Shown: in pieces, positions 1 through 64,000 of the stretch
Layout: each line of letters starts with the position of its first letter
Numbering within the stretch: the first letter of the stretch is position 1
Assembly (NCBI GenBank): GCA_038128225.1
Contig: JAYPJF010000002.1
Span: 103,451-167,450 of the forward strand
Length of the DNA: 64,000 nucleotides
Direction: 5' to 3'
DNA from: a bacterium
Lineage (GTDB): Bacteria > Patescibacteriota > Minisyncoccia > Phycocordibacterales > UBA2100
Notes under the pieces: model-generated
Database searches by the model: none
What the model saw: only the letters and a program-made list of their open reading frames with translations
Told to the model about the DNA's origin: nothing
Position numbers and translations under genes: made by a program

Positions 1-54
1 GCTCCACTGAACGTCGACTTGTGCCGGCTTCCCAAAGCCGGCACAATACTTTTT

Positions 55-1311
55 ATGCAGAAAAATGAACTTATACGGTATGAGCTGCCAGATTCGCCTG
101 GAGTGTATCTTTTTTGGAAAGGCGAAGAACTTTTGTATGTTGGCAAGGCGACGTCGCTCAAAGACCGAACAAAAAGTTATTTCACACATGATCTTATACA
201 GGCACGCGGCGAGCGAATCAGGGGCATGATCGAGTCAGCAACTACGCTCACGTGGAACGCGACCGATTCAGTGCTTGAAGCGCTTATCCTTGAAGCAAAT
301 TTAATAAAAAAACATCAGCCGCCGTTTAATATCCTTGAAAAAGACAACAAGAGTTACAACTATCTCGTTATCACAAAAGAACAATACCCGCGGGTTTTGG
401 TGCTGCGGGGGCGGGAATTGTTTCAACAATGGAATGATAAAGACATCAAACATCTGTTCGGGCCTTTCCCGCAAGGCGGGTCACTCAAAGAGGCGCTGAA
501 GCTTGTGCGCAAAATATTTCCGTATCGTGACATGTGCACACCTGAATCTGGCAAGCCATGTTTCAATAGACAGCTTGGGTTGTGTCCGGGAGTGTGCGAA
601 GGCGCAACGACAACAGAAGAGTATGCAGTAATGATAAAAAATATAGTCACCTTGTTCTCGGGGCGCAAAAAGACGCTCGTGCGACAACTTGAAAAAGAAA
701 TGAAAGTATATGCAAAACAAGAGCGCTTTGAAGAGGCAGCGTGCAGAAGCCGCCAGGTTCATGCGCTCACCCACATCCACGATGTCGCCTTGATTCGGGG
801 TGATGCATTTTCGTCGCGCGGGGGCGACACGAGAGGAATTCGCATCGAAAGTTATGACATTGCGCATACGGCAGGAATGGAGACTGTCGGGGTAATGACA
901 GTACTCGAGGATGGGGAAATCAAAAAAAGTGACTACCGTATGTTTAAGGTTCGCGGTGTCGGAAATAACGACACCAAGGCGCTCGCACAGGTGTTTGAGC
1001 GAAGGCTTACTCACCAGGAGTGGCCGATGCCTCGCCTGGTGGTGGTAGACGGTGGCAAAGGGCAACTCCATGCAATAAAACGGGTGATGAGCAGTGTCGG
1101 CATTGATATTCCCGCAGTTGCGGTGGTAAAAGACGAGCGGCATCGACCACGCGATGTTATTGGCGATCGCGCGTTTCGCGCGTCACACCAAAAAGAGATA
1201 TTACACGCAAACGCAGAAGCGCATCGCTTCGCGCAACGATTCCATGACATACGCAGGCGCAATCGATTGACAGGAAAACGGAACGGGAGTATACGACAGA
1301 AAGGCGCGTGA
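55..1311 (+). CDS. uvrC: Excinuclease ABC subunit C (UvrC), short form lacking the C-terminal HhH domain. The ORF is open to the window start; the ATG at 55 is chosen as the start.
   Basis: N-terminal GIY-YIG motif (GVYLFWKGEELLYVGKATSLKDRTKSYF). Cys-rich UvrB-interaction motif (LGLCPGVCEG). RNase H-like endonuclease region with EAHRFAQRFH near the C-terminus. Ends before any helix-hairpin-helix pair. Confidence 0.8.
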   Translation: MQKNELIRYELPDSPGVYLFWKGEELLYVGKATSLKDRTKSYFTHDLIQARGERIRGMIESATTLTWNATDSVLEALILEANLIKKHQPPFNILEKDNKSYNYLVITKEQYPRVLVLRGRELFQQWNDKDIKHLFGPFPQGGSLKEALKLVRKIFPYRDMCTPESGKPCFNRQLGLCPGVCEGATTTEEYAVMIKNIVTLFSGRKKTLVRQLEKEMKVYAKQERFEEAACRSRQVHALTHIHDVALIRGDAFSSRGGDTRGIRIESYDIAHTAGMETVGVMTVLEDGEIKKSDYRMFKVRGVGNNDTKALAQVFERRLTHQEWPMPRLVVVDGGKGQLHAIKRVMSSVGIDIPAVAVVKDERHRPRDVIGDRAFRASHQKEILHANAEAHRFAQRFHDIRRRNRLTGKRNGSIRQKGA

Positions 1312-1640
1312 AGACCCATATCATGATGGAGGCAGCAATGGCGGAAAGAATTACTCTATGCGTGGTTGGAGTCTACGATGGGAGCAGCAGGGGCCACATC
1401 CTTCGTGAAATCGCTTCCTATGGTGGAGACTTCAACAAGCGGCTCTACGTCTTCCCTCCAAAGGCCCATTTTAAGGAGGGGTTCGGAGCAAGTGTGGAGC
1501 AGCGGGTCAAGGGTGTAAGGAAGGCTTTTGAGTGTGTTTATCCAGACGAAGTGGATACGTGGGCACTTCTGGTGACACGAGATGATGGAGCGGATTGGTG
1601 TGGGATAAGCCAATTAATCGCTTTAATCGCGAATGAATGA
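1308..1640 (+). CDS. hypothetical protein (110 aa)
   Basis: ORF overlaps the uvrC stop by 4 nt and abuts ddl. No recognisable motif. Confidence 0.35.
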   Translation: MKTHIMMEAAMAERITLCVVGVYDGSSRGHILREIASYGGDFNKRLYVFPPKAHFKEGFGASVEQRVKGVRKAFECVYPDEVDTWALLVTRDDGADWCGISQLIALIANE

Positions 1641-1704
1641 GAGTAAAGAAGCGGCTGTCCCCCTGGGGCAGCCGTCGCTTCTTTTTATACGCTATACTTG
1701 TGCC

Positions 1705-2676
1705 ATGGCTCGCACCGTAGTCGGCGTGTTGCGTGGCGGCAACAGCAGCGAGTATGATCTCTCGCTCAAAACAGGGAATACGTTTCTTCAGTCGCTTCCT
1801 GAAGATGATTTTGCAGTGCAGGATATTTTTATAGACAAACAAGGATTGTGGCATATGCGAGGTGTCCCAACAGATCCCATTAGGACAGTGCGGCAGGCTG
1901 ATGTCGTAATTAATGCGCTTCATGGAGGCATGGGTGAGGATGGCACAGTGCAAAAGATCCTAAAAAATGCGCAGGTGCGATTTACCGGGTCAGATGCACT
2001 GTCTGCAGCGCTTACACTCAATAAACCTCGATCGCACGATGTGTTGCGCGAAGCGGGGATTCGGCTCCCTCACTCAGTTGTTTTGTATTCCAATCTCGAA
2101 GCGTCTCCCGCTGATTTGGCGCGGGCGACATTTGAACGAATCGGCCCGCCGTACGTACTGAAACCAGTTTCAGAGGGAGCATCACAGGGCGTCCGCGTTG
2201 CGCACTCAGTGCTTGAGTTGGCAGATGCGCTCGAGCGAATGCTTGCCTGGTTTGAAACAGTAATTGTCGAAGAATTTATTCACGGCAAAGAGGTGAGCGT
2301 GGGTGTCGTGGAGAATTTTCGCGACGAACCGTTGTACGCATTTCCTGCGACAGAAATAGTACTGCCTCGCGGCGAGACGTTCCTCACCACAAATGCCTAT
2401 CGCGACATGTCGTTTAAGGCACTTGCACCCGCGCCAAGTTTGCCGCTTGAACGCAAAAAAGAGGTTGAGTCAATCGCGCGGCGCGCCCACGAAGCGCTGG
2501 GGCTTTCGCACTACTCACGTGCCGACTTTATTGTCACGCCAAAACAGATTTATTTACTCGAGGTAAACGCTTTGCCTGCACTGTATCCGGGGACCCCTTT
2601 GTATGCATCTATGGATGCAGTGGGGTTGAAAACTGATGATTTTTCGAAACACATACTCGAACTTGCAGCGCGATGA
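1705..2676 (+). CDS. ddl: D-alanine--D-alanine ligase
   Basis: ATP-grasp fold motifs (NALHGGMGEDGTVQ, YVLKPVSEGASQGV, EVSVGVVE, LLEVNALP). Start taken at the ATG at 1705 (MARTVVGVLRGG). Confidence 0.85.
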   Translation: MARTVVGVLRGGNSSEYDLSLKTGNTFLQSLPEDDFAVQDIFIDKQGLWHMRGVPTDPIRTVRQADVVINALHGGMGEDGTVQKILKNAQVRFTGSDALSAALTLNKPRSHDVLREAGIRLPHSVVLYSNLEASPADLARATFERIGPPYVLKPVSEGASQGVRVAHSVLELADALERMLAWFETVIVEEFIHGKEVSVGVVENFRDEPLYAFPATEIVLPRGETFLTTNAYRDMSFKALAPAPSLPLERKKEVESIARRAHEALGLSHYSRADFIVTPKQIYLLEVNALPALYPGTPLYASMDAVGLKTDDFSKHILELAAR

Positions 2677-2775
2677 GGGTATTGACATAATAAGTATAAA
2701 ATGTCAATATATTCGACGGTCTGTGCAGGCTGATCTGCGCAGAATCATATGATCAACTAAAAGAGGAGAAACCTC

Positions 2776-3738
2776 ATGGGTTTCTTTAAGGATCTGTTCG
2801 GCGGCAGTTCCGAGTCCGCGCCGCCGGTTGTTCCCGTTCCCACCGTGGAGGACGATCCGTACTACGATCGGAACAATGACCCGGCGATGGGCATCTTCGA
2901 CGGCGGCACGATCGCCGCTATGTTGAAGGCTGGCCAGAATCTGGCGGTCGGCGATACTGCCGAGAACCAGTGGAGCGGGAACGACGAAATTGTCGAGGCG
3001 ATCGCCCAGTACTGGGGCGCCGAAGTCCCGAACCTGGCCGCGATCGCCGACGAAGGCGTCGGCCCCGTCAACGACTGGCTCAAGCAGCATGGCGTCGACC
3101 TCGCGCTTCAGAACCAGGGTCCCGGCCTGTATATGGCCGCGGTCCAGAGCGCGACGATGTTCTGGAGCCAGGCCGGCAGGGCGGCTGAGCTCGACATCCC
3201 CTCAATGGGGGAGCGTGTTCCGGGGTTCGTCCTCGAGGGCGAGCAGGTCGAGGTCTTCGAAGACCTCGACGGTCATCCTTTCGCTCGCATCGCGACGAAG
3301 GATGGGTCCCACGTCTACGTGTGCCCGCTGCCCGAGGAGTATGAGCCTGTCGGCGGCATCGGGCTCATTGATGCCGCTCGCGCTCTCGTCGAGATGACGC
3401 AGGAGGCGAAGCAGAGCCGGAATTACTCCGGCATCCACCTACCCTGTGTCGACTACACGGGAGGGTGCAAGCTCACGGCGCTTCTCGGGATGAACCTCGG
3501 GTCGCTTGAGATCAAGGAGGCGCTCACGGCGCTTTCGCTCAAGATGAACCGGTTTGGTGCGGCCGACAAGGTCGCATCCGCTGCCGGTGGATTCGAGAGT
3601 ACGCCCGCTCCCGCCCTCGTGGTCGACAGCGCCTTCTTCTACTTCAGGACGGCGCCGGGGAGCGATCTGCCGCTCGTCACGGCGGTGATTCCGGTTTCTG
3701 GCTTCAAGGATCCTGGTGACGACGCCATTGCGGCGTAG
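2776..3738 (+). CDS. hypothetical protein encoded by a high-GC (Actinobacteria-like codon usage) gene; likely horizontally acquired
   Basis: Strong SD (AAAGAGGAGAAACCTC) before the ATG. GC and GC3 are clearly higher than in flanking genes. No family recognised from motifs (PYYDRNNDP, HVYVCPLPEEYEPVGG). Confidence 0.6.
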   Translation: MGFFKDLFGGSSESAPPVVPVPTVEDDPYYDRNNDPAMGIFDGGTIAAMLKAGQNLAVGDTAENQWSGNDEIVEAIAQYWGAEVPNLAAIADEGVGPVNDWLKQHGVDLALQNQGPGLYMAAVQSATMFWSQAGRAAELDIPSMGERVPGFVLEGEQVEVFEDLDGHPFARIATKDGSHVYVCPLPEEYEPVGGIGLIDAARALVEMTQEAKQSRNYSGIHLPCVDYTGGCKLTALLGMNLGSLEIKEALTALSLKMNRFGAADKVASAAGGFESTPAPALVVDSAFFYFRTAPGSDLPLVTAVIPVSGFKDPGDDAIAA

Positions 3739-3767
3739 AGTCGCTGACGCCTGAAGCCACAAAAAAT

Positions 3768-3801
3768 GCCCCGGGCGCTTACGCGCCCGGGGTCTTCGTT
3801 T
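3768..3801 (+). terminator. rho-independent terminator after the high-GC gene
   Basis: GCCCCGGGCGC-TTAC-GCGCCCGGGG hairpin followed by TCTTCGTTT. Confidence 0.6.
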
Positions 3802-3831
3802 ACAATAAAAGTTGTTGTACAGTGGGCGGAC

Positions 3832-3907
3832 GGGCCCGTAGCTCAGCTGGTAGAGCGCTGCATTCGCATTGCAGAGGTCAGGGATTCGATCTCCCTCGGG
3901 TCCACCA
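3832..3907 (+). tRNA. tRNA-Ala (anticodon CGC), CCA encoded
   Basis: Manual cloverleaf: acceptor GGGCCCG/CGGGTCC; D-arm GCTC..GAGC; anticodon stem CTGCA/TGCAG with loop TTCGCAT; T-arm AGGGA-TTCGATC-TCCCT; 3' ACCA. Confidence 0.85.
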
Positions 3908-3909
3908 CT

Positions 3910-4749
3910 ATGATTCTTTTGTTTTATAAATACATCACCATAGTTGACCCTAAGACGCTCGCCGAGAAAGTGCGCGTGTACGCCGAAAAACTAGATCTTT
4001 TGGGGCGCATCATTGTTGCAGAAGAAGGGATAAACGGCACCGTCGAAAGTTCGTCGGAAGCAGCGCAAGAATTTTCGGATTTTCTACACACGCTGCCCGG
4101 ATTAGCCGACATGAATATCAAAACAAGCGAAGGGGAGCGAGCTTTCCGAAAGCTCTCAGTAAAAGTACGAAAAGAGATCGTCGGGACCCATTTCCCACAA
4201 GACATTGACCCGCGCGTGCGCACCGCAGTGCACATTCCTGCGCAAACCCTCCGTGAGTGGTATCGGTCGGGGAAGCAGTTTACGGTGGTTGACATGCGTA
4301 ACAGTTACGAATATGCGTCGGGACATTTCAAAAACTCGATTGATCCGGGGATGGAAGCATCGCGCGACCTCCCGGAAGTCATGCCGAAACTCGCGCCGTA
4401 TAAAAACAAAACGGTGGTGACGGTATGCACTGGTGGTGTCCGGTGCGAAAAAATGTCAGCGTACCTTTTGAAAGAAGGATTTACCGATGTGTACCAACTT
4501 GAAAACGGGATCCATACATACATGCAACAGTTTCCTGGTGAGGACTTTGAGGGAACGCTCTATACGTTTGATACCCGCGTCACGATGGATTTCGGGGGCA
4601 AAAGAAAAGTGGTGGGCGCGTGTACTTTTTGCGGCAAACAGACTGAGCGCTACATCAACTGCGCCCAAGGAGAATGTCGAACACATTTTCTCGCGTGTAC
4701 TGAGTGCGCGCCACACGATCGAGCGATGTTCTGTACTCGTTGTAAATAA
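3910..4749 (+). CDS. trhO: rhodanese-domain tRNA U34 hydroxylase TrhO/YceA family (UPF0176) with C-terminal Cys-rich zinc-ribbon extension
   Basis: N-terminal FYKYITIVDP...LGRIIVAEEGINGTV signature. Rhodanese active-site Cys (VTVCTGGVRCEK). Cys cluster CTFCGK...CAQGEC...CTEC...CTRC. The ATG lies 2 nt after the tRNA CCA, so the exact start is uncertain. Confidence 0.7.
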   Translation: MILLFYKYITIVDPKTLAEKVRVYAEKLDLLGRIIVAEEGINGTVESSSEAAQEFSDFLHTLPGLADMNIKTSEGERAFRKLSVKVRKEIVGTHFPQDIDPRVRTAVHIPAQTLREWYRSGKQFTVVDMRNSYEYASGHFKNSIDPGMEASRDLPEVMPKLAPYKNKTVVTVCTGGVRCEKMSAYLLKEGFTDVYQLENGIHTYMQQFPGEDFEGTLYTFDTRVTMDFGGKRKVVGACTFCGKQTERYINCAQGECRTHFLACTECAPHDRAMFCTRCK

Positions 4750-4870
4750 CGGCCACTGCTGTCTTTTAAACCGCATAGCGGTTGACTTTGTCTGTTTTCA
4801 TGTCCGATTCATGTTGTGTGGATAATATTGCTATGCAGGTGGTAAAAAGTGGTTTAAATTTTACTGGTAG

Positions 4871-4898
4871 TGGGGGAAAGTGGGAAACATGGGAAACC
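4871..4898 (+). promoter_or_regulatory. putative MraZ operator: three direct TGGGA-core repeats at about 10-bp periodicity upstream of mraZ
   Basis: TGGGGGAAAG / TGGGAAACA / TGGGAAACC, 30-57 nt upstream of the mraZ ATG. MraZ is known to bind a TGGGN direct-repeat array in its own promoter. Confidence 0.5.
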
Positions 4899-4927
4899 CA
4901 ACATTCTCAACCTGCGAGTAGTTTCAT

Positions 4928-5362
4928 ATGTTCATCGGCGAATACGAACACACTCTGGATGAAAAGAAGCGCGTTACGCTCCCCAAGTCTTTTAAAAATG
5001 AATTGGGAAAGAAAATGGTGGTGACTCGCGGCTTGGATAATTGTCTTTTCATCTATCCGATGACCGCGTGGAAAAAGATCGCTGACCGACTCCAAAACCT
5101 TTCGTTCGCACACGCCGATACGCGCGGGTTCAATCGCTTCTTGCTTTCTGGAGCCGTTGAGGTCGAGGCGGACAAGACTGGAAGGATTCTGATTCCTGAT
5201 CATCACAAAGAATTTGCAAAACTCGGGCGCACGATCGTGTTTGCGGGCGTCTCTGATCGCGTTGAGGTGTGGGACACCGATGCGTGGAAGAAATATAAAG
5301 AGCATATCGAGAAGCAGGCCGATGTGATGGCGGAGAAGTTGGGCGAGATAGGAGTTCTTTAA
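4928..5362 (+). CDS. mraZ: division/cell wall cluster transcriptional regulator MraZ
   Basis: Two MraZ half-domains; typical size and N-terminus (MFIGEYEHTLDEKKRVTLPKSF); position 5' of rsmH. Confidence 0.9.
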   Translation: MFIGEYEHTLDEKKRVTLPKSFKNELGKKMVVTRGLDNCLFIYPMTAWKKIADRLQNLSFAHADTRGFNRFLLSGAVEVEADKTGRILIPDHHKEFAKLGRTIVFAGVSDRVEVWDTDAWKKYKEHIEKQADVMAEKLGEIGVL

Positions 5363-5488
5363 TGGTGATGGTTTCAAGTTGCTGGAAGATTTGCATACGT
5401 CATGCGCACGCGACGCACCACTTCTTCCAGCAACTCGACGCCGGCACCGGAAGACGGGCGTCGCCTACCGTACCCCAGGGAGGGGCAT

Positions 5489-6367
5489 GTGAGCGTTCTT
5501 TTACAAGAAGCAGTAGAGATGCTTGCGATTCAACCCGAATCAGTCGTTGTTGATGCAACGCTCGGAGGAGCGGGGCATACAGCAGCGATCGCGGCGAAGC
5601 TTAGTAAGAAAGGACTTCTTATCGGCATCGACGCAGACAGCAAAGCCATCGAACGAGCACGCGCACGAGTACAAAATTGTGCGCCACGTGTCTGTTTTGC
5701 ACACGGCAATTTCCGAGACATCACGAACCTAGTGCGTTCGTGTACCGATAAGCTTGTTGATGGAATGCTTTTTGATCTTGGGTGGAGCGGATTTCAGTTA
5801 CAAGCGGGGCGTGGCTTCTCGCTAAGCGAGAACGGGCCACTTTTGATGACGTATGCCGACACGGGCGACACGTCTCTCACCGCTCATACCATCGTGAATA
5901 CATGGGGCGAAGAAAGCCTTTACCAAGTTATTCGCGGATGGGGTGAGGAGAGATATGCACGACGTATCGCACGAGGTCTGCTTGAGGCTCGAAACCACGC
6001 CCCGATTGAAACCGCTCATGACTTGCAAGCAATCATTGCCCGTTCGGTACCTCCTGCGTATCGGTATGGGCGCATCCATCCGGCGACGCGCACATTTCAA
6101 GCACTTCGCATCGCGGTGAATGACGAGTTGGGCGCACTGCACGCAGCGCTTCAAAGCGCACCAGAGATTAGTGGTCATGGTACACGCGTTGCAATTATTT
6201 CTTTCCACAGCCTTGAGGATCGGATTGTAAAACACACATTCCAAGCATGGGCAAAAGAGGGAAAAGGAAATGTGCTCACAAAAAAGCCAATCACTGCTTC
6301 ACCAAAAGAAATTGCGCACAATCCACGGTCACGCAGCGCGAAACTCAGGGTATTTCAATTCAACTAA
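5489..6367 (+). CDS. rsmH: 16S rRNA (cytosine1402-N4)-methyltransferase RsmH (MraW)
   Basis: HVSVLLQEAVEMLAIQPESVVVDATLGGAGHT aligns with the RsmH N-terminus. Start proposed at GTG 5489 after the SD GGAGGGG. The longer ORF from 5402 is possible. Confidence 0.8.
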   Translation: MSVLLQEAVEMLAIQPESVVVDATLGGAGHTAAIAAKLSKKGLLIGIDADSKAIERARARVQNCAPRVCFAHGNFRDITNLVRSCTDKLVDGMLFDLGWSGFQLQAGRGFSLSENGPLLMTYADTGDTSLTAHTIVNTWGEESLYQVIRGWGEERYARRIARGLLEARNHAPIETAHDLQAIIARSVPPAYRYGRIHPATRTFQALRIAVNDELGALHAALQSAPEISGHGTRVAIISFHSLEDRIVKHTFQAWAKEGKGNVLTKKPITASPKEIAHNPRSRSAKLRVFQFN

Positions 6368-6372
6368 GCACC

Positions 6373-6738
6373 ATGCAAAATCTTTCAATAACATATCACC
6401 GTTCAATGCAGCGCGTTGGCGTGAAGCTTTTGGACGAGCACCCGCTTGAAACATTCATGTTCCGCTCCACTCTTGGGCTTCTTTTGATACTTGCGTGCGC
6501 ATATGTGTATTTGCTTACCGCTACCACATTTGCGGTTGTTGACCGAAAGGAGGCGCATGCACGCACGACTGAGCTCCAGACAACTGTCGCGCAGCTTGAA
6601 GCAGATTACGCGCAACTTGCACAATCAGTTGACGCACAGCTCGCTGTAGCGTACGCACTCACTGAGCCAATTGAAAAACAATTTGCAACGCGCCATGTGG
6701 CCGGAGCAACAGGCGCACTGGCTCACAATGAAATCTAG
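6373..6738 (+). CDS. ftsL: cell division protein FtsL-like (single TM plus coiled coil)
   Basis: Position between rsmH and ftsI. One TM helix (LGLLLILACAYVYLLTATTFAVV) followed by a heptad-like region. Confidence 0.55.
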   Translation: MQNLSITYHRSMQRVGVKLLDEHPLETFMFRSTLGLLLILACAYVYLLTATTFAVVDRKEAHARTTELQTTVAQLEADYAQLAQSVDAQLAVAYALTEPIEKQFATRHVAGATGALAHNEI

Positions 6739-8434
6739 GTTTGTTCTTCGCACTCGCGTGATCGCGGGCGGCATGATTTTTGCCGCTCTCTTTCTTGGTG
6801 TCCGTCTCTACTTTGTACAAATTGTTCATGGCGATGAGTTTCGAGAAGAGGCACGTTCACAATATGAGGCACCGCGCACCGAAGCAGCTGACCGGGGAAG
6901 CATCTTCTTTACTGACAAAAATGGAAAACATATGGAAGCGGCGCTGATGCGCGCCAGTTATCGCATTGCGATAAAACCAAGCCAACTTGGCGATACGCAC
7001 GCGACATATGACGCGCTGAATTCCGTTACTCCTATCGAATACTCTCGCTACGAAACAAGTACCGCAAAACGCGATGACCCGTACGAAGAAATTGCAACTC
7101 GAGTTCCTGAAGATAAGGCATTTGCGATACAAGCGCTTGGACTTCCCGGTGTTGTCATAGTGCGCGAATATTGGCGCTTCTATCCTGCTCAGAAACTTGC
7201 AGCGCAAACACTTGGTTTTGTGGGATTTCGCGGGGATGAACGTGTCGGGCGCTACGGTCTCGAACGGTATTGGGAAGATGTTTTGAAGCGATCACCGAAT
7301 TCGCATTACTCCAATTTCTTCGCAGAGATATTTTCGAGTGTGCAAGCATTTGCAACCGAGCAAGGAGAAGGTGACCTAGTCACCACGATCGAACCTGTTG
7401 TGGAGCAGCACCTTGAAGATTCACTCAAAGAAATTAATCAGGTGTATCGGCCAAAACACGTAGGAGGAATTATCATGGATCCGAAAACTGGCGCGATTTA
7501 TGCAATGGCCGCACTGCCTACATTTGACCCGAACGAGTACAATACGGTATCTGATCCGGCAGTATACTCGAATCCACTTGTGGAAAGCGTGTATGAATTC
7601 GGCTCGACAGTAAAAGCGCTTACCATGGCGGCTGGGCTTGATGCGGGTGTTATTACTCCAAAAACAACGTACGAAGACCGCGGCTTTGTCATCAAGAGTG
7701 GCGCGCGCATCTCAAACTACGACGGCAAGGCGCGCGGAGTAGTACCGATGCAAGAGGTACTGAGCCAATCACTCAATACAGGTGTCTCGTTCATCGTCGA
7801 TAGACTTGGGCATGAGCGGTTCGCGCGGTACATGCGCGCGTTTAAGCTCGGCGAGGAAACAGGCATTGACTTGCCAAACGAAGTTCCCGGCATACTCTCC
7901 GCGCTTGAAAGTAAAAGTGATGTTGATTATGCGTCAGCGTCGTTTGGGCAAGGATTCGCAACGACGCCGCTTGCACTCACTCGCGCGCTCTCCGCGCTCG
8001 CCAATGACGGAGTATTACCGGAGCCGCATGTGGTTGACTCGATCCGCTATGAAAGCGGCATCACCAAGCGCGTGTGGCGCGAAGGCGTAGATCATGTCAT
8101 CTCAGAAGAAGCAGCAGACACCGTGACCACCATGCTTACCACTGTGGTAGATGAGGCGCTCTTACATGGTGAAATTAAAAACGATCACTACCAAATCGCG
8201 GCAAAAACAGGCACAGCTCAGATCGCGCGCCCTGGCGGCGGATATTACACTGACCGCTATCTGCACTCATTTTTTGGCTATTTTCCAGCAAGTGATCCAA
8301 AGTTTATAATTTTCCTCTACACTGTTGAGCCGCAAGGGGTTGAGTACGCTTCGCAATCTTTAGCGCGGCCATTTGCGGAACTGGCAAATTTCTTGCTGAC
8401 CTATTACGATGTGCCTCCTGACCGAACACCATGA
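6728..8434 (+). CDS. ftsI: peptidoglycan D,D-transpeptidase FtsI (PBP3-type class B penicillin-binding protein)
   Basis: N-terminal TM. SxxK (FGSTVKALT), SxN-like (RISNYDG) and KTGTA motifs. Position in the dcw cluster. Confidence 0.85.
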   Translation: MKSRFVLRTRVIAGGMIFAALFLGVRLYFVQIVHGDEFREEARSQYEAPRTEAADRGSIFFTDKNGKHMEAALMRASYRIAIKPSQLGDTHATYDALNSVTPIEYSRYETSTAKRDDPYEEIATRVPEDKAFAIQALGLPGVVIVREYWRFYPAQKLAAQTLGFVGFRGDERVGRYGLERYWEDVLKRSPNSHYSNFFAEIFSSVQAFATEQGEGDLVTTIEPVVEQHLEDSLKEINQVYRPKHVGGIIMDPKTGAIYAMAALPTFDPNEYNTVSDPAVYSNPLVESVYEFGSTVKALTMAAGLDAGVITPKTTYEDRGFVIKSGARISNYDGKARGVVPMQEVLSQSLNTGVSFIVDRLGHERFARYMRAFKLGEETGIDLPNEVPGILSALESKSDVDYASASFGQGFATTPLALTRALSALANDGVLPEPHVVDSIRYESGITKRVWREGVDHVISEEAADTVTTMLTTVVDEALLHGEIKNDHYQIAAKTGTAQIARPGGGYYTDRYLHSFFGYFPASDPKFIIFLYTVEPQGVEYASQSLARPFAELANFLLTYYDVPPDRTP

Positions 8435-9729
8435 AGAAGATCGCGCGCGCTATCATTTTGTACCTCATTACGGTTGAAGCAAAACTTGTGCTCAAAAAGT
8501 ACAAGCCCACGATTGTGGGGGTGACAGGGAGCGTTGGCAAAACATCGGCGAAAGACGCAATCCATGCCGTACTTGCGGAGCAGTTTTACGTTGCAAAAAG
8601 TAAGAAAAGCATGAACAGTGAATTTGGTGTCCCCCTTTCTATTCTCATGCGCGAAAGCGGGTGGGGAAGCCCGTTCAGTTGGATCATGTCGCTTTGGGAA
8701 GGGGCAACGCTCATTCTATTCAAGAATCACTATCCCAGCGTACTCGTGCTTGAAGTCGGGGCGGATCACCCAGGGGACATTGGAGCAATTGCGGGATGGA
8801 TACAGCCGCAAGTTGCAGTGGTGACAGGTGTTCCTGATGTACCGGTGCACATCGAATTTTTTGGTTCCGTAGAAGAGGTTGCGCGCGAAAAGCGAAAGTT
8901 GGTGGAAGCAACAACTTCGAAGGGTGCTGTTGTTCTCAATGGAGATGATGCGCGTGCGTATGAAATGCGCAAAGGAGTTCCTGGCAAAGTGTACTCATAC
9001 GGGTTTGGCACCCACAACGAAATCCACGCCTCACATGTAGAAACGATGTACGAAGGGCAGGTACCGCATGGCGTGCGATTCCGCATCAATCATCGAGGCT
9101 CTTCGGTGCCAGTTGCGGTACAAGGGGCCTTGGGGCACACGCAGGTGTATCCGGCGCTTGCTGCAGCGGCAGTTGGGCTTGCGCTTAAAATGGATTTGGT
9201 AACTATCGGGAAGGGGTTACTGCACTATGAACCTGCGCCAGGGCGGATGCGCATTGTCGCAGGCAGGAAAGGAAGCACGATCATCGATGATACGTACAAT
9301 TCATCTCCCGCCGCAATGGTCTCCGCACTGGCGACACTTAAGACTATCCAAGGTCCTGGGCGCAAGTATGCCCTTTTGGCTGACATGAAAGAGTTGGGGA
9401 AATTTAGTGACGATGCGCACGCGCGGATTGGCGCGGAAAGCGCACACGGAATTGACTGGCTTGTCACCGTAGGGGAACAAGCAAAAGTTATTGCCGAGAG
9501 CGCACGCACGCACGGGCTACATCCCGAGCGCATTACCGAATTTTCTGCACAAGACTCGCAAAAAGCAGGGGAAACAGTTGCGCGCCGCATTGAGCGAGGA
9601 GACATCATTTTAGTAAAAGGCTCGCAAAGTATGCGCATGGAAAAAGCGGTGAAAGAACTCATGGCGGAACCGCTGCGGGCAAAGGAGTTGCTCGTGCGGC
9701 AAAATAGTGAGTGGCTTGCGCGACACTAA
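8431..9729 (+). CDS. murF: UDP-N-acetylmuramoyl-tripeptide--D-alanyl-D-alanine ligase MurF
   Basis: Mur ligase P-loop (VGVTGSVGKTS). C-terminal GDIILVKGSQSMRME typical of MurF. ATGA overlap with the ftsI stop. Confidence 0.85.
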   Translation: MKKIARAIILYLITVEAKLVLKKYKPTIVGVTGSVGKTSAKDAIHAVLAEQFYVAKSKKSMNSEFGVPLSILMRESGWGSPFSWIMSLWEGATLILFKNHYPSVLVLEVGADHPGDIGAIAGWIQPQVAVVTGVPDVPVHIEFFGSVEEVAREKRKLVEATTSKGAVVLNGDDARAYEMRKGVPGKVYSYGFGTHNEIHASHVETMYEGQVPHGVRFRINHRGSSVPVAVQGALGHTQVYPALAAAAVGLALKMDLVTIGKGLLHYEPAPGRMRIVAGRKGSTIIDDTYNSSPAAMVSALATLKTIQGPGRKYALLADMKELGKFSDDAHARIGAESAHGIDWLVTVGEQAKVIAESARTHGLHPERITEFSAQDSQKAGETVARRIERGDIILVKGSQSMRMEKAVKELMAEPLRAKELLVRQNSEWLARH

Positions 9730-9731
9730 TC

Positions 9732-9995
9732 ATGGAAAAAGAAAAACCCTTCTACGGTAGTGAACGCGAAGCGCGTACTGCACCGGGAGAAATCTACAGA
9801 CATTACAAGGGCGGCATTTATCGCCTGGTGGCGCGCGATGTACTGCATAGCGAAACAGAAGAGCTCGGAGTTGTGTATGAACATTTGTGGCCGCACACAC
9901 ATCGGTTTTTCTTCCGCCCCCAAACCATGTTTTTTGACACGTTGCCGCAAGAGAAAGGTGGAGGGAAACGATTCGCGCTACTCAAAAAGTCGTAG
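9732..9995 (+). CDS. DUF1653 family protein
   Basis: YRHYKGGIYRLV...EHLWPHT motif typical of DUF1653. Confidence 0.55.
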   Translation: MEKEKPFYGSEREARTAPGEIYRHYKGGIYRLVARDVLHSETEELGVVYEHLWPHTHRFFFRPQTMFFDTLPQEKGGGKRFALLKKS

Positions 9996-10034
9996 TTTGA
10001 ATTTGCCAGTTTTTGTTTTATGATGTTTGCCTAA

Positions 10035-10106
10035 GGCCCTATCGTCTATCGGCTAGGACGCGACCCTCTCACGGTCGAAAGCGGGGTTCGATTCCCCGTA
10101 GGGTCA
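10035..10106 (+). tRNA. tRNA-Glu (anticodon CTC), no encoded CCA
   Basis: Manual cloverleaf: acceptor GGCCCTA/TAGGGTC; D-arm GTC-TATCGGCTAG-GAC; anticodon stem CGACC/GGTCG with loop CTCTCAC; T-arm CGGGG-TTCGATT-CCCCG; discriminator A. Confidence 0.8.
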
Positions 10107-10269
10107 TCGGTTTAGGAAAATACTCCGGCTTGCCGGAGTATTTTCGTAGACCGAACGATGATGCCTTGGAGGCAAATCGAACGGCCGGACCGAGCAAAGC
10201 GAGGGAGGTGGGCTCGCGACTTTTTGCGTAGCAAAAAAGTTGTGAGGCGATTCCCCGTAGGGTCATCGG
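10089..10269 (+). repeat. 31-bp direct repeat (CGATTCCCCGTAGGGTCATCGGTTTAGGAAA): copy 1 = tRNA-Glu 3' end plus 13 nt (10089-10119), copy 2 at 10239-10269. The two copies flank a 119-bp palindrome-rich spacer.
   Basis: Exact duplication seen in the sequence. The spacer contains AAAATACTCCGGC-TTGC-GCCGGAGTATTTT and CTTTTTGC-GTA-GCAAAAAAG inverted repeats. Confidence 0.8.
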
Positions 10270-10294
10270 TTTAGGAAAGTCACAAGGCAGTAAG

Positions 10295-10328
10295 TATTCC
10301 ATGTAACAAAAAACAGCGGCCCACGAGT
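10295..10328 (-). terminator. rho-independent terminator for the minus-strand gene ending at 10349
   Basis: Minus strand reads CAGCGGCCCAC-TCG-TGGGCCGCTG followed by TTTTTTGTT. Confidence 0.7.
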
Positions 10329-10348
10329 GGGCCGCTGTGCGTTCTGCA

Positions 10349-11353
10349 TCATCCAATGAGGATCTTTCGGAGAGATGCAAGTGTCTCTTCAGCTTGTGCG
10401 GTCGAGGGATCGGTCACCACCGCTTGTAGAGTGGCAAACTCTGACCTCGCACTACTCAGGCGCGCCTGCGCACGCTCAATTTCTGATTCGAGTTCAGCGA
10501 TTTCTTTTCTGAGAGCCGACAAAGCTTGGCCGTGTTGTTTGGCGCCTTCAACAATCTGCGAAAGTCGCACGACCTCCGAAAGTAAGTCGCGTGGCAGCGA
10601 CGGTGCCTCTTTTTCCTCTTTGCCGACAGGTGATGTTTCGGCGGGCTGTGTCACCACTGCAAGCGTTGGTGCCGTTCTTACATGTCTAAGCCATTTGTCC
10701 CCAATGATCAGCAAAGATGCAACTTTCCCCGGCTTGAGATCGCCACCAGCGATGAGTGCCACAATGTCGGCCTCACAATTCATGCGATCCAGCCGCGTGA
10801 GGATGTCGATGCAGACCTCACGAGGGATCACACCTGCATTAGTCGCTTTTGCAACAGCCTCCTCGAAGAACAGGGTAATTGCCTCATTTGTCAGAGGCGT
10901 TGGCTCTACAACTGTTAGCGTGCTTTGTAATGGCGTCGGTTCTGAGGTATCGTGCGCGCCTTGGTCTGCCTTCTCGGCTGTGGAAGAGGCGTCTTTTATT
11001 TTGCCCAACCTTTTTTCGAGGGCAGCATAAAACGCTTCTGGCTCCATCCCATACGGTGTCACAACCTGCAGTGAGTATCTGGCATCGTTGCCGCCGGACT
11101 GCCAGCGGATTTCGACTGATCTTCGTTGGGTATTTGGCAACCCTAGTTGGAGTCCTTTGGCGTGGGGTCCTCCCTTAATCCTGCCTTCGACTATCGCGGT
11201 AAACGTTCCGGACATTCCGCACTCGAGTAAGACTTGTGCCAACGCTGCTCTGAAGTTTTTGTCAGGGCCAAAGTCCCGTACGATCCTTTCTTTTCCACTC
11301 AAAATTACCTGTACTACGGGGGTGGCATGTTTAGGATTAGCGTGTGTGCTCAT
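10349..11353 (-). CDS. hypothetical protein with C-terminal coiled coil (island gene)
   Basis: Start chosen at the ATG with SD GGAGAGAG (MSTHANPKH...). C-terminal heptad-rich region (LRKEIAELESEIERAQARL). Transcribed divergently from the DUF262 gene. Confidence 0.5.
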   Translation of the reverse strand: MSTHANPKHATPVVQVILSGKERIVRDFGPDKNFRAALAQVLLECGMSGTFTAIVEGRIKGGPHAKGLQLGLPNTQRRSVEIRWQSGGNDARYSLQVVTPYGMEPEAFYAALEKRLGKIKDASSTAEKADQGAHDTSEPTPLQSTLTVVEPTPLTNEAITLFFEEAVAKATNAGVIPREVCIDILTRLDRMNCEADIVALIAGGDLKPGKVASLLIIGDKWLRHVRTAPTLAVVTQPAETSPVGKEEKEAPSLPRDLLSEVVRLSQIVEGAKQHGQALSALRKEIAELESEIERAQARLSSARSEFATLQAVVTDPSTAQAEETLASLRKILIG

Positions 11354-11583
11354 CACTCTCTCCATGATGACTGGTTCGTTATAAGGCAAAACGCACCACA
11401 TCGGGTGGCATTTTCCACCAAGAGTGTAACACTTGACAGCTGATTTGACAAATGTCGCTATACATCTTAGCATGCCTCGCAAGACTAGCGTCTCGCGGGT
11501 CTTCTCGGGTGCCAACGCAAAAAAAGTCGTTGGGGGACACCCGGGTGTTCCTTGACAAAGTAGTCCAAACCGAAGGATAGGAA

Positions 11584-12675
11584 ATGTCAAACATCCAGCC
11601 TGTCAAACTGTTCAATGCGGCGCTTGACGATGCAACAGACAGCCCCGCCGGAGTTGTTCTGCGTGGAGCTCTTGATCTGGGATCGTTGCATCACTTGCTT
11701 CGCGATGACTATCAGCGTGAGGCACAGCCGCTCACTGCGCAGTGGCGCATCCTTGATGCGTTGCAGAAGCGTACCCGCCTTCCTGATGTTGATCTCGGCA
11801 TGCGGGGAGAGGAGTTCACGACCCGTGATGGATCGTTCTTCCTCAAAGACCCGACGTACATCATTGACGGCGTCCAGCGCATCTCGACGATTATCCACTT
11901 CGTGAACACGAATCCGGGTGTTGACGTTCGCATCGGTGCGACCGTCCATCTGAATACGACAAAGGAGTGGGAGCGCGAGCGCTTCCACAGGCTCAACAAC
12001 TGGCGGAGTAAGCTTTCACCCAACATCCTGCTGCGCAACATGCGGGAGAGCAACGCCGGGGTCCTGATGCTCTATAGTATCTCGACAAACGACAAGGTGT
12101 TTCCATTGCGCGGTCGCGTGTCATGGAACCAGCGCATGACCAAGGGCGAACTCACTACCGCGCTCACGTTCGCGAAAACGGTCGCGTACTTGCACGGCCA
12201 CAAGGTGTCCTCGCACCGCAACAACGTCGAGGAGATCGGCATCGGCTTGCAGAAACTCGTCGACGTAGTCGGCATTCAGGCACTTCGCGAAAATATCCGC
12301 ACCTTCTTCGATCTCATCGACACATGCTGGGGGATCAAGAGCGTGCAGTACAAGGAGAGCGCGATCTACATGCGAGGGCAGTTCTTGTTCGTACTCGCGC
12401 GACTTCTGTCAGATCACTATGACTTCTGGCAGGATGACGCGGAGAAGCGGCTGTTCGTCGGCGCTGATCTGCGGCGGAAGATCGCCCAATTCCCGATTCA
12501 CGATCCGGAGGTGGTCCGTCTTGCTGGTTCCTCTGGCGCGGCTCGGCAGATCCTCTACATCTTGCTTCGTGATCACATCAACAAGGGCAAGACCACGAAG
12601 AGGCTTTCGCCGCGCTCGACGGCCACGACGGCGGATCTCAGTGACGACGATGAGGACGATGCCAAAGCCGCGTAA
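11584..12675 (+). CDS. DndB/DUF262-like ParB-nuclease-domain protein (DGxQR motif), acidic C-terminal tail
   Basis: YIIDGVQRIST matches the DGQQR/DGQHR signature of the DUF262/DndB ParB-like nuclease family. Size is about DndB-like (363 aa). Higher GC than the host backbone. Confidence 0.55.
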   Translation: MSNIQPVKLFNAALDDATDSPAGVVLRGALDLGSLHHLLRDDYQREAQPLTAQWRILDALQKRTRLPDVDLGMRGEEFTTRDGSFFLKDPTYIIDGVQRISTIIHFVNTNPGVDVRIGATVHLNTTKEWERERFHRLNNWRSKLSPNILLRNMRESNAGVLMLYSISTNDKVFPLRGRVSWNQRMTKGELTTALTFAKTVAYLHGHKVSSHRNNVEEIGIGLQKLVDVVGIQALRENIRTFFDLIDTCWGIKSVQYKESAIYMRGQFLFVLARLLSDHYDFWQDDAEKRLFVGADLRRKIAQFPIHDPEVVRLAGSSGAARQILYILLRDHINKGKTTKRLSPRSTATTADLSDDDEDDAKAA

Positions 12676-12806
12676 GCGCAGGGCGCTCGTTGCCAAAGGG
12701 CGTCGCCTAATTCGGGCTGCGAGAATAAACATTGGCATTGCACGGAAACGCATCAATGAGATGCGTCGGATCCTTGCAAGAACTCCAAGAACTCGCTGAC
12801 AAAACG

Positions 12807-12843
12807 CTCCGGCTGGTATCGCACCAGCCGGAGCATTTTTTTG
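12807..12843 (+). terminator. rho-independent (possibly bidirectional) terminator
   Basis: CTCCGGCTGGT-ATCGC-ACCAGCCGGAG followed by TTTTTTTG. A second GC hairpin with a T9 run follows at 12862-12898. Confidence 0.65.
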
Positions 12844-12895
12844 TGCACGTATTTCATAATGAGAGCCGGCGCCGCATCGCAGCGCCGGTTTTTTT

Positions 12896-13363
12896 TTACG
12901 GGTTTCCCATCTGTGTCTCCAGGTCTTCGATTTCCTCCACACTCAAAAACCGAAGCCATGTCAGAATCAAGACGTAGTCTGGCATGTCGGAGAAGACATG
13001 ATGCTCGTCGCTCCGCACCACTTTATAACTTTCCACGGCTGCCATGCCGCGCATGACCACTTCACCTTCGACAAACACCCACGCATGAATTTCATCCGGC
13101 GAAACAATGTCGGCAACGCCAGACGCAACTACGGCATCAAAAAGACCAACAAATGAGGCACCTGGTGACAGGTGCGCTTTTTTGTCAGGTCTGACGAAAA
13201 GCGTTACAGCAGTATTTGCCTGATTGTTGCCGGCGAGCTCTATGCCACCAACAAAACCAGGAATCACATGTTGGTCGGTTGTACGCGCGATGAACTGGGC
13301 GACATCGCTCTCATCCGTTGGGCGCTCCCATGAAATGCGCAAAAGCACATTTGATAGACGCAT
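12896..13363 (-). CDS. hypothetical protein (156 aa)
   Basis: ATG with SD AGAGGAG (MRLSNVLLRISWERP...). No family recognised. Confidence 0.45.
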   Translation of the reverse strand: MRLSNVLLRISWERPTDESDVAQFIARTTDQHVIPGFVGGIELAGNNQANTAVTLFVRPDKKAHLSPGASFVGLFDAVVASGVADIVSPDEIHAWVFVEGEVVMRGMAAVESYKVVRSDEHHVFSDMPDYVLILTWLRFLSVEEIEDLETQMGNP

Positions 13364-13382
13364 GGTAGTCTCCTCTGGGTTT

Positions 13383-13577
13383 TTAGAAACGCATTCGTGA
13401 CGCAAGTCTTGCCGCAAGGTCTGTGAGATCAAGCGGCAGGCCGAGCCATTTTTTGGTTTCGGTTTGCTGCTTCAGCGCAGCGAGTCGTTCATCGACCTCT
13501 TTGTCGCGACGATAGGGGTTCCATATCACCACAACCACAGCCAACACAAGAACTATAAGTCCACTGATTTCGGCCAT
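13383..13577 (-). CDS. small membrane protein (64 aa, one TM)
   Basis: SD GGAAGGAGA before the ATG; hydrophobic helix LIVLVLAVVVVIW; 20 nt upstream of the 156-aa gene. Confidence 0.45.
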   Translation of the reverse strand: MAEISGLIVLVLAVVVVIWNPYRRDKEVDERLAALKQQTETKKWLGLPLDLTDLAARLASRMRF

Positions 13578-13728
13578 GTGTTTCTCCTTCCGCTCGACAA
13601 GATACTATTTTGTGGTGTTATTTGCAAGCGTACTCTCATTAGGTAGTTAGATTAATAACAGGTTAAAAGAAAGCCCCCGCGCTCAAAAAATTTGCGCGGA
13701 GGCTCAAGGAATCAAGAGGGACAAGCCC

Positions 13729-14529
13729 TCAAGCGTTCAAGGGTCGCCTCCGGGAGGAGGACAAGCCCATGTCGGAGTTGCGCTCGACATTCCACCAGCG
13801 GCTGACGATGAGCCCGTGAGCGCCGAAGTAACCGACGTAGACGCGGCTACCGCCCGAGTCCAGACTCGACGTGCGGACGTAGATGCCCGGCAGCAGATAG
13901 ACGTTCCTGACCGCCTTGTACGAAGTGAGACACCAGGCGACCTCGGCGACGTTGGGCACCATCTCCTCGTCGGAGAGAAGCGCCCGCTGTTCGTTCCAGT
14001 TCTTCGAGGTGGACTCGGGGACCGGCTCTTTGCGGAGCATGAGCCACCGGGTCTCGACCTTGTCGTTCTGGGCGAATGCCTTCTCCGCGTACCAGCCGCC
14101 GTCCTTCGAGTAGAAATGGTCCTTCTTCACGGCGCGAACGTTGAGAAGGGACATCGGACGGTTGGGACCGGCGACGAGCATGTAGCCGTTGTCGCGGCAC
14201 CACTCCAGCACTTCCTGCGCGGGCACGGAGTCGCCGAACTGCGCGAGCTGCTCGTCGGTGTAGACGATTGGCTTGCGCGACTTGGCGATTTCCTCCGGCG
14301 CGATGAAGTCCTTGCCGAGGATGGTACGGGCGAGGCTGTAGTCCGGCGTCTTCGCCGTGAACCGGCGAATGCCCGCGAGCACGTGCGTCTGGAACTCGCC
14401 GCCGCGCTCCAAGAGCCGTTGGAGACCGTCCTTGTCGGGATTGATCTCCTTGAGCGCCTTGTCGGTGGCGTCGTCCACGAAACGCTTGAACTGCTTCTGC
14501 TGGTGAGGCGTGATCGAACGAATCGTCAT
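13729..14529 (-). CDS. hypothetical protein (267 aa), high GC
   Basis: SD AGGAGAAAAGCG before the ATG (MTIRSITPHQQKQFKRF...). The large antisense ORF on + is a GC-driven shadow. A terminator hairpin lies downstream at about 13672-13700. Confidence 0.5.
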   Translation of the reverse strand: MTIRSITPHQQKQFKRFVDDATDKALKEINPDKDGLQRLLERGGEFQTHVLAGIRRFTAKTPDYSLARTILGKDFIAPEEIAKSRKPIVYTDEQLAQFGDSVPAQEVLEWCRDNGYMLVAGPNRPMSLLNVRAVKKDHFYSKDGGWYAEKAFAQNDKVETRWLMLRKEPVPESTSKNWNEQRALLSDEEMVPNVAEVAWCLTSYKAVRNVYLLPGIYVRTSSLDSGGSRVYVGYFGAHGLIVSRWWNVERNSDMGLSSSRRRPLNA

Positions 14530-14710
14530 CGCTTTTCTCCTTTGCATAGCCGGAATCGCTCCGGCGGGGTTTACCACACGTAGACCCGTTTCAGGTCGTC
14601 CTTCCGAACGATCCCGAGGTGATTACATTATATTAATATGGAATTGTCAAATCATGTTCCAAACAGGAGATTTTGATAGTTGGGAGTGAAGTTTTTAGCT
14701 AAAGCAACAA

Positions 14711-15961
14711 TCAGTGAGCACTCGTTTTTGTAATTTTGTAAATTGCACCTGCGCGGTCGTCAGATACAAACGCAACACCTCCGGGTTCGGCAAGAATGTC
14801 TACGGGTCGGCCGATTGCATCATCGGGATCGTTGGTAGAGAGAAATCCGGCAAGGAAGTCGGTTGGTGCAGTGGTTACGTTTCGTTCACTATCGAGATTG
14901 AAACGTACGATCTTGTATCCACTCGGTTCTGAGCGGTTCCATGAACCATGGTATGCAACAAGTACATCGTTGCCCCATCCGTCGGGCCAACCTTCTTCAG
15001 GTACAAATGAGAGTCCAAGTGCTGCCACATGGGCTGGAAGCTCAATATGCGGCGCGCGTGTGTCTTCACAAGGGTCGCGTACATAGTGGTTTCGATCGTA
15101 ATCAATGTCATGGACTTTGTTGCCATAGCAAATCGGCCACCCATAATTTCCTCCGCGCTCGATGATATTCACCTCGTCGGGAGGAATGTCGTCGCCGATA
15201 AGATCGCGCCCGTTGTCCGTGCCCCAGAGTGAACCGTCCACCGGATCAGTTGCCATAAACACCGTGTTGCGCAAGCCGCGCGCAAAGGTTGTCATCGACT
15301 CACTTTCAAGATCATATGCCTGCACGGTGGCGCGCTGCGGATCTTTTTCATCGCATACATTACAGGAGGAGCCGATGGAAATAAGCAACGTTTTTCCGTC
15401 TGGGTGACGCAGCAAGGTGCGCGTGTAGTGACCGCCACCATTGGGAAGCTGCGCGTGTAACCGCATGTCATACACGGAAACGGTGTCTGCGTCATAGCGA
15501 TACGAGCGCAGCGCGTTCGCTTCGGCGACAAAGAGGCGACAGCTGTCTTGGTCTGCGCTCGCGTTTCCCGTTGTGTCACAGATCATCGCGAGCCCGTGAG
15601 GTTGTTTCAAGGCATTAAGAACAGTCACTTTGCTTTCTGCGATGCCGTCGGCATCGAGGTCTTGAAGCGCAACAACGCTCCCATGTTTAGTCAACGAAAC
15701 AAGTAAAGCACCTTTGGGGTCGCGAATCATGACACGCGCACCAGGCACGTCGCGCGAAAAAATGCTAATCGCAAAACCTTCAGGGACCTTGAGTGGTAAA
15801 TCTTCACTGAGTGGCAGGGGAGGCGGCTGAGATGTTTTTGTTGCGACTGCCAACAGAAACCCTGGCGGTGTTTCTACGACGAAGCGGTACATACGGTAGC
15901 CACCCCATGCCAAGAGCGTGAGGGCAATTGCTACAATAATTATCCATGCCCATGCGCGCAT
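14711..15961 (-). CDS. PQQ-dependent sugar dehydrogenase-like beta-propeller protein (soluble aldose dehydrogenase/YliI family), N-terminal membrane anchor
   Basis: N-terminal TM (AWIIIVAIALTLLAWGGY); GGNYGWP and HGSWNRS motifs typical of glucose/sorbosone dehydrogenase beta-propellers. Confidence 0.7.
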   Translation of the reverse strand: MRAWAWIIIVAIALTLLAWGGYRMYRFVVETPPGFLLAVATKTSQPPPLPLSEDLPLKVPEGFAISIFSRDVPGARVMIRDPKGALLVSLTKHGSVVALQDLDADGIAESKVTVLNALKQPHGLAMICDTTGNASADQDSCRLFVAEANALRSYRYDADTVSVYDMRLHAQLPNGGGHYTRTLLRHPDGKTLLISIGSSCNVCDEKDPQRATVQAYDLESESMTTFARGLRNTVFMATDPVDGSLWGTDNGRDLIGDDIPPDEVNIIERGGNYGWPICYGNKVHDIDYDRNHYVRDPCEDTRAPHIELPAHVAALGLSFVPEEGWPDGWGNDVLVAYHGSWNRSEPSGYKIVRFNLDSERNVTTAPTDFLAGFLSTNDPDDAIGRPVDILAEPGGVAFVSDDRAGAIYKITKTSAH

Positions 15962-16107
15962 GTTTCTATCATACGATAGGAAACATAAACACCACATGAA
16001 CGCACAGGAATAAGAGTGTCCCGCGGCAAGTGACCAAACCCCATTTCACTGGTATGATCGGCACGATGTTTACACTGCCGCTACCAATTCGAGAGCCTAT
16101 TTCCCAG

Positions 16108-17322
16108 ATGCTTTGCGCGGCCTGGGTGCTCTTTCTTATATGCATGCCTCTTGCGGCCGGAGCGCAAACCCCCGACGTGTACTTTTTTGAGCGCGAAGAT
16201 TGCGTGCATTGCCAGGCAGAAAAAGCGTTTCTTGAAGAGCTTGCGCGGGCTCAGTCGGGACTCGTTGTTGAGTCGTACGACGTGGTACGTGATACAGAAG
16301 CGCGAACGCTTTTTGAGCAACTTGTGGGGGCGGCGCATTTGCCAAAAGTGACTCCGGTGACAGTAGTTGGCACGACGGTACTCCAGGGTTTTGATAGCGC
16401 AGAAACCACAGGCGTGATCATTGCGGAATTGATTTCTGAGCAAGAGCCAACAGAACTCGAATCGCTCATTCGCGAAGGTGCTCTACATGTATCAACGGCG
16501 ATTGCCCCCGCGTGCGAGGCAGGCGAAACGAGCGACGGAAACGTGTGTATTCCCGGGGCAAGCACAGGCACCGTGTCAGTACCCATTTTAGGCTCTATTA
16601 ATGTTGAAGGCCTCTCGCTCATATCTGTATCGGCGCTTTTAGGTTTTATTGATGGATTCAATCCATGCGCCATGTGGGTGTTGATAACGTTTCTTGTCAT
16701 CCTTTCGCAGGTAGGCGATCGGCGGCGCATGTGGCAGGTTGCGGGTTTGTTTATTGTTGCGGAGGCTTTGATGTATAACCTCATTCTTAATGTATGGTAC
16801 ACAACGTGGGACTTTGTCGCGCTTGATGCGGTTGTCACTCCGTTGGTGGGAATCATCGCGCTTTGCGGCGGATCATTTTTTCTGTGGCGTTGGTGGAAAC
16901 GAAGGAAGCTATCGGCGCTCGTGTGTGATATTACTCCTGAAGCACAGCATTCAAATTTAGTGTCGCGCATGCAGCGGGTCGCTGATAAGCCGCTGACGTT
17001 TATCGTCGCACTAGCGATTATTGGCATCGCGTTTTCGGTTAACATTATCGAATTCGCGTGTTCGCTCGGTATTCCGCAGGCATACACAAAGTTGCTTGAA
17101 TTGAATGCGCCTGAGTTTCTTGTTCGGCAGGGATACCTTGCCGTGTACACGCTGTTTTATATGCTCGATGATTTTATCGTATTTGGTCTTGCACTGTGGG
17201 GTTTTGGGAAGCTACATGCGCACGGGGCGAAGTATGCGAACTTGTCTGCACTTGTGGGCGGGATCGCGCTTTTGCTTTTGGGCGTACTGCTAATTGTATT
17301 TCCGAGCGCGCTTGTTTTTTAG
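16108..17322 (+). CDS. thioredoxin/glutaredoxin-fold (CxxC) domain fused to a polytopic membrane domain; putative disulfide-transfer protein (DsbD/CcdA-like)
   Basis: Signal peptide, then EREDCVHCQAEKAFLEE (CxxC in a glutaredoxin-like context). At least 6 predicted TM helices with conserved Cys (GFNPCAMW, ALCGGSFF, FACSLG). Confidence 0.55.
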   Translation: MLCAAWVLFLICMPLAAGAQTPDVYFFEREDCVHCQAEKAFLEELARAQSGLVVESYDVVRDTEARTLFEQLVGAAHLPKVTPVTVVGTTVLQGFDSAETTGVIIAELISEQEPTELESLIREGALHVSTAIAPACEAGETSDGNVCIPGASTGTVSVPILGSINVEGLSLISVSALLGFIDGFNPCAMWVLITFLVILSQVGDRRRMWQVAGLFIVAEALMYNLILNVWYTTWDFVALDAVVTPLVGIIALCGGSFFLWRWWKRRKLSALVCDITPEAQHSNLVSRMQRVADKPLTFIVALAIIGIAFSVNIIEFACSLGIPQAYTKLLELNAPEFLVRQGYLAVYTLFYMLDDFIVFGLALWGFGKLHAHGAKYANLSALVGGIALLLLGVLLIVFPSALVF

Positions 17323-17336
17323 CATGCTACTATAAC

Positions 17337-17603
17337 GCCATGGTATTTGGGAAAAAAGGAATAGAGAATGCCCCAAGCGTAAAAAAAGAATCACTGGGCA
17401 CGCGGCCGTTTACATACGCAGATATTAAGGCGCATTGTGAAGGATCCACGATACACAACGATCTCAATAGGCCAGAAGTACGAGATTTACTAAATCGTTG
17501 GGAGCAGACGGGTATAGATTCGATAACAGGAGATTCGTCTGTGCGTACAAAATTACTGCAAGAGATCAACGAGGTCCTCGGTCGGAGTGGGCAGATGCAC
17601 TGA
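17337..17603 (+). CDS. hypothetical small protein (88 aa)
   Basis: ORF only, no motif. Follows the membrane gene with a 14-nt gap. Confidence 0.3.
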   Translation, partial: AMVFGKKGIENAPSVKKESLGTRPFTYADIKAHCEGSTIHNDLNRPEVRDLLNRWEQTGIDSITGDSSVRTKLLQEINEVLGRSGQMH

Positions 17604-17706
17604 TGCTGTTCACGTTTGTACATGTGTACAGCCGCAATGGGCTTGTTCGAGCAACTACTTTGTGACATAACTCTTCTAGACCACATGGTCCGAAAAGGAG
17701 AGTTGC

Positions 17707-18438
17707 ATGATACACAGTATCGACCTGCGGGTGCCAGAAAGAATTCAGCTTCTGATGGATGCAGAAAATGTTGAAGGCGTTCTGCGTGAAGTGTTGTCCC
17801 CAGGTGACGACGACGCTACATTCCATGACACACTCAGCGAATACCGACTCACCACACATCTTGTTGAATGGCTCGCAGCGCGAATCAATTTCGAACAAGG
17901 GGTTCGCCTCTCTGAAGAAGCGGATCTTTCGCGCGACACCAAAGCGCTGGTGCTTGGACGAATGGCCGCGGTTGCTTCTGCCGCTGAGGCTCAGAAATTT
18001 ATTGCCGGCATAGTGGAGAGTTGTGGGCATGATCTAGGAGATGAGGAATTGTTCCAGATCATGCCGTTTGTCCGAGCGGCTTGTGAGGAACAGGGGCATG
18101 AAGCAGCGCGCGCCGTTATCCGAGGCTTGGTGCACTACATGTACCATAGCGCAGACAGTACTGCGCGTGCAGACCTAAACACCTTACTCGCGCGCGCGTC
18201 GGGCTCTGGAGTCGCTCCCAGTCTGAATTCTGCGCCGCGAGAGCCAGTGATCGTAGTGCTTGTACTGCTCGGCATGCTCGTTTTTGGAATTGGTGCCTCC
18301 GCCGGTTTTATACCGAACCCACTCTCAGAGCCGGGTTTTGCGGAAACTATCGGCTGGGGTTTGCTCGTGGGCGCGTGTGTTGGTGCTGTAGTGGGGCTGG
18401 TTGTCCGCATAGCAACTGTTCTGCGACGCAGGCAGTAA
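17707..18438 (+). CDS. hypothetical protein with two C-terminal TM helices
   Basis: SD AAAGGAGAG before the ATG; C-terminal hydrophobic helices; GC hairpin terminator at 18462-18494. Confidence 0.5.
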   Translation: MIHSIDLRVPERIQLLMDAENVEGVLREVLSPGDDDATFHDTLSEYRLTTHLVEWLAARINFEQGVRLSEEADLSRDTKALVLGRMAAVASAAEAQKFIAGIVESCGHDLGDEELFQIMPFVRAACEEQGHEAARAVIRGLVHYMYHSADSTARADLNTLLARASGSGVAPSLNSAPREPVIVVLVLLGMLVFGIGASAGFIPNPLSEPGFAETIGWGLLVGACVGAVVGLVVRIATVLRRRQ

Positions 18439-18494
18439 AGGACTTAAAGTTTTGCGAGCGCGCGGCGAATGTCGCGCGCTCTTTGTCTAGCTAG

Positions 18495-18522
18495 TTGAAA
18501 CAAATGCAAAGTGTTGTATATT
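18495..18522 (+). promoter_or_regulatory. sigma70-like promoter (TTGAAA-16nt-TATATT)
   Basis: The -35/-10 hexamers with a 16-nt spacer lie 30 nt upstream of the 18552 ATG. Confidence 0.45.
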
Positions 18523-18551
18523 CTTGACGGCAGTCACATAGGGATTGGAAA

Positions 18552-18953
18552 ATGGAAAACATCGGGATCGTGTCGGCAGCATGGGTGTTGGGAATTAACA
18601 TATGCGCCATATTGGTAGTTGTTGCGGGCGCAGAAACCATCATTGATCTATGCAGGGCAGTGTATTACTTGGTGAGATATCCGCATATCGATACCGATAT
18701 TCTTTCGGCTTTGAGCGACTCTGCGTGGTGGACGTTTCCGAAACTTGAGCAGTATGATGCGCGACGTTTCAGTTACGACCTACATGTGCACGTGTCGCGC
18801 CTCAAAGAAGCAGGCCTTATTGAGACGGAGGGCGGCTCTCCAATTGGAAGGGTCGCGCGACGCGGCATGCGCTTCCGCATAACCCCAAAAGGGCAGTGGA
18901 AGTTACAGAATTTCACGAAACAGCATGCGCATGCGTATAGGCGCGCCCGGTAA
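18552..18953 (+). CDS. hypothetical protein, N-terminal TM plus possible winged-helix C-terminus
   Basis: TM helix (IGIVSAAWVLGINICAILVVVAGA) and a basic C-terminal region. A bidirectional hairpin AAAGCCCGCC-GATAA-GGCGGGCTTT follows at 18991-19015. Confidence 0.45.
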   Translation: MENIGIVSAAWVLGINICAILVVVAGAETIIDLCRAVYYLVRYPHIDTDILSALSDSAWWTFPKLEQYDARRFSYDLHVHVSRLKEAGLIETEGGSPIGRVARRGMRFRITPKGQWKLQNFTKQHAHAYRRAR

Positions 18954-19032
18954 CGGGCGCATTTTTTATAGGATTTTCTCAGGCTTCGCAAAAGCCCGCC
19001 GATAAGGCGGGCTTTCTGGTAAAACAGATTTA

Positions 19033-19377
19033 TCAGATAGTGGGGGCCGCATCAGCGAGGGCCTTGTAGTACATCGCGGCGCAGTGAAGTGCTTTGCGAC
19101 CGTCAGGCTCGATCGTGTACATGGCGACCATTTTTTTATTTTTGGATGGCAGGTGACTCTTACTCGAAACGAAACGTCGATTACGCAATCGTCTAAGCGA
19201 AACACCAATTTGCTGAATCGTGATTGTCACGTTGAGTCTTTTGGCGATTGCCTGTGCGATTGCAAAAGAATAGTTTGTAGCGTTCGGTGAGCGGGTTAGC
19301 TCGCACAGAATCAGGTACTGTACCGGTGCCAGCACCATGTGGTGCCTTGGTAACGGAAGGGTTATCTTTGGAGACAT
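19033..19377 (-). CDS. PadR-family transcriptional regulator (winged helix)
   Basis: LILCELTRSPNATNYSFAIAQAIAKR..IQQIGVSLRRL...YTIEPDGRKAL matches the PadR HTH plus wing pattern. SD AGAGGA before the ATG. Confidence 0.55.
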   Translation of the reverse strand: MSPKITLPLPRHHMVLAPVQYLILCELTRSPNATNYSFAIAQAIAKRLNVTITIQQIGVSLRRLRNRRFVSSKSHLPSKNKKMVAMYTIEPDGRKALHCAAMYYKALADAAPTI

Positions 19378-19550
19378 TGCGGCATCCTCTTTTTACATTG
19401 CTTTTATTCATCTATCACGGTGTATACACTGTGTCAAAATGAAACTGCCAGGGCCCGCGCGCCACACCCATCCGTTCTCTTGTGCTTTACATGTTTTTAT
19501 GGTAAAGAAATTTTGGAGCAAAAAGCTCTTGAACATAAAGGAGAAATTCA

Positions 19551-20051
19551 ATGACCTCGGCTTCGAAGAATAAGGATCTCCGTCAAAGGCTCGTGGAGGC
19601 GTTGACCGCTACGACGAAAAAAGCGATCAAGGCAAAGGATGTGCCTGCAACGATGCCGAAAGATGCACGCGCTCTCGGCGAAGCCCCGCCTCATCTTCAG
19701 CACCTCTTTGCGCTGTTGTGGGAGGCGGCCGATCGGATGACTCAGATGGTCACCGCGGCTCAGGAAACTGGAATTGACAAGGCAGGGAAAGAAGCCAAAA
19801 TCGCGTTTGTGCGGAAGGTCGAAGAGATGCAGGATCAGGTACAAGCGCTTCGGGCGCTCTTCTATCAGCTCGTCAGTGAGTATTACGCCCCTGATACCCA
19901 GAAGGGGGGTATTCTTTTTGGTTACGGAGCCACGCTCCAAGGAGGAGTTCTCCATATGTACGCTCACACTGCAAAGAGTGCCGAAGAGGCTGCAATGCGT
20001 GAGGCGCTGTTTGGTAGAGGCGGCATTGGGGTCACTATCCTCAAGATGTGA
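19551..20051 (+). CDS. hypothetical protein (166 aa) upstream of the TasA-like locus
   Basis: SD AAGGAGAAA before the ATG. Followed by the terminator at 20067-20097 (GGGGCGCGCAAC-GAGA-GTTGCGCGCC-TTTTT). Confidence 0.5.
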   Translation: MTSASKNKDLRQRLVEALTATTKKAIKAKDVPATMPKDARALGEAPPHLQHLFALLWEAADRMTQMVTAAQETGIDKAGKEAKIAFVRKVEEMQDQVQALRALFYQLVSEYYAPDTQKGGILFGYGATLQGGVLHMYAHTAKSAEEAAMREALFGRGGIGVTILKM

Positions 20052-20066
20052 AGCGAGGTTGAGAAG

Positions 20067-20097
20067 TGGGGCGCGCAACGAGAGTTGCGCGCCTTTT
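20067..20097 (+). terminator. rho-independent terminator
   Basis: 10-bp GC stem plus a T5 run. Confidence 0.7.
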
Positions 20098-20322
20098 TCA
20101 CAAGTGACGAAAAATTCGCCGCCGCATTTTTGGGATAAAAAATCTTTATACACATATTGTTCACATCTTCTCCACGCAATTCACAATTGACCGCTTGCAT
20201 TAATGCGCGCGATGATTCTAACGGGACTATTCTTTTGCTGCGCGCGGCGCGTGCGCTACTCCGCGGGCAGCACGGGAAAGTTTTCATTATTAAGTTTACA
20301 AGTTTTTAATTTAACAAATTGC

Positions 20323-21240
20323 ATGAATAGAATTCTTTTGAGTTTGGGTGTGATTGCATTTGTGGGTGCCGCAGCTGCAGGTGCAACGGGCGCGTTCTTC
20401 AACGACACAGAAACGTCGACAGGAAACACGTTTGCTGCAGGAGATATCGATCTTCAGATTGATAGCGTCGCGCACTACAACGGAATGGTGTGTACTTTAG
20501 TTGGAAACACCTACCACTGGATTCCAGAAAGCGATGTGACTTTGGATCAAAATATGCAACCAGTTGCGGATGTGGATATGAACGAGCAGACAGAGTGGGA
20601 CGTATTCAATACTGCGAATCCGACCCAATATCCAGAGGCAGGTACTGCGTGTCAAGGTACGTGGCCGGTAGGCAATCTCGACGAAAACACACTCGGCATG
20701 GACGAGTTTTTCAACTTCTCCGATATTAAGCCAGGTGATAATGGGGAAAACACGGTCTCGGTTCACGTGGGAAGCAACGATGCGTGGATGTGTGTCTCAA
20801 TCGCGAATATTGCGGATGCAGACAACACATGTACTGAGCCTGAGGATAGCGAAGTTGGAGAGCTTTGTACTGTCAGCGTGCCTGAAAACACTGTAAACGG
20901 TGAGCTCGATTCAAATCTCAACTTCTTCGCATGGCGTGACGACGGAGACAACGTGTTTGAAAGCGGTGAAGTTGCACTTGGCGGGCCGGTTGCCGCAAAT
21001 ACATTGCTCGCTCAATCATGGGCGCTCGCGGAGAGCGGTGATACGCCAATCCCTGGAGATTCCACACAATATATCGGTCTTGCATGGTGCGCAGGCACAA
21101 TGAGTGTCGTGGGCAACACAATCTCATGTAATGGGTCAGGTATGAGTAACCTTGCTCAAACTGATTCATGGGGGGCGGATCTGACGTTCTACGTAGAACA
21201 GTCCCGAAACAATCCGAATTTCCTCTGTAATCAAGATTAA
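20323..21240 (+). CDS. TasA/CalY (camelysin, peptidase M73)-like secreted protein with SipW-cognate class signal peptide, paralog 1
   Basis: N-terminus MNRILLSLGVIAFVGAAAAGATGAFFNDTETSTGNTFAAGDIDLQIDS. Conserved blocks FFNFSDIKPGDNGENTVSVH, AWRDDGDNVFESGE, YIGLAWCAGT, NLAQTD...FYVEQSRNNPNFLC. Confidence 0.75.
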   Translation: MNRILLSLGVIAFVGAAAAGATGAFFNDTETSTGNTFAAGDIDLQIDSVAHYNGMVCTLVGNTYHWIPESDVTLDQNMQPVADVDMNEQTEWDVFNTANPTQYPEAGTACQGTWPVGNLDENTLGMDEFFNFSDIKPGDNGENTVSVHVGSNDAWMCVSIANIADADNTCTEPEDSEVGELCTVSVPENTVNGELDSNLNFFAWRDDGDNVFESGEVALGGPVAANTLLAQSWALAESGDTPIPGDSTQYIGLAWCAGTMSVVGNTISCNGSGMSNLAQTDSWGADLTFYVEQSRNNPNFLCNQD

Positions 21241-21347
21241 CTAGTCTCTCTAGCCGTACTACGCTCGATTCGTTCGAGCGTAGCGGGCTGAAGGGATAAG
21301 TCTCACAGCGATTAGCCAGGTTGGATTATTAAACTCAGAAAATCTGC

Positions 21348-22826
21348 ATGAAAAGAATCTTATTAAGCCTTGGAACAATCGTGTTTATTGGCGCAAGCGT
21401 TGTAAGTGCAACAGGCGCATTTTTCAATGACACAGAAACGTCGACAGGAAACACGTTTGCTGCAGGAGACATCGATCTTCGAATCGACAATGAAAGTTAT
21501 GCTACTAACAACGCGGGGGTGCTTGTCGCGAGCCCGAATAATTCGTGGGCGCTTTCAGATCTGACCAGCCAGTTATTTTTCAGTTTTGACGATCTCAAAC
21601 CGGGAGACATCGGGGAGGACACGATCTCGGTACACGCGGGGTCAAATGATGCCTGGGCATGTATGGCAGCAGACATAACCGCAACGCCAGACAATGGCAT
21701 AAACGAACCAGAAGCAGACGCCGGTGACGTAACCGACGGCGCACAAGGTGGTGAACTTCAAAATTATCTCAATTTCGTATTTTGGCGTGACGACGGAGAC
21801 AACGTGTTTGAAAACGACGAAGCGCAAATTACACAATGGGTTGGCCAGGCAGGCACCTTGTTTAACGGCGCGTGGGCACCGATTGCTGATGCGCAAAACG
21901 GCGCTGTTATTTCTGGAGGGACAACACGCTACGTAGGCAAGGCATGGTGCTTCGGCACGCTCGCAGCCGCTGCAGTTGCTCAAGACGGACAAGGCAAAAC
22001 GGGAAACAACGGCCCGCTCGCGCGCGGCACAGGATTTACGTGTTCAGGTGTGGGCAATCAAAACAACGCGCAGACAGACGGCGTCCTCGTTGACGTTTCA
22101 TTCTATGCAACACAGGCTCGCAACAATGGAAGCTTCGTATGTTCCTCATTGGCGCCGTTTGCGGGCAGTAGCACCGTTGTTGAAATTACGGAGAGTGCAC
22201 TCTCAGAATCACCGAGTGACTTGCTCGCAGCTCCTAACTCGTGGCTCTTCTACAATGACACCAACGATACAATCATGACGATTGATCAGTTTGCGCCGAA
22301 TGGCGAAAACCACATGGACACTATTGCGGGTGCCGAGGGTGCAAAGATGCTTCTTGCGGACGCTTCAAGTCGCTACAACATTGCAACGTATAAGTACAAA
22401 GATGTGAAATTGAGCGATATCAACTCGCTTAAGTACCGCATATACGACGGCTCTGCTTCAGCTGAGACACCGTACCTGCACTTCAATGTTGACTTCGTAA
22501 ACAACGACACGTGGCAGCGACGCTTGGTGATGGTGCCAACGGGTGTTGTCGCAAATACATGGACTACTGTTGATGCGATTGCCGGTGGCACAGCACTGTG
22601 GACCTACTCAGGAACTTTCTGGCCCGCAGGTTCAACCAGCAACGGCTCGATTCCTGGCGCAACAGCACGTTCGTGGAATGACATTCTTGCCGATTACCCG
22701 AATGCGGAGACACGCTCGACCGATTCATTCTTCGGTGTTCGCGTTGGTCATCCAGGACCAGCGGGGGAGACCGGGTATGTGGACTGGGTTGAGTTCAACG
22801 GAGAGACAAGTGATTTCGTCCAGTAA
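21348..22826 (+). CDS. TasA/CalY-like secreted protein with SipW-cognate signal, paralog 2 (long C-terminal extension)
   Basis: MKRILLSLGTIVFIGASVVSATGAFFNDTETSTGNTFAAGDIDLRIDN and the same conserved blocks (FFSFDDLKPGDIGEDTISVH, FWRDDGDNVFENDE, YVGKAWCFGT, FYATQARNNGSFVC). Extra C-terminal domain of about 230 aa. Confidence 0.75.
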   Translation: MKRILLSLGTIVFIGASVVSATGAFFNDTETSTGNTFAAGDIDLRIDNESYATNNAGVLVASPNNSWALSDLTSQLFFSFDDLKPGDIGEDTISVHAGSNDAWACMAADITATPDNGINEPEADAGDVTDGAQGGELQNYLNFVFWRDDGDNVFENDEAQITQWVGQAGTLFNGAWAPIADAQNGAVISGGTTRYVGKAWCFGTLAAAAVAQDGQGKTGNNGPLARGTGFTCSGVGNQNNAQTDGVLVDVSFYATQARNNGSFVCSSLAPFAGSSTVVEITESALSESPSDLLAAPNSWLFYNDTNDTIMTIDQFAPNGENHMDTIAGAEGAKMLLADASSRYNIATYKYKDVKLSDINSLKYRIYDGSASAETPYLHFNVDFVNNDTWQRRLVMVPTGVVANTWTTVDAIAGGTALWTYSGTFWPAGSTSNGSIPGATARSWNDILADYPNAETRSTDSFFGVRVGHPGPAGETGYVDWVEFNGETSDFVQ

Positions 22827-22940
22827 TTCGTCTTTAGCCGCACTCGACATTCTGGCAGAGCCAAAGTGTCGAGCGGGCTGAAGGAGAAGGCGTCTTTTCA
22901 GCAAGGTCTTTTAACAAGTTCAGTTTAAGCATTACACAGT

Positions 22941-24404
22941 ATGCGCAGAATATTTCTGAGTGTTTTGACGATCGTGGCAGTCGGCGGTGCAGTAATTGGC
23001 GGAACGGGTGCGTTTTTTAGTGACACGGAAACAGCTACGGGAAATTTGTTTACCGCAGGTGCACTTGATTTGAAAGTTGACAATGATAGCTACTACAACG
23101 GGAATCGTTGTACGTTTCTTGATGCGCAGGCAACAACGTCACCTGGCTTTTACTGGCAGGGAAATGCCGTGTACCCGGTGCCAGGTTCACCTTGTGAGAC
23201 CTCGTTTCCTGAATCAGACCTTGACGACGGACGCCTCTTCTTTAATTTCACCGACATGAAGCCAGATGATGAAGGTGAAGACACAATCTCCTTGCATGTA
23301 CAAAACGACGCCTGGGCGTGTCTCGATGTTTCTCTCACGTCAAACGACGATCGTTCAACGACCGAACCTGAAGGCCAAGTCGATGCTCTTGAAGATATAA
23401 ACAACACATGGGATGGGGAGCTCGCACAAAATCTGCAATTTTATTGGTGGGCAGACGATGGAGACAATGTATACGAAACGGGAGAAAATTCGCTCACTAA
23501 CGGGCAAGTGATGTCTCTTATGGATCTTGCGAGCACCAGCGGCATGTTTTCAGTGCCACTCGCAGATTCAACTCAAAACGCGTGGGGTGTAGGCGGTCCA
23601 CTTCCTGCTAATCAGGTAATGTATATTGGTAAAGCGTGGTGTTTCGGAACGCTCACACTTGATCCGGTTCCTGCAGGGCAGGGCGTGAATCCTACAGTTG
23701 ACCCAGGGGTGAACTGTGACGGAACTGCGCTCACCAACCTCACTCAGACCGATGGCGTGACGCTCGATATGGCTTTCCGCACGGTTCAGGCGCGCAATAA
23801 CCGCAACTTCGTATGTTACGAGGATACAACTCGCGCAACAATCACTGTGGTAAAGCAAATTACGAATGACAATGGCGGCAACAATGTTGTTGCAGACTTC
23901 CAGCTCTTCTTGGACAACGGCGTAGTGACGATTCCAGTTACTTCTGGCGCGGGGAACGTGGTTAGCGGTGGAACCTACACAGTTGCCGAGACCGGCGTTC
24001 AAGGGTATGTCGGATCGTTTATTCAAGGACCTGGCCAAGACTGTGACGCGAATGGCCAAGTGACCATTGCAGCGGGGGAAAGCAAAACATGTGTCCTCAC
24101 AAACAACGATCTTCCTGCAACTATCACGCTTGTGAAAAACGTAACGGGAACACCACCGCTTGCGAGTCCGACGGTGTTCGGTCTGAACATCGACGGCGGC
24201 TTGGTGCCGCACAACACCTCGGTGCAGGTTTCGGCAAACACACCGCATCTAATTAACGAAGCAGGTCGTGCAGGGTACACCTTCTCAGGACCAATCACTG
24301 GTACATCAAACTATGGCCAGTCATGTCCGGCAGTATTAGGAGGCTCTGTAACGCTTGCTGAAGGGGAAGCGATCACGTGTACGATTACCAACAATAAGAA
24401 TTAA
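22941..24404 (+). CDS. TasA/CalY-like secreted protein with SipW-cognate signal, paralog 3, with two C-terminal Ig-like beta-sandwich repeats
   Basis: GGTGAFFSDTETATGNLFTAGALDLKVDN and conserved blocks. C-terminal tandem repeats ITVVKQITNDNGG...TYTVAETGVQGY...TCVLTNNDLPATITLVKNV...TCTITNN. Confidence 0.75.
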   Translation: MRRIFLSVLTIVAVGGAVIGGTGAFFSDTETATGNLFTAGALDLKVDNDSYYNGNRCTFLDAQATTSPGFYWQGNAVYPVPGSPCETSFPESDLDDGRLFFNFTDMKPDDEGEDTISLHVQNDAWACLDVSLTSNDDRSTTEPEGQVDALEDINNTWDGELAQNLQFYWWADDGDNVYETGENSLTNGQVMSLMDLASTSGMFSVPLADSTQNAWGVGGPLPANQVMYIGKAWCFGTLTLDPVPAGQGVNPTVDPGVNCDGTALTNLTQTDGVTLDMAFRTVQARNNRNFVCYEDTTRATITVVKQITNDNGGNNVVADFQLFLDNGVVTIPVTSGAGNVVSGGTYTVAETGVQGYVGSFIQGPGQDCDANGQVTIAAGESKTCVLTNNDLPATITLVKNVTGTPPLASPTVFGLNIDGGLVPHNTSVQVSANTPHLINEAGRAGYTFSGPITGTSNYGQSCPAVLGGSVTLAEGEAITCTITNNKN

Positions 24405-24409
24405 CGCGT

Positions 24410-25303
24410 ATGGTTACGCGGGTAGCAGCTCGGGCAACAATCGCAACGGTCGTTGCGGTTGTTGCAATAGCTGCATACACCGCGCGTGGTGTTGAGCCGG
24501 GGATTACGTTTGCAACACAAGGTATCGACCTCAAAATTGACAGCAAAGCGTGGTACAACGGCGCACTCGTTCCTTCGGCGACGTGGGCTTTGAAGAATCT
24601 TGTTCCTGGGTCTGACAAGTTTTTCAATCTCACCGATATAAAACCCGGGGATACCGGTTGCAATGTGATCTCGATGCACATTCAGAAAAAAGATGCATGG
24701 ATGTGTTTGGACTTCAAAAACTTGCAGCAAAGCGAGAATGGCGTGAACGAACCGGAATCGAGCGCAGACACCACAAGTGGAGCGGGTGACCTTGCGGACG
24801 GGCTCGAGTTTTTTGGCTGGGAAGACGATGGAGATGGGAAGTTTGAGCCACCGCGCGAGCAGACTCTTTTTGGCACAACAACACAAGCAGCGTCGTACGT
24901 GTTTAATAACAAAACATATGTCATCGGTGATTCACGGCGTGGCAATATATGCCGGAAAGATACAGTGCGCTTTGTCGGCATGTGTTGGTGCGCGGGGAAT
25001 CTCAGTGTGAATTGGATTGCCGGAAAAACGAGCTGTGATGCAACTGCGCTAGGCAACGAAGCACAAACAGACACGATGAGTGTTGATGTGGAGATTCGTG
25101 CCGAACCCGCACAAGACAAGCCTAAGTTTGTATGCGGCACAACACCGCCAGGAAACGGTGGCACTAACCCACCTGCTGTGCCACCTGCACCTTCGCCAAC
25201 CACGACACCACCAACTACGAATAAGCTTCAAGATCTCATAACCGACCTACTCAACCGCACTGGTTCGATTCGTGATCGCATCCCCGTGATCCCACGACCA
25301 TAG
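24410..25303 (+). CDS. TasA/CalY-like paralog 4 with divergent N-terminal signal and Pro/Thr-rich C-terminus
   Basis: Shares FFNLTDIKPGDTGCNVISMH, FFGWEDDGDGKFE, FVGMCWCAGN, NEAQTD...KPKFVC. The N-terminus lacks the FFxDTE motif. 5-nt gap after paralog 3 and a 1-nt gap before the peptidase gene. Confidence 0.65.
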   Translation: MVTRVAARATIATVVAVVAIAAYTARGVEPGITFATQGIDLKIDSKAWYNGALVPSATWALKNLVPGSDKFFNLTDIKPGDTGCNVISMHIQKKDAWMCLDFKNLQQSENGVNEPESSADTTSGAGDLADGLEFFGWEDDGDGKFEPPREQTLFGTTTQAASYVFNNKTYVIGDSRRGNICRKDTVRFVGMCWCAGNLSVNWIAGKTSCDATALGNEAQTDTMSVDVEIRAEPAQDKPKFVCGTTPPGNGGTNPPAVPPAPSPTTTPPTTNKLQDLITDLLNRTGSIRDRIPVIPRP

Positions 25304-25304
25304 T

Positions 25305-27500
25305 ATGAAATTCTTTGGCAACATCCTGTACGGCGCATTCATCCTCGTTTTTCTCGGGGTAACCGGCCTTTTTCTTGCGACTTTGTTGCCCATTCCCAAC
25401 AATATAGAAATAAAAATCGTGAAGTCAGGCTCGATGGAACCGACGATTCTCACGGGTTCGATTGTGGTGATCAAGCCGCAGGATGTGTATCAAATCGGTG
25501 ACGTCGTGACCTTTGGTGCGGACACAAAGGCCGAGATTCCCACGACGCACCGTATCATCGCGATGCGCACTGATGTCAGCACAACGTGGTTTTCAACAAA
25601 AGGCGATGCGAACGAAGAAGCGGATCCGCAGATGATCCGCGCTGACCAAATCATCGGCAAAGTGCTTGCCGTGGTCCCGTACGCTGGGTACATGCTCGAT
25701 TTTGCCCGTCAACCAATCGGGTTTACGTTCATGATTGGCATTCCGGCCGGGCTCTTAATTCTTGATGAATTCATCAACATTTATAAAGAATTGCGCCGTT
25801 CGCGGCGCAGACGCGATGATGACGAGAGAACGGGAACAAAAGTGGATGAGGTAACGTACATGCGCCCACGTGCAATGGACGACGTATTTGTGCCTATATA
25901 TACGCCTATGGCGCACACAACACCCGCGGCGCACTCGGAATCACGGGCAGGCAAGCGCTTAGTGACTGCGTTCGCTATGTATTTCATTTTTGTGCTTACC
26001 ATTTCTGATACCGCAGGAGCAACGATTTCATACTTCGCAGACACCAACGTATCACATGACAATACACTTATCGCGCGATCCCTCGATTTCACCGTGGATG
26101 CGGGTGAGACGATGGTAGCGTCGATAGGGGAAGGCGACGAGGTGTACGTCACCACGACATTTACTCCTGAAGCAGGGAGTTTGCCGACAGCGTATCGGGT
26201 TGTTGCTGAAAAAACAGGCGGCGTGGAACCGCTGTGCTCGCTCTTGTATGCTGACGCGACTTCTACTCCCACATACACGGGACCGCTCATTGATCTTGTG
26301 ACTGGCACGACCACTGAGGAAATAACCGACTGGCAAGTGCGCGTAACGCTGCCGGACGCAACAGGGGTTGTCGAGAATGATTCGTGCGCTTTCGATCTGG
26401 TGTATCAGGGATGGTATCTCCTTAATGGGCAATGGGGATACACTGACGAGGAACGCGTAAACCTTGAATTTGCCTATACACCGGGAGGCGAAATAATTAT
26501 CGATCCTCCAGGGTTGCCACCAGATGTTGTACTGAATGAATTTTTGCCCAACCCTGATGTGAGCGCGAATGGGCTCAATCTTGGAAGTGATTCCAGCGAC
26601 ATGCCGCTTGGAGAATGGGTTGAGCTCTACAATAACGAGGACACCCCTGTTGATGTCGCCAACTGGTACATAGCGGATGGCGCTGGCGGCATAGGAAATC
26701 AGCAGGCAGTTATTTCGTCATTGAATACTGCTCCGGCAACCACCGTCATTCCAGCGCACGGCTGGCTTGTAGTCTATTTTAACGCTTCAACACTGAACAA
26801 CACGGGCGACTCCATTTATTTGTATACTGATGAGGATTTTCTCATTGATTTTTACTCGTACGGAACTCCAAGTGAGTATTGTGAAAATGAACCGACACCA
26901 GCTGACGCGAATGTTGATACAAGTGCGCCCGGTGTTTGTAGTGGTGCGACAGTCGCACCGAATAAGTCATATGCACGCATCCCTGATGGTATAGGGTCAT
27001 TCATAGATCCGATTCCAACACCTGGAGGAGCGAACATGCCTGACCTTGTCATTGAAGTGGCGGCAGGCAGTGAATCGCAGGAGCCGGTTTTGCCGGAAGC
27101 TGAAGAAACTGATGTGGTGGTAGGCTCTGAACCCGCTGCAGTTTCTTCAGAAGGGGCCTTAAATTCACACGGAGGCGGCTCAAATTCAGACGCACCTTCT
27201 GAACGTGAGGAAATGGGCGCTGGGGAAGCGGACTCGGAAGTGACCGAAAGTGATGACGAAAGTATCTCCGAGGAAAATCCTACCGCAGAGGCGGAGGAGC
27301 CGGAAACACAATCAGTAGAAGCACAACCTGCAGACCAAAACAGTGCACAAGAGCCACCGGGGTCCGTGACGCAGACAGAACCGTCTTCTGCGCCAGAGAG
27401 TGGGCCGGCACCTACAGAACTTCCGCCCGCAATTGAGCCCTCTGCACCCGAGACTCCGCCACCTGCTCAAGCAGTCGATTCCGCACCACCGGCAGAATAG
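25305..27500 (+). CDS. SipW-type (archaeal/eukaryal-type, S26B) signal peptidase I fused to a SipW-substrate-like segment, a lamin-tail domain (LTD) and an acidic Pro/Glu/Ser-rich tail
   Basis: N-terminal TM then KSGSMEPTILTGSIVVIKP...IPTTHRIIAM (catalytic Ser/His boxes of SipW-like peptidases). Internal TM plus DTAGATISYFADTNVSHDNTLIARSLDF resembling the cognate signal. LTD-like VVLNEFLPNPD...EWVELYNNEDTPVDVANWYIAD...GDSIYLYTDEDFLIDFYSYG. Low-complexity tail from about aa 590. Confidence 0.75.
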   Translation: MKFFGNILYGAFILVFLGVTGLFLATLLPIPNNIEIKIVKSGSMEPTILTGSIVVIKPQDVYQIGDVVTFGADTKAEIPTTHRIIAMRTDVSTTWFSTKGDANEEADPQMIRADQIIGKVLAVVPYAGYMLDFARQPIGFTFMIGIPAGLLILDEFINIYKELRRSRRRRDDDERTGTKVDEVTYMRPRAMDDVFVPIYTPMAHTTPAAHSESRAGKRLVTAFAMYFIFVLTISDTAGATISYFADTNVSHDNTLIARSLDFTVDAGETMVASIGEGDEVYVTTTFTPEAGSLPTAYRVVAEKTGGVEPLCSLLYADATSTPTYTGPLIDLVTGTTTEEITDWQVRVTLPDATGVVENDSCAFDLVYQGWYLLNGQWGYTDEERVNLEFAYTPGGEIIIDPPGLPPDVVLNEFLPNPDVSANGLNLGSDSSDMPLGEWVELYNNEDTPVDVANWYIADGAGGIGNQQAVISSLNTAPATTVIPAHGWLVVYFNASTLNNTGDSIYLYTDEDFLIDFYSYGTPSEYCENEPTPADANVDTSAPGVCSGATVAPNKSYARIPDGIGSFIDPIPTPGGANMPDLVIEVAAGSESQEPVLPEAEETDVVVGSEPAAVSSEGALNSHGGGSNSDAPSEREEMGAGEADSEVTESDDESISEENPTAEAEEPETQSVEAQPADQNSAQEPPGSVTQTEPSSAPESGPAPTELPPAIEPSAPETPPPAQAVDSAPPAE

Positions 27501-27533
27501 CGGTGCAAAAAAGTTGTGGTAGAATGCGCCCGC

Positions 27534-28370
27534 ATGGGATGGCTCATACCAACGGCATTTGCTGAAGAAATAGTGCACGCAACAACGACGGCTGCAACGA
27601 CTACACATGAAGCTGCGCATGAGGGTGGCATACACGTTGCGCTCGCGGCAGAAAGACTTGGTGAATTTATTGGTATTCCAATCACAAACACGCTCGTGAC
27701 AAGTTGGGTGGTCATGGCGGTACTTATTGCGCTTGCAGTATTTATCAATCGCCGCATTGCGCTCGTGCCTGGCAAGGCGCAAGTACTTTTTGAAAGCATG
27801 TTTACGTTTGTGTATGACTATGTGCGCGAAGTGCTAGAAAGCGACACGCTCGCGCGAAAGTTCTTTCCGTTTCTTGTTACGTTATTCTTGTTCATTTTTA
27901 CTGCAAACATACTTGAATTTACCCCGGGCATTGGATCGCTCGGCTTTCATCACGGTGACACTTTTGTACCGCTTTTCCGCAGCATGAATACGGACCTCAA
28001 CGTGACACTCGCACTTACGATCATCGCGGTTCTGGTGATAGAAATCACCGGAGTGATTATGCTCGGCTTCTTTCGCTATGCGAGCAAGTTTCTGAACTTC
28101 TCGTCCCCAATCAATTTCGTTGTTGGTCTTATCGAATTGTTTACTGAAGTAGCGCGTTTGGTGTCCTTTTCTTTCCGTTTGTTTGGAAACATTTTTGCGG
28201 GTGAAGTGTTGATTGCCGTTATTGTGTTCTTTTTGCCGTACATAGTGCCAGTTCCGCTGATGCTGTTTGAAGTATTTGTGGGGTTCATCCAAGCGGCAAT
28301 TTTTACACTTCTGACCCTCTTCTTCATCAAAATGGCTATCGCCGAACCGCATGGTTCGGAGGCACATTAA
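27534..28370 (+). CDS. atpB: F0F1 ATP synthase subunit a
   Basis: Polytopic membrane protein heading the atp operon; conserved Arg-containing helix (VSFSFRLFGNIFAGE). Confidence 0.85.
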   Translation: MGWLIPTAFAEEIVHATTTAATTTHEAAHEGGIHVALAAERLGEFIGIPITNTLVTSWVVMAVLIALAVFINRRIALVPGKAQVLFESMFTFVYDYVREVLESDTLARKFFPFLVTLFLFIFTANILEFTPGIGSLGFHHGDTFVPLFRSMNTDLNVTLALTIIAVLVIEITGVIMLGFFRYASKFLNFSSPINFVVGLIELFTEVARLVSFSFRLFGNIFAGEVLIAVIVFFLPYIVPVPLMLFEVFVGFIQAAIFTLLTLFFIKMAIAEPHGSEAH

Positions 28371-28465
28371 GCTGCGTCAGTCTTACAAAGTAACGGCAAG
28401 CCGCTTTCCACTGTGCGGTAGCCGGCTAGGAAAAGCTATGGTACTATGCACGCGTCATTTACTAA

Positions 28466-28708
<243 letters not shown>

Positions 28709-28714
28709 CCTCGT

Positions 28715-29161
28715 ATGAGTGAGCTGTTTGACGCATTTGGAGTTGATTGGCGCTTGCTACTTGTGCAGGCGGTCAACTTCGGCATACTTCTTGGCGCACT
28801 CACGTATTTTTTGTACAAACCAGTGCTTGCGATGATCGAAAAGCGACAGGCGCTCATTGTTGAAGGCGTGCGCGATGCGGAAGCCGCACGGAAACGACTC
28901 GCTCAAGCTGAAGAAGAGCGCAGCGGGATAGTGGGAAGTGCAGCTCAAGAAGCGGAGCGCATTGTGGCCACAGCACGCGAACGCGGCATGGAGAAGGAAG
29001 CGGCTATTGTCACCCATGCGCACGAACGTGCAGAGACACTCTTGAAAGAAGCCGTGGAGCGCGGAGACATTATCAAGCGTGAAGCGATGAAGGCAAGTGA
29101 TGCACAGATTGCACGCGCAGCTGTATTGGCTGCGGAAAAGATTTTGGCGGAAAAAGTTTAG
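28715..29161 (+). CDS. atpF: F0F1 ATP synthase subunit b
   Basis: Single N-terminal TM plus a long charged helix; operon position. Confidence 0.8.
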   Translation: MSELFDAFGVDWRLLLVQAVNFGILLGALTYFLYKPVLAMIEKRQALIVEGVRDAEAARKRLAQAEEERSGIVGSAAQEAERIVATARERGMEKEAAIVTHAHERAETLLKEAVERGDIIKREAMKASDAQIARAAVLAAEKILAEKV

Positions 29162-29162
29162 T

Positions 29163-29519
29163 ATGGAAGCGCGCTACGCACAGGCACTACTTGCCATGGT
29201 TGAGGCCGGAACAACCCCCCACGAGGCGGTGGCAAAACTTGCTGCAGTCTTAAAGGCAAAAGGGAAAGAATCATTACTTCCGCGCATCGCGCACGCAGTA
29301 CAGATTTTCGGGGCAAAAGCACAGAAAGCCCAAGCAATTCTTGAGGTTGCGGATCAGGCGCAGGCGAAACACGCCGCTCACGCAAGTGGTGTTGCGCATG
29401 CGCGCATTGTTGAAAACAAGACGCTTATCGGCGGGTGGCGCGTTTTTGACGGATCGACCCTTAAAGACGCCACATTCAAGCGCCATTTAAAAAATATTTA
29501 TTCACATGTGATTGCATAG
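29163..29519 (+). CDS. atpH: F0F1 ATP synthase subunit delta (short form, 118 aa)
   Basis: Operon position between b and alpha; helical protein. Start at the ATG directly after the atpF stop. Confidence 0.6.
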
Positions 29520-29520
29520 T

Positions 29521-31080
29521 ATGGAACACTCGATCGTAGACAAAATCATCAAGGAGATTGAAAAGTTCTCGCCAACAGTGCATGAGGCAAACGCGGGGCG
29601 CATTGTCTCGGTAGGAGACGGTGTGGTTGCAATCGAGGGAATGAAACAGGCGATTGCAAACGAGGTAATCGAATTTGAAGTTGACGCAGGTAAACCTTTG
29701 AAGAATTCTCTCGATGTTGCGCGCGTATACGGCCTCGTACTTAACCTTGAGGAAGATGGAGTGCGTGCAGTCGTTTTGGGTGAGACAAGTCGGGTGCAAG
29801 AGGGAATGATCGCAACTTCAACCGGCCGCGTGCTTTCAATCCCAGTGAGTGACAATCTCGTTGGACGAGTGGTGAATGCACTTGGTGAGCCAGTTGATGG
29901 ATTGGGGCCAATCAAAGATGCGAAACTTGTGCCGATTGAGCGCGAAGCGTACGGCGTCATTGAGCGTAAGTCAGTGGGAACACCACTGCATACAGGAATC
30001 AAAGCAATCGATGCAATGATTCCTATTGGGCGCGGTCAACGTGAACTTATTATCGGTGACCGCTTCACGGGGAAAACCACAATTGCGATTGATACAATTA
30101 TTAACCAAAAAAGTGAGCCAAAAGAGACTCGTCCTATTTGCATCTATGTCGCCATTGGACAAAAAGAATCCAAAACGGCCCGCATCGTGCAACAACTTAA
30201 GGACGCCGGCGCATTTGAGTACACTGTGATCGTTGATGCACCGGCTTCCGCTCCTGCAGCGTTGCAGTACCTTGCACCATTTGCAGGCGCTGCGATTGGC
30301 GAGCATTTTATGGTGCAAGGCAAAGATGCGCTTGTAATTTATGACGACCTTTCAAAGCAAGCGGTCGCGTATCGTCAACTTTCGCTCTTGTTGCGTCGAC
30401 CGCCAGGGCGCGAAGCGTATCCGGGTGATATCTTCTACCTTCACTCACGACTTCTCGAACGTGCTGCAAAACTTTCCGATGAAAAAGGTGGGGGCTCGCT
30501 GACCGCGCTTCCAATCATTGAAACACAGGAAGGCGATGTGTCTGCCTATATCCCAACTAACGTGATTTCTATTACTGACGGACAAATTTTCCTCGATACG
30601 GGTCTCTTTAACAAAGGTATTCGTCCCGCAATTGATGTCGGCATTTCGGTGTCACGCGTTGGTTCTTCAGCACAAACAAAAGCAATGAAAAGCGTTGCCG
30701 GCACACTGCGTTTGTCACTTGCGCAATTCCGTGAACTCGAAGCGTTTGTGCAGTTCGCCTCTGACTTGGATGAAACGACTGCAAAGCGTATCGATGAAGG
30801 ACGCCGTATGGTTGAGATGTTGAAGCAAGGAAAAGGTGTGCCAATGCCGTTTGAGACACAAGTCCTGGTACTGTACGCTGCCACCAAAGGATTTCTTAAT
30901 GGAGTCTCGGCAGAGGGACTGCGTGGAGCGGAGGCGAAACTTCTTGCGTTTATGGACACACACGCACATGACGTGCTTGCGACCATCCGTGACACAGGGA
31001 AAATCGAAGAAGGTACCAAAGAAAAACTTGAGCGCGCCCTGCACACTTTTAAGGATGCACACAAAGATCTTTTTGCATGA
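29521..31080 (+). CDS. atpA: F0F1 ATP synthase subunit alpha
   Basis: Walker [10 protein letters not shown]; conserved alpha-subunit blocks ([42 protein letters not shown]). Confidence 0.95.
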
Positions 31081-31475
31081 GTATGAGCGAGGCAAGTCCA
31101 CAGTCTACACCACAAGAAAAGCCGAGTGACTTTGAAGCAGTGGTTGCTCGCATTGATGAAGTTGAAAAGCGATTGAAAGGCAAGCGAGCACAACTTGCGG
31201 TACTTAGCGGAAGCGGGCAGCATCAGAGTGCGTTGATCGATGTACTGAAGGGGCGCGCGGCGAAGTTGCGCGAATGGGTGAGGGAAGAGCCTGCAAACGC
31301 ACATCCGCATGAGTTACATGCCGAAGTAGTAAGCGAAGTCCGTGGCATTGATGCGCAGCGCAGCGAGACCTCGAGTGAGGTGCAAACAGTCGAGCGCGAG
31401 ATTGCGGCCCTCGCACTGGAACTAGATGCCTTGCACGAATTGTATGCGTCACTTCGAAAAGAGACGGTGAACTAA
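31077..31475 (+). CDS. hypothetical acidic coiled-coil protein inserted between atpA and atpG
   Basis: ATGA overlap with the atpA stop and a 5-nt gap to atpG. 132 aa, helical with heptad character. No match to known ATP synthase subunits. Confidence 0.5.
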
Positions 31476-31480
31476 CTTAT

Positions 31481-33774
<2,294 letters not shown>

Positions 33775-33775
33775 T

Positions 33776-34021
33776 ATGGCACACTCGTTTCAGCTCACAA
33801 TTGCTTCTGCGTCAGAGAATATTTTTAGTGGCGAGGCACAGTCGATCACGTTCCCGGGAACCGGAGGAGAATTTACCGTGCTTGCACACCACGAGCCGCT
33901 TGTAAGCACGCTTAAAGAGGGACAACTCACCATCGAGGCGGCTGGAGAGAAAAGACGTATTGCTATCACACGCGGAGGGCTTGTTGAAATCGCACACAAT
34001 CGCGTCACGGTGTTGGTATAA
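33776..34021 (+). CDS. atpC: F0F1 ATP synthase subunit epsilon (beta-sandwich only; C-terminal helical domain absent)
   Basis: 81 aa; FQLTIASASENIFSGEAQSITFPGTGGEFTVLAHHEPLVSTLKEG matches the epsilon N-terminal domain. Confidence 0.75.
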   Translation: MAHSFQLTIASASENIFSGEAQSITFPGTGGEFTVLAHHEPLVSTLKEGQLTIEAAGEKRRIAITRGGLVEIAHNRVTVLV

Positions 34022-34029
34022 TCAGCACG

Positions 34030-35240
34030 TGCCCACTTTTTTGAAAAGTACCTGTATTCGAGCGCTTGTTGTAAGTTCATTTTTTGTCGTCGGGGCGTCC
34101 ATAGTTTCCGCAGCCACTCTTGGGCCAGGGTGTCGCGAGGCGACTGCAGAAGACAAAGCCGCAATGAAGGCGCGCGGTATACCTGAGTCGTTCCAGGTGT
34201 GCCCAGCGGATGAACTTTTACTGGGAGTTGGCAAAGACTTTGAACAATGGTACTCACGAATTAAAAGCGAAGATAGGTGTCGAAGTAATAAATGCACTCT
34301 TTCGTGTCGCACGCGAAATACGGGCGCACAAAGATGCGGCCCTACTTCAAGACGGTGGGGATCGATTGGTTGTCATCCAAATAACAGCACTGCAATTTTT
34401 CCTACCGTCTCGCATGGTTTTGCGGCACATATTGAACTTCTGCGCCGCTATTGTGGCGAGTTTGGCAAATGTACAATCGGAGCTGCGATTACAAAATGGG
34501 CGCCTCCAAATGTTCATAACAATTCCACGCGGAGTTATGTCGCATTTGTTTCTCGTGTTGCGGGAGTGCCAGCGAATCAAGTGTACGATCCAAACGATGT
34601 CGACCTTGTGGCACGGTTAGCAACAGCGATGTCGTGTTATGAGGCCGGGTCCCTTCCATACTCCGCCGCAGAACTTAAAGCAGGATTGGTTATGGCAGCT
34701 GGTGGCAAGAGAGTCGCAACGCCAGCAAATGTTGGTGCGCTGCTTCAAGAAAGTCTTACGGGCAGCTATGCTACAAATCCAAGTGATTCGCCTGGCTCAA
34801 CACCTGATAGCTGGCTCTATCCAAAAAACACTGTCACTGAAGGAAAATACACGCCCAAAACCGGTTCAGGTGTCGATGAGCAACGTGAGACTAGCACAGG
34901 TGACATAAAAGCACCTCCGTCTCCGTCACAAAGTGCCAGCGCAAGCCTGAACAAATCACACACTAGCCCCTCAATTGCTATTGTTGCGTGGCCTGACACG
35001 ACCACGGTTAGACAGGGTGCGCGCATCGCGTGGACAAGCATCGGCATGGATACGGAGCGCCAATGTGTAGTGAAAAATTGGAAAGGGACGACTGTTGCAA
35101 CGGGAACGACCGGTACACTTACACTATTACTTACAAAAGAAGATGCGGGGAAAACTCTCGAAATACATGTTTCTTGCACACCAGAGAATCCTACGGTACC
35201 TGAACTCATAAAAGAGATTTCGGTGCTTGTTGCACAATGA
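34030..35240 (+). CDS. hypothetical secreted protein (signal peptide, Cys-rich N-terminal half, Ser/Thr-rich middle)
   Basis: Start uncertain (GTG 34030 proposed; the ORF frame is open from 33960). Hydrophobic signal ALVVSSFFVVGASIVSAATLG. Confidence 0.4.
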
Positions 35241-35554
35241 AGACATTTCAAAAAAGAAGGGAAGATTTTGTCTGCGAACGGTGCGGAAAAGAAGTGAAAG
35301 GAGACGGCTACACGAACCACTGCGAGCATTGTTTTTGGAGTAAGCATGTGGATGTGCACCCAGGAGATCGTGGTGCAGCGTGCCAAGGAATGATGGCTCC
35401 GGCTACACTCGAACATGAGCGAGGCGAATATGTACTCACACATACGTGTGTACGCTGTGCTCACAAAAAGCGAAATAAGCTCAGTCCGAAAGTGCGCATT
35501 GAAGATGTTCTCGCAGCTATTTCCGAGGCAAACCAAAAAGAGACAAAAAGATAG
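35237..35554 (+). CDS. RNHCP domain protein
   Basis: FVCERCGKEV...GYTNHCEHCFWSKHVD...CVRC: RNHCP signature with Cys pairs. Confidence 0.6.
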   Translation: MKTFQKRREDFVCERCGKEVKGDGYTNHCEHCFWSKHVDVHPGDRGAACQGMMAPATLEHERGEYVLTHTCVRCAHKKRNKLSPKVRIEDVLAAISEANQKETKR

Positions 35555-35582
35555 CCGCCGAGTCATGAGTGACTCGGCGGCC
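35555..35582. terminator. bidirectional hairpin terminator (12-bp perfect stem GCCGCCGAGTCA/TGACTCGGCGGC)
   Basis: Lies between the convergent RNHCP gene and the RND transporter gene. Confidence 0.55.
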
Positions 35583-35709
35583 GCGTTGTGCAAGGGTTGA
35601 TCCCGACGGAGTGTAGGCAATCTCCCTTGCTAGGCAGGCCTTTCGTGTTGGGCCTCGACTCCCCAACCTTATTAACCTGCCTGCGCGCGCGACCGCGCAT
35701 TTCCGGCGC

Positions 35710-38700
35710 CTACAAATTGCTAGGTGGAAGCGTACCAGATGGAGACTGATTTGCAAGTGCGAGCTTCCCTGGCCAACGATAGTAGAGTATAGGGACAAAC
35801 AAAAGCGTAAGCACTGTAGCAAACAAGAGACCAAACATAATCGCGTAAGCGAGAGGACCCCACAATGCGGAACTACCGGCAAGGGGAATCATTCCCACAA
35901 CGGTTGTGATGGTGGTAAGAAGAATGGCACGTAGACGAGAGGCGGCTGCTTCAATAACAACCTCGCGATGTGAAAGTTCGATGCGCTGCGTCTCGAAACG
36001 CTTCATTGAATCAAGTAAGATGATCGCGTGGTTAATAATGACACCTGCAAGTGCGATGATGCCAAGAAGTGATGAGAAACTTAGTGGCTGTTGCATTAAG
36101 AAGAGCCCGAACATGACGCCGATGAGGGAAAGCGGTACCACGGAGAGTAAGTACAGCGTATGGCGGATTGAATTAAATTCCAGGACAAGAATCGCAAACA
36201 TCAAGACAAGTCCACCGATGAACGCAAAAAACATTTCGCGGAACGAACGGTCAACTTCTTCCGTTTCGCCACCGACGATCATATGTACGCCTTCAGGAAT
36301 CTCGACTGTCTCGATTTTTTCTTCAAACGCCTGTGTGATTGCAACAGGGGTTGTGCCGGGTTTCGTGTACGCAGCCACTGATTCAATACGGAGTCTGTCT
36401 TCATGGGTAATAGAAGTGTTGCCGGGTTCGAGTGTCACATCAAGCACCGAACCAAGTAATATTGGCCCTGCGGGCGTTTCAATAGCGATCTGGCGAATCG
36501 CATCAGCGGTGACGTGATTTGTTTCGCTTGGGTCGCGGAAATTTGGATTCAAATCCAATTTCACCAGCACATCAATATCTGTACCACCTGCTTTGATTGT
36601 GGTTGCGATGGCGCCGTTTACTGCAGTGCGTAGCGTTTGAGCAATAAGGAGAGGGCTAAGTCCGTTGGCCGCCGCTTTTGCTCGGTCCACGGAGAAAGCG
36701 AACTGTGTTGTGTTATTGCGTGTGCTCGTGGTTATTTCCGTTGCGCCCGGAATCTCAGCGAGGAGATCTTCAGCTTTCGAAACTGCAGTGGCAAGCTCGG
36801 TGAGGTCTTCACCAGCGAATTTGATCAATACAGGTGCACCGGTAGGCGGCCCGTTATTCGGCTCGTACACGCGCACATCTGCGCTCGAAACTTGTGCGAT
36901 CGCGTCTCGCAAATCTTCAACAGCCTCAGTGCTTGTCACTGAGCGATCCTCACGCAGAAGAATAGTAATGTTTGCAAATCGCGCTCCCGATCCTGCGTTT
37001 TGATTGAAACTGGAGCCAGACCCGGTGGTAGAAACAAATGACTCAATGTATGGCTTGTCGTATAGAAGCTCCTCAACTTCGCGAGTCGACAAGTCAGTTG
37101 CCTGGAGTGAAGTTCCTGCAGGTTTTTCGATCTCAATGTAAATAAAGTTCAAATCTTCTTGAGGGAAGAAAATACTGTGCACCGCACCGGTTGCGGGAAG
37201 CGCGATGGACGCAACAAACAAAACCAGAATGCCAATGAGGAAACGGTTTTCTTTTGTGCGGTTTCCCAGAATGCCGTCAAGGAAAGATCGATACCATTGC
37301 TGCGCACGTGCATTATACGCATCTTGAATTTCCTCAAGGCGGGAGCGCTCGGTCCGCACTGCCATGACTGTAATAAGAGGCACAAGACCCAGCGCAACAA
37401 AAATTGATGCCATCAGCACGAAAATGATCGTGAAGGGGATGCTTGCGATAAATTCACCTACGATCCCGGAAATAAAAAAGAGTGGCACGAACACCGCCAC
37501 GGTCGTGAGCGTCCCCGCAATGAGTGGCCACGCATACTCTTCAAGTGACGCGCGCGCAGCCTCTTCTTTGGTTTTATACTTGTGAATACGCGTGTGAATA
37601 GCCTCCACAACGACAATCCCGGAATCGACAAGAATGCCGATTGCGAGAATCAAAGAAAAGAGAGAAACGAAGTTAATACTGTTTCCGGATACATACAGTC
37701 CGATGAAGGCGATAAGGAACGATAGAGGAATGGAGAGCCCGGCAACAATAGCCTCGCGCCATCCAAGCGTCACGAACAAAACCAGCATAACCAAAAGCAT
37801 CGTGACTGCGCCGGTTTCAGTTAATTCAAACAGGTCACGCTTAATTTCATCCGCTTGGTCGAGCACGGTGGCAATTTCTCCAGTGATTACGCCTGTGCGT
37901 TGCATCTCTTCAAGTTTTTCTGTGGCATCCTGTGCAACTGAAAGAATGTTTGCCTGTGCCGTTTTGAAAACATTGATTGTAAGTGCGGGTTGTGAAGGAG
38001 TACCGTCAACGCTAAGTCGGGAGTATGACCGCGCTGCTTCGACACCGTCGGAGACCAAAGCCACGTCTCGAACGTAGAGCGGGATGCCGCTTCCGGTATT
38101 GATGGGGATATTTTGTACCTCAGAAGCAACATCGACATCGCTTTTAAGTGCAAGCGTATACTCGATGTTATTAACAATGATGTTGCCAACCGGGAGGGAA
38201 ACGTTTGCGCTCTGGATAGCAGTCGCAACGTCTATAAGACGCACGTTGTACTGGTCGAGTTTTTCGCGATTCACTACCACCTGAACCTCTCGATTGCGAA
38301 CTCCGCTTACTTCGACACGCCCGACACCTCCGACACTCTCGAGCTCGTCGATGATAGTTTCAGACAGCTCGAATAGTTCCGAGGGCAGAAAGTCTCCGGA
38401 TACTGATGCGATCAACACTGGTTGGTCGGCAAAGTTTACCTCGCTTACAACCGGGTCCTCAGCTTCCTCAGGGAGCCGTGGCTTTATTGTGTCCACCTCG
38501 TCCTTGAGTTCTTGTATCGATTTGTCGAGATCGGCGCTTGCGTTGAATTCAACAGTAACGATTGAGACGCCTTCGCTTGAACGAGAGGTGAGCTTATTAA
38601 GATTGGGGAGATTGTAGACACCATCCTCAATTTCATTGGTGATGAGCTGCTCCACGTCTTCGGCTGAAGCACCAGGAAGTACCACGGAGACGATGCCAAC

Positions 38701-38832
38701 CGGAACCTTAACTTCGGGGGAAGATTCTTTAGGAATTGCCACGAGTGACGCAATTCCTACGCCAAGAAGAGCGACAAGCAACAACAGAGTAAACTGTCTT
38801 TTCCTAAGGAAAAATGTCCACAACGGAAGCAT
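35710..38832 (-). CDS. RND efflux transporter, AcrB/HAE1-like permease (1040 aa)
   Basis: 12-TM architecture with two large periplasmic loops; typical AcrB-family blocks (e.g. GIVVVEAIH, LVDDAIVVVE-like). Confidence 0.85.
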   Translation of the reverse strand: MLPLWTFFLRKRQFTLLLLVALLGVGIASLVAIPKESSPEVKVPVGIVSVVLPGASAEDVEQLITNEIEDGVYNLPNLNKLTSRSSEGVSIVTVEFNASADLDKSIQELKDEVDTIKPRLPEEAEDPVVSEVNFADQPVLIASVSGDFLPSELFELSETIIDELESVGGVGRVEVSGVRNREVQVVVNREKLDQYNVRLIDVATAIQSANVSLPVGNIIVNNIEYTLALKSDVDVASEVQNIPINTGSGIPLYVRDVALVSDGVEAARSYSRLSVDGTPSQPALTINVFKTAQANILSVAQDATEKLEEMQRTGVITGEIATVLDQADEIKRDLFELTETGAVTMLLVMLVLFVTLGWREAIVAGLSIPLSFLIAFIGLYVSGNSINFVSLFSLILAIGILVDSGIVVVEAIHTRIHKYKTKEEAARASLEEYAWPLIAGTLTTVAVFVPLFFISGIVGEFIASIPFTIIFVLMASIFVALGLVPLITVMAVRTERSRLEEIQDAYNARAQQWYRSFLDGILGNRTKENRFLIGILVLFVASIALPATGAVHSIFFPQEDLNFIYIEIEKPAGTSLQATDLSTREVEELLYDKPYIESFVSTTGSGSSFNQNAGSGARFANITILLREDRSVTSTEAVEDLRDAIAQVSSADVRVYEPNNGPPTGAPVLIKFAGEDLTELATAVSKAEDLLAEIPGATEITTSTRNNTTQFAFSVDRAKAAANGLSPLLIAQTLRTAVNGAIATTIKAGGTDIDVLVKLDLNPNFRDPSETNHVTADAIRQIAIETPAGPILLGSVLDVTLEPGNTSITHEDRLRIESVAAYTKPGTTPVAITQAFEEKIETVEIPEGVHMIVGGETEEVDRSFREMFFAFIGGLVLMFAILVLEFNSIRHTLYLLSVVPLSLIGVMFGLFLMQQPLSFSSLLGIIALAGVIINHAIILLDSMKRFETQRIELSHREVVIEAAASRLRAILLTTITTVVGMIPLAGSSALWGPLAYAIMFGLLFATVLTLLFVPILYYRWPGKLALANQSPSGTLPPSNL

Positions 38833-38835
38833 GGT

Positions 38836-40485
38836 TTATTGAACAGCCACTTCTTGCCCCTCTTTGAGTCCGCGTACGTCTAAGACAATCCGCGTGTCGT
38901 CGGAAACGCCAGTGACTTCGACCTTGTCACCAAGGAGCGTTCCAATCTCAATCGGGTGTGCGACAAGCGTGGATTCGGGAGAAACGCTAAAAACAATAGC
39001 GCGGTTCGCTTCGATTTTGATAGCCTCAACTGGAATTGCGATAGCACGTGCAGCATTAGTGCGTGTTGTCTGCACGCGAGGAATTTCGATACGCACTGAT
39101 TCGCCATTGGTGAGCGTCGTTTGATCAGCGACTGCAATGCGCACTTCGATTTTCTTTGTCGTGGGGTCAATCGCACTTGCTATTTTAGTAATCGTGCCGG
39201 TTGTTTGTTCGATGCGGACTTCGGTGCCTTCGGCGATTGTGTTTCGATCATCTTCTGAAACGTATGTAAGTATTTCAAGCGCGTTGTTGTTCGAAACCAC
39301 TGCAACGGACTGGAGTGGCGAAACATAGTCACCGCGACTAATCGAAAGACTGTTAAGAGTTCCTCCGATAGGAGCGCGCACGATTGTCTTTTCAAGGGCC
39401 GAAAGCGCCGCGCTGTATGCGCCTTGAGCTTGTTTGAGCGCTGCTTGTGCGGTCGCGATTTCTTCCGAACGGCCTGTGGTGTCCTGATTTACCTGGCGCT
39501 CAGCGACCGCGCTCTGTGTTGCCTTACTATTCAGGTCTTGTGCCGCGCCTGACAATGTGCCGAGCGCTGTTGCAAGTGTTGATCGCGCGGCACTTGCGAG
39601 AGAAATGTAGCCATTAATTTCCTCTTGGGTCACGTTTTGTGTCGCGATCCCTTTATTGAGTGCACTTGATAGCAAATCAACAAAAGTTCGAATCGCGCGC
39701 GTTTCTTCTTGCGCCAATTCAAGTTCAGCAAAAAGATCACTTGTTGCCGTGACACGGTCTCGGCGCGCTGCTTGCGCATCAAGGATTTGTTCAATAACGA
39801 TCCGCTGTTGTTCTACTTGGTTTTTCAGTGCGCTATCCGATGTTTGTACGTTCAGACGAGGCACGCTTGAACGCGGGTTTGAAAACATGGTGTCAAGTTT
39901 TGAGTATATGACGTCATCGTTTGTGTTGTAGGCAGTGGCAATCGTATTGACCGTTGCGCTGCGCGCTTCTGAAAGCGCTGTTGCGGCACTTTGTGCGGAT
40001 ACTTTAGTAATATCCTGCGATTCTGTGCGTGAACCGTTTTCGAGGCGAGCGAGCGCTGCTTTTGCACTGTCGAGAACACCCTCTGCCTGTGTGACCGCTG
40101 CACGTTGGGCGCTGTTCTCGATTTCCGCAATGATGCGCCCCGCCCCCACCGTGTCTCCGAGCTGGTAGTACACGTTGGTGACTCGGCCACTTGTCTCTGT
40201 GCGGAGCTCCGCCTCGCTTTTTGACTCCACTTTGCCGACGACAGGTAGTGGTGTCGTGTTCGCAACAATGTCAGCGATGGAAAGCACGGAAACTGTTCGC
40301 GCACGAGGTTCTTCTTCTACGACCGCAGTTTCTTCGCCGGACAAGAAAAAAAGGCCGACAATTGCCAGTACGAGAAGCATCGCACTAACTTGGTAGGTGC
40401 GCGGTGAGCGTGTTGTTGCATAGACCCACATCGAACCAATGCGGCTGCGCATTTGTGACACTGAAAGTAAATTGAAATACTGCAT
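38836..40485 (-). CDS. RND efflux membrane fusion protein (HlyD/AcrA-like periplasmic adaptor) with extended coiled coil
   Basis: N-terminal TM, a long alpha-helical hairpin, and C-terminal beta-barrel/lipoyl-like segments. Immediately upstream of the permease. The start among M27/M39 is uncertain. Confidence 0.7.
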   Translation of the reverse strand: MQYFNLLSVSQMRSRIGSMWVYATTRSPRTYQVSAMLLVLAIVGLFFLSGEETAVVEEEPRARTVSVLSIADIVANTTPLPVVGKVESKSEAELRTETSGRVTNVYYQLGDTVGAGRIIAEIENSAQRAAVTQAEGVLDSAKAALARLENGSRTESQDITKVSAQSAATALSEARSATVNTIATAYNTNDDVIYSKLDTMFSNPRSSVPRLNVQTSDSALKNQVEQQRIVIEQILDAQAARRDRVTATSDLFAELELAQEETRAIRTFVDLLSSALNKGIATQNVTQEEINGYISLASAARSTLATALGTLSGAAQDLNSKATQSAVAERQVNQDTTGRSEEIATAQAALKQAQGAYSAALSALEKTIVRAPIGGTLNSLSISRGDYVSPLQSVAVVSNNNALEILTYVSEDDRNTIAEGTEVRIEQTTGTITKIASAIDPTTKKIEVRIAVADQTTLTNGESVRIEIPRVQTTRTNAARAIAIPVEAIKIEANRAIVFSVSPESTLVAHPIEIGTLLGDKVEVTGVSDDTRIVLDVRGLKEGQEVAVQ

Positions 40486-40607
40486 GGCAAAAGCGTAATT
40501 ATTTATTGCGACACTACAATTTACCATGTCAAATACCACATTGTCAATTTGTGCATTACCCACAGAGTGGCGCGCGGTGACTATCCTGTGTCTGGTATAC
40601 TCGGCGT

Positions 40608-40832
40608 ATGTTAAAAAACTTCTTGCTTACGCAGGCCATAAAATCGGCTACAAAAAATTTGCCTGCCGATCAAAAAGAAAAAATTCAAAAGCTGGTTGAG
40701 GAAAAGCCGGAACTAGTCATGGAGTTGGCGACTGCAGTTCAGGCAGAGGTCCAAAGTGGAAAGAGTATGCAGGAAGCAATTCAGGCGGTTTTTGAAAAGC
40801 GCGGTGGGGAATTGAAGACCCTTTTTGCATAA
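40608..40832 (+). CDS. hypothetical small helical protein (74 aa)
   Basis: ORF with a 3-nt gap to the next gene. Confidence 0.35.
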   Translation: MLKNFLLTQAIKSATKNLPADQKEKIQKLVEEKPELVMELATAVQAEVQSGKSMQEAIQAVFEKRGGELKTLFA

Positions 40833-40835
40833 CGT

Positions 40836-41411
40836 ATGAAGAAAATTTTCATTGTACTTGGCAATCCTGACAAGGATTCATTCACCGGAGCGCTTGCCGA
40901 TCAGTATGAGCAAGCAGCGCGTGAGGCAGGCCACGACGTGCGCCGCATGAATATTGAGGAAATGCAATTTGACCCCATTCTCCACAAAGGATACAAATCG
41001 ATCCAAGAACTTGAACCCGATCTTAAGACGATGCAAGAGCATGTGCGCTGGGCTGACCATTTTGTGGTGTTGTATCCAAATTGGTGGTGTGCAATGCCGG
41101 CAAAACTGAAAGGCATGTTTGATCGGGCGTGGTTGCCTGGTTTTGCATTTAACTTTGACAAAAAAACTAAAGCACTCATCCAAAGACTGCACGGAAAAAC
41201 CGCGCGGGTTGTGGTTGTTGCGGGCACGCACAGTCCGTTTATGACGTGGTTAAAGTTTGGTGATTATACAAACGAAATTTCGCGAGGTATTTTGGGATTT
41301 GCGGGGTTTGATGTCCGAGTTTCAACTTTTGGGCCGTGTGACCATGTAGAACCTCACGTACATAACGAATGGATGAACGAGATTCGTGATCTTGGGGCTC
41401 GTGGCGCGTAA
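40836..41411 (+). CDS. flavodoxin-like fold NAD(P)H dehydrogenase (quinone) family protein
   Basis: MKKIFIVLGNPDKDSFTGALA...HFVVLYPNWWCAMPAKLKGMFDR pattern of the Flavodoxin_2 / NAD(P)H:quinone oxidoreductase family. Confidence 0.65.
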   Translation: MKKIFIVLGNPDKDSFTGALADQYEQAAREAGHDVRRMNIEEMQFDPILHKGYKSIQELEPDLKTMQEHVRWADHFVVLYPNWWCAMPAKLKGMFDRAWLPGFAFNFDKKTKALIQRLHGKTARVVVVAGTHSPFMTWLKFGDYTNEISRGILGFAGFDVRVSTFGPCDHVEPHVHNEWMNEIRDLGARGA

Positions 41412-41551
41412 GTTTGTACCCGTACGAACATTCCTCGCATCAGCGAGGGAGTCATAACGGGCTTTCAAAGCGAGTATTTTTCAGCTAAGGTACACACAGA
41501 CCGGTTCTTTGAATGGTCAGGAAAAACCGGCGAAAAGTGAAAGGACAGACT

Positions 41552-42865
41552 ATGAACGCAACGGAGTCGTATGAGGCTTCTGGTGGGCGGTACCCACAGG
41601 GAGTACTTGTGTACGGAGGCAAGACCAAACGAGTGTATGAGGTTCGAGGAGACCCTCGCTTGGCAATCCTTTCTTCCAAAGATGACATCACCGCAGGAGA
41701 CGGTGCAAAACATGACGTTATGCCCGGCAAAGCACGTTTCGCAAACGAAACGACATGTAATGTCTTTAGATTGCTTGAAGCGTGCGACATCCCGGTGGCG
41801 TTCAAAGAGTACCTTAACGCAACAGCGTTTGTTGCGCATAAGTGCACCATGCTTCCGTTTGAGGTGGTGGTTCGGCGCGCAGCATGTGGGTCGTATCTCA
41901 AGCGCAACCCGCATTTCGCGCGCGAGCAGTTATTCCCTCGGCTTGTTGTCGAATTTTTTCTGAAGACGTCTGGGAGGAAGTGGGAAGAGCGTACACTTGA
42001 GTGTGATGATCCGCTCTTGGTTCATTCAGAAGAAGCGAGAACCATTTCTTTGTACCATCCCGCAAAGTTGTTCACGCCGCACGCACCGTTTCTTGTATTG
42101 CCTGAACTCGATGTCTTTAGGCACACAAGGAACCGGAATGTTTTTGCGGCATTGGAGCGCGTTGCTCGGCAGGCGTTTCTTGTGCTTGAGAAGGCTTGGC
42201 ACGTACAAAACGGCACGTTACTCGATTTCAAGGTTGAATTTGGCTTTGATGTCGATGGGAGCATACGCCTCGCAGACGTCATTGACAATGACTCGTGGCG
42301 TGTTGTTTCGAACGGCTCGCATCTCGACAAACAATTGTACCGCGATGGTGGTGCGCTGAATGTTGTAGAAAGAGCGTATGCGCGCGTCGCAAAAGTAACG
42401 CAGCGATTTTGCGTGCCTGCGCAGCGCATTTTTCTCTGGCGTGAGACGGTCGATACAAGCCTCGCAGTGTTTGAGAATACACTTGAGGGCCTGCACGACT
42501 TGATAACAGTTGTCACGTGTCCAGTACAAAGAAGACCCACCGCTGCGGTCACGACGCTGCAGAGTTTGCAGCACAGCGATCCAGACGCGGTCGTCGTCTT
42601 CTGTCAGGATTCGGTCGACGGTGCATGCAGCACGATACTTTCCCTACACTCGACCGTTCCGGTTATTGCAGTGTGCGCCGCTGGAGAGGTTCGCTCAAAC
42701 ACCTTGACGATCTCTACGACGAGAAAAGCGCCACTAATGCGCGTTAGCAGCCCAGAGGAAGCTGTTGCAGCTGCGTTGCAGATACTTGCCGTGCGAAATC
42801 CAAAGATCTACGCGCGGCAGTGTTTCGAAATGGAAAAGGACGCAGAGAACGCGTTCCGGATCTGA
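41552..42865 (+). CDS. purC: SAICAR synthetase (PurC) with a C-terminal degenerate PurE-like/flavodoxin-fold extension of about 160 aa
   Basis: The N-terminal 280 aa carry PurC blocks (YGGKTKRVYEV, ITAGDGAKHDVMPGKARFANETTCNVFRLL, LLDFKVEFG). The C-terminus (VVVFCQDSVDGACSTILSLHSTVPVIAVCAAGEV...ALQILAV) has a PurE-like alternating pattern but lacks the canonical PurE catalytic residues. Confidence 0.6.
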   Translation: MNATESYEASGGRYPQGVLVYGGKTKRVYEVRGDPRLAILSSKDDITAGDGAKHDVMPGKARFANETTCNVFRLLEACDIPVAFKEYLNATAFVAHKCTMLPFEVVVRRAACGSYLKRNPHFAREQLFPRLVVEFFLKTSGRKWEERTLECDDPLLVHSEEARTISLYHPAKLFTPHAPFLVLPELDVFRHTRNRNVFAALERVARQAFLVLEKAWHVQNGTLLDFKVEFGFDVDGSIRLADVIDNDSWRVVSNGSHLDKQLYRDGGALNVVERAYARVAKVTQRFCVPAQRIFLWRETVDTSLAVFENTLEGLHDLITVVTCPVQRRPTAAVTTLQSLQHSDPDAVVVFCQDSVDGACSTILSLHSTVPVIAVCAAGEVRSNTLTISTTRKAPLMRVSSPEEAVAAALQILAVRNPKIYARQCFEMEKDAENAFRI

Positions 42866-42952
42866 GAAGTGCATTTAGTACGCCCCCGGCGAATGCCGGG
42901 GGCTCTCTATATAAAACGGAAAAAATGCGCTATAGTGCAGCACACTTTTGAT

Positions 42953-44065
42953 ATGTCGAGCAGCAAACTAGCGATAGGGATAGTGGGACTTCCTAATGTC
43001 GGGAAATCGACGTTATTTACGGCGCTTACTAAAAAACAAGTGCTCATCGCAAACTATCCATTCGCGACCATCGATCCTACAGTAGGTGTTGTTGCAGTTC
43101 CTGATCGTAGGCTTGATCAACTGAGTGCAATGTCGAAATCACAGAAAATCGTTCCGGCAATCGTGGAGTTTGTTGACATCGCTGGCTTGGTAAAGGGAGC
43201 TTCGCAAGGGGAAGGACTCGGAAACCAGTTTCTTTCAAATATTCGGGAAGTAGATGCAATCGCGCATGTGGTGCGCATGTTTGATGATCCTGACATCACT
43301 CACGTGAGTGGAGAAGTCGACCCCCGTCATGACATTGAAGTAATAAATCTTGAACTTATTTTGGCAGATTTACAAAGCGCGACAAAACGCCTTGATCGAG
43401 TGACGCGTGACGCACGCTCTGGTGACAAACAGCTCATCGCAGAGCGTGATCTGCTTACGAAGATTGTTGCAACACTTGAAACAGGGAAAATGGCAAGCAC
43501 CGTAGCATATGATCCTTTGGAAGAGCCCCTAGTGAAGCAACTGCAACTTCTCACCACTAAGCCGGTTTTGTATGTTCTCAATCGCAAAAATGGCGCCGTT
43601 AACATTGATGCAGAAAACGGAAACCGATGGCGTGAGCTGCAGGACTATTTTAAGGAAACACACGCACATTATGTTCTCGTTGATGCTGCAACTGAACACG
43701 AGCTTAACGATGTACACGATGACGAACGTGAGCAGTTTCGCCGCGAACTCGGAGTTGATGTAAGCGGCGTGGACGCACTTATTAAAGCAGGGTACGAGAC
43801 GTTAGACTTGCTTTCATATTTTACTACAGGTGAAAAAGAGTCCCGAGCCTGGACCGTAACGCGCGGGGCGACTGCTCCAGAAGCTGCCGGTGTGATTCAC
43901 ACTGATTTTAAGGACAAATTTATTCGCGCGGATGTTATCCCATGGGAAGCGCTACTGAATGCCGGTTCGTGGAGTAGTGCGCGAGAGAAAGGATTAGTGC
44001 GAACAGAGGGGAAAGAATACATTGTGCAGGACGGTGATGTTATGGAATTTCGCCACGGCGCCTAA
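42953..44065 (+). CDS. ychF: ribosome-binding ATPase YchF (Obg-family GTPase)
   Basis: G1 [13 protein letters not shown]; NxxD-like [12 protein letters not shown]; C-terminal TGS domain ([13 protein letters not shown]). Confidence 0.9.
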
Positions 44066-44135
44066 AGCCACACACTTTTACTCTTAGCATTGCGTGATTG
44101 ATCGTCAGAAGAGGGAGGTGTACCATATCTGTATT

Positions 44136-45068
44136 ATGGAAAAACCAATACGGGCTACTCCCAAGGATTTCTTTGTGTGGTTGGGCGCACTTATTACGAT
44201 GTATGGAAGTGTCGCTGCGCTTATCACACTTCTTTTTCAGTATATCGACTATTCGTTTCCAGATCCGTTGGAATACTACTATGCCGATCCGTATTCTGGC
44301 CCAATTCGCTTTGCGATGGCGACATTGATTGTACTGGTCCCTGTGGCAATACTTTTGATGCGTATCATTCGCAAAGATATCGCACATAACCCAATGAAAA
44401 ACGATCTTTGGGTGAGGCGTTGGGCGCTCGTTCTTACAGTGTTTCTTGCCGCCGCGATTGCAATCGGCGACCTTATCACGCTCATCAATTACTTTTTAGG
44501 CGGTGAATTAACTGCACGCTTTTTGCTCAAGGTTGCGGTGGTGCTGCTCGTTGCAGGCGGTGTCTTTTTCCACTTTTTGGCAGACTTGCGTGGCTACTGG
44601 GCAAAAAATGCTGACAAAGCGAACATGGTTGGGATAGCGGCGGGTATTTTGGTCATACTCAGTATCACTGCAGGATTCTTCATTATGGGTTCGCCTGCAC
44701 AAGTCCGCCTGTATCGATTCGACGATCAAAAAGTACAAGATCTCACAAATATTCAATGGCAACTTGTTAACTACTACCAGCAAAAAGAGCGGTTGCCCGA
44801 TGCTCTTAGTGAGCTCGAAGATCCAATAAGCGGCTTCATCACTCCTACTGATCCTCAAACTGGTGAAACGTACCTGTACCAGAAAGAAGGCGATGAATCT
44901 TTCCGTTTGTGTGCACAGTTCAATACAGAAAGTCGACAAAGCCCCACGCGGCCGACATACAACGGCATTTCAGAAAATTGGGAACATGCCGAAGGTGAGA
45001 CTTGTTTCTCGCGCGTCATTGATCCCGAACGATACCCTCCGTTTGAGAAGCCTGTGCCAGCCCGGTAG
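44136..45068 (+). CDS. DUF5671 family membrane protein
   Basis: Four to five TM helices followed by QLVNYYQQKERLPDALSEL...ETYLYQKEGDESFRLCA, a pattern recurrent in Patescibacteria DUF5671 proteins. Start uncertain. Confidence 0.55.
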   Translation: MEKPIRATPKDFFVWLGALITMYGSVAALITLLFQYIDYSFPDPLEYYYADPYSGPIRFAMATLIVLVPVAILLMRIIRKDIAHNPMKNDLWVRRWALVLTVFLAAAIAIGDLITLINYFLGGELTARFLLKVAVVLLVAGGVFFHFLADLRGYWAKNADKANMVGIAAGILVILSITAGFFIMGSPAQVRLYRFDDQKVQDLTNIQWQLVNYYQQKERLPDALSELEDPISGFITPTDPQTGETYLYQKEGDESFRLCAQFNTESRQSPTRPTYNGISENWEHAEGETCFSRVIDPERYPPFEKPVPAR

Positions 45069-45177
45069 GTCATTTTAAGGCAGGGGATTACTGCCACTCC
45101 ACTGTGTAGACAGTAGAAGAAACATATGGTACCAAGTTCCCGGTGCCTCCACGGGGAGGCTACACTGGAGAATTCCC

Positions 45178-45516
45178 ATGATGCGCACACTGCTTGTGGT
45201 TGTTCTTATGCTTCTTGCCCAGTCCGCGGTTGGGGCACAAGAAGTTCACAAGATGATACAATCCTGGGTGTATGTAAGTTCGGATGGGATGCGAGTCGAA
45301 GAGTGGCACATGTACCCAAATGGAAGCCAAGTGCCTTATCGGAGTTTTGACTTTTCGGCTGAGCGATTTTGCAGTCATACAGTGTACACGATCGTCGGCG
45401 CGTCAACGATGACCAGCGATTGTGTCGCGTTCAAAGTTTTGTTGGCCACTCCAAAAGGCAAAACGCTTTTCAAAGAGATCAGCGCTCGTCGCGATGCGTT
45501 TTTAGCCAATAATTGA
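45178..45516 (+). CDS. small secreted hypothetical protein (signal peptide)
   Basis: MMRTLLVVVLMLLAQSAVGA signal. Terminator hairpin GAAGCGCGCAA...TTGCGCGCTTC follows at 45523-45560. Confidence 0.45.
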   Translation: MMRTLLVVVLMLLAQSAVGAQEVHKMIQSWVYVSSDGMRVEEWHMYPNGSQVPYRSFDFSAERFCSHTVYTIVGASTMTSDCVAFKVLLATPKGKTLFKEISARRDAFLANN

Positions 45517-45587
45517 AGTTTTCGAAGCGCGCAAAGACGATTCCTTGCGCGCTTCATCTTTTTGCCAAGCAATGATAGGCTATTTTC

Positions 45588-48425
45588 ATGCGGTACGATC
45601 ACAAAAAGATTGAGAAGAAATGGCAAAAAAAGTGGAAAAGTTCTAACCTGTACAAAACAAAGGACGACCCAAAAAAGAAAAAGTCATACGTGCTAGACAT
45701 GTTCCCATACCCGTCGGGAGAAGGACTCCATGTTGGACATCCAAAAGGATATATTGCCACTGACGTGTATTCGCGCCTTAAACGCATGCAGGGTTTTAAC
45801 ACACTTCACCCGATGGGATGGGACGCTTTCGGTCTCCCTGCAGAAAATTTTGCAATCAAGAACAAAATCCACCCACGTAAAGCGGTGGAAAAGAACATCA
45901 AGCGCTTTAAAGAACAACTTGCAATGCTTGGTTTCAACTACGATTGGAGTCGAGAAATCAACACCACGGACCCTGCGTACTATAAATGGACACAATGGAT
46001 ATTTTTGCAGCTCTATAAAAAAGGTCTTGCGTATCAATCAAATGAGCCAATTAATTGGTGTCCCTCATGTCAAACAGGACTTTCGAATGAAGATCTTGAC
46101 GGTGGCCTGTGTGAGCGTTGTGGCTCACAAGTAGAAAAACGTTCAATGCGTCAGTGGGTGCTTCGAATCACCCGGTATGCTGACCGATTGCTGAACGATC
46201 TTGAACTTCTTCCTAAATGGCCAGAACATATCAAAGAAGCCCAGCGCAACTGGATTGGTAGAAGCGAGGGTGCGCTTGTGTCGTTTTCGCTAACAGATGT
46301 CCCAGGGCAGACAAGTGGCACACACCAGGTTGAGGTTTTTACAACACGGCCGGACACCATGTTTGGCGCTACTTTTGTCGCGATTTCTCCCGAGTTGGCG
46401 CAGAAGTGGATCGAAGTAGGATGGCAGGCGTCAAAAGAGGTGCATGAGTACGTACAAAAGGCGCTTGCAGATCGAATAACACAAGGCGTTAAAGGTGTTC
46501 AAGAGAAAACAGGAATTCACGCGGGCATTAGTGCAATCAACCCCGCAAATCAGGAAAAAATCCCTGTGTGGGTTGCGAATTATGTACTGGGCGACGTTGG
46601 CACAGGGGCCATTATGGCGGTGCCGGCACACGATGAGCGAGACTTTGAGTTCGCAAAAAAATATCAGCTCCCCATAGTACAGGTCGTAAAGCCGGTGTAT
46701 GTCGACAAGATAAACCCGGTTCGCGAGGGTGTAAAAAACACCAAGCGCTCAATTGTTATCATTGCCGTAAAACATTGGGAGAAAGATTTGTATCTCATGA
46801 ACGCCTCGGAAAAATATAAGTGGAAAATACTCTTTACTGGAGGAATCGAAGAAGGAGAGGATCCAGTAGAAACGGCTAAGCGTGAAATTCGTGAAGAAAG
46901 TGGCTACAAGAATTTTCGCTCTGGGCGAGTGCTTGATTTCGTACACAAAGATGTTTTCTACGCGCCGCATAAAGGGGTAAATCGCGAGGTTGACGTTACT
47001 AATGTTTTACTTGAGCTCGAAAATGGCGAGATGGGCGAGATCACGGAAGAAGAGCAGGCGCTCCACCAAGTCTCATGGAAGACGCGTGAGGAAATGATTC
47101 AAGAGATTTCACATGACAATCACCGCTTTGTATTTCGTTATGCCACTGAAGGGGGGCGGCCAAATGATTGGTCAGGGACCCTCATCCATTCAGGAGCTTT
47201 CGACGGAATGACCTCAGATCAGGCAAAAAAGAAAATCACCGATCATGTCGGAGGAGTATGGACAACAACATACCGCATCAAGGATTGGGTATTTTCGCGG
47301 CAGCGGTACTGGGGAGAGCCCATCCCCATTATTCATTGTGCCGCGTGCGGCGTGGTGCCAGTGCCAGATAAAGACCTTCCAGTAAAACTTCCTGAAGTTA
47401 AAAACTATGCACCGACAGGGACAGGAGAGTCGCCGCTTGCGGCGATCGAAAAATGGGTCAATGTAGCGTGTCCGCACTGTAAAGGGAGGGCAAAGCGCGA
47501 GACAAACACAATGCCGCAGTGGGCGGGGTCTTCCTGGTACTGGCTTCGTTTTATGGATCCAAAAAACAAAAAGTCTTTTGTTGATAAAAAAAAGGAGCGC
47601 TATTGGAAACCTGTCGATGTGTACGTAGGTGGGGATCATGCGGTGCGGCATCTTATTTATGCGCGCTTTTGGCATAAATTTTTGTATGACCTGCATCTGG
47701 TTTCCGGCAAAGAACCGTTCACGCGTCTTGAGTTTCTCGGGTTCATTCTTGCAGAAGATGGGCGCAAAATGTCTAAGCGTTGGGGGAACATCATACGTCC
47801 AGACGACATTGTGAAAACGTGGGGTGCAGACACACTGCGTCTGTATGAAATGTTTATGGGGCCGTTTACTGATGCGATTGCGTGGAACACAAACAACATG
47901 ATTGGTGTACGGCGATTTTTGGAGCGCGTATGGACTCTCAGGGAAAGTGTAAGCGCGAAAGATAATCGGGACCTCGACGCGGTGCTCCATCGCACTATCA
48001 AAAAAGTGGGCGAAGATATCGAGGCGTTTAAATTCAACACTGCCGTAAGTCAGATGATGGTGTTTGTTAACGAAGCGCACGGCAAAGTAGTGGGGCGTGC
48101 GCAGTGGGAAATGTTTCTGAAAATTCTCGCACCTTTTGCGCCACATAGCACAGAAGAACTCTGGACTCAGCTTGGCTACAAGAAATCAATCCATCGTGAA
48201 TCATGGCCAAAGTACAGTGCGCGAAAAATAAAAGTTGCTGTAACAACAATCGCAGTGCAGGTGAACGGCAAAGTGCGCGGAGAGGTTTCTCTTGCGCCCG
48301 ACGCACCCAAAGATGACGCGTGCGCGGCGGGCCGTCTTGCAGTTTTGAAGTGGCTCGAAAACAAAGAAGAAAAGAACGTGATCTATGTGCCGGGAAAAAT
48401 CCTGAACTTCGTTATTGGAGAATAA
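45588..48425 (+). CDS. leuS: leucyl-tRNA synthetase carrying an inserted Nudix hydrolase domain (insertion about 46690-47180)
   Basis: HIGH-type motif (HVGHPKGY); editing CP1 region; AVPAHDERDFEFAKKY; KMSKR-type motif (KMSKRWGN). Between the AVPAHD motif and GTLIHSGAFDG lies a Nudix fold of about 160 aa with the box GGIEEGEDPVETAKREIREESGY. Confidence 0.9.
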   Translation: MRYDHKKIEKKWQKKWKSSNLYKTKDDPKKKKSYVLDMFPYPSGEGLHVGHPKGYIATDVYSRLKRMQGFNTLHPMGWDAFGLPAENFAIKNKIHPRKAVEKNIKRFKEQLAMLGFNYDWSREINTTDPAYYKWTQWIFLQLYKKGLAYQSNEPINWCPSCQTGLSNEDLDGGLCERCGSQVEKRSMRQWVLRITRYADRLLNDLELLPKWPEHIKEAQRNWIGRSEGALVSFSLTDVPGQTSGTHQVEVFTTRPDTMFGATFVAISPELAQKWIEVGWQASKEVHEYVQKALADRITQGVKGVQEKTGIHAGISAINPANQEKIPVWVANYVLGDVGTGAIMAVPAHDERDFEFAKKYQLPIVQVVKPVYVDKINPVREGVKNTKRSIVIIAVKHWEKDLYLMNASEKYKWKILFTGGIEEGEDPVETAKREIREESGYKNFRSGRVLDFVHKDVFYAPHKGVNREVDVTNVLLELENGEMGEITEEEQALHQVSWKTREEMIQEISHDNHRFVFRYATEGGRPNDWSGTLIHSGAFDGMTSDQAKKKITDHVGGVWTTTYRIKDWVFSRQRYWGEPIPIIHCAACGVVPVPDKDLPVKLPEVKNYAPTGTGESPLAAIEKWVNVACPHCKGRAKRETNTMPQWAGSSWYWLRFMDPKNKKSFVDKKKERYWKPVDVYVGGDHAVRHLIYARFWHKFLYDLHLVSGKEPFTRLEFLGFILAEDGRKMSKRWGNIIRPDDIVKTWGADTLRLYEMFMGPFTDAIAWNTNNMIGVRRFLERVWTLRESVSAKDNRDLDAVLHRTIKKVGEDIEAFKFNTAVSQMMVFVNEAHGKVVGRAQWEMFLKILAPFAPHSTEELWTQLGYKKSIHRESWPKYSARKIKVAVTTIAVQVNGKVRGEVSLAPDAPKDDACAAGRLAVLKWLENKEEKNVIYVPGKILNFVIGE

Positions 48426-48487
48426 CTTGCCAAGACCTCTGAGTTGTGTGATGATCGTCTTGGCATAAGAAATTAATGGAGGGTTCA

Positions 48488-48619
48488 ATGAGAGTTGGAA
48501 GCTGCGTGCTTGGGGCATGCCTGGCGGCGATCGTCACGCTTTTTCTTGTGGCGCACATCATCGAAGCAGGAAGTCTTCTCGGTCGCGTGCCCGTTCCTAT
48601 AGCGCTCGTGGAGGAGTGA
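48488..48619 (+). CDS. small membrane protein (43 aa)
   Basis: SD GGAGGG 6 nt before the ATG; one TM helix. Confidence 0.35.
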   Translation: MRVGSCVLGACLAAIVTLFLVAHIIEAGSLLGRVPVPIALVEE

Positions 48620-48624
48620 ATGTC

Positions 48625-48813
48625 ATGAGCACTGTAATTGCAGCAGGCGTGCTTGCCGGGATCATCTTGGTAGTGTTGTCAAAGCACTTGCCGAGAAGTC
48701 TCACAAGGCGCCGCTTTCAGATAGGCCGCAGTGACGTGGCCGTCAAAGAGGCACTCGCGATAAGCGGTCTTGTCATTGTTCTCGCATTCGGCGCAGCATA
48801 CGCGCTGAGCTAA
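48625..48813 (+). CDS. small membrane protein (62 aa, two TM)
   Basis: SD GGAGGAG before the ATG; immediately follows the 43-aa ORF. Confidence 0.4.
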   Translation: MSTVIAAGVLAGIILVVLSKHLPRSLTRRRFQIGRSDVAVKEALAISGLVIVLAFGAAYALS

Positions 48814-48850
48814 AGGTTCAAGAGAAGATCCCCGGCCACAGCGCCGGGGA

Positions 48851-50272
48851 TCAGTTTTTTATATACATGACTCCATCTTGAGTATCAACAACCTCGTACC
48901 CCTTAGCGACTATTTCTTTGCGCAATTCGTCGGCGTCCGCCCAGTTTTTTTGAGCGCGTGCCTCTTCTCGACGCACTGCAATGACGTGAACATCCTGCGG
49001 CAAGTCTTGCAAGGAAGTGGCTTTTGGCTTGGCTCGGGAAGCAAGTGCGGCGTTTTTTTCGAGGAGACCGAGTCCCAAAACCGCATCCGCGTGCTCCAAA
49101 AATTGCACTAACGCGTGTCCAGAAAGCGAAGTGTCGCCAATGGCCTCCCAAACGATTGCAAGCGCTCCAGGCGTATCGACGTCGTCATTTATGCGCTCAT
49201 GGAAACGTTCAGTGTAGGTTTCTGCGGGGTCGCCTTCGTCTTTTCCGCGCGCATAATAGGCTTTGTGTAATCGGGTAAGCGCAGTTTGGGCAGCATCAAG
49301 TGCAGCCCATGAAAAACTACTGGGTGATCGATAGTGTGCAGTCAAAAACCAGTAGCGCAACGCGAGTGGATGATATCCTTTTTCAACAATCGTGTGCAAA
49401 TAAACCACGTTGCCTTCAGATTTCGCAATTTTGTGGCCATCAAGCTGTATGTGTGCGCGATGAAGCCAGAATCGCGAAAACGGTTTTCGTCCTGTCGCCG
49501 CTTCAGACTGTGCAATTTCATTATTGTGATGGATGGCAATATGCTCGATACCGCCCGTATGAATATCGATTTGTTCACCAAGTTCTGCACGAGCCATTGC
49601 TGAGCACTCTATGTGCCAACCAGGGAAGCCGCGCCCCCACGGAGATTCCCAGCCGAGCGCCGCATTATTCTTCCAAAGCGCGAAATCTGCCGCATGTATT
49701 TTTTCCGTATTGGTGACACGACCTTCTTCTAGTTTTTGATCGCGCAAGCCCCCCAACATGCCGTATTCGGGAAAGCGGGATGTATCAAAATACACACCAT
49801 CAGATGTCTTATACACGTACCCTTTTTCAGCGATTGTTTGGATGAGTGCGATTTGTGCAGGGATATACTCGCTCGCGCGTACAAACGTGATTGCAGATTC
49901 GGTTACGTTGAGCATTCGAATATCTTCGAGGTACTGTTTTATATATTTATCTGCGAGCATTCGCATACCTTCAAGCGACATTGGAAGGCCTTCGCGCTTG
50001 ATTCCCTTGGTCATTTTGTCTTCACCGTCGTCAGCGTCAGAAACCAAGTGACCAAAGTCGGTAAAGTTAATGACTTGGCGCACTTCGAGTGTGTTTGCGA
50101 TGAGAATTCGGCGAAGCGTATCAGCGAAGACGGCGGCGGAAAGGTTTCCTATGTGTTGCACATCGTACACCGTGGGCCCGCAGTTATACATGCGCACCGC
50201 TCGCCCTTGGGGCGCGGTAAATGTTTCTTTGGTGCGTGTCAGTGTATTGAAAAAATGTAACGGAGGCATCAA
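48851..50272 (-). CDS. cysS: cysteinyl-tRNA synthetase
   Basis: HIGN motif (VQHIGNLSA); KMSKS-like KIAKSEGN; zinc-binding Cys near the N-terminus (MYNCGPTVYD). Confidence 0.9.
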   Translation of the reverse strand: MMPPLHFFNTLTRTKETFTAPQGRAVRMYNCGPTVYDVQHIGNLSAAVFADTLRRILIANTLEVRQVINFTDFGHLVSDADDGEDKMTKGIKREGLPMSLEGMRMLADKYIKQYLEDIRMLNVTESAITFVRASEYIPAQIALIQTIAEKGYVYKTSDGVYFDTSRFPEYGMLGGLRDQKLEEGRVTNTEKIHAADFALWKNNAALGWESPWGRGFPGWHIECSAMARAELGEQIDIHTGGIEHIAIHHNNEIAQSEAATGRKPFSRFWLHRAHIQLDGHKIAKSEGNVVYLHTIVEKGYHPLALRYWFLTAHYRSPSSFSWAALDAAQTALTRLHKAYYARGKDEGDPAETYTERFHERINDDVDTPGALAIVWEAIGDTSLSGHALVQFLEHADAVLGLGLLEKNAALASRAKPKATSLQDLPQDVHVIAVRREEARAQKNWADADELRKEIVAKGYEVVDTQDGVMYIKN

Positions 50273-50305
50273 GGCAACTCTACCCGAATTTCACTGAAAG
50301 GGCCA

Positions 50306-51232
50306 CTAGAGCCAGTGCTTGCGTTTGAAATATAGAAACATAAGAATGCCCGTAACCCCCATTCCGGCTATGATCATCCAAAATCCATACGGCGAATCCG
50401 CGATGGGTGTTTGTACCGTATTCATGCCAAAAATTCCTGTAATGAGCGTGAGAGGGAACGTGACAAACGCCATAATCGTAAGCACTTTCATAATCTCGTT
50501 TTGTTTAGTCGTGAGCAGAGAGTTATTGGTTTCGCGCAGCTCTTTGAGAGACTCACTATGACGTTGTATCAAACCATGAACTCGGTAGTACTCATTAATT
50601 AAATTGCGCGCTGATAGTCGGTATGTGCTACCAAAAAAAGTTTCAGCATCACTCTCAAACTGACGGAGCACATCACGGTGTGGCTCTATAGATTGACGAA
50701 GGTTGAGGAGATTTCGTCCGACTTGTGACAGTGTCGCAACCATTTCGCGTTCGCGTCCCTCGAAAATTTGGGTTTCAACATCATCGAGCATGTCACCGAT
50801 GTATGCCACCTCGTGTTCGACAGATTTATACAACTTTCGCAACATGTAGTAAAAAATATAACCCGCATGATCACCTAAATTACTTTTATCTAAAACAGAA
50901 TTTACCTCAAAGATTTTTGAAAACTTATGAAGTGGGTCAACAAGTTCATAACGTGTGGTAATTATAAATTTCTCCCCAATCACAAAATCCACTTCTTGGA
51001 CCGTTGTATTGTGCGTGTGCTTTAGCGCAGGGAAATGCAGTATCAGATACAGGTAGTGTTCATGCAGTTCGGCTCGCGGCTTTGGCGTCGGAAGCAGGAG
51101 CTCTTCCGCGACCGTTGGGTCAATGCCAAACTCGTCCATAATTAAACGCACGTCATCATGCGTTGGCGATTCTAAATCAATCCACACCAATGGACCGTGA
51201 GGATAGCGGTGCATCATGGATCCAGTATACAA
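50306..51232 (-). CDS. corA: CorA-family magnesium/cobalt transporter
   Basis: C-terminal two TM helices with the GMN motif (ITGIFGMNTV). Confidence 0.85.
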   Translation of the reverse strand: MYTGSMMHRYPHGPLVWIDLESPTHDDVRLIMDEFGIDPTVAEELLLPTPKPRAELHEHYLYLILHFPALKHTHNTTVQEVDFVIGEKFIITTRYELVDPLHKFSKIFEVNSVLDKSNLGDHAGYIFYYMLRKLYKSVEHEVAYIGDMLDDVETQIFEGREREMVATLSQVGRNLLNLRQSIEPHRDVLRQFESDAETFFGSTYRLSARNLINEYYRVHGLIQRHSESLKELRETNNSLLTTKQNEIMKVLTIMAFVTFPLTLITGIFGMNTVQTPIADSPYGFWMIIAGMGVTGILMFLYFKRKHWL

Positions 51233-51304
51233 GACGAGTGCGTGAGCTTGTAGTACAAGTGGGGAAGAAGCCGCCTTTTAGGCGGCTTCAGTGATGTTCA
51301 TTCA

Positions 51305-51508
51305 CTAAAAACTTAAACGAAAAAGCAGGCTCGTCTCAAACGCAAGACATAAAACAGTAATAATCAGCAACGCACCGCTGTATTTGTGGCGTGGTGTACC
51401 GAAGATTCCAAGAATTGTTTCTGCCACCCACACCACCAGGACACTTGGGGCACCAATGAACAACGTTGTTGTCATAGCGAGAATCCAAAGTTCAACTAAG
51501 TCGCGCAT
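51305..51508 (-). CDS. small membrane protein (67 aa)
   Basis: Two hydrophobic helices; ORF only. Confidence 0.3.
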   Translation of the reverse strand: MRDLVELWILAMTTTLFIGAPSVLVVWVAETILGIFGTPRHKYSGALLIITVLCLAFETSLLFRLSF

Positions 51509-51594
51509 GAGACCTCCTGTGCATTGGCAACTTCCCGTTTTGTAACGCGTTTGTCGCGCTTTTGCAACATACTTTTGTGTGAGATACTTACTAA

Positions 51595-52842
51595 ATGCGA
51601 ACTATTTCATTATGGACAGGGGCAGCAGTTTTGGTCTTCGCAACCGCACTTTCTTTCGCGGGCGGCATTGTCGTTGGCGCACAGCGAAACGGCATCGCCC
51701 AAACTGCATTAGCATCAGCGCTCTTGCCGGCAGCACAACCTGAAAATGTCGACTTTAGCCCAGTCTGGCGTGCCTGGAAAATTATTGATCAACGGTATGT
51801 GCCTTCGCGCGTCGGCACCAGCACGGCGAGCACGTCTCCAAACGGCGCGACGGACCCTCAAGAGCGTGTATGGGGGCTTGTGCAAGGACTCGCGGCGTCA
51901 CTTGATGACCCGTATACGGTGTTTTTGCCACCGGCTGAAGCGGAAATTTTTGAAGATGATATCAGTGGCGCATTTGAAGGCGTGGGTATGGAGATTGCGA
52001 TTCGTGATCAGCGACTCGTGGTCGTCTCGCCCTTAAAGGACTCGCCGGCATTCACGGCCGGCGTAAAAGCAGGAGATCATATTTACAAAATCGATGGAAC
52101 TGAATCGCGCGGCTTAGGAGTAGACGAGGCGGTAAAATTGATCCGCGGACCAAAAGGAAGTGTCGTTATCTTGACTATTGTGCGCGAAGGAGAGACTGAG
52201 CCGCTTGAAATTAAAGTTACGCGTGACGTGATCAATATTCCTACGATTCAAACGGAGTTGCGCTCTGATGGAATCTTTGTGATAGAGCTTTACAATTTTT
52301 CAGCAGTTTCCTCCGGATTGTTCCGTGATGCGTTGCGCGAATTTGTGCAAACAAGCTCAAACAAACTCATTCTCGATTTGCGTGGGAATCCTGGCGGGTA
52401 CCTGCAAGCAGCGGTGGAAATGGCCAGCTGGTTTCTTAAGGCAGGAGACGTTGTTGTAACTGAAGATTATGCTGACAAAGATGACGCCATTATTCATAAA
52501 AGTCTCGGGTACAATATCTTCACCGACAAGCTCCAGATGGTGATTTTGGTTGATCGCGGTTCGGCTTCAGCTTCTGAAATTCTTGCGGGGGCACTGCGTC
52601 ATTATGGAATTGCAAAGCTTGTCGGCACTAACACTTTTGGAAAAGGCTCAGTACAAGAATTGCTTCCAATAACACAGGACACGTCACTTAAAATCACAAT
52701 CGCGCGCTGGCTCGATCCGGCGGGTGTGCAAATACCAAATGATGGCATAACTCCTGACGTGAAAGTTGAAAATTCTGAAGAGGATGTACAAGCGGGCAGG
52801 GATTTGCAGCTGGAGAAGGCGGTTGAGTTACTAAAAAAGTGA
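51595..52842 (+). CDS. ctpA: C-terminal processing peptidase (S41, CtpA/Prc-like) with PDZ domain
   Basis: N-terminal TM; PDZ (GVGMEIAIRDQRLVVVSPLKDSPAFTAGVKAGD); S41 catalytic blocks (LILDLRGNPGGYL, VILVDRGSASASEILAG). Confidence 0.85.
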   Translation: MRTISLWTGAAVLVFATALSFAGGIVVGAQRNGIAQTALASALLPAAQPENVDFSPVWRAWKIIDQRYVPSRVGTSTASTSPNGATDPQERVWGLVQGLAASLDDPYTVFLPPAEAEIFEDDISGAFEGVGMEIAIRDQRLVVVSPLKDSPAFTAGVKAGDHIYKIDGTESRGLGVDEAVKLIRGPKGSVVILTIVREGETEPLEIKVTRDVINIPTIQTELRSDGIFVIELYNFSAVSSGLFRDALREFVQTSSNKLILDLRGNPGGYLQAAVEMASWFLKAGDVVVTEDYADKDDAIIHKSLGYNIFTDKLQMVILVDRGSASASEILAGALRHYGIAKLVGTNTFGKGSVQELLPITQDTSLKITIARWLDPAGVQIPNDGITPDVKVENSEEDVQAGRDLQLEKAVELLKK

Positions 52843-52888
52843 GAGTTCGCACGTGCGGACCCTCACTTCATTGAGAAAGTTCAGATTG

Positions 52889-53155
52889 CTACTGTTTGAA
52901 GGAAAGTGCACCAAACCATGCGACCCAGTCATCACCACTGGGCATGAAAGCCTTCAGCCAATCGATGAATCCTGGCCTGCGGCCATCAATCCACCAATGC
53001 TCCCAGCCAAAACAGGAGATGAGAACACCGCTTGGGATACGAGCGTGCGCAGCCCTTCTGGCCGCCCAGTAGGAAGAACCTTCTCCCCACAGGTCGCAAC
53101 TTTCGATTCGTTGCCTTGTGTCGTAGTACGACACCGAAATTTTGTAGAGGTACAT
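52889..53155 (-). CDS. hypothetical Trp-rich small protein (88 aa)
   Basis: SD GGAGAAAGA before the ATG. Palindromic hairpin (CGCACGTGCG core) between it and ctpA. Confidence 0.4.
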   Translation of the reverse strand: MYLYKISVSYYDTRQRIESCDLWGEGSSYWAARRAAHARIPSGVLISCFGWEHWWIDGRRPGFIDWLKAFMPSGDDWVAWFGALSFKQ

Positions 53156-53253
53156 TTTGATCTTTCTCCGTTGACCCAGCCAGGTGAATCAAACCATAAA
53201 AGAGGTCGGTGTTCAAGTTTCCCAGCATCCGAACATCAGGGTACTATGGTGTA

Positions 53254-53694
53254 ATGAAAGTCATACTTCTTAAAGATGTCGCAAAAGTCGGGCGCGTCAA
53301 TGAGGTAAAAGACGTTGCGGATGGCTTTGCACTCAACTCACTTTTTCCTCGCAAACTTGCAATTCAGGCTACTGTCGCCGCGCTGAGTGCGCACCAGATG
53401 AAAATGGAAGAGTCGATGCGTGACATTGTCGGGCATGAAAAAAGCGTGCGCAGCGCGCTAGAAAAACTGGCGCATGCGCGTCTTGAAGTGCGTCGGCCTG
53501 CAAACAAAGAAGGTCACTTGTATGAAGCGGTGCGAGAAGAGACGGTTCATGCATTGAGTGAGCAGTATACGCAGACACGATTGCCACACATGCTCACGAG
53601 ATATACCCCTATTAAGACCGTGGGCGAACATGAAGTCACTTTTAGTCATGGAGAGAACAGCGCGCACGCACGCATTATAGTGATTGCGGCGTAG
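53254..53694 (+). CDS. rplI: 50S ribosomal protein L9
   Basis: MKVILLKDVAKVGRVNEVKDVADGFALNSLFPRKLA N-terminal domain signature. Confidence 0.85.
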   Translation: MKVILLKDVAKVGRVNEVKDVADGFALNSLFPRKLAIQATVAALSAHQMKMEESMRDIVGHEKSVRSALEKLAHARLEVRRPANKEGHLYEAVREETVHALSEQYTQTRLPHMLTRYTPIKTVGEHEVTFSHGENSAHARIIVIAA

Positions 53695-53751
53695 TACTGG
53701 AACTTTCAAAAACAAAAACCCTCAGGCGGAGAGGGTGATTGAAAATCGCGA

Positions 53752-54024
53752 CTAATCAATGCGCACGACGCGACGGGTAACCAATTGTCCGTCGTATGTT
53801 GTTTTTCGCTTTGATGAAAATTTAACTGTTCCGGCAGTGAGTGCAAAAAGCGTGTGATCCTTCCCAATGCCAACGTTCTTGCCGGGCAAAATTTTAGTTC
53901 CTCGCTGGCGGACGATCACGGAACCAGGCTGCGCCTTTTGTCCATCCGCAACTTTCACACCCAAATACTTTGGGTTTGAGTCAGTAAGGTTTCTCGCTGT
54001 TCCGCCCGCTTTTCTTGTTGCCAT
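53752..54024 (-). CDS. rpmA: 50S ribosomal protein L27
   Basis: [12 protein letters not shown]...[35 protein letters not shown]. Confidence 0.9.
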
Positions 54025-54395
54025 ACTATATACTTAATGGTGTGGCAGTGAGTATACAAGAAGAGCCCCCAAAGATCAAGTTTTTCGAGAAATGGCAGGG
54101 TTTTGTGATACCCGCATTGGTGGTTCTTGTTGGGGTGGCTAGTTTTGGACTTGGGAGGGTCTCGCGCGGCGAGCGCGCGGATGCGGTGACGATACAAAAT
54201 GTCTCGCAAGAACCCGCAGAACCGCGCGTGCTCGGTGGCCTCGTTGTGGCATCAAAAAGCGGCGACAAGTACCATTTTCCATGGTGTGCTGGGGCAAATA
54301 GCATCAAGGCTGCAAACAGGCTCTGGTTTAAAGACGAAGCCGCCGCTCGTAAGGCTGGGTATACACCAGCAGGTAATTGCAAGGGACTTAAATAG
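54015..54395 (+). CDS. membrane-anchored protein with Ada-like zinc-binding (metal-binding) domain
   Basis: TM helix, then [38 protein letters not shown] resembling the Ada N-terminal Zn domain pattern (YH..C...N...F...A...GYxPC..C). Confidence 0.45.
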
Positions 54396-54432
54396 GCAAA
54401 AAAGGACGCCGGCACTTCGTGCCGGCGTCGCG

Positions 54433-54705
54433 TCACCATGCAGGAAACAGTCTCTGCAAAGTCTGTGGGTCAACTCCGCCAAAAAACAAGGCCCAAATAA
54501 TAAGGCCCATAACCACCCAGAACCCGACGAAGGCGAAAATGTCTCGGTGCTTGTTCATGGCGCAGGATTTACCGGAGACGCGGGAGTAGGATTGGTCCAC
54601 CAGCTCGACACGTTTCCCTTAAGAGGGTATAGACGGTTTACTGGGCCTGCAACGAACGTGATCGTGAGCGCGATCACGCACATGCCTTTGAGAATGTAGC
54701 GCATG
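54433..54705 (-). CDS. pair of translationally coupled tiny ORFs (49 aa, 54556-54705; 41 aa, 54433-54558) encoding hydrophobic peptides
   Basis: SD AGGGAGAAAAAGC before the first ATG. ATGA stop/start overlap between the two ORFs. Strong rho-independent terminator (GACGCCGGCAC-GAA-GTGCCGGCGTC-TTTTTT on the minus strand) directly after the second stop. Confidence 0.35.
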
Positions 54706-54719
54706 CTTTTTCTCCCTGG

Positions 54720-55262
54720 CTACTTCAAAAAGTACGCAATAGAGATAACACACCACGTAAACGTGCCCATGCTCGTGATTTTCTGGATTGGGGTGAGTGT
54801 CCAGAAAGTTTCAACGAACGACAGGTCGCTAAAACTACGAGTAGCGAGAGTGAACTGCTCCTCGTAGTCCATGCCCTTTCGGACGCTTACACGAATTCTG
54901 CGTAAAAGATACTGCTCAACGTTCCACGCCGTCAAACCGGCGATGATGCCAAGCGATGGCAGAAACACTTGAAACATTTGCGCGGTAAAGTCTGACGGCA
55001 GGAAACTTCGTGCGAAGTACGCGGCGAGGAACGTCGCGGTCCCACCGATATAGACGTTGAGGGTGGTAACCCTGCTCGTCTCGTCGTTTGCGATCGACGT
55101 GCGCAGTGCCTGTGCGGCCGCTATTTCTCGGCTAGCAGCGGCAAGAGCTTCTGCCGCGCTTAAAACACTGCGCGCAATAGTTGCGCAAAGTTCATGCGTG
55201 GCTCCTTCTAACATGACTCCCTCTATCTTTTGCACAAGTCCCTCGTTCATCGAAACCTCCAC
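54720..55262 (-). CDS. hypothetical membrane protein (180 aa)
   Basis: Several hydrophobic helices; ORF only. Confidence 0.4.
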   Translation of the reverse strand: MEVSMNEGLVQKIEGVMLEGATHELCATIARSVLSAAEALAAASREIAAAQALRTSIANDETSRVTTLNVYIGGTATFLAAYFARSFLPSDFTAQMFQVFLPSLGIIAGLTAWNVEQYLLRRIRVSVRKGMDYEEQFTLATRSFSDLSFVETFWTLTPIQKITSMGTFTWCVISIAYFLK

Positions 55263-55337
55263 AGGTCATTATGGCCCGCGCGACTATACAATTAAAATGT
55301 CTACTGGGCAAGCGAAATAGGGGAGTGGTACACTGTC

Positions 55338-55937
55338 TTGATGATTGTCATCGACATAGAGGCATCTGGAACGGAATATCACAAACACTCAATTGTTTCC
55401 CTTGGGGCAATTGATTTTAGTGATCCGACACGTCAGTTTTACGACGAGTGCCGCATATGGGGTGGCGCACATATCATGGAGGGAGCGCTTCGTGTGAATG
55501 GGTTTAGCGAGGCAGAAATCACGGATCCTGAAAAAAAGGCTGAAGCCGAACTCATTAAAGCATTCATGGCGTGGGCACATGATACACCCGATCGTACGCT
55601 TGCAGGACAGAATGTTTCGTTTGATCGCGATTTTGTAAAAGCAGCATGTGAGCGTGCAAAACACGACTATGATCTTGCCTATCGAACCATTGATACACAC
55701 ACTCTCGCCTGGATGCATATGATAAAGCGGCATCTTGTGCCGCCGATTGATCCAACGCATCATCGGTCAGCACTTGATTTGGATGCGGTGTTAAATTACG
55801 TAGGCATCCCTGCGGAGCCAAACCCTCACAATGCGCTTACCGGCGCAATGTGCCACGCAGAGTGCATCTCACGTCTTTTGTATGATCAAAAGCTTCTCCC
55901 CGAGTTTGAACACCATGACATCCCTTGGCAACAGTAA
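55338..55937 (+). CDS. DEDDh 3'-5' exonuclease domain protein (DnaQ/RNase T-like)
   Basis: Exo I VIDIEASG; Exo II with HD (QNVSFDRDFV); Exo III H-x4-D (HNALTGAMCHAE). Confidence 0.65.
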   Translation: MMIVIDIEASGTEYHKHSIVSLGAIDFSDPTRQFYDECRIWGGAHIMEGALRVNGFSEAEITDPEKKAEAELIKAFMAWAHDTPDRTLAGQNVSFDRDFVKAACERAKHDYDLAYRTIDTHTLAWMHMIKRHLVPPIDPTHHRSALDLDAVLNYVGIPAEPNPHNALTGAMCHAECISRLLYDQKLLPEFEHHDIPWQQ

Positions 55938-56698
55938 AGAGCCAGGCTCGTGATATGCGAAATACGTCATGGGGTGTTGTTGCGGATTGGTATGATGAAC
56001 ATCTAAACTTAGATGACACGCATCATGCTCAAGTAATTGCACCAAATCTTCTACGAATTGTTGCACCACAGGTCACCATGAATCTGTTAGATATCGGGTG
56101 CGGGGAGGGCTACTTTACACGGCTTTTTGAAAAAGCAGGTGCGCACACAGTTGGTACGGACATATCGAAAGAACTTATCGCAAAAGCACAAAAGAAAAGC
56201 TCTGCTGAGTACTATGTGGCGGCGGCACATGCGCTTACGTGTGCGAATGATGCTCAATTCGAAGTGGTAACTGCCGTGTTGACACTCCAAAACATGGAGC
56301 GCATTGAGCCGGTTTTTAAAGAAGTTGCACGCGTGCTCAAACCTCATGGAAGATTCGTTTTTGTGCTTAATCACCCGGCGTTTCGCGTTCCGAAGCGTAG
56401 TAGTTGGGGGTGGGATACTGAGGCGCAGATGCAGTATCGACGCATTGATGCGTACTTGTCTGCGTTCTCGGAAAAAATAAATATGACTCCCGGGGGAGAG
56501 CCGACGTACACATACTCGTTCCACCGCTCTCTTCAAGATTACATGAAAGCGGCGCGCGGTAGCGGTTTTGCTTTCACGCGCCTCGAAGAGTGGGTGTCAC
56601 ATCGCGTTAGTGAACGTGGGCCACGCCAGGGTGCGGAAGATAAAGCGCGAAAAGAGATCCCGTTGTTCTTGGCAATTGAAGCGAGTATAGTGCGATGA
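55925..56698 (+). CDS. class I SAM-dependent methyltransferase
   Basis: Motif I LLDIGCGEGYFT; post-I acidic residue; motif-II-like region. Confidence 0.7.
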   Translation: MATVKSQARDMRNTSWGVVADWYDEHLNLDDTHHAQVIAPNLLRIVAPQVTMNLLDIGCGEGYFTRLFEKAGAHTVGTDISKELIAKAQKKSSAEYYVAAAHALTCANDAQFEVVTAVLTLQNMERIEPVFKEVARVLKPHGRFVFVLNHPAFRVPKRSSWGWDTEAQMQYRRIDAYLSAFSEKINMTPGGEPTYTYSFHRSLQDYMKAARGSGFAFTRLEEWVSHRVSERGPRQGAEDKARKEIPLFLAIEASIVR

Positions 56699-57090
56699 TG
56701 GAGTCGCGCGAATTTGAAATAGCGGTACAAAGAGGCTATGAGCAGCTTCCTGAGTGGGTGCGGCAAAAAATTAAAAATGTCGCGCTTTTGGTTGAAGACG
56801 AGCCGAGTATCGGGGATCGTGCAGCGCAAAAGCTCACGCACGACGAAACACTTTTTGGGTTGTACAAAGGAATACCCCTTTCACTTCGAGGTGTGGAGTA
56901 TGGGGTGGGGGAGACGTATCCTGACACCATTACAATTTATCGCAAGCCGATTATTAAAGCATCGGGCGGCAACGCTACGCGCATTTCGCAGATAGTTGCA
57001 GACACTGTGTGGCATGAGTTTGCACACCATTTTGGACTCACTGAACACGAAGTGCGCGCAAGAGAAAAGCAGCGCGGCATAGTATACTGA
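56695..57090 (+). CDS. zincin-like metallopeptidase family protein (DUF1025-like, HExxH)
   Basis: HEFAHHFGL motif near the C-terminus; small size typical of the family. Confidence 0.55.
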   Translation: MMESREFEIAVQRGYEQLPEWVRQKIKNVALLVEDEPSIGDRAAQKLTHDETLFGLYKGIPLSLRGVEYGVGETYPDTITIYRKPIIKASGGNATRISQIVADTVWHEFAHHFGLTEHEVRAREKQRGIVY

Positions 57091-57094
57091 GCAT

Positions 57095-57865
57095 ATGCCT
57101 ATCATCTTACTTTCGGTCATTGTGGGTGCACTAGGTTGTGCAGTGCTGGTGTTGCGACAGGTTAACCAATATGAACGAGGCGTGTTGTTTACCATGGGTC
57201 GATTTACGAAAGTTGTTGAGCCAGGGTGGCGCATTGTTATCCCAATCTTCCAAGGCATGAGTAAGATCGACATGCGCGTCAAAGCGGTTGATGTGCCAGA
57301 GCAAAAAGCAATCACCAAGGACAATATTCCTGTTGGGGTAAATGCGGTGATTTATTATCGCGTTGCAGAAGCATCGCACGCCGTGCTCGAAGTTGAAAAT
57401 TTCTTTGATGCGATGAGCCAACTTGCGCAAACGACTATGCGCAACGTCGTCGGGGAAGTGGAGCTTGATGAGCTACTTGCCCAGCGGGACAAAATTTCTT
57501 CACGTATTCGCGACATCGTTGATGTCGCAAGCGACCCGTGGGGCATCAAGGTGTCAAATGTTGAACTTAAAGACGTGGTATTGCCGCCAGACATGGAACG
57601 GACGATTGCAAAACAAGCAGAAGCTGAGCGCGAAAAGCGCGCGGTGATTATTAAAGCCGAAGGAGAGGTTATTGCTGCGGAAAACATGGCAAAAGCCGCC
57701 TTGATTCTTGCATCTTCTCCAGGAGCGCTCCACTTGAGAACGCTGCAGTCAATTAATGATATTTCCTCCGACCAATCCAATACCGTTGTGTTTGCGGTAC
57801 CTCTTGAGGTTCTTAGGGCGTTTGAACATACGGTTCCACAAATTACTACGGTGCATAAAAAATAA
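57095..57865 (+). CDS. SPFH/Band-7 (stomatin/prohibitin-like) family protein
   Basis: N-terminal TM; SPFH core; Ala/Glu-rich coiled coil (IAKQAEAEREKRAVIIKAEGE). Confidence 0.8.
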   Translation: MPIILLSVIVGALGCAVLVLRQVNQYERGVLFTMGRFTKVVEPGWRIVIPIFQGMSKIDMRVKAVDVPEQKAITKDNIPVGVNAVIYYRVAEASHAVLEVENFFDAMSQLAQTTMRNVVGEVELDELLAQRDKISSRIRDIVDVASDPWGIKVSNVELKDVVLPPDMERTIAKQAEAEREKRAVIIKAEGEVIAAENMAKAALILASSPGALHLRTLQSINDISSDQSNTVVFAVPLEVLRAFEHTVPQITTVHKK

Positions 57866-57871
57866 ATTTGT

Positions 57872-58309
57872 ATGTCTGACTCACTTCGCTCTTTAGTCAA
57901 AGTTTTTCTTAACGCGCACCGCAAAATGGTGCTTGCGGTTTTAGACGACACAGGACGACCAAATGTGTCATTGATGCTCTATGCCGTCGACGACAACTTG
58001 AACTTCTATTTCGGCACACGTAAGCAATTTGGAAAATATAAGTCACTCCAGAAAGATGCCCGCGTCGCTGTGTTGGTGCAAGAAGAAGGGCTCGATCCGC
58101 TCCGTGTAGTAGACGTGCAGGGGCACGCAGAAGAATTGAGCGCCGAGGAAACAAAAGAAAAACTTACTTTTTTGGAAAGCAAAAACCCAGCAAAATATTA
58201 TGTTAAAGACGCGGAGGATTTTGTCATGTTCCGAGTCGTTCCGGAAAATGTGCGTTGGCTTGATGCGACAAGTGGTGAGCTCAAATCAGAAGTTGTTCCG
58301 CTCAGCTAA
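57872..58309 (+). CDS. pyridoxamine 5'-phosphate oxidase-like FMN-binding split-barrel protein
   Basis: Size and pattern (MVLAVLDDTGRPNVSLMLYAVDD...YFGTRKQFGKYKSL) of the PNPOx-like fold. Confidence 0.55.
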   Translation: MSDSLRSLVKVFLNAHRKMVLAVLDDTGRPNVSLMLYAVDDNLNFYFGTRKQFGKYKSLQKDARVAVLVQEEGLDPLRVVDVQGHAEELSAEETKEKLTFLESKNPAKYYVKDAEDFVMFRVVPENVRWLDATSGELKSEVVPLS

Positions 58310-58625
58310 ACTACATGTTCCTGTGTAGGGCAGGGGACCTCCTGACCTAAGAGGCGCTTCACTGACTCGCCTGTGTGCGTTGATTGCGCTCTTCCTTAGA
58401 AGATCCCTCAGTGCGCCTAAGGTCGCAGCCGCCAAAGACAATCTGAAAAAGATTGCGCTAAATGAAAAATGTAGGCACTGTTTAGAGTCGCCACGGGGAG
58501 ACGAGATCGTCAAGGTACCTGGGGATAACTCCTGTACACCCTAACGTCGCACAATATATCTTTTGCGACATAATGCATGATCGACAAGGGCCTGGGTTTG
58601 AACCAGGCCCGGTAGGATTCGTGTC

Positions 58626-59099
58626 TTATCTGAGTCCGCAATGAAGCCGACAATAAATCTGAAAGACGGCCCGTGGACGCATAATAATTACATACACCTC
58701 CCCTAACTTTACTACCGCAATATTTAGGCTTGCTATTATCTCTTCCTGCAGCCCTTTTTGAAGTGCGTAGTCTGTGTCTCGTGCTGGTCGAATCTTGCAA
58801 CGAGCTGCTCGAATAAGGAGGTCGCTGCTTTCATTGAGCGATTCCTTAATCTTGTTGAGCGGTACATCAAGCGCCCAGCGCCGATGCAAAGTGAGCGCAA
58901 GCATGATTGTCGGCGCACGTTTTTCGCACTCTATGTCATACAGGTCCCCATCATCGGGGTCATTAGGTGCTTCGGGGCTTGGTAGCGTGACAGAGAGCAA
59001 AGCTTCTTCGTCGGCTGCCTGACTTTTCGCCGCGTATACTGAGGTTGGCCACAGACACAGACCGATTGCCAGCGCTGCTATAAGGCTTCTGTAGCGCAT
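58626..59099 (-). CDS. hypothetical secreted protein (signal peptide)
   Basis: MRYRSLIAALAIGLCLWPTSVYAAKS signal. The C-terminal end is uncertain and may be shorter. Confidence 0.4.
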   Translation of the reverse strand: MRYRSLIAALAIGLCLWPTSVYAAKSQAADEEALLSVTLPSPEAPNDPDDGDLYDIECEKRAPTIMLALTLHRRWALDVPLNKIKESLNESSDLLIRAARCKIRPARDTDYALQKGLQEEIIASLNIAVVKLGEVYVIIMRPRAVFQIYCRLHCGLR

Positions 59100-59208
59100 T
59101 GAATACTCCTTTCTGAAGGACGTCCGCCAATTCCCTTTCTTCTTTCAAAACTAAAGCACAGATGTGTGAAAGTGCAAGTTTTGCTGTACACAGGTTGAGT
59201 AATGACTG

Positions 59209-60471
59209 TTACAAATAATCAAGAGGGTTTAAGTAGCCATTAAGCGGCGAAACCGGTATCGCCGCTTGTGCGCAGTTCGTTTTTGCACGGATGTCACCAA
59301 GTTTTCTAACCTGCACTGCATTTGATGCGTACACTGTGAAATGGAGGTGCGGTCCTGTTGAGTAGCCAGTGTTCCCACTGTAGCCAATGATGTCTCCAGT
59401 GGCTATCTCGATGCCCTTAGAGGCCGCAATTTCTGAAAGGTGTGCGTACAGTGTCGACAAGCCGTTTGCGTGTTTGATAAGGACCCATTTTCCGTATGAG
59501 TAGCACCCCGCATACTGATCAGTGTTGCCAGTCCCCTCAACGACCCCTGTAAGCGCCGCTTTAATCGGGGTGCCGATAGAGGCCCGGAAATCAACCCCGT
59601 TGTGTCCTTGCCCACTGTACGCGCCAGAGCGCGCGAATGATGTGTCGCCAAACTCCTGTGTAATTTTCACCGAGTCTAGAGGCCATCGAAGAATCCCTTT
59701 CCCTACAGGGGGGATTCGCGCAGGGTCAAGGGTATATGACAACTGGGACTCTAGTTCTCTAAGCGACTGTTCAAATTCCGCCTTTGCTGCACGCTTCTCT
59801 TCAAGTGTACGTTGGTAGTTCGACTCTTTTTGCTTTGTGGTTGAAAGCAGTGTGTCTTTTTCTCGCTGTGTAATCTGAAGCGCATGTTCTTGTGCTGCTA
59901 GGTCCTTTTTTTGGGATTCAAGAAGGATCTTCTTCTGCTCGGTGGTACGTTTTGATTCCTCAAGTCCTTTTTTAGCTTCCGAAACTGTATCGAGGTGTTC
60001 GTGAAGTGATGCTTCAAACTGCTCTAATGATTCAAGATCATCCCACGCAGCTGAAAGAGATGCTTCACCAAGCAACACCTCAAGAAGCGTGCGTTGATCA
60101 AGTGTATCCGCGGCACGAAGCGCCCCCGCAAGTGCGGCTTCACCGCGATCGAGTGCAAGTTCATGGTCTTCGATCGTTTCGCCTAGCCCCTCCAACTCCA
60201 ATGAAGTGGCGCCTATTTTATTTTGTGTCGCCTTTACGTTTGCACTTACTTTTTTTCGAGAGATATCAATTTCTTTTACTGCGCTTTCCAATGTACGTTT
60301 TTCTGCGCCAACGACAGTGAGATCTTTCTCATATTGTGCGATTTCCGCCTCTAGTTTTTTAATTTGCGCTTCATGATCGCCAATTTTCGATTCAATTTCA
60401 GTCGTATTTTGCGCGAACACCAGCACGGGCACTATAAAAGCGACACTCAAAAACGCCCAAACGCGTATCAT
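59209..60471 (-). CDS. M23-family peptidoglycan DD-metalloendopeptidase with N-terminal coiled-coil domain (EnvC-like architecture)
   Basis: Signal/TM, about 250 aa of coiled coil, then M23 motifs (HNGVDFRASIGTPIKAA, YGKWVLIKHANGLSTLYAHLS, GNTGYSTGPHLHFTVY). Confidence 0.8.
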   Translation of the reverse strand: MIRVWAFLSVAFIVPVLVFAQNTTEIESKIGDHEAQIKKLEAEIAQYEKDLTVVGAEKRTLESAVKEIDISRKKVSANVKATQNKIGATSLELEGLGETIEDHELALDRGEAALAGALRAADTLDQRTLLEVLLGEASLSAAWDDLESLEQFEASLHEHLDTVSEAKKGLEESKRTTEQKKILLESQKKDLAAQEHALQITQREKDTLLSTTKQKESNYQRTLEEKRAAKAEFEQSLRELESQLSYTLDPARIPPVGKGILRWPLDSVKITQEFGDTSFARSGAYSGQGHNGVDFRASIGTPIKAALTGVVEGTGNTDQYAGCYSYGKWVLIKHANGLSTLYAHLSEIAASKGIEIATGDIIGYSGNTGYSTGPHLHFTVYASNAVQVRKLGDIRAKTNCAQAAIPVSPLNGYLNPLDYL

Positions 60472-61784
60472 GACTCTAGTATACCAATAGCCCCGCGGAC
60501 GCGCGCAAGTGTCTTTTCTTTGCCAAGAACATACGCGACCGTAAAGGGATCGGGAGACTTCTCTTGCCCCGTAAGTGCGTAGCGCATCGGCCAGAGAACA
60601 TTTCCGCGTCCGTTATTTTCTGCATATGACCACAGAGCATCTTTAATCTCTTCTGGAGAGTTGAATGCTATTTTTTCGAGACACGGAATAAGTTCGGAAA
60701 GATGTTTTCGCGCCTCACCAACCGACTGTTTACCTGGGAGCCGTGCAGGGTCAAGCACAATAGCATCTGTTACAAATTGTAGTTCATGTGCGGCGATCAT
60801 GTGTTTGACATCGTCGAGTACGACAATGCGGTCGCGAATCGCACGCACCAAACGCTGCTTCTCGCCTTCTGTCGCAGAGATGTCGACAAGTTGCTCCAAA
60901 ATAAGTGTCGTGACTTCTTCAAGAGTAAGCGCGTTGAGATACATGCGGTTGAACCAACGAAGCTTATCTTCATTGAACACCGCCCCACCTTTTTGGATCG
61001 CTTCGATGTTAAACGCAGCGACAAGTTCTTCGCGAGAGAATATCTCTTGCTCGGTGCCTGGATTCCAACCCAAGAGTGCTATGAAGTTTACAAACGCATC
61101 AGGAAGATATCCGCGCGCCCGAAAGTCCCTGACTGATGTCGCATGCTTTCGCTTTGAGAGCTTCGTTCGATCAGGAGCTAAGATAAGCGGCAAATGTGCG
61201 TAGATGGGGCGCTCAAACCCGAGAGCTTCTTGGATAAGGATTTGTCTGGGAGTATTTGACACGTGGTCTTCCCCGCGAATTACATGGGTAATCTGTTCAT
61301 CGGCATCGTCGACCACAACCGCGAAATGAAACAAGGGATCGTCCATGGTGCGTGCGATAACAAAATCACCAAGGTCGGTTGTGTCAACAGCGACTTCACC
61401 ACGAATCAGGTCCCTGAACGTGACTAAGCCGCCGCGATTGCGCAAACGCACGACCGCAACAATCTTAGTCGGGTCCTCTTTCGACGGTTCCCTTGAGATG
61501 TAGGCACGATCGCTCGCAACAAGAGACTCCAGCAGTGCTGTGTGTCGCTTTTGGTTCTGGCTCTGGACGTACACTTCATCAGGAACGAGTTTGAGCCACT
61601 CAAGCTGAGTTTGTATGTCGCTTTGAAAGTCGGCCTTGCTACGCTCTTTATCAGTGTCTTCAATCCGGAGTACAAATACACCCTGTTGTTGGCGTGCATA
61701 CAACCAGTTAAAAAGCGCCGTGCGCGCGGTGCCAAGATGGAAAAACCCCGTAGGACTTGGCGCGATTCTTGTACGAATTTGCAT
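60468..61784 (-). CDS. gltX: glutamyl-tRNA synthetase
   Basis: APSPTGFFHLGTARTALFNWLYAR (HIGH-class motif); KLSKR motif (DRTKLSKRKH). Confidence 0.9.
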   Translation of the reverse strand: MQIRTRIAPSPTGFFHLGTARTALFNWLYARQQQGVFVLRIEDTDKERSKADFQSDIQTQLEWLKLVPDEVYVQSQNQKRHTALLESLVASDRAYISREPSKEDPTKIVAVVRLRNRGGLVTFRDLIRGEVAVDTTDLGDFVIARTMDDPLFHFAVVVDDADEQITHVIRGEDHVSNTPRQILIQEALGFERPIYAHLPLILAPDRTKLSKRKHATSVRDFRARGYLPDAFVNFIALLGWNPGTEQEIFSREELVAAFNIEAIQKGGAVFNEDKLRWFNRMYLNALTLEEVTTLILEQLVDISATEGEKQRLVRAIRDRIVVLDDVKHMIAAHELQFVTDAIVLDPARLPGKQSVGEARKHLSELIPCLEKIAFNSPEEIKDALWSYAENNGRGNVLWPMRYALTGQEKSPDPFTVAYVLGKEKTLARVRGAIGILES

Positions 61785-61786
61785 AC

Positions 61787-62926
61787 CTATGCAGTGTGTT
61801 CCAACGCCACATCGAGTAAGATGCGTGCGATTTTTTTTGCCGCATCGGGTTGAGCGAATTTTTGAGCAGCTCCGCCCATGCGCACCAGCTCTTCATGGTT
61901 TTCAAGCAACCGGTCTATTTCAGCAGAAAGAATATGCGGCGTGAGGTTTTTTTGTTCAATGACGACCGCGGCGCCTGCGCGCGCATATGAATAGGCGTTG
62001 CGCACCTGATCATGCGAGACATCTTCGGGGATGGGGATAACAATCGAGGGCATCCCCCAGGCTGCAATTTCAAACAACGTTCCCGAACCGGCGCGTGAGA
62101 CGACTAGTGAAGCAATCCCTGCACTCATCCGCAGTGCAAGAGCATTAAGGAGACCGAAACAGCGATACCTATTATCGTACCGTGCCTCTTCGGTGATAAG
62201 GCGTGCCATGCCCGCAACCTCATCATAATTCGCTTTACCTGTCTGGTGGACAACGTTGTATTTTTTGATAAGGAGTGGCAGCGCATCAATGATTGCATTA
62301 TTGATCACCTGTGCTCCTTGCGAGCCACCAAGAACGAGGATAGTGGGTACAGAGCGGTCAAGTTTTAAAAACTCGTGCCCCCCTTCTTTAATAGGGTGTT
62401 CTAGCTCATGCCGAATCGGGTGCCCCACTCGCGCAATGCGCTCACGCACTGTTCGCGGAAAGTTTTCTGCCGCGTCAGGATGCGCGACACCAATTGCTTG
62501 CGCAAATTTCGATGACCATAATGACACCCGCCCCGGTTGCGCGTCGGCATCATATACGATAACTGGGATATTGAGTATACGCGCCGCTGCGAGCGTGGGA
62601 AACGCAGCATACCCTCCAGTCGAAAAAATGACATCCGGATACAGGTTAAACAATTGGATCAATGACCGCACGGTGCCCCATGCAACTCTAAAAAAATCAA
62701 AGATATTGAGCACGGAACGATACCGACGCACTTTCCCCACAGGCGCTGCAATATGCTCGATGTTCTGCTCGACAAGCGCTTCGCGATCAAACGGAACAGG
62801 GCCAAGGTACAAAAGTTGCGGGGTGAGCAATTTCCGCTCCTCGGCAAGTGCATGAATCTGTTCGGCGACAGCAATAAGCGGATAGAAATGCCCTCCCGTA
62901 CCTCCCCCAGTCAAAGCTATTTTCAT
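61787..62926 (-). CDS. murG: UDP-N-acetylglucosamine--N-acetylmuramyl-(pentapeptide) pyrophosphoryl-undecaprenol GlcNAc transferase MurG
   Basis: MKIALTGGGTGGHFYPLIAVAEQ N-terminus; GT28 C-terminal domain (GGSQGAQVIN). Confidence 0.85.
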   Translation of the reverse strand: MKIALTGGGTGGHFYPLIAVAEQIHALAEERKLLTPQLLYLGPVPFDREALVEQNIEHIAAPVGKVRRYRSVLNIFDFFRVAWGTVRSLIQLFNLYPDVIFSTGGYAAFPTLAAARILNIPVIVYDADAQPGRVSLWSSKFAQAIGVAHPDAAENFPRTVRERIARVGHPIRHELEHPIKEGGHEFLKLDRSVPTILVLGGSQGAQVINNAIIDALPLLIKKYNVVHQTGKANYDEVAGMARLITEEARYDNRYRCFGLLNALALRMSAGIASLVVSRAGSGTLFEIAAWGMPSIVIPIPEDVSHDQVRNAYSYARAGAAVVIEQKNLTPHILSAEIDRLLENHEELVRMGGAAQKFAQPDAAKKIARILLDVALEHTA

Positions 62927-62957
62927 AGATACGAATATCCTATCATTCTTAAAACAC

Positions 62958-64000
62958 CTAGGTAACTCGCGCAGAGCGCGAAACGTTAAGCAGAATGCCA
63001 ACGCTTCCAAGTGCAACAAGGAGCGCTGTGCCGCCTTGGCTTACAAATACTAAAGGGATGCCTGTAAGCGGAATAACGCCGAGCATGGCTGCAATGTTAA
63101 AGAACGACTGTCCGACAATATATGCAACGATTCCAACGGCAAGTAGTGCCCCAAACAAATCAGGTGCTCGCATTGCAATTACAAGACCCCGAATTCCGAG
63201 CGCAAGAAACAGGCCAAGTAACGTAAGCGAACCAATCAAGCCAAACTCTTCAGCCGCAACCGCAAAAATTGAATCGTTGATCGGCTCAGGAAGGAGTTCA
63301 AACTTTTGCACACTCTGGCCAAACCCCCTGCCCCACAAACCGCCGGATCCAATCGCAATGAGTGACTGTTTAATCTGGTACCCACTTCCCTGCGGGTCGT
63401 GCTCGGGATTCAGAAATGTGTGCACGCGATCAAATACATATGGCCGGAAAAACGCCAGTGCTGCTAAGAGTACGCAGCCTACCGCAATGAGTGCCGCCGT
63501 GCTTTTCCAATGGGCACCCGCCGCAACATACATAGCAATTGCCGCAATAACGATGACGCCGTACGTTCCAGTATCCGGCTGCAAAAGAAGCAATATGCCC
63601 GGCAAGCCAACAATAATAAGAAACCCAAAAAAACCCCGAACCCAGTCCCCGACCTCTTTTTTGATTCGCGAGAAATACCACGCAAGCATAAGCACGGTAC
63701 CGATTTTGAGCGCTTCAGACGGCTGAAAAGAGACCCCAAAAATTGACACCCAACGATGTGCGCCACCTGCCTCGATGCCAATACCTGGCACAAAAACAAG
63801 CGCAGTGGCAAAAAGAGCAAGACCATAGAGATATGGCGCATACGTGCGCCACGCTCGATACGAGATCCGAGAAGCGAGGAAAAGTGCGACCGCCCCGAGG
63901 CCAAATCCAAGTCCAATATGTCCTGTAATAACTGAAACAACTTCGTCGGCGTCCCGAGCCAAAATGCCAAGTGCAGCGGAGGAAAAAATCAAAAACCCGC
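62958..64000 (-). CDS. ftsW: SEDS-family peptidoglycan glycosyltransferase FtsW/RodA; 5' end runs off the window
   Basis: About 10 TM helices. The ORF is still open at the window edge (the reported Met is a TTG with no upstream stop). Directly upstream of murG. Confidence 0.75.
   Translation of the reverse strand, partial: GFLIFSSAALGILARDADEVVSVITGHIGLGFGLGAVALFLASRISYRAWRTYAPYLYGLALFATALVFVPGIGIEAGGAHRWVSIFGVSFQPSEALKIGTVLMLAWYFSRIKKEVGDWVRGFFGFLIIVGLPGILLLLQPDTGTYGVIVIAAIAMYVAAGAHWKSTAALIAVGCVLLAALAFFRPYVFDRVHTFLNPEHDPQGSGYQIKQSLIAIGSGGLWGRGFGQSVQKFELLPEPINDSIFAVAAEEFGLIGSLTLLGLFLALGIRGLVIAMRAPDLFGALLAVGIVAYIVGQSFFNIAAMLGVIPLTGIPLVFVSQGGTALLVALGSVGILLNVSRSARVT

What the first reader, a model, noticed from the sequence alone, without database searches (positions are those of the whole stretch)
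46690..47180. Nudix hydrolase domain inserted in-frame inside leucyl-tRNA synthetase
Between the conserved AVPAHDERDFEFAKKY motif and the GTLIHSGAFDGMTSDQ segment, LeuRS carries an insertion of about 160 aa with a complete Nudix fold signature. The Nudix box is GGIEEGEDPVETAKREIREESGY (G-x5-E-x7-REUxEExGU), preceded by the WKILFTGG beta-strand. Bacterial LeuRS normally has only about 25-30 residues here. Aminoacyl-tRNA synthetases produce Ap4A and related dinucleoside polyphosphates, and Nudix enzymes hydrolyse them. A covalently embedded Nudix module could couple aminoacylation to Ap4A/NTP turnover, or provide a new editing or regulatory activity. I am not aware of such an insertion having been described.
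Basis: partly seen in the sequence, partly recalled or inferred. Interest (0 to 1): 0.8.

Follow-up and report, generated by a model that had tools for sequence, protein, structure and literature searches.

The report
Nudix hydrolase nested inside leucyl-tRNA synthetase
The leucyl-tRNA synthetase of this Parcubacteria-type (candidate phyla radiation) bacterium carries a complete, apparently active Nudix pyrophosphohydrolase domain spliced into a surface loop of its proofreading domain, an architecture shared by well over a hundred uncultured relatives but not described in any paper I could find.

Summary
The 945-aa LeuRS ORF (45588-48425, +) has about 157 extra residues (aa 370-526, nt 46695-47165) where relatives without the insert have 15-25. 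The segment passes Pfam NUDIX (48 bits; cutoff 21.1), has a perfect Nudix box, folds confidently (pLDDT 93) and matches solved Nudix enzymes. It interrupts the CP1 editing domain at T. thermophilus residues 364-377. The synthetic and editing motifs are intact.

It is not a one-off. Of the 120 best LeuRS relatives, 111 carry it, all Patescibacteria/Parcubacteria where named. The catalytic glutamates are 97-100% conserved over 289 copies, although the insert evolves twice as fast as LeuRS. The same narrow subfamily (277 cluster representatives among 1.84 billion) also sits at two other LeuRS sites, up to three copies per protein. It also occurs as a separate gene directly upstream of leuS. Relatives nest further enzymes (Ham1, HAD, serine hydrolase, methyltransferase).

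The substrate is unresolved. The nearest families are RppH and Ap4A hydrolases, but the match is weak. Nudix-less LeuRS nested within the clade show the module is dispensable.

Best reading: a bifunctional LeuRS carrying an autonomous nucleotide-polyphosphate hydrolase. No published description was found.

The parts
45588..48425 (+). Complete leuS ORF, 945 aa: bacterial-type leucyl-tRNA synthetase carrying the nested Nudix domain
   Evidence: ORF list. TIGR00396 952.6 bits against cutoff 548.4. AF2 model pLDDT 89.7, pTM 0.80. Foldseek to Tth LeuRS 2bte E=2e-79 and E. coli 4aq7 TMq 0.76.
45729..45740 (+). HIGH signature (HVGH, aa 48-51) of the class I synthetic site
   Evidence: Located. H48, G50 and H51 are invariant in the 92-sequence alignment A1.
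46341..46358 (+). Thr-rich editing motif TTRPDT (aa 252-257) of the CP1 editing site
   Evidence: T252 is invariant; T253, R254, D256 and T257 are at least 90% conserved. Aligns with Tth VFTTRPDT.
46617..46643 (+). Editing-site motif AVPAHDERD (aa 344-352) containing the conserved Asp349, immediately upstream of the insertion
   Evidence: P346, H348, D349 and D352 are invariant. Aligns with Tth AVPAHDQRD.
46695..47165 (+). Inserted segment, aa 370-526 (~157 aa), replacing a short CP1 surface loop (Tth 364-377)
   Evidence: Nudix-less relatives have 15-25 residues between the same flanks. HMMER alignment to Tth LeuRS breaks at 363/378. PF13603 is split at profile position ~145 of 185. GC dips to 0.43-0.45 against 0.49-0.52 in the flanks.
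46737..47150 (+). Nudix fold core, aa 384-521 (mixed beta-sheet with the catalytic helix 426-438 and C-terminal helices)
   Evidence: PF00293 aa 401-511. The insert-only AF2 model has pLDDT 93.3 and pTM 0.87. Foldseek probability is 1.00 to many solved Nudix enzymes, TMq up to 0.70.
46839..46907 (+). Nudix box GGIEEGEDPVETAKREIREESGY (aa 418-440), exact match to GX5EX7REUXEEXGU
   Evidence: Conservation over 289 copies: G418 98%, G419 96%, E424 77%, R432 76%, E433 99%, E436 97%, E437 100%, G439 97%.
46956..46985 (+). X-loop region, aa 457-466: aromatic pair F457/Y458 at +17/+18 from the box, and the subfamily-specific K462, N465, R466
   Evidence: +17 is F 71% / Y 24% and +18 is Y 48% / F 43%. 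K462 98%, N465 95%, R466 86%. The X-loop about 17 residues downstream of the box is a specificity determinant, and a Tyr there marks ApnA hydrolases (PMC5389931).
47175..47222 (+). Resumption of the CP1 editing domain (GTLIHSGAFDGMTSDQ, aa 530-545)
   Evidence: Aligns with Tth GIMVNSGPFDG at residues 378 onward.
47766..47780 (+). KMSKS loop (KMSKR, aa 727-731) of the synthetic site
   Evidence: K727, M728, S729 and K730 are invariant.

Best explanation
This is the housekeeping leucyl-tRNA synthetase of a Parcubacteria/Patescibacteria bacterium. A whole, catalytically competent Nudix pyrophosphohydrolase domain is nested in a peripheral loop of its CP1 editing domain, which makes the protein bifunctional.

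Shown: the LeuRS synthetic motifs (HIGH, KMSKS) and editing motifs (Thr-rich motif, Asp349) are intact. The insert is an autonomous, confidently folding Nudix domain with a perfect metal-binding box. That box is under strong purifying selection across hundreds of copies.

Inferred: the module works as an independent Mg2+-dependent hydrolase tethered to, and co-expressed with, LeuRS. It does not share an active site with LeuRS. Its most likely substrates are nucleotides with a polyphosphate chain. My first choice is dinucleoside polyphosphates (Ap4A/ApnN), which are side products of aminoacyl-adenylate chemistry, or the RNA caps derived from them. My second choice is non-canonical NTPs.

The insertion was gained early in this LeuRS clade. 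It was later duplicated or re-inserted at other LeuRS surface sites, occasionally split off or kept as a separate gene just upstream of leuS, and lost at least twice.

My sub-confidences are: real, folded Nudix domain 0.95; catalytically active 0.8; polyphosphate-nucleotide (ApnA/NTP/RNA 5'-end) substrate class 0.5; direct kinetic or allosteric coupling to aminoacylation or editing 0.2-0.25.
For: - **Domain identity:** PF00293 scores 48 bits against a cutoff of 21.1. The Nudix box matches exactly. The insert-only AF2 model has pLDDT 93.3. Foldseek probability is 1.00 to solved Nudix enzymes.
- **Host intact:** TIGR00396 scores 952 bits. The HIGH, KMSKS and editing residues are invariant. The full-length model has pLDDT 89.7 with confident linkers.
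- **Selection on catalysis:** E433, E436 and E437 are 99, 97 and 100% conserved over 289 copies, although the insert is only 33% identical among orthologues against 61-68% for the LeuRS parts.
- **Substrate lean:**
  - The profile against PDB puts lupin Ap4A hydrolase 1f3y first (7.4e-9), followed by AvrM14, NUDT12, DIPP1 and Aquifex Ap4A hydrolase.
  - NCBIfam RppH models are the top family for 33 of 33 members.
  - Foldseek neighbours include CT771, 3i7u, Rv2985, RppH with Ap4A, and NUDT2.
  - An aromatic pair sits at +17/+18, and conserved basic residues R387, K462 and R466 are present.
- **LeuRS linkage beyond one fusion:**
  - The same subfamily has only 277 representatives in 1.84e9 proteins.
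  - It occurs at three LeuRS sites, up to three copies per protein.
  - It occurs as a stand-alone gene 2-136 nt upstream of leuS in three different contexts. One of these is an insert-less LeuRS.
- **Background:** aaRSs are the main Ap4A source, and Nudix enzymes including RppH degrade it (PMC10148737).
Against: - No biochemical data exist.
- All similarities to characterised Nudix enzymes are remote: 15-22% identity, and NCBIfam scores of 20-30 bits against cutoffs above 100. The substrate call is therefore weak.
- MutT1, NudI and NudB score about as well as the Ap4A hydrolases.
- About half the copies have Phe, not the diagnostic Tyr, at the ApnA position.
- One stand-alone member sits next to Fpg/MutM, which hints at a MutT-like role.
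- Relatives co-nest Ham1, HAD and serine-hydrolase domains, which fits generic house-cleaning better than Ap4A-specific coupling.
- LeuRS without the insert are nested within the carrier clade. Three such loci with the same synteny as the window have no Nudix within 4 kb. LeuRS therefore does not need it.
- From memory and not checked here: LeuRS is not among the strongest Ap4A producers.
- I could not read model coordinates, so the orientation of the Nudix site relative to the editing and synthetic sites or the tRNA is unknown.
Confidence: 0.55

Rival explanations
1. Hitchhiking house-cleaning enzyme. The Nudix is a general nucleotide-pool sanitiser (for example an NTP or 8-oxo-(d)GTP pyrophosphatase) with no functional relation to leucylation. 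In these tiny streamlined genomes, LeuRS is simply a permissive, constitutively expressed scaffold whose surface loops tolerate nested domains. The fusion gives co-expression and gene economy only.
For: Relatives nest other classic house-cleaning or hydrolase domains in LeuRS: Ham1/ITPase, HAD, serine hydrolase and methyltransferase, at several sites. MutT1, NudI and NudB are equally good structural and sequence neighbours. One stand-alone member lies beside Fpg/MutM. The insert has been lost at least twice, and loci with Nudix-less LeuRS and the same synteny have no compensating neighbour. The narrowness of the subfamily can be explained by vertical descent from one ancient insertion.
Against: The module is tied to leuS in ways co-expression economy does not obviously require. 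It was re-inserted at three LeuRS sites, occurs in up to three copies, and occurs as a separate gene abutting leuS in three different synteny backgrounds. The best profile hit is an Ap4A hydrolase and the best curated family is RppH, not MutT. This reading overlaps the best explanation and differs only on coupling and substrate.
Confidence: 0.3
2. RNA-directed Nudix (RppH-like). The module removes pyrophosphate or Np4 caps from RNA 5' ends, possibly from tRNA(Leu) precursors or other transcripts bound by LeuRS, using the synthetase as its RNA-binding platform.
For: RppH models are the most consistent curated match (33 of 33 members). Decapping enzymes (AvrM14, NUDT12, Dcp2, DIPP1) and RppH appear among the best PDB matches. 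The module is mounted on the CP1 domain, which handles the tRNA 3' end.
Against: Scores are far below the RppH cutoffs (about 23 bits against 116). Mature tRNAs carry a 5' monophosphate after RNase P (general knowledge). CP1 engages the 3' end, not the 5' end. Nothing here tests RNA binding.
Confidence: 0.1
3. Non-catalytic role. The Nudix fold serves as a structural spacer, a ligand sensor that modulates editing, or a protein-interaction module. Alternatively the segment is an artefact or an ordinary LeuRS-specific insertion.
For: Non-enzymatic Nudix-fold proteins exist (PMC5389931). About 30% of copies deviate from the strict box, and none of the three site-C copies has it.
Against: The window copy has a perfect box, and the metal-binding glutamates are 97-100% conserved across the subfamily. 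The domain passes Pfam's cutoff and folds as a canonical Nudix. The artefact reading is excluded by identical independent contigs and more than 100 orthologues.
Confidence: 0.05

Closest known systems
RppH/NudH and the plant/bacterial-type Nudix Ap4A hydrolases (lupin 1f3y, E. coli RppH 7sp3, Aquifex 3i7u, Chlamydia CT771, human NUDT2)
   Same: Same fold and the same catalytic Nudix box. They are the best profile hit (1f3y, 7.4e-9) and the most consistent curated family (RppH, 33 of 33 members). An aromatic residue sits in the X-loop, and conserved basic residues suit a polyphosphate chain.
   Different: Only 15-22% identity, and scores far below the family cutoffs. This is a distinct narrow subfamily with its own conserved residues (R387, K462, N465, R466, E489, W497). 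It is nested inside another enzyme and not free-standing. Activity is untested.
Canonical bacterial LeuRS (T. thermophilus 2bte/1h3n, E. coli 4aq7)
   Same: Same overall architecture: catalytic core, CP1 editing domain and anticodon-binding domain. The HIGH, KMSKS and editing motifs are the same, with 32-36% identity and TMq 0.73-0.76.
   Different: A 14-residue CP1 loop (Tth 364-377) is replaced by a ~157-residue enzyme domain. No solved LeuRS has anything comparable at this site.
NadM-Nudix bifunctional enzymes (nicotinamide-nucleotide adenylyltransferase fused to a Nudix ADP-ribose/NAD pyrophosphatase; NCBIfam NF003786/NF003790/NF003791)
   Same: A HIGH-superfamily adenylyltransferase is joined covalently to a Nudix hydrolase that can act on a pyrophosphate-linked adenylate product. 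This is the same design logic proposed here (PMC7824862).
   Different: There the fusion is end-to-end and the Nudix is an ADP-ribose/NAD type. Here the Nudix is nested inside a domain, lacks the ADPRase proline motif, and the host is an aminoacyl-tRNA synthetase.
IleRS with an embedded N-acetyltransferase domain (NCBIfam NF040702, 'ileS_w_GNAT')
   Same: It is a precedent for a class Ia synthetase carrying an extra enzyme domain, and NCBI has curated it as an exception model (listed).
   Different: The synthetase and the inserted fold are both different. I know it only from the model's name in the scan output. No equivalent curated model for LeuRS-Nudix turned up. PGAP names several of these proteins merely 'class I tRNA ligase family protein'.

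Membership tests
Nudix hydrolase superfamily (PF00293) | Score at or above Pfam's gathering cutoff | tested here: met
   43.8 bits in the whole protein and 48.0 bits for the insert alone, against a cutoff of 21.1.
Nudix hydrolase superfamily (PF00293) | Nudix box GX5EX7REUXEEXGU with the metal-binding glutamates | tested here: met
   GGIEEGEDPVETAKREIREESGY at aa 418-440 matches exactly. E433, E436 and E437 are 99, 97 and 100% conserved over 289 copies.
Nudix hydrolase superfamily (PF00293) | Alpha/beta/alpha Nudix fold | tested here: met
   The AF2 insert model has pLDDT 93.3. Foldseek probability is 1.00 to solved Nudix enzymes, TMq up to 0.70 and rmsd 2.8 A to 2azw.
Nudix hydrolase superfamily (PF00293) | Divalent-cation-dependent pyrophosphohydrolase activity | not testable with these tools
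   Requires enzyme assays.
Bacterial leucyl-tRNA synthetase (TIGR00396 leuS_bact) | Equivalog model score above cutoff, HIGH and KMSKS motifs, CP1 editing motifs | tested here: met
   952.6 bits against 548.4. HVGH 48-51 and KMSKR 727-731. T252 and D349 are invariant. Foldseek to LeuRS structures gives E~1e-79.
RppH / RNA pyrophosphohydrolase (NCBIfam PRK00714 models) | Score above the curated equivalog cutoff | tested here: not met
   22.8 bits against a cutoff of 116 for the window insert. All 33 members hit but stay below cutoff, best E 1.6e-8.
Nudix-type Ap4A/ApnA hydrolases | Conserved Tyr about 16-18 residues downstream of the Nudix box (Dunn et al. motif, as cited in PMC5389931) | tested here: inconclusive
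   The window has F457 and Y458 at +17/+18. Across copies, +17 is F 71% / Y 24% and +18 is Y 48% / F 43%. An aromatic residue is always present, but Tyr is not invariant. The best profile hit is Ap4A hydrolase 1f3y at 7.4e-9.
ADP-ribose pyrophosphatases | Conserved Pro about 16 residues downstream of the box | tested here: not met
   +16 is V in the window and K/E/R in the family. There is no conserved Pro at +15 to +17.
NADH pyrophosphatases (NudC type) | SQPWPFPxS motif downstream of the box | tested here: not met
   0 of 289 copies.
CoA pyrophosphatases | NuCoA motif LLTxR[SA]... upstream of the box | tested here: not met
   0 of 289 copies.
MutT 8-oxo-dGTPase (NF008044 / TIGR00586) | Score above the curated cutoff | tested here: not met
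   13.6 bits against 148, and 13.3 against 97.9.
Mobile insertion (intein or transposon remnant) | Hint/endonuclease domains or flanking direct/inverted repeats | tested here: not met
   The insert has no Pfam hit other than NUDIX. Only chance-level 10-19 nt repeats are present, and none brackets the insert.

The most novel reading that the evidence does not exclude
In Parcubacteria, LeuRS has become a scaffold for nucleotide-signal and metabolite-damage control. Its nested Nudix (one to three copies) would destroy the Ap4A/Np4N alarmones, or the Np4-RNA caps, that adenylate-forming synthetases generate. Translation capacity would then be wired directly to alarmone turnover. The other nested modules (Ham1, HAD, serine hydrolase, methyltransferase) would extend the same hub. 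A stronger version has the Nudix, mounted on the editing domain, taking part in clearing mis-activated adenylates or their products, which would be a new kind of proofreading accessory.
Probability: 0.2. Interest if true: 0.85.

Novelty: new variant of a known kind. Interest (0 to 1): 0.66.

Why it matters
Bacterial aminoacyl-tRNA synthetases are among the most conserved and best studied enzymes. Nested, catalytically intact foreign enzyme domains in them are rare. This one is conserved across a large uncultured clade, the Parcubacteria of the candidate phyla radiation, whose biology is largely inferred from sequence.

If the module hydrolyses Ap4A-type nucleotides, it would be the first case of an Ap4A producer and an Ap4A destroyer on one polypeptide. 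That would give a direct experimental handle on the long-debated question of whether Ap4A is a signal or a damage product.

Even if it is only a hitchhiking house-cleaning enzyme, the pattern is a clear example of how ultra-small genomes package functions. The pattern comprises the same module at three LeuRS sites, up to three copies, and additional Ham1, HAD and hydrolase inserts.

There is also a practical point. NCBI names several of these proteins only 'class I tRNA ligase family protein', possibly because the insert disturbs automatic naming, though I did not test the cause. The Nudix activity also goes uncounted in metabolic reconstructions.

Tried and rejected
- **Word-index search with the insert alone:** no hits. 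The module is too divergent for shared 5-mers. The exhaustive HMMER search solved this.
- **The search for related loci with the insert alignment A2:** I used the whole LeuRS instead.
- **Foldseek against afdb50:** the library was unavailable, so I made no check of UniProt/AFDB entries with the same architecture.
- **Geometry:** model coordinates are not exposed to the sandbox. I could not measure where the Nudix active site points relative to the editing site, the synthetic site or the tRNA path.
- **Mobile-element origin:** no flanking repeats and no other domains in the insert. Rejected.
- **Remnant of a stand-alone Nudix upstream of leuS in the window:** none found. The 112-aa ORF there has no Pfam hit.
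- **'Normal LeuRS insertion':** rejected by alignment with Nudix-less relatives and Tth LeuRS.
- **ADPRase, NADH and CoA specificities:** rejected on motif tests.
- **'Nudix-less LeuRS always has an adjacent stand-alone Nudix':** true for P0224, false for P0027, P0083 and P0094. I therefore do not claim obligate coupling.
- **Stand-alone hits that may not be truly stand-alone:**
  - P0209 looks like a frameshifted LeuRS fragment.
  - P0199 abuts a 208-aa class I synthetase-like fragment.
  - Both come, and neither is counted as independent evidence.
Full report
**1. Observation**

The window holds one uninterrupted ORF at 45588..48425 (+) encoding a 945-aa protein. It is a bacterial-type LeuRS: TIGR00396 scores 952.6 bits against a cutoff of 548.4.

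Pfam NUDIX (PF00293) scores 43.8 bits in the whole protein and 48.0 bits (E=1.6e-12) for the excised segment, against a gathering cutoff of 21.1. The LeuRS editing-domain model PF13603 is split at profile position ~145 of 185. This is the only Nudix box in all six frames of the 64-kb window.

**2. Delimiting the insertion**

Close relatives that lack the domain have 15-25 residues between the same flanks, for example P0094...[30 protein letters not shown]. Residue-level alignment to T. thermophilus LeuRS breaks at 363/378, so the insert replaces Tth residues 364-377. That is a loop of the CP1 editing domain after the helix that follows the editing-site Asp.

GC is slightly lower there (0.43-0.45 against 0.49-0.52). 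There are no flanking repeats and no other domains, so nothing suggests a recent mobile element.

**3. Fold**

The full-length AlphaFold2 model, built with 92 aligned homologues, has mean pLDDT 89.7 and pTM 0.80. The insert and both linkers are at about 86-97. It superposes on Tth and E. coli LeuRS (2bte E=2e-79; 4aq7 TMq 0.76), and no solved LeuRS has anything at this site.

The insert modelled alone has pLDDT 93.3 and pTM 0.87, with the canonical strand/helix order of a Nudix domain. Foldseek matches solved Nudix enzymes with probability 1.00. The matches include:
- 2azw
- M. smegmatis MutT1
- NudI
- CT771 and Aquifex Ap4A hydrolases
- Rv2985
- RppH bound to Ap4A
- NUDT2

Identities are only 15-22%.

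**4. The host enzyme is intact**

The following are invariant or nearly so among 92 aligned relatives:
- HVGH (aa 48-51)
- KMSKR (aa 727-731)
- the Thr-rich editing motif (T252-T257)
- AVPAHDERD with D349

**5. Distribution**

An identical protein is recorded from NCBI and Logan on two contigs, one of 345 kb. Of the 120 best LeuRS relatives, 111 carry the module. Those with names are Patescibacteria/Parcubacteria MAGs: Vogelbacteria, Paceibacterota and Parcubacteria GW2011.

In the species-representative genome collection, 19 of the 80 nearest LeuRS loci have it. All 19 are Patescibacteria-type MAGs (Zambryskibacteria, Moranbacteria, Parcubacteria, Paceibacterota). The rest (Bacillota and others) are of normal length.

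An exhaustive HMMER search with the insert found only 277 cluster representatives at E<=1e-3 among 1.84 billion. The subfamily is therefore narrow, and most members lie inside LeuRS.

**6. Selection**

Across 289 copies the conservation is:

| Residue | Conservation |
|---|---|
| G418 | 98% |
| G419 | 96% |
| E424 | 77% (Q 14%) |
| R432 | 76% |
| E433 | 99% |
| E436 | 97% |
| E437 | 100% |
| G439 | 97% |

The subfamily-specific residues R387, K462, N465, R466, L477, E489 and W497 are 86-98% conserved. The insert as a whole is only 33% identical among 83 orthologues, against 68% and 61% for the N- and C-terminal LeuRS parts. Fast overall divergence with frozen catalytic residues is the signature of a working enzyme. 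A strict box is present in 202 of 289 copies, and a relaxed one in 240 of 289.

**7. What kind of Nudix?**

By sequence, the single-sequence search gives marginal hits led by Aquifex Ap4A hydrolase. A 33-sequence profile gives lupin Ap4A hydrolase 1f3y at 7.4e-9, followed by AvrM14, NUDT12, DIPP1 and 3i7u. In NCBIfam, RppH models are hit by 33 of 33 members, but at 20-30 bits against cutoffs above 100.

Family motifs, taken from Dunn et al. as summarised in PMC5389931, were tested on the 289 copies:
- NADH motif (SQPWPFPxS): 0 copies.
- CoA motif (NuCoA): 0 copies.
- ADPRase proline at +16: absent.
- X-loop aromatic pair: +17 is F 71% / Y 24% and +18 is Y 48% / F 43%.

The module is therefore a relative of the RppH/Ap4A-hydrolase group, but not a member. 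It has features compatible with a polyphosphate-nucleotide substrate. MutT1-, NudI- and NudB-like activities are not excluded.

**8. The wider pattern**

Local mapping of the LeuRS parts shows the same Nudix subfamily at three LeuRS sites:

| Site | Position | Copies |
|---|---|---|
| A | the window's site | 197 |
| B | after aa ~206-235, at the CP1 hinge | 34 |
| C | after aa ~626-636 | 3 |

Some proteins carry two tandem copies at B plus one at A, giving three Nudix domains (P0012, P0017, P0032, P0121, P0122).

Copies mostly cluster by site. Several site-B copies are nevertheless closest to site-A copies of other proteins, which implies repeated re-insertion. For example, P0124's site-B copy is 54% identical to the window's copy.

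Relatives also nest other enzymes in LeuRS surface sites:
- Ham1/ITPase
- serine alpha/beta-hydrolase
- HAD phosphatase
- a methyltransferase

**9. Gene neighbourhood**

The window has YchF (42869-44065), DUF5671 (44094-45068), a 112-aa ORF, LeuRS, then CysRS and CorA on the minus strand.

Stand-alone members of the same Nudix subfamily lie directly upstream of leuS in three cases:
- P0140 lies 2 nt upstream of a LeuRS that also has the insert, in the same YchF-DUF5671 synteny.
- P0171 lies 136 nt upstream of a LeuRS with the insert, behind a Mur ligase.
- P0224 lies 3 nt upstream of a LeuRS without the insert, in the same synteny.

That is a Rosetta-stone relation. Other stand-alone members are not near leuS: P0179 is beside Fpg/MutM and SpoU, and P0208 is beside another Nudix.

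**10. Dispensability**

In a distance tree of the LeuRS columns only, the Nudix-less relatives fall inside the carrier clade in two places. The tree is NJ without support values. Three such loci have no Nudix gene within 4 kb. One of them, L097, has exactly the window's gene order including CysRS and CorA. The simplest history is one early gain, later intragenic spread, and at least two losses. LeuRS does not depend on the module.

**11. Mechanism**

Shown:
- The protein is an intact LeuRS.
- An intact, conserved Nudix catalytic site sits on an autonomous domain in a CP1 surface loop.

Inferred:
- The protein is bifunctional.
- The Nudix acts as a tethered, co-expressed Mg2+-dependent pyrophosphohydrolase. 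Its most probable substrates are dinucleoside polyphosphates or related polyphosphate nucleotides.

The background for this inference is that aaRSs are the main Ap4A source and that Nudix enzymes, including RppH, degrade Ap4A and Np4 caps (PMC10148737).

The main rival is a generic house-cleaning NTP pyrophosphatase that merely rides on an essential gene. The co-nested Ham1 and HAD domains and the losses favour it. The two readings differ mainly in substrate and in whether there is any kinetic coupling. I rate direct coupling at about 0.2-0.25.

**12. Novelty**

Seven full-text searches found no description of a Nudix domain in LeuRS or of such insertions in Patescibacteria synthetases (papers checked). 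The Nudix clan review PMC5389931 does not mention tRNA synthetases.

The sequences are public and carry precomputed Pfam hits. NCBI often names them only 'class I tRNA ligase family protein'. No curated model like NF040702 (IleRS with GNAT) turned up for them.

Both families are known. The nested combination, its clade-wide conservation and its multi-site spread are new as far as I can tell, so I class it as a new variant of a known kind.

Noticed in passing
Relatives P0012, P0017, P0032, P0118, P0121, P0122, P0123, P0166 (not in the window): The same Nudix subfamily occurs at two further LeuRS sites: after window aa ~206-235 and after aa ~626-636. There are up to three copies per LeuRS. Some site-B copies are closest to site-A copies of other proteins, which implies repeated intragenic re-insertion.
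   Followed up: partly
Relatives P0003, P0161 (Ham1); P0017, P0034, P0136, P0138, P0264 (serine hydrolase); P0032, P0211 (HAD); P0111 (methyltransferase): LeuRS of this clade nests other whole enzyme domains in surface sites as well, giving proteins of 1,100-1,530 aa. LeuRS seems to be a general scaffold for hydrolase-type modules in these bacteria.
   Followed up: partly
L001/L002 (3833-4324 / 3476-3967), L014-L016, and the JGI 3300071358 contig of P0140: Stand-alone Nudix genes of about 161-163 aa from the same subfamily lie 2-136 nt upstream of leuS. In L014-L016 the downstream LeuRS has no insert, which gives a Rosetta-stone pair.
   Followed up: yes
L004-L006 (P0179, e.g. L004 4001-4513): One stand-alone member lies 4 nt downstream of an Fpg/MutM DNA glycosylase gene and overlaps a SpoU methylase gene. 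This hints that some members may have a MutT-like role in handling oxidised guanine nucleotides.
   Followed up: no
window 45178-45516 (+): A 112-aa ORF with a signal-peptide-like N-terminus and no Pfam hit sits between DUF5671 and leuS. Relatives have either a stand-alone Nudix (P0140) or a DUF7768 protein (L097) at exactly this position. It is not a Nudix remnant.
   Followed up: partly
window 41513-42865 (+): The SAICAR-synthetase (PurC) homologue is 450 aa. The Pfam match covers about aa 33-291 in two pieces, and a C-terminal extension of about 150 aa has no Pfam hit. It may be a second fused module (it reminded me of PurE, but I did not test that).
   Followed up: partly
Proteins P0007, P0009, P0055 (names): NCBI annotation names several LeuRS-Nudix proteins only 'class I tRNA ligase family protein' and not leucine--tRNA ligase. 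The insert may be what disturbs automatic naming.
   Followed up: no
P0043; loci L024, L030, L033, L040, L049: Some carriers or close relatives are labelled Nanoarchaeia, Pacearchaeota, Bacilli or Gammaproteobacteria in their records. Given the LeuRS sequence, these are probably mis-binned or mis-labelled Patescibacteria MAGs.
   Followed up: no
P0027, P0060 (L097 4001-6310): Two Nudix-less relatives very close to the window protein (about 70% identity, identical synteny) seem to have lost more than the insert. They also lack the flanking 'G.L.NSG.FDG' part of CP1, which suggests a larger deletion within the editing domain.
   Followed up: no
window 3832-3907 and 10035-10106 (+): The only RNA genes detected in the window are tRNA-Ala(CGC) and tRNA-Glu(CTC). 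The mechanical ORF 3766-4749 overlaps the tRNA-Ala gene, so its listed start is probably wrong.
   Followed up: no
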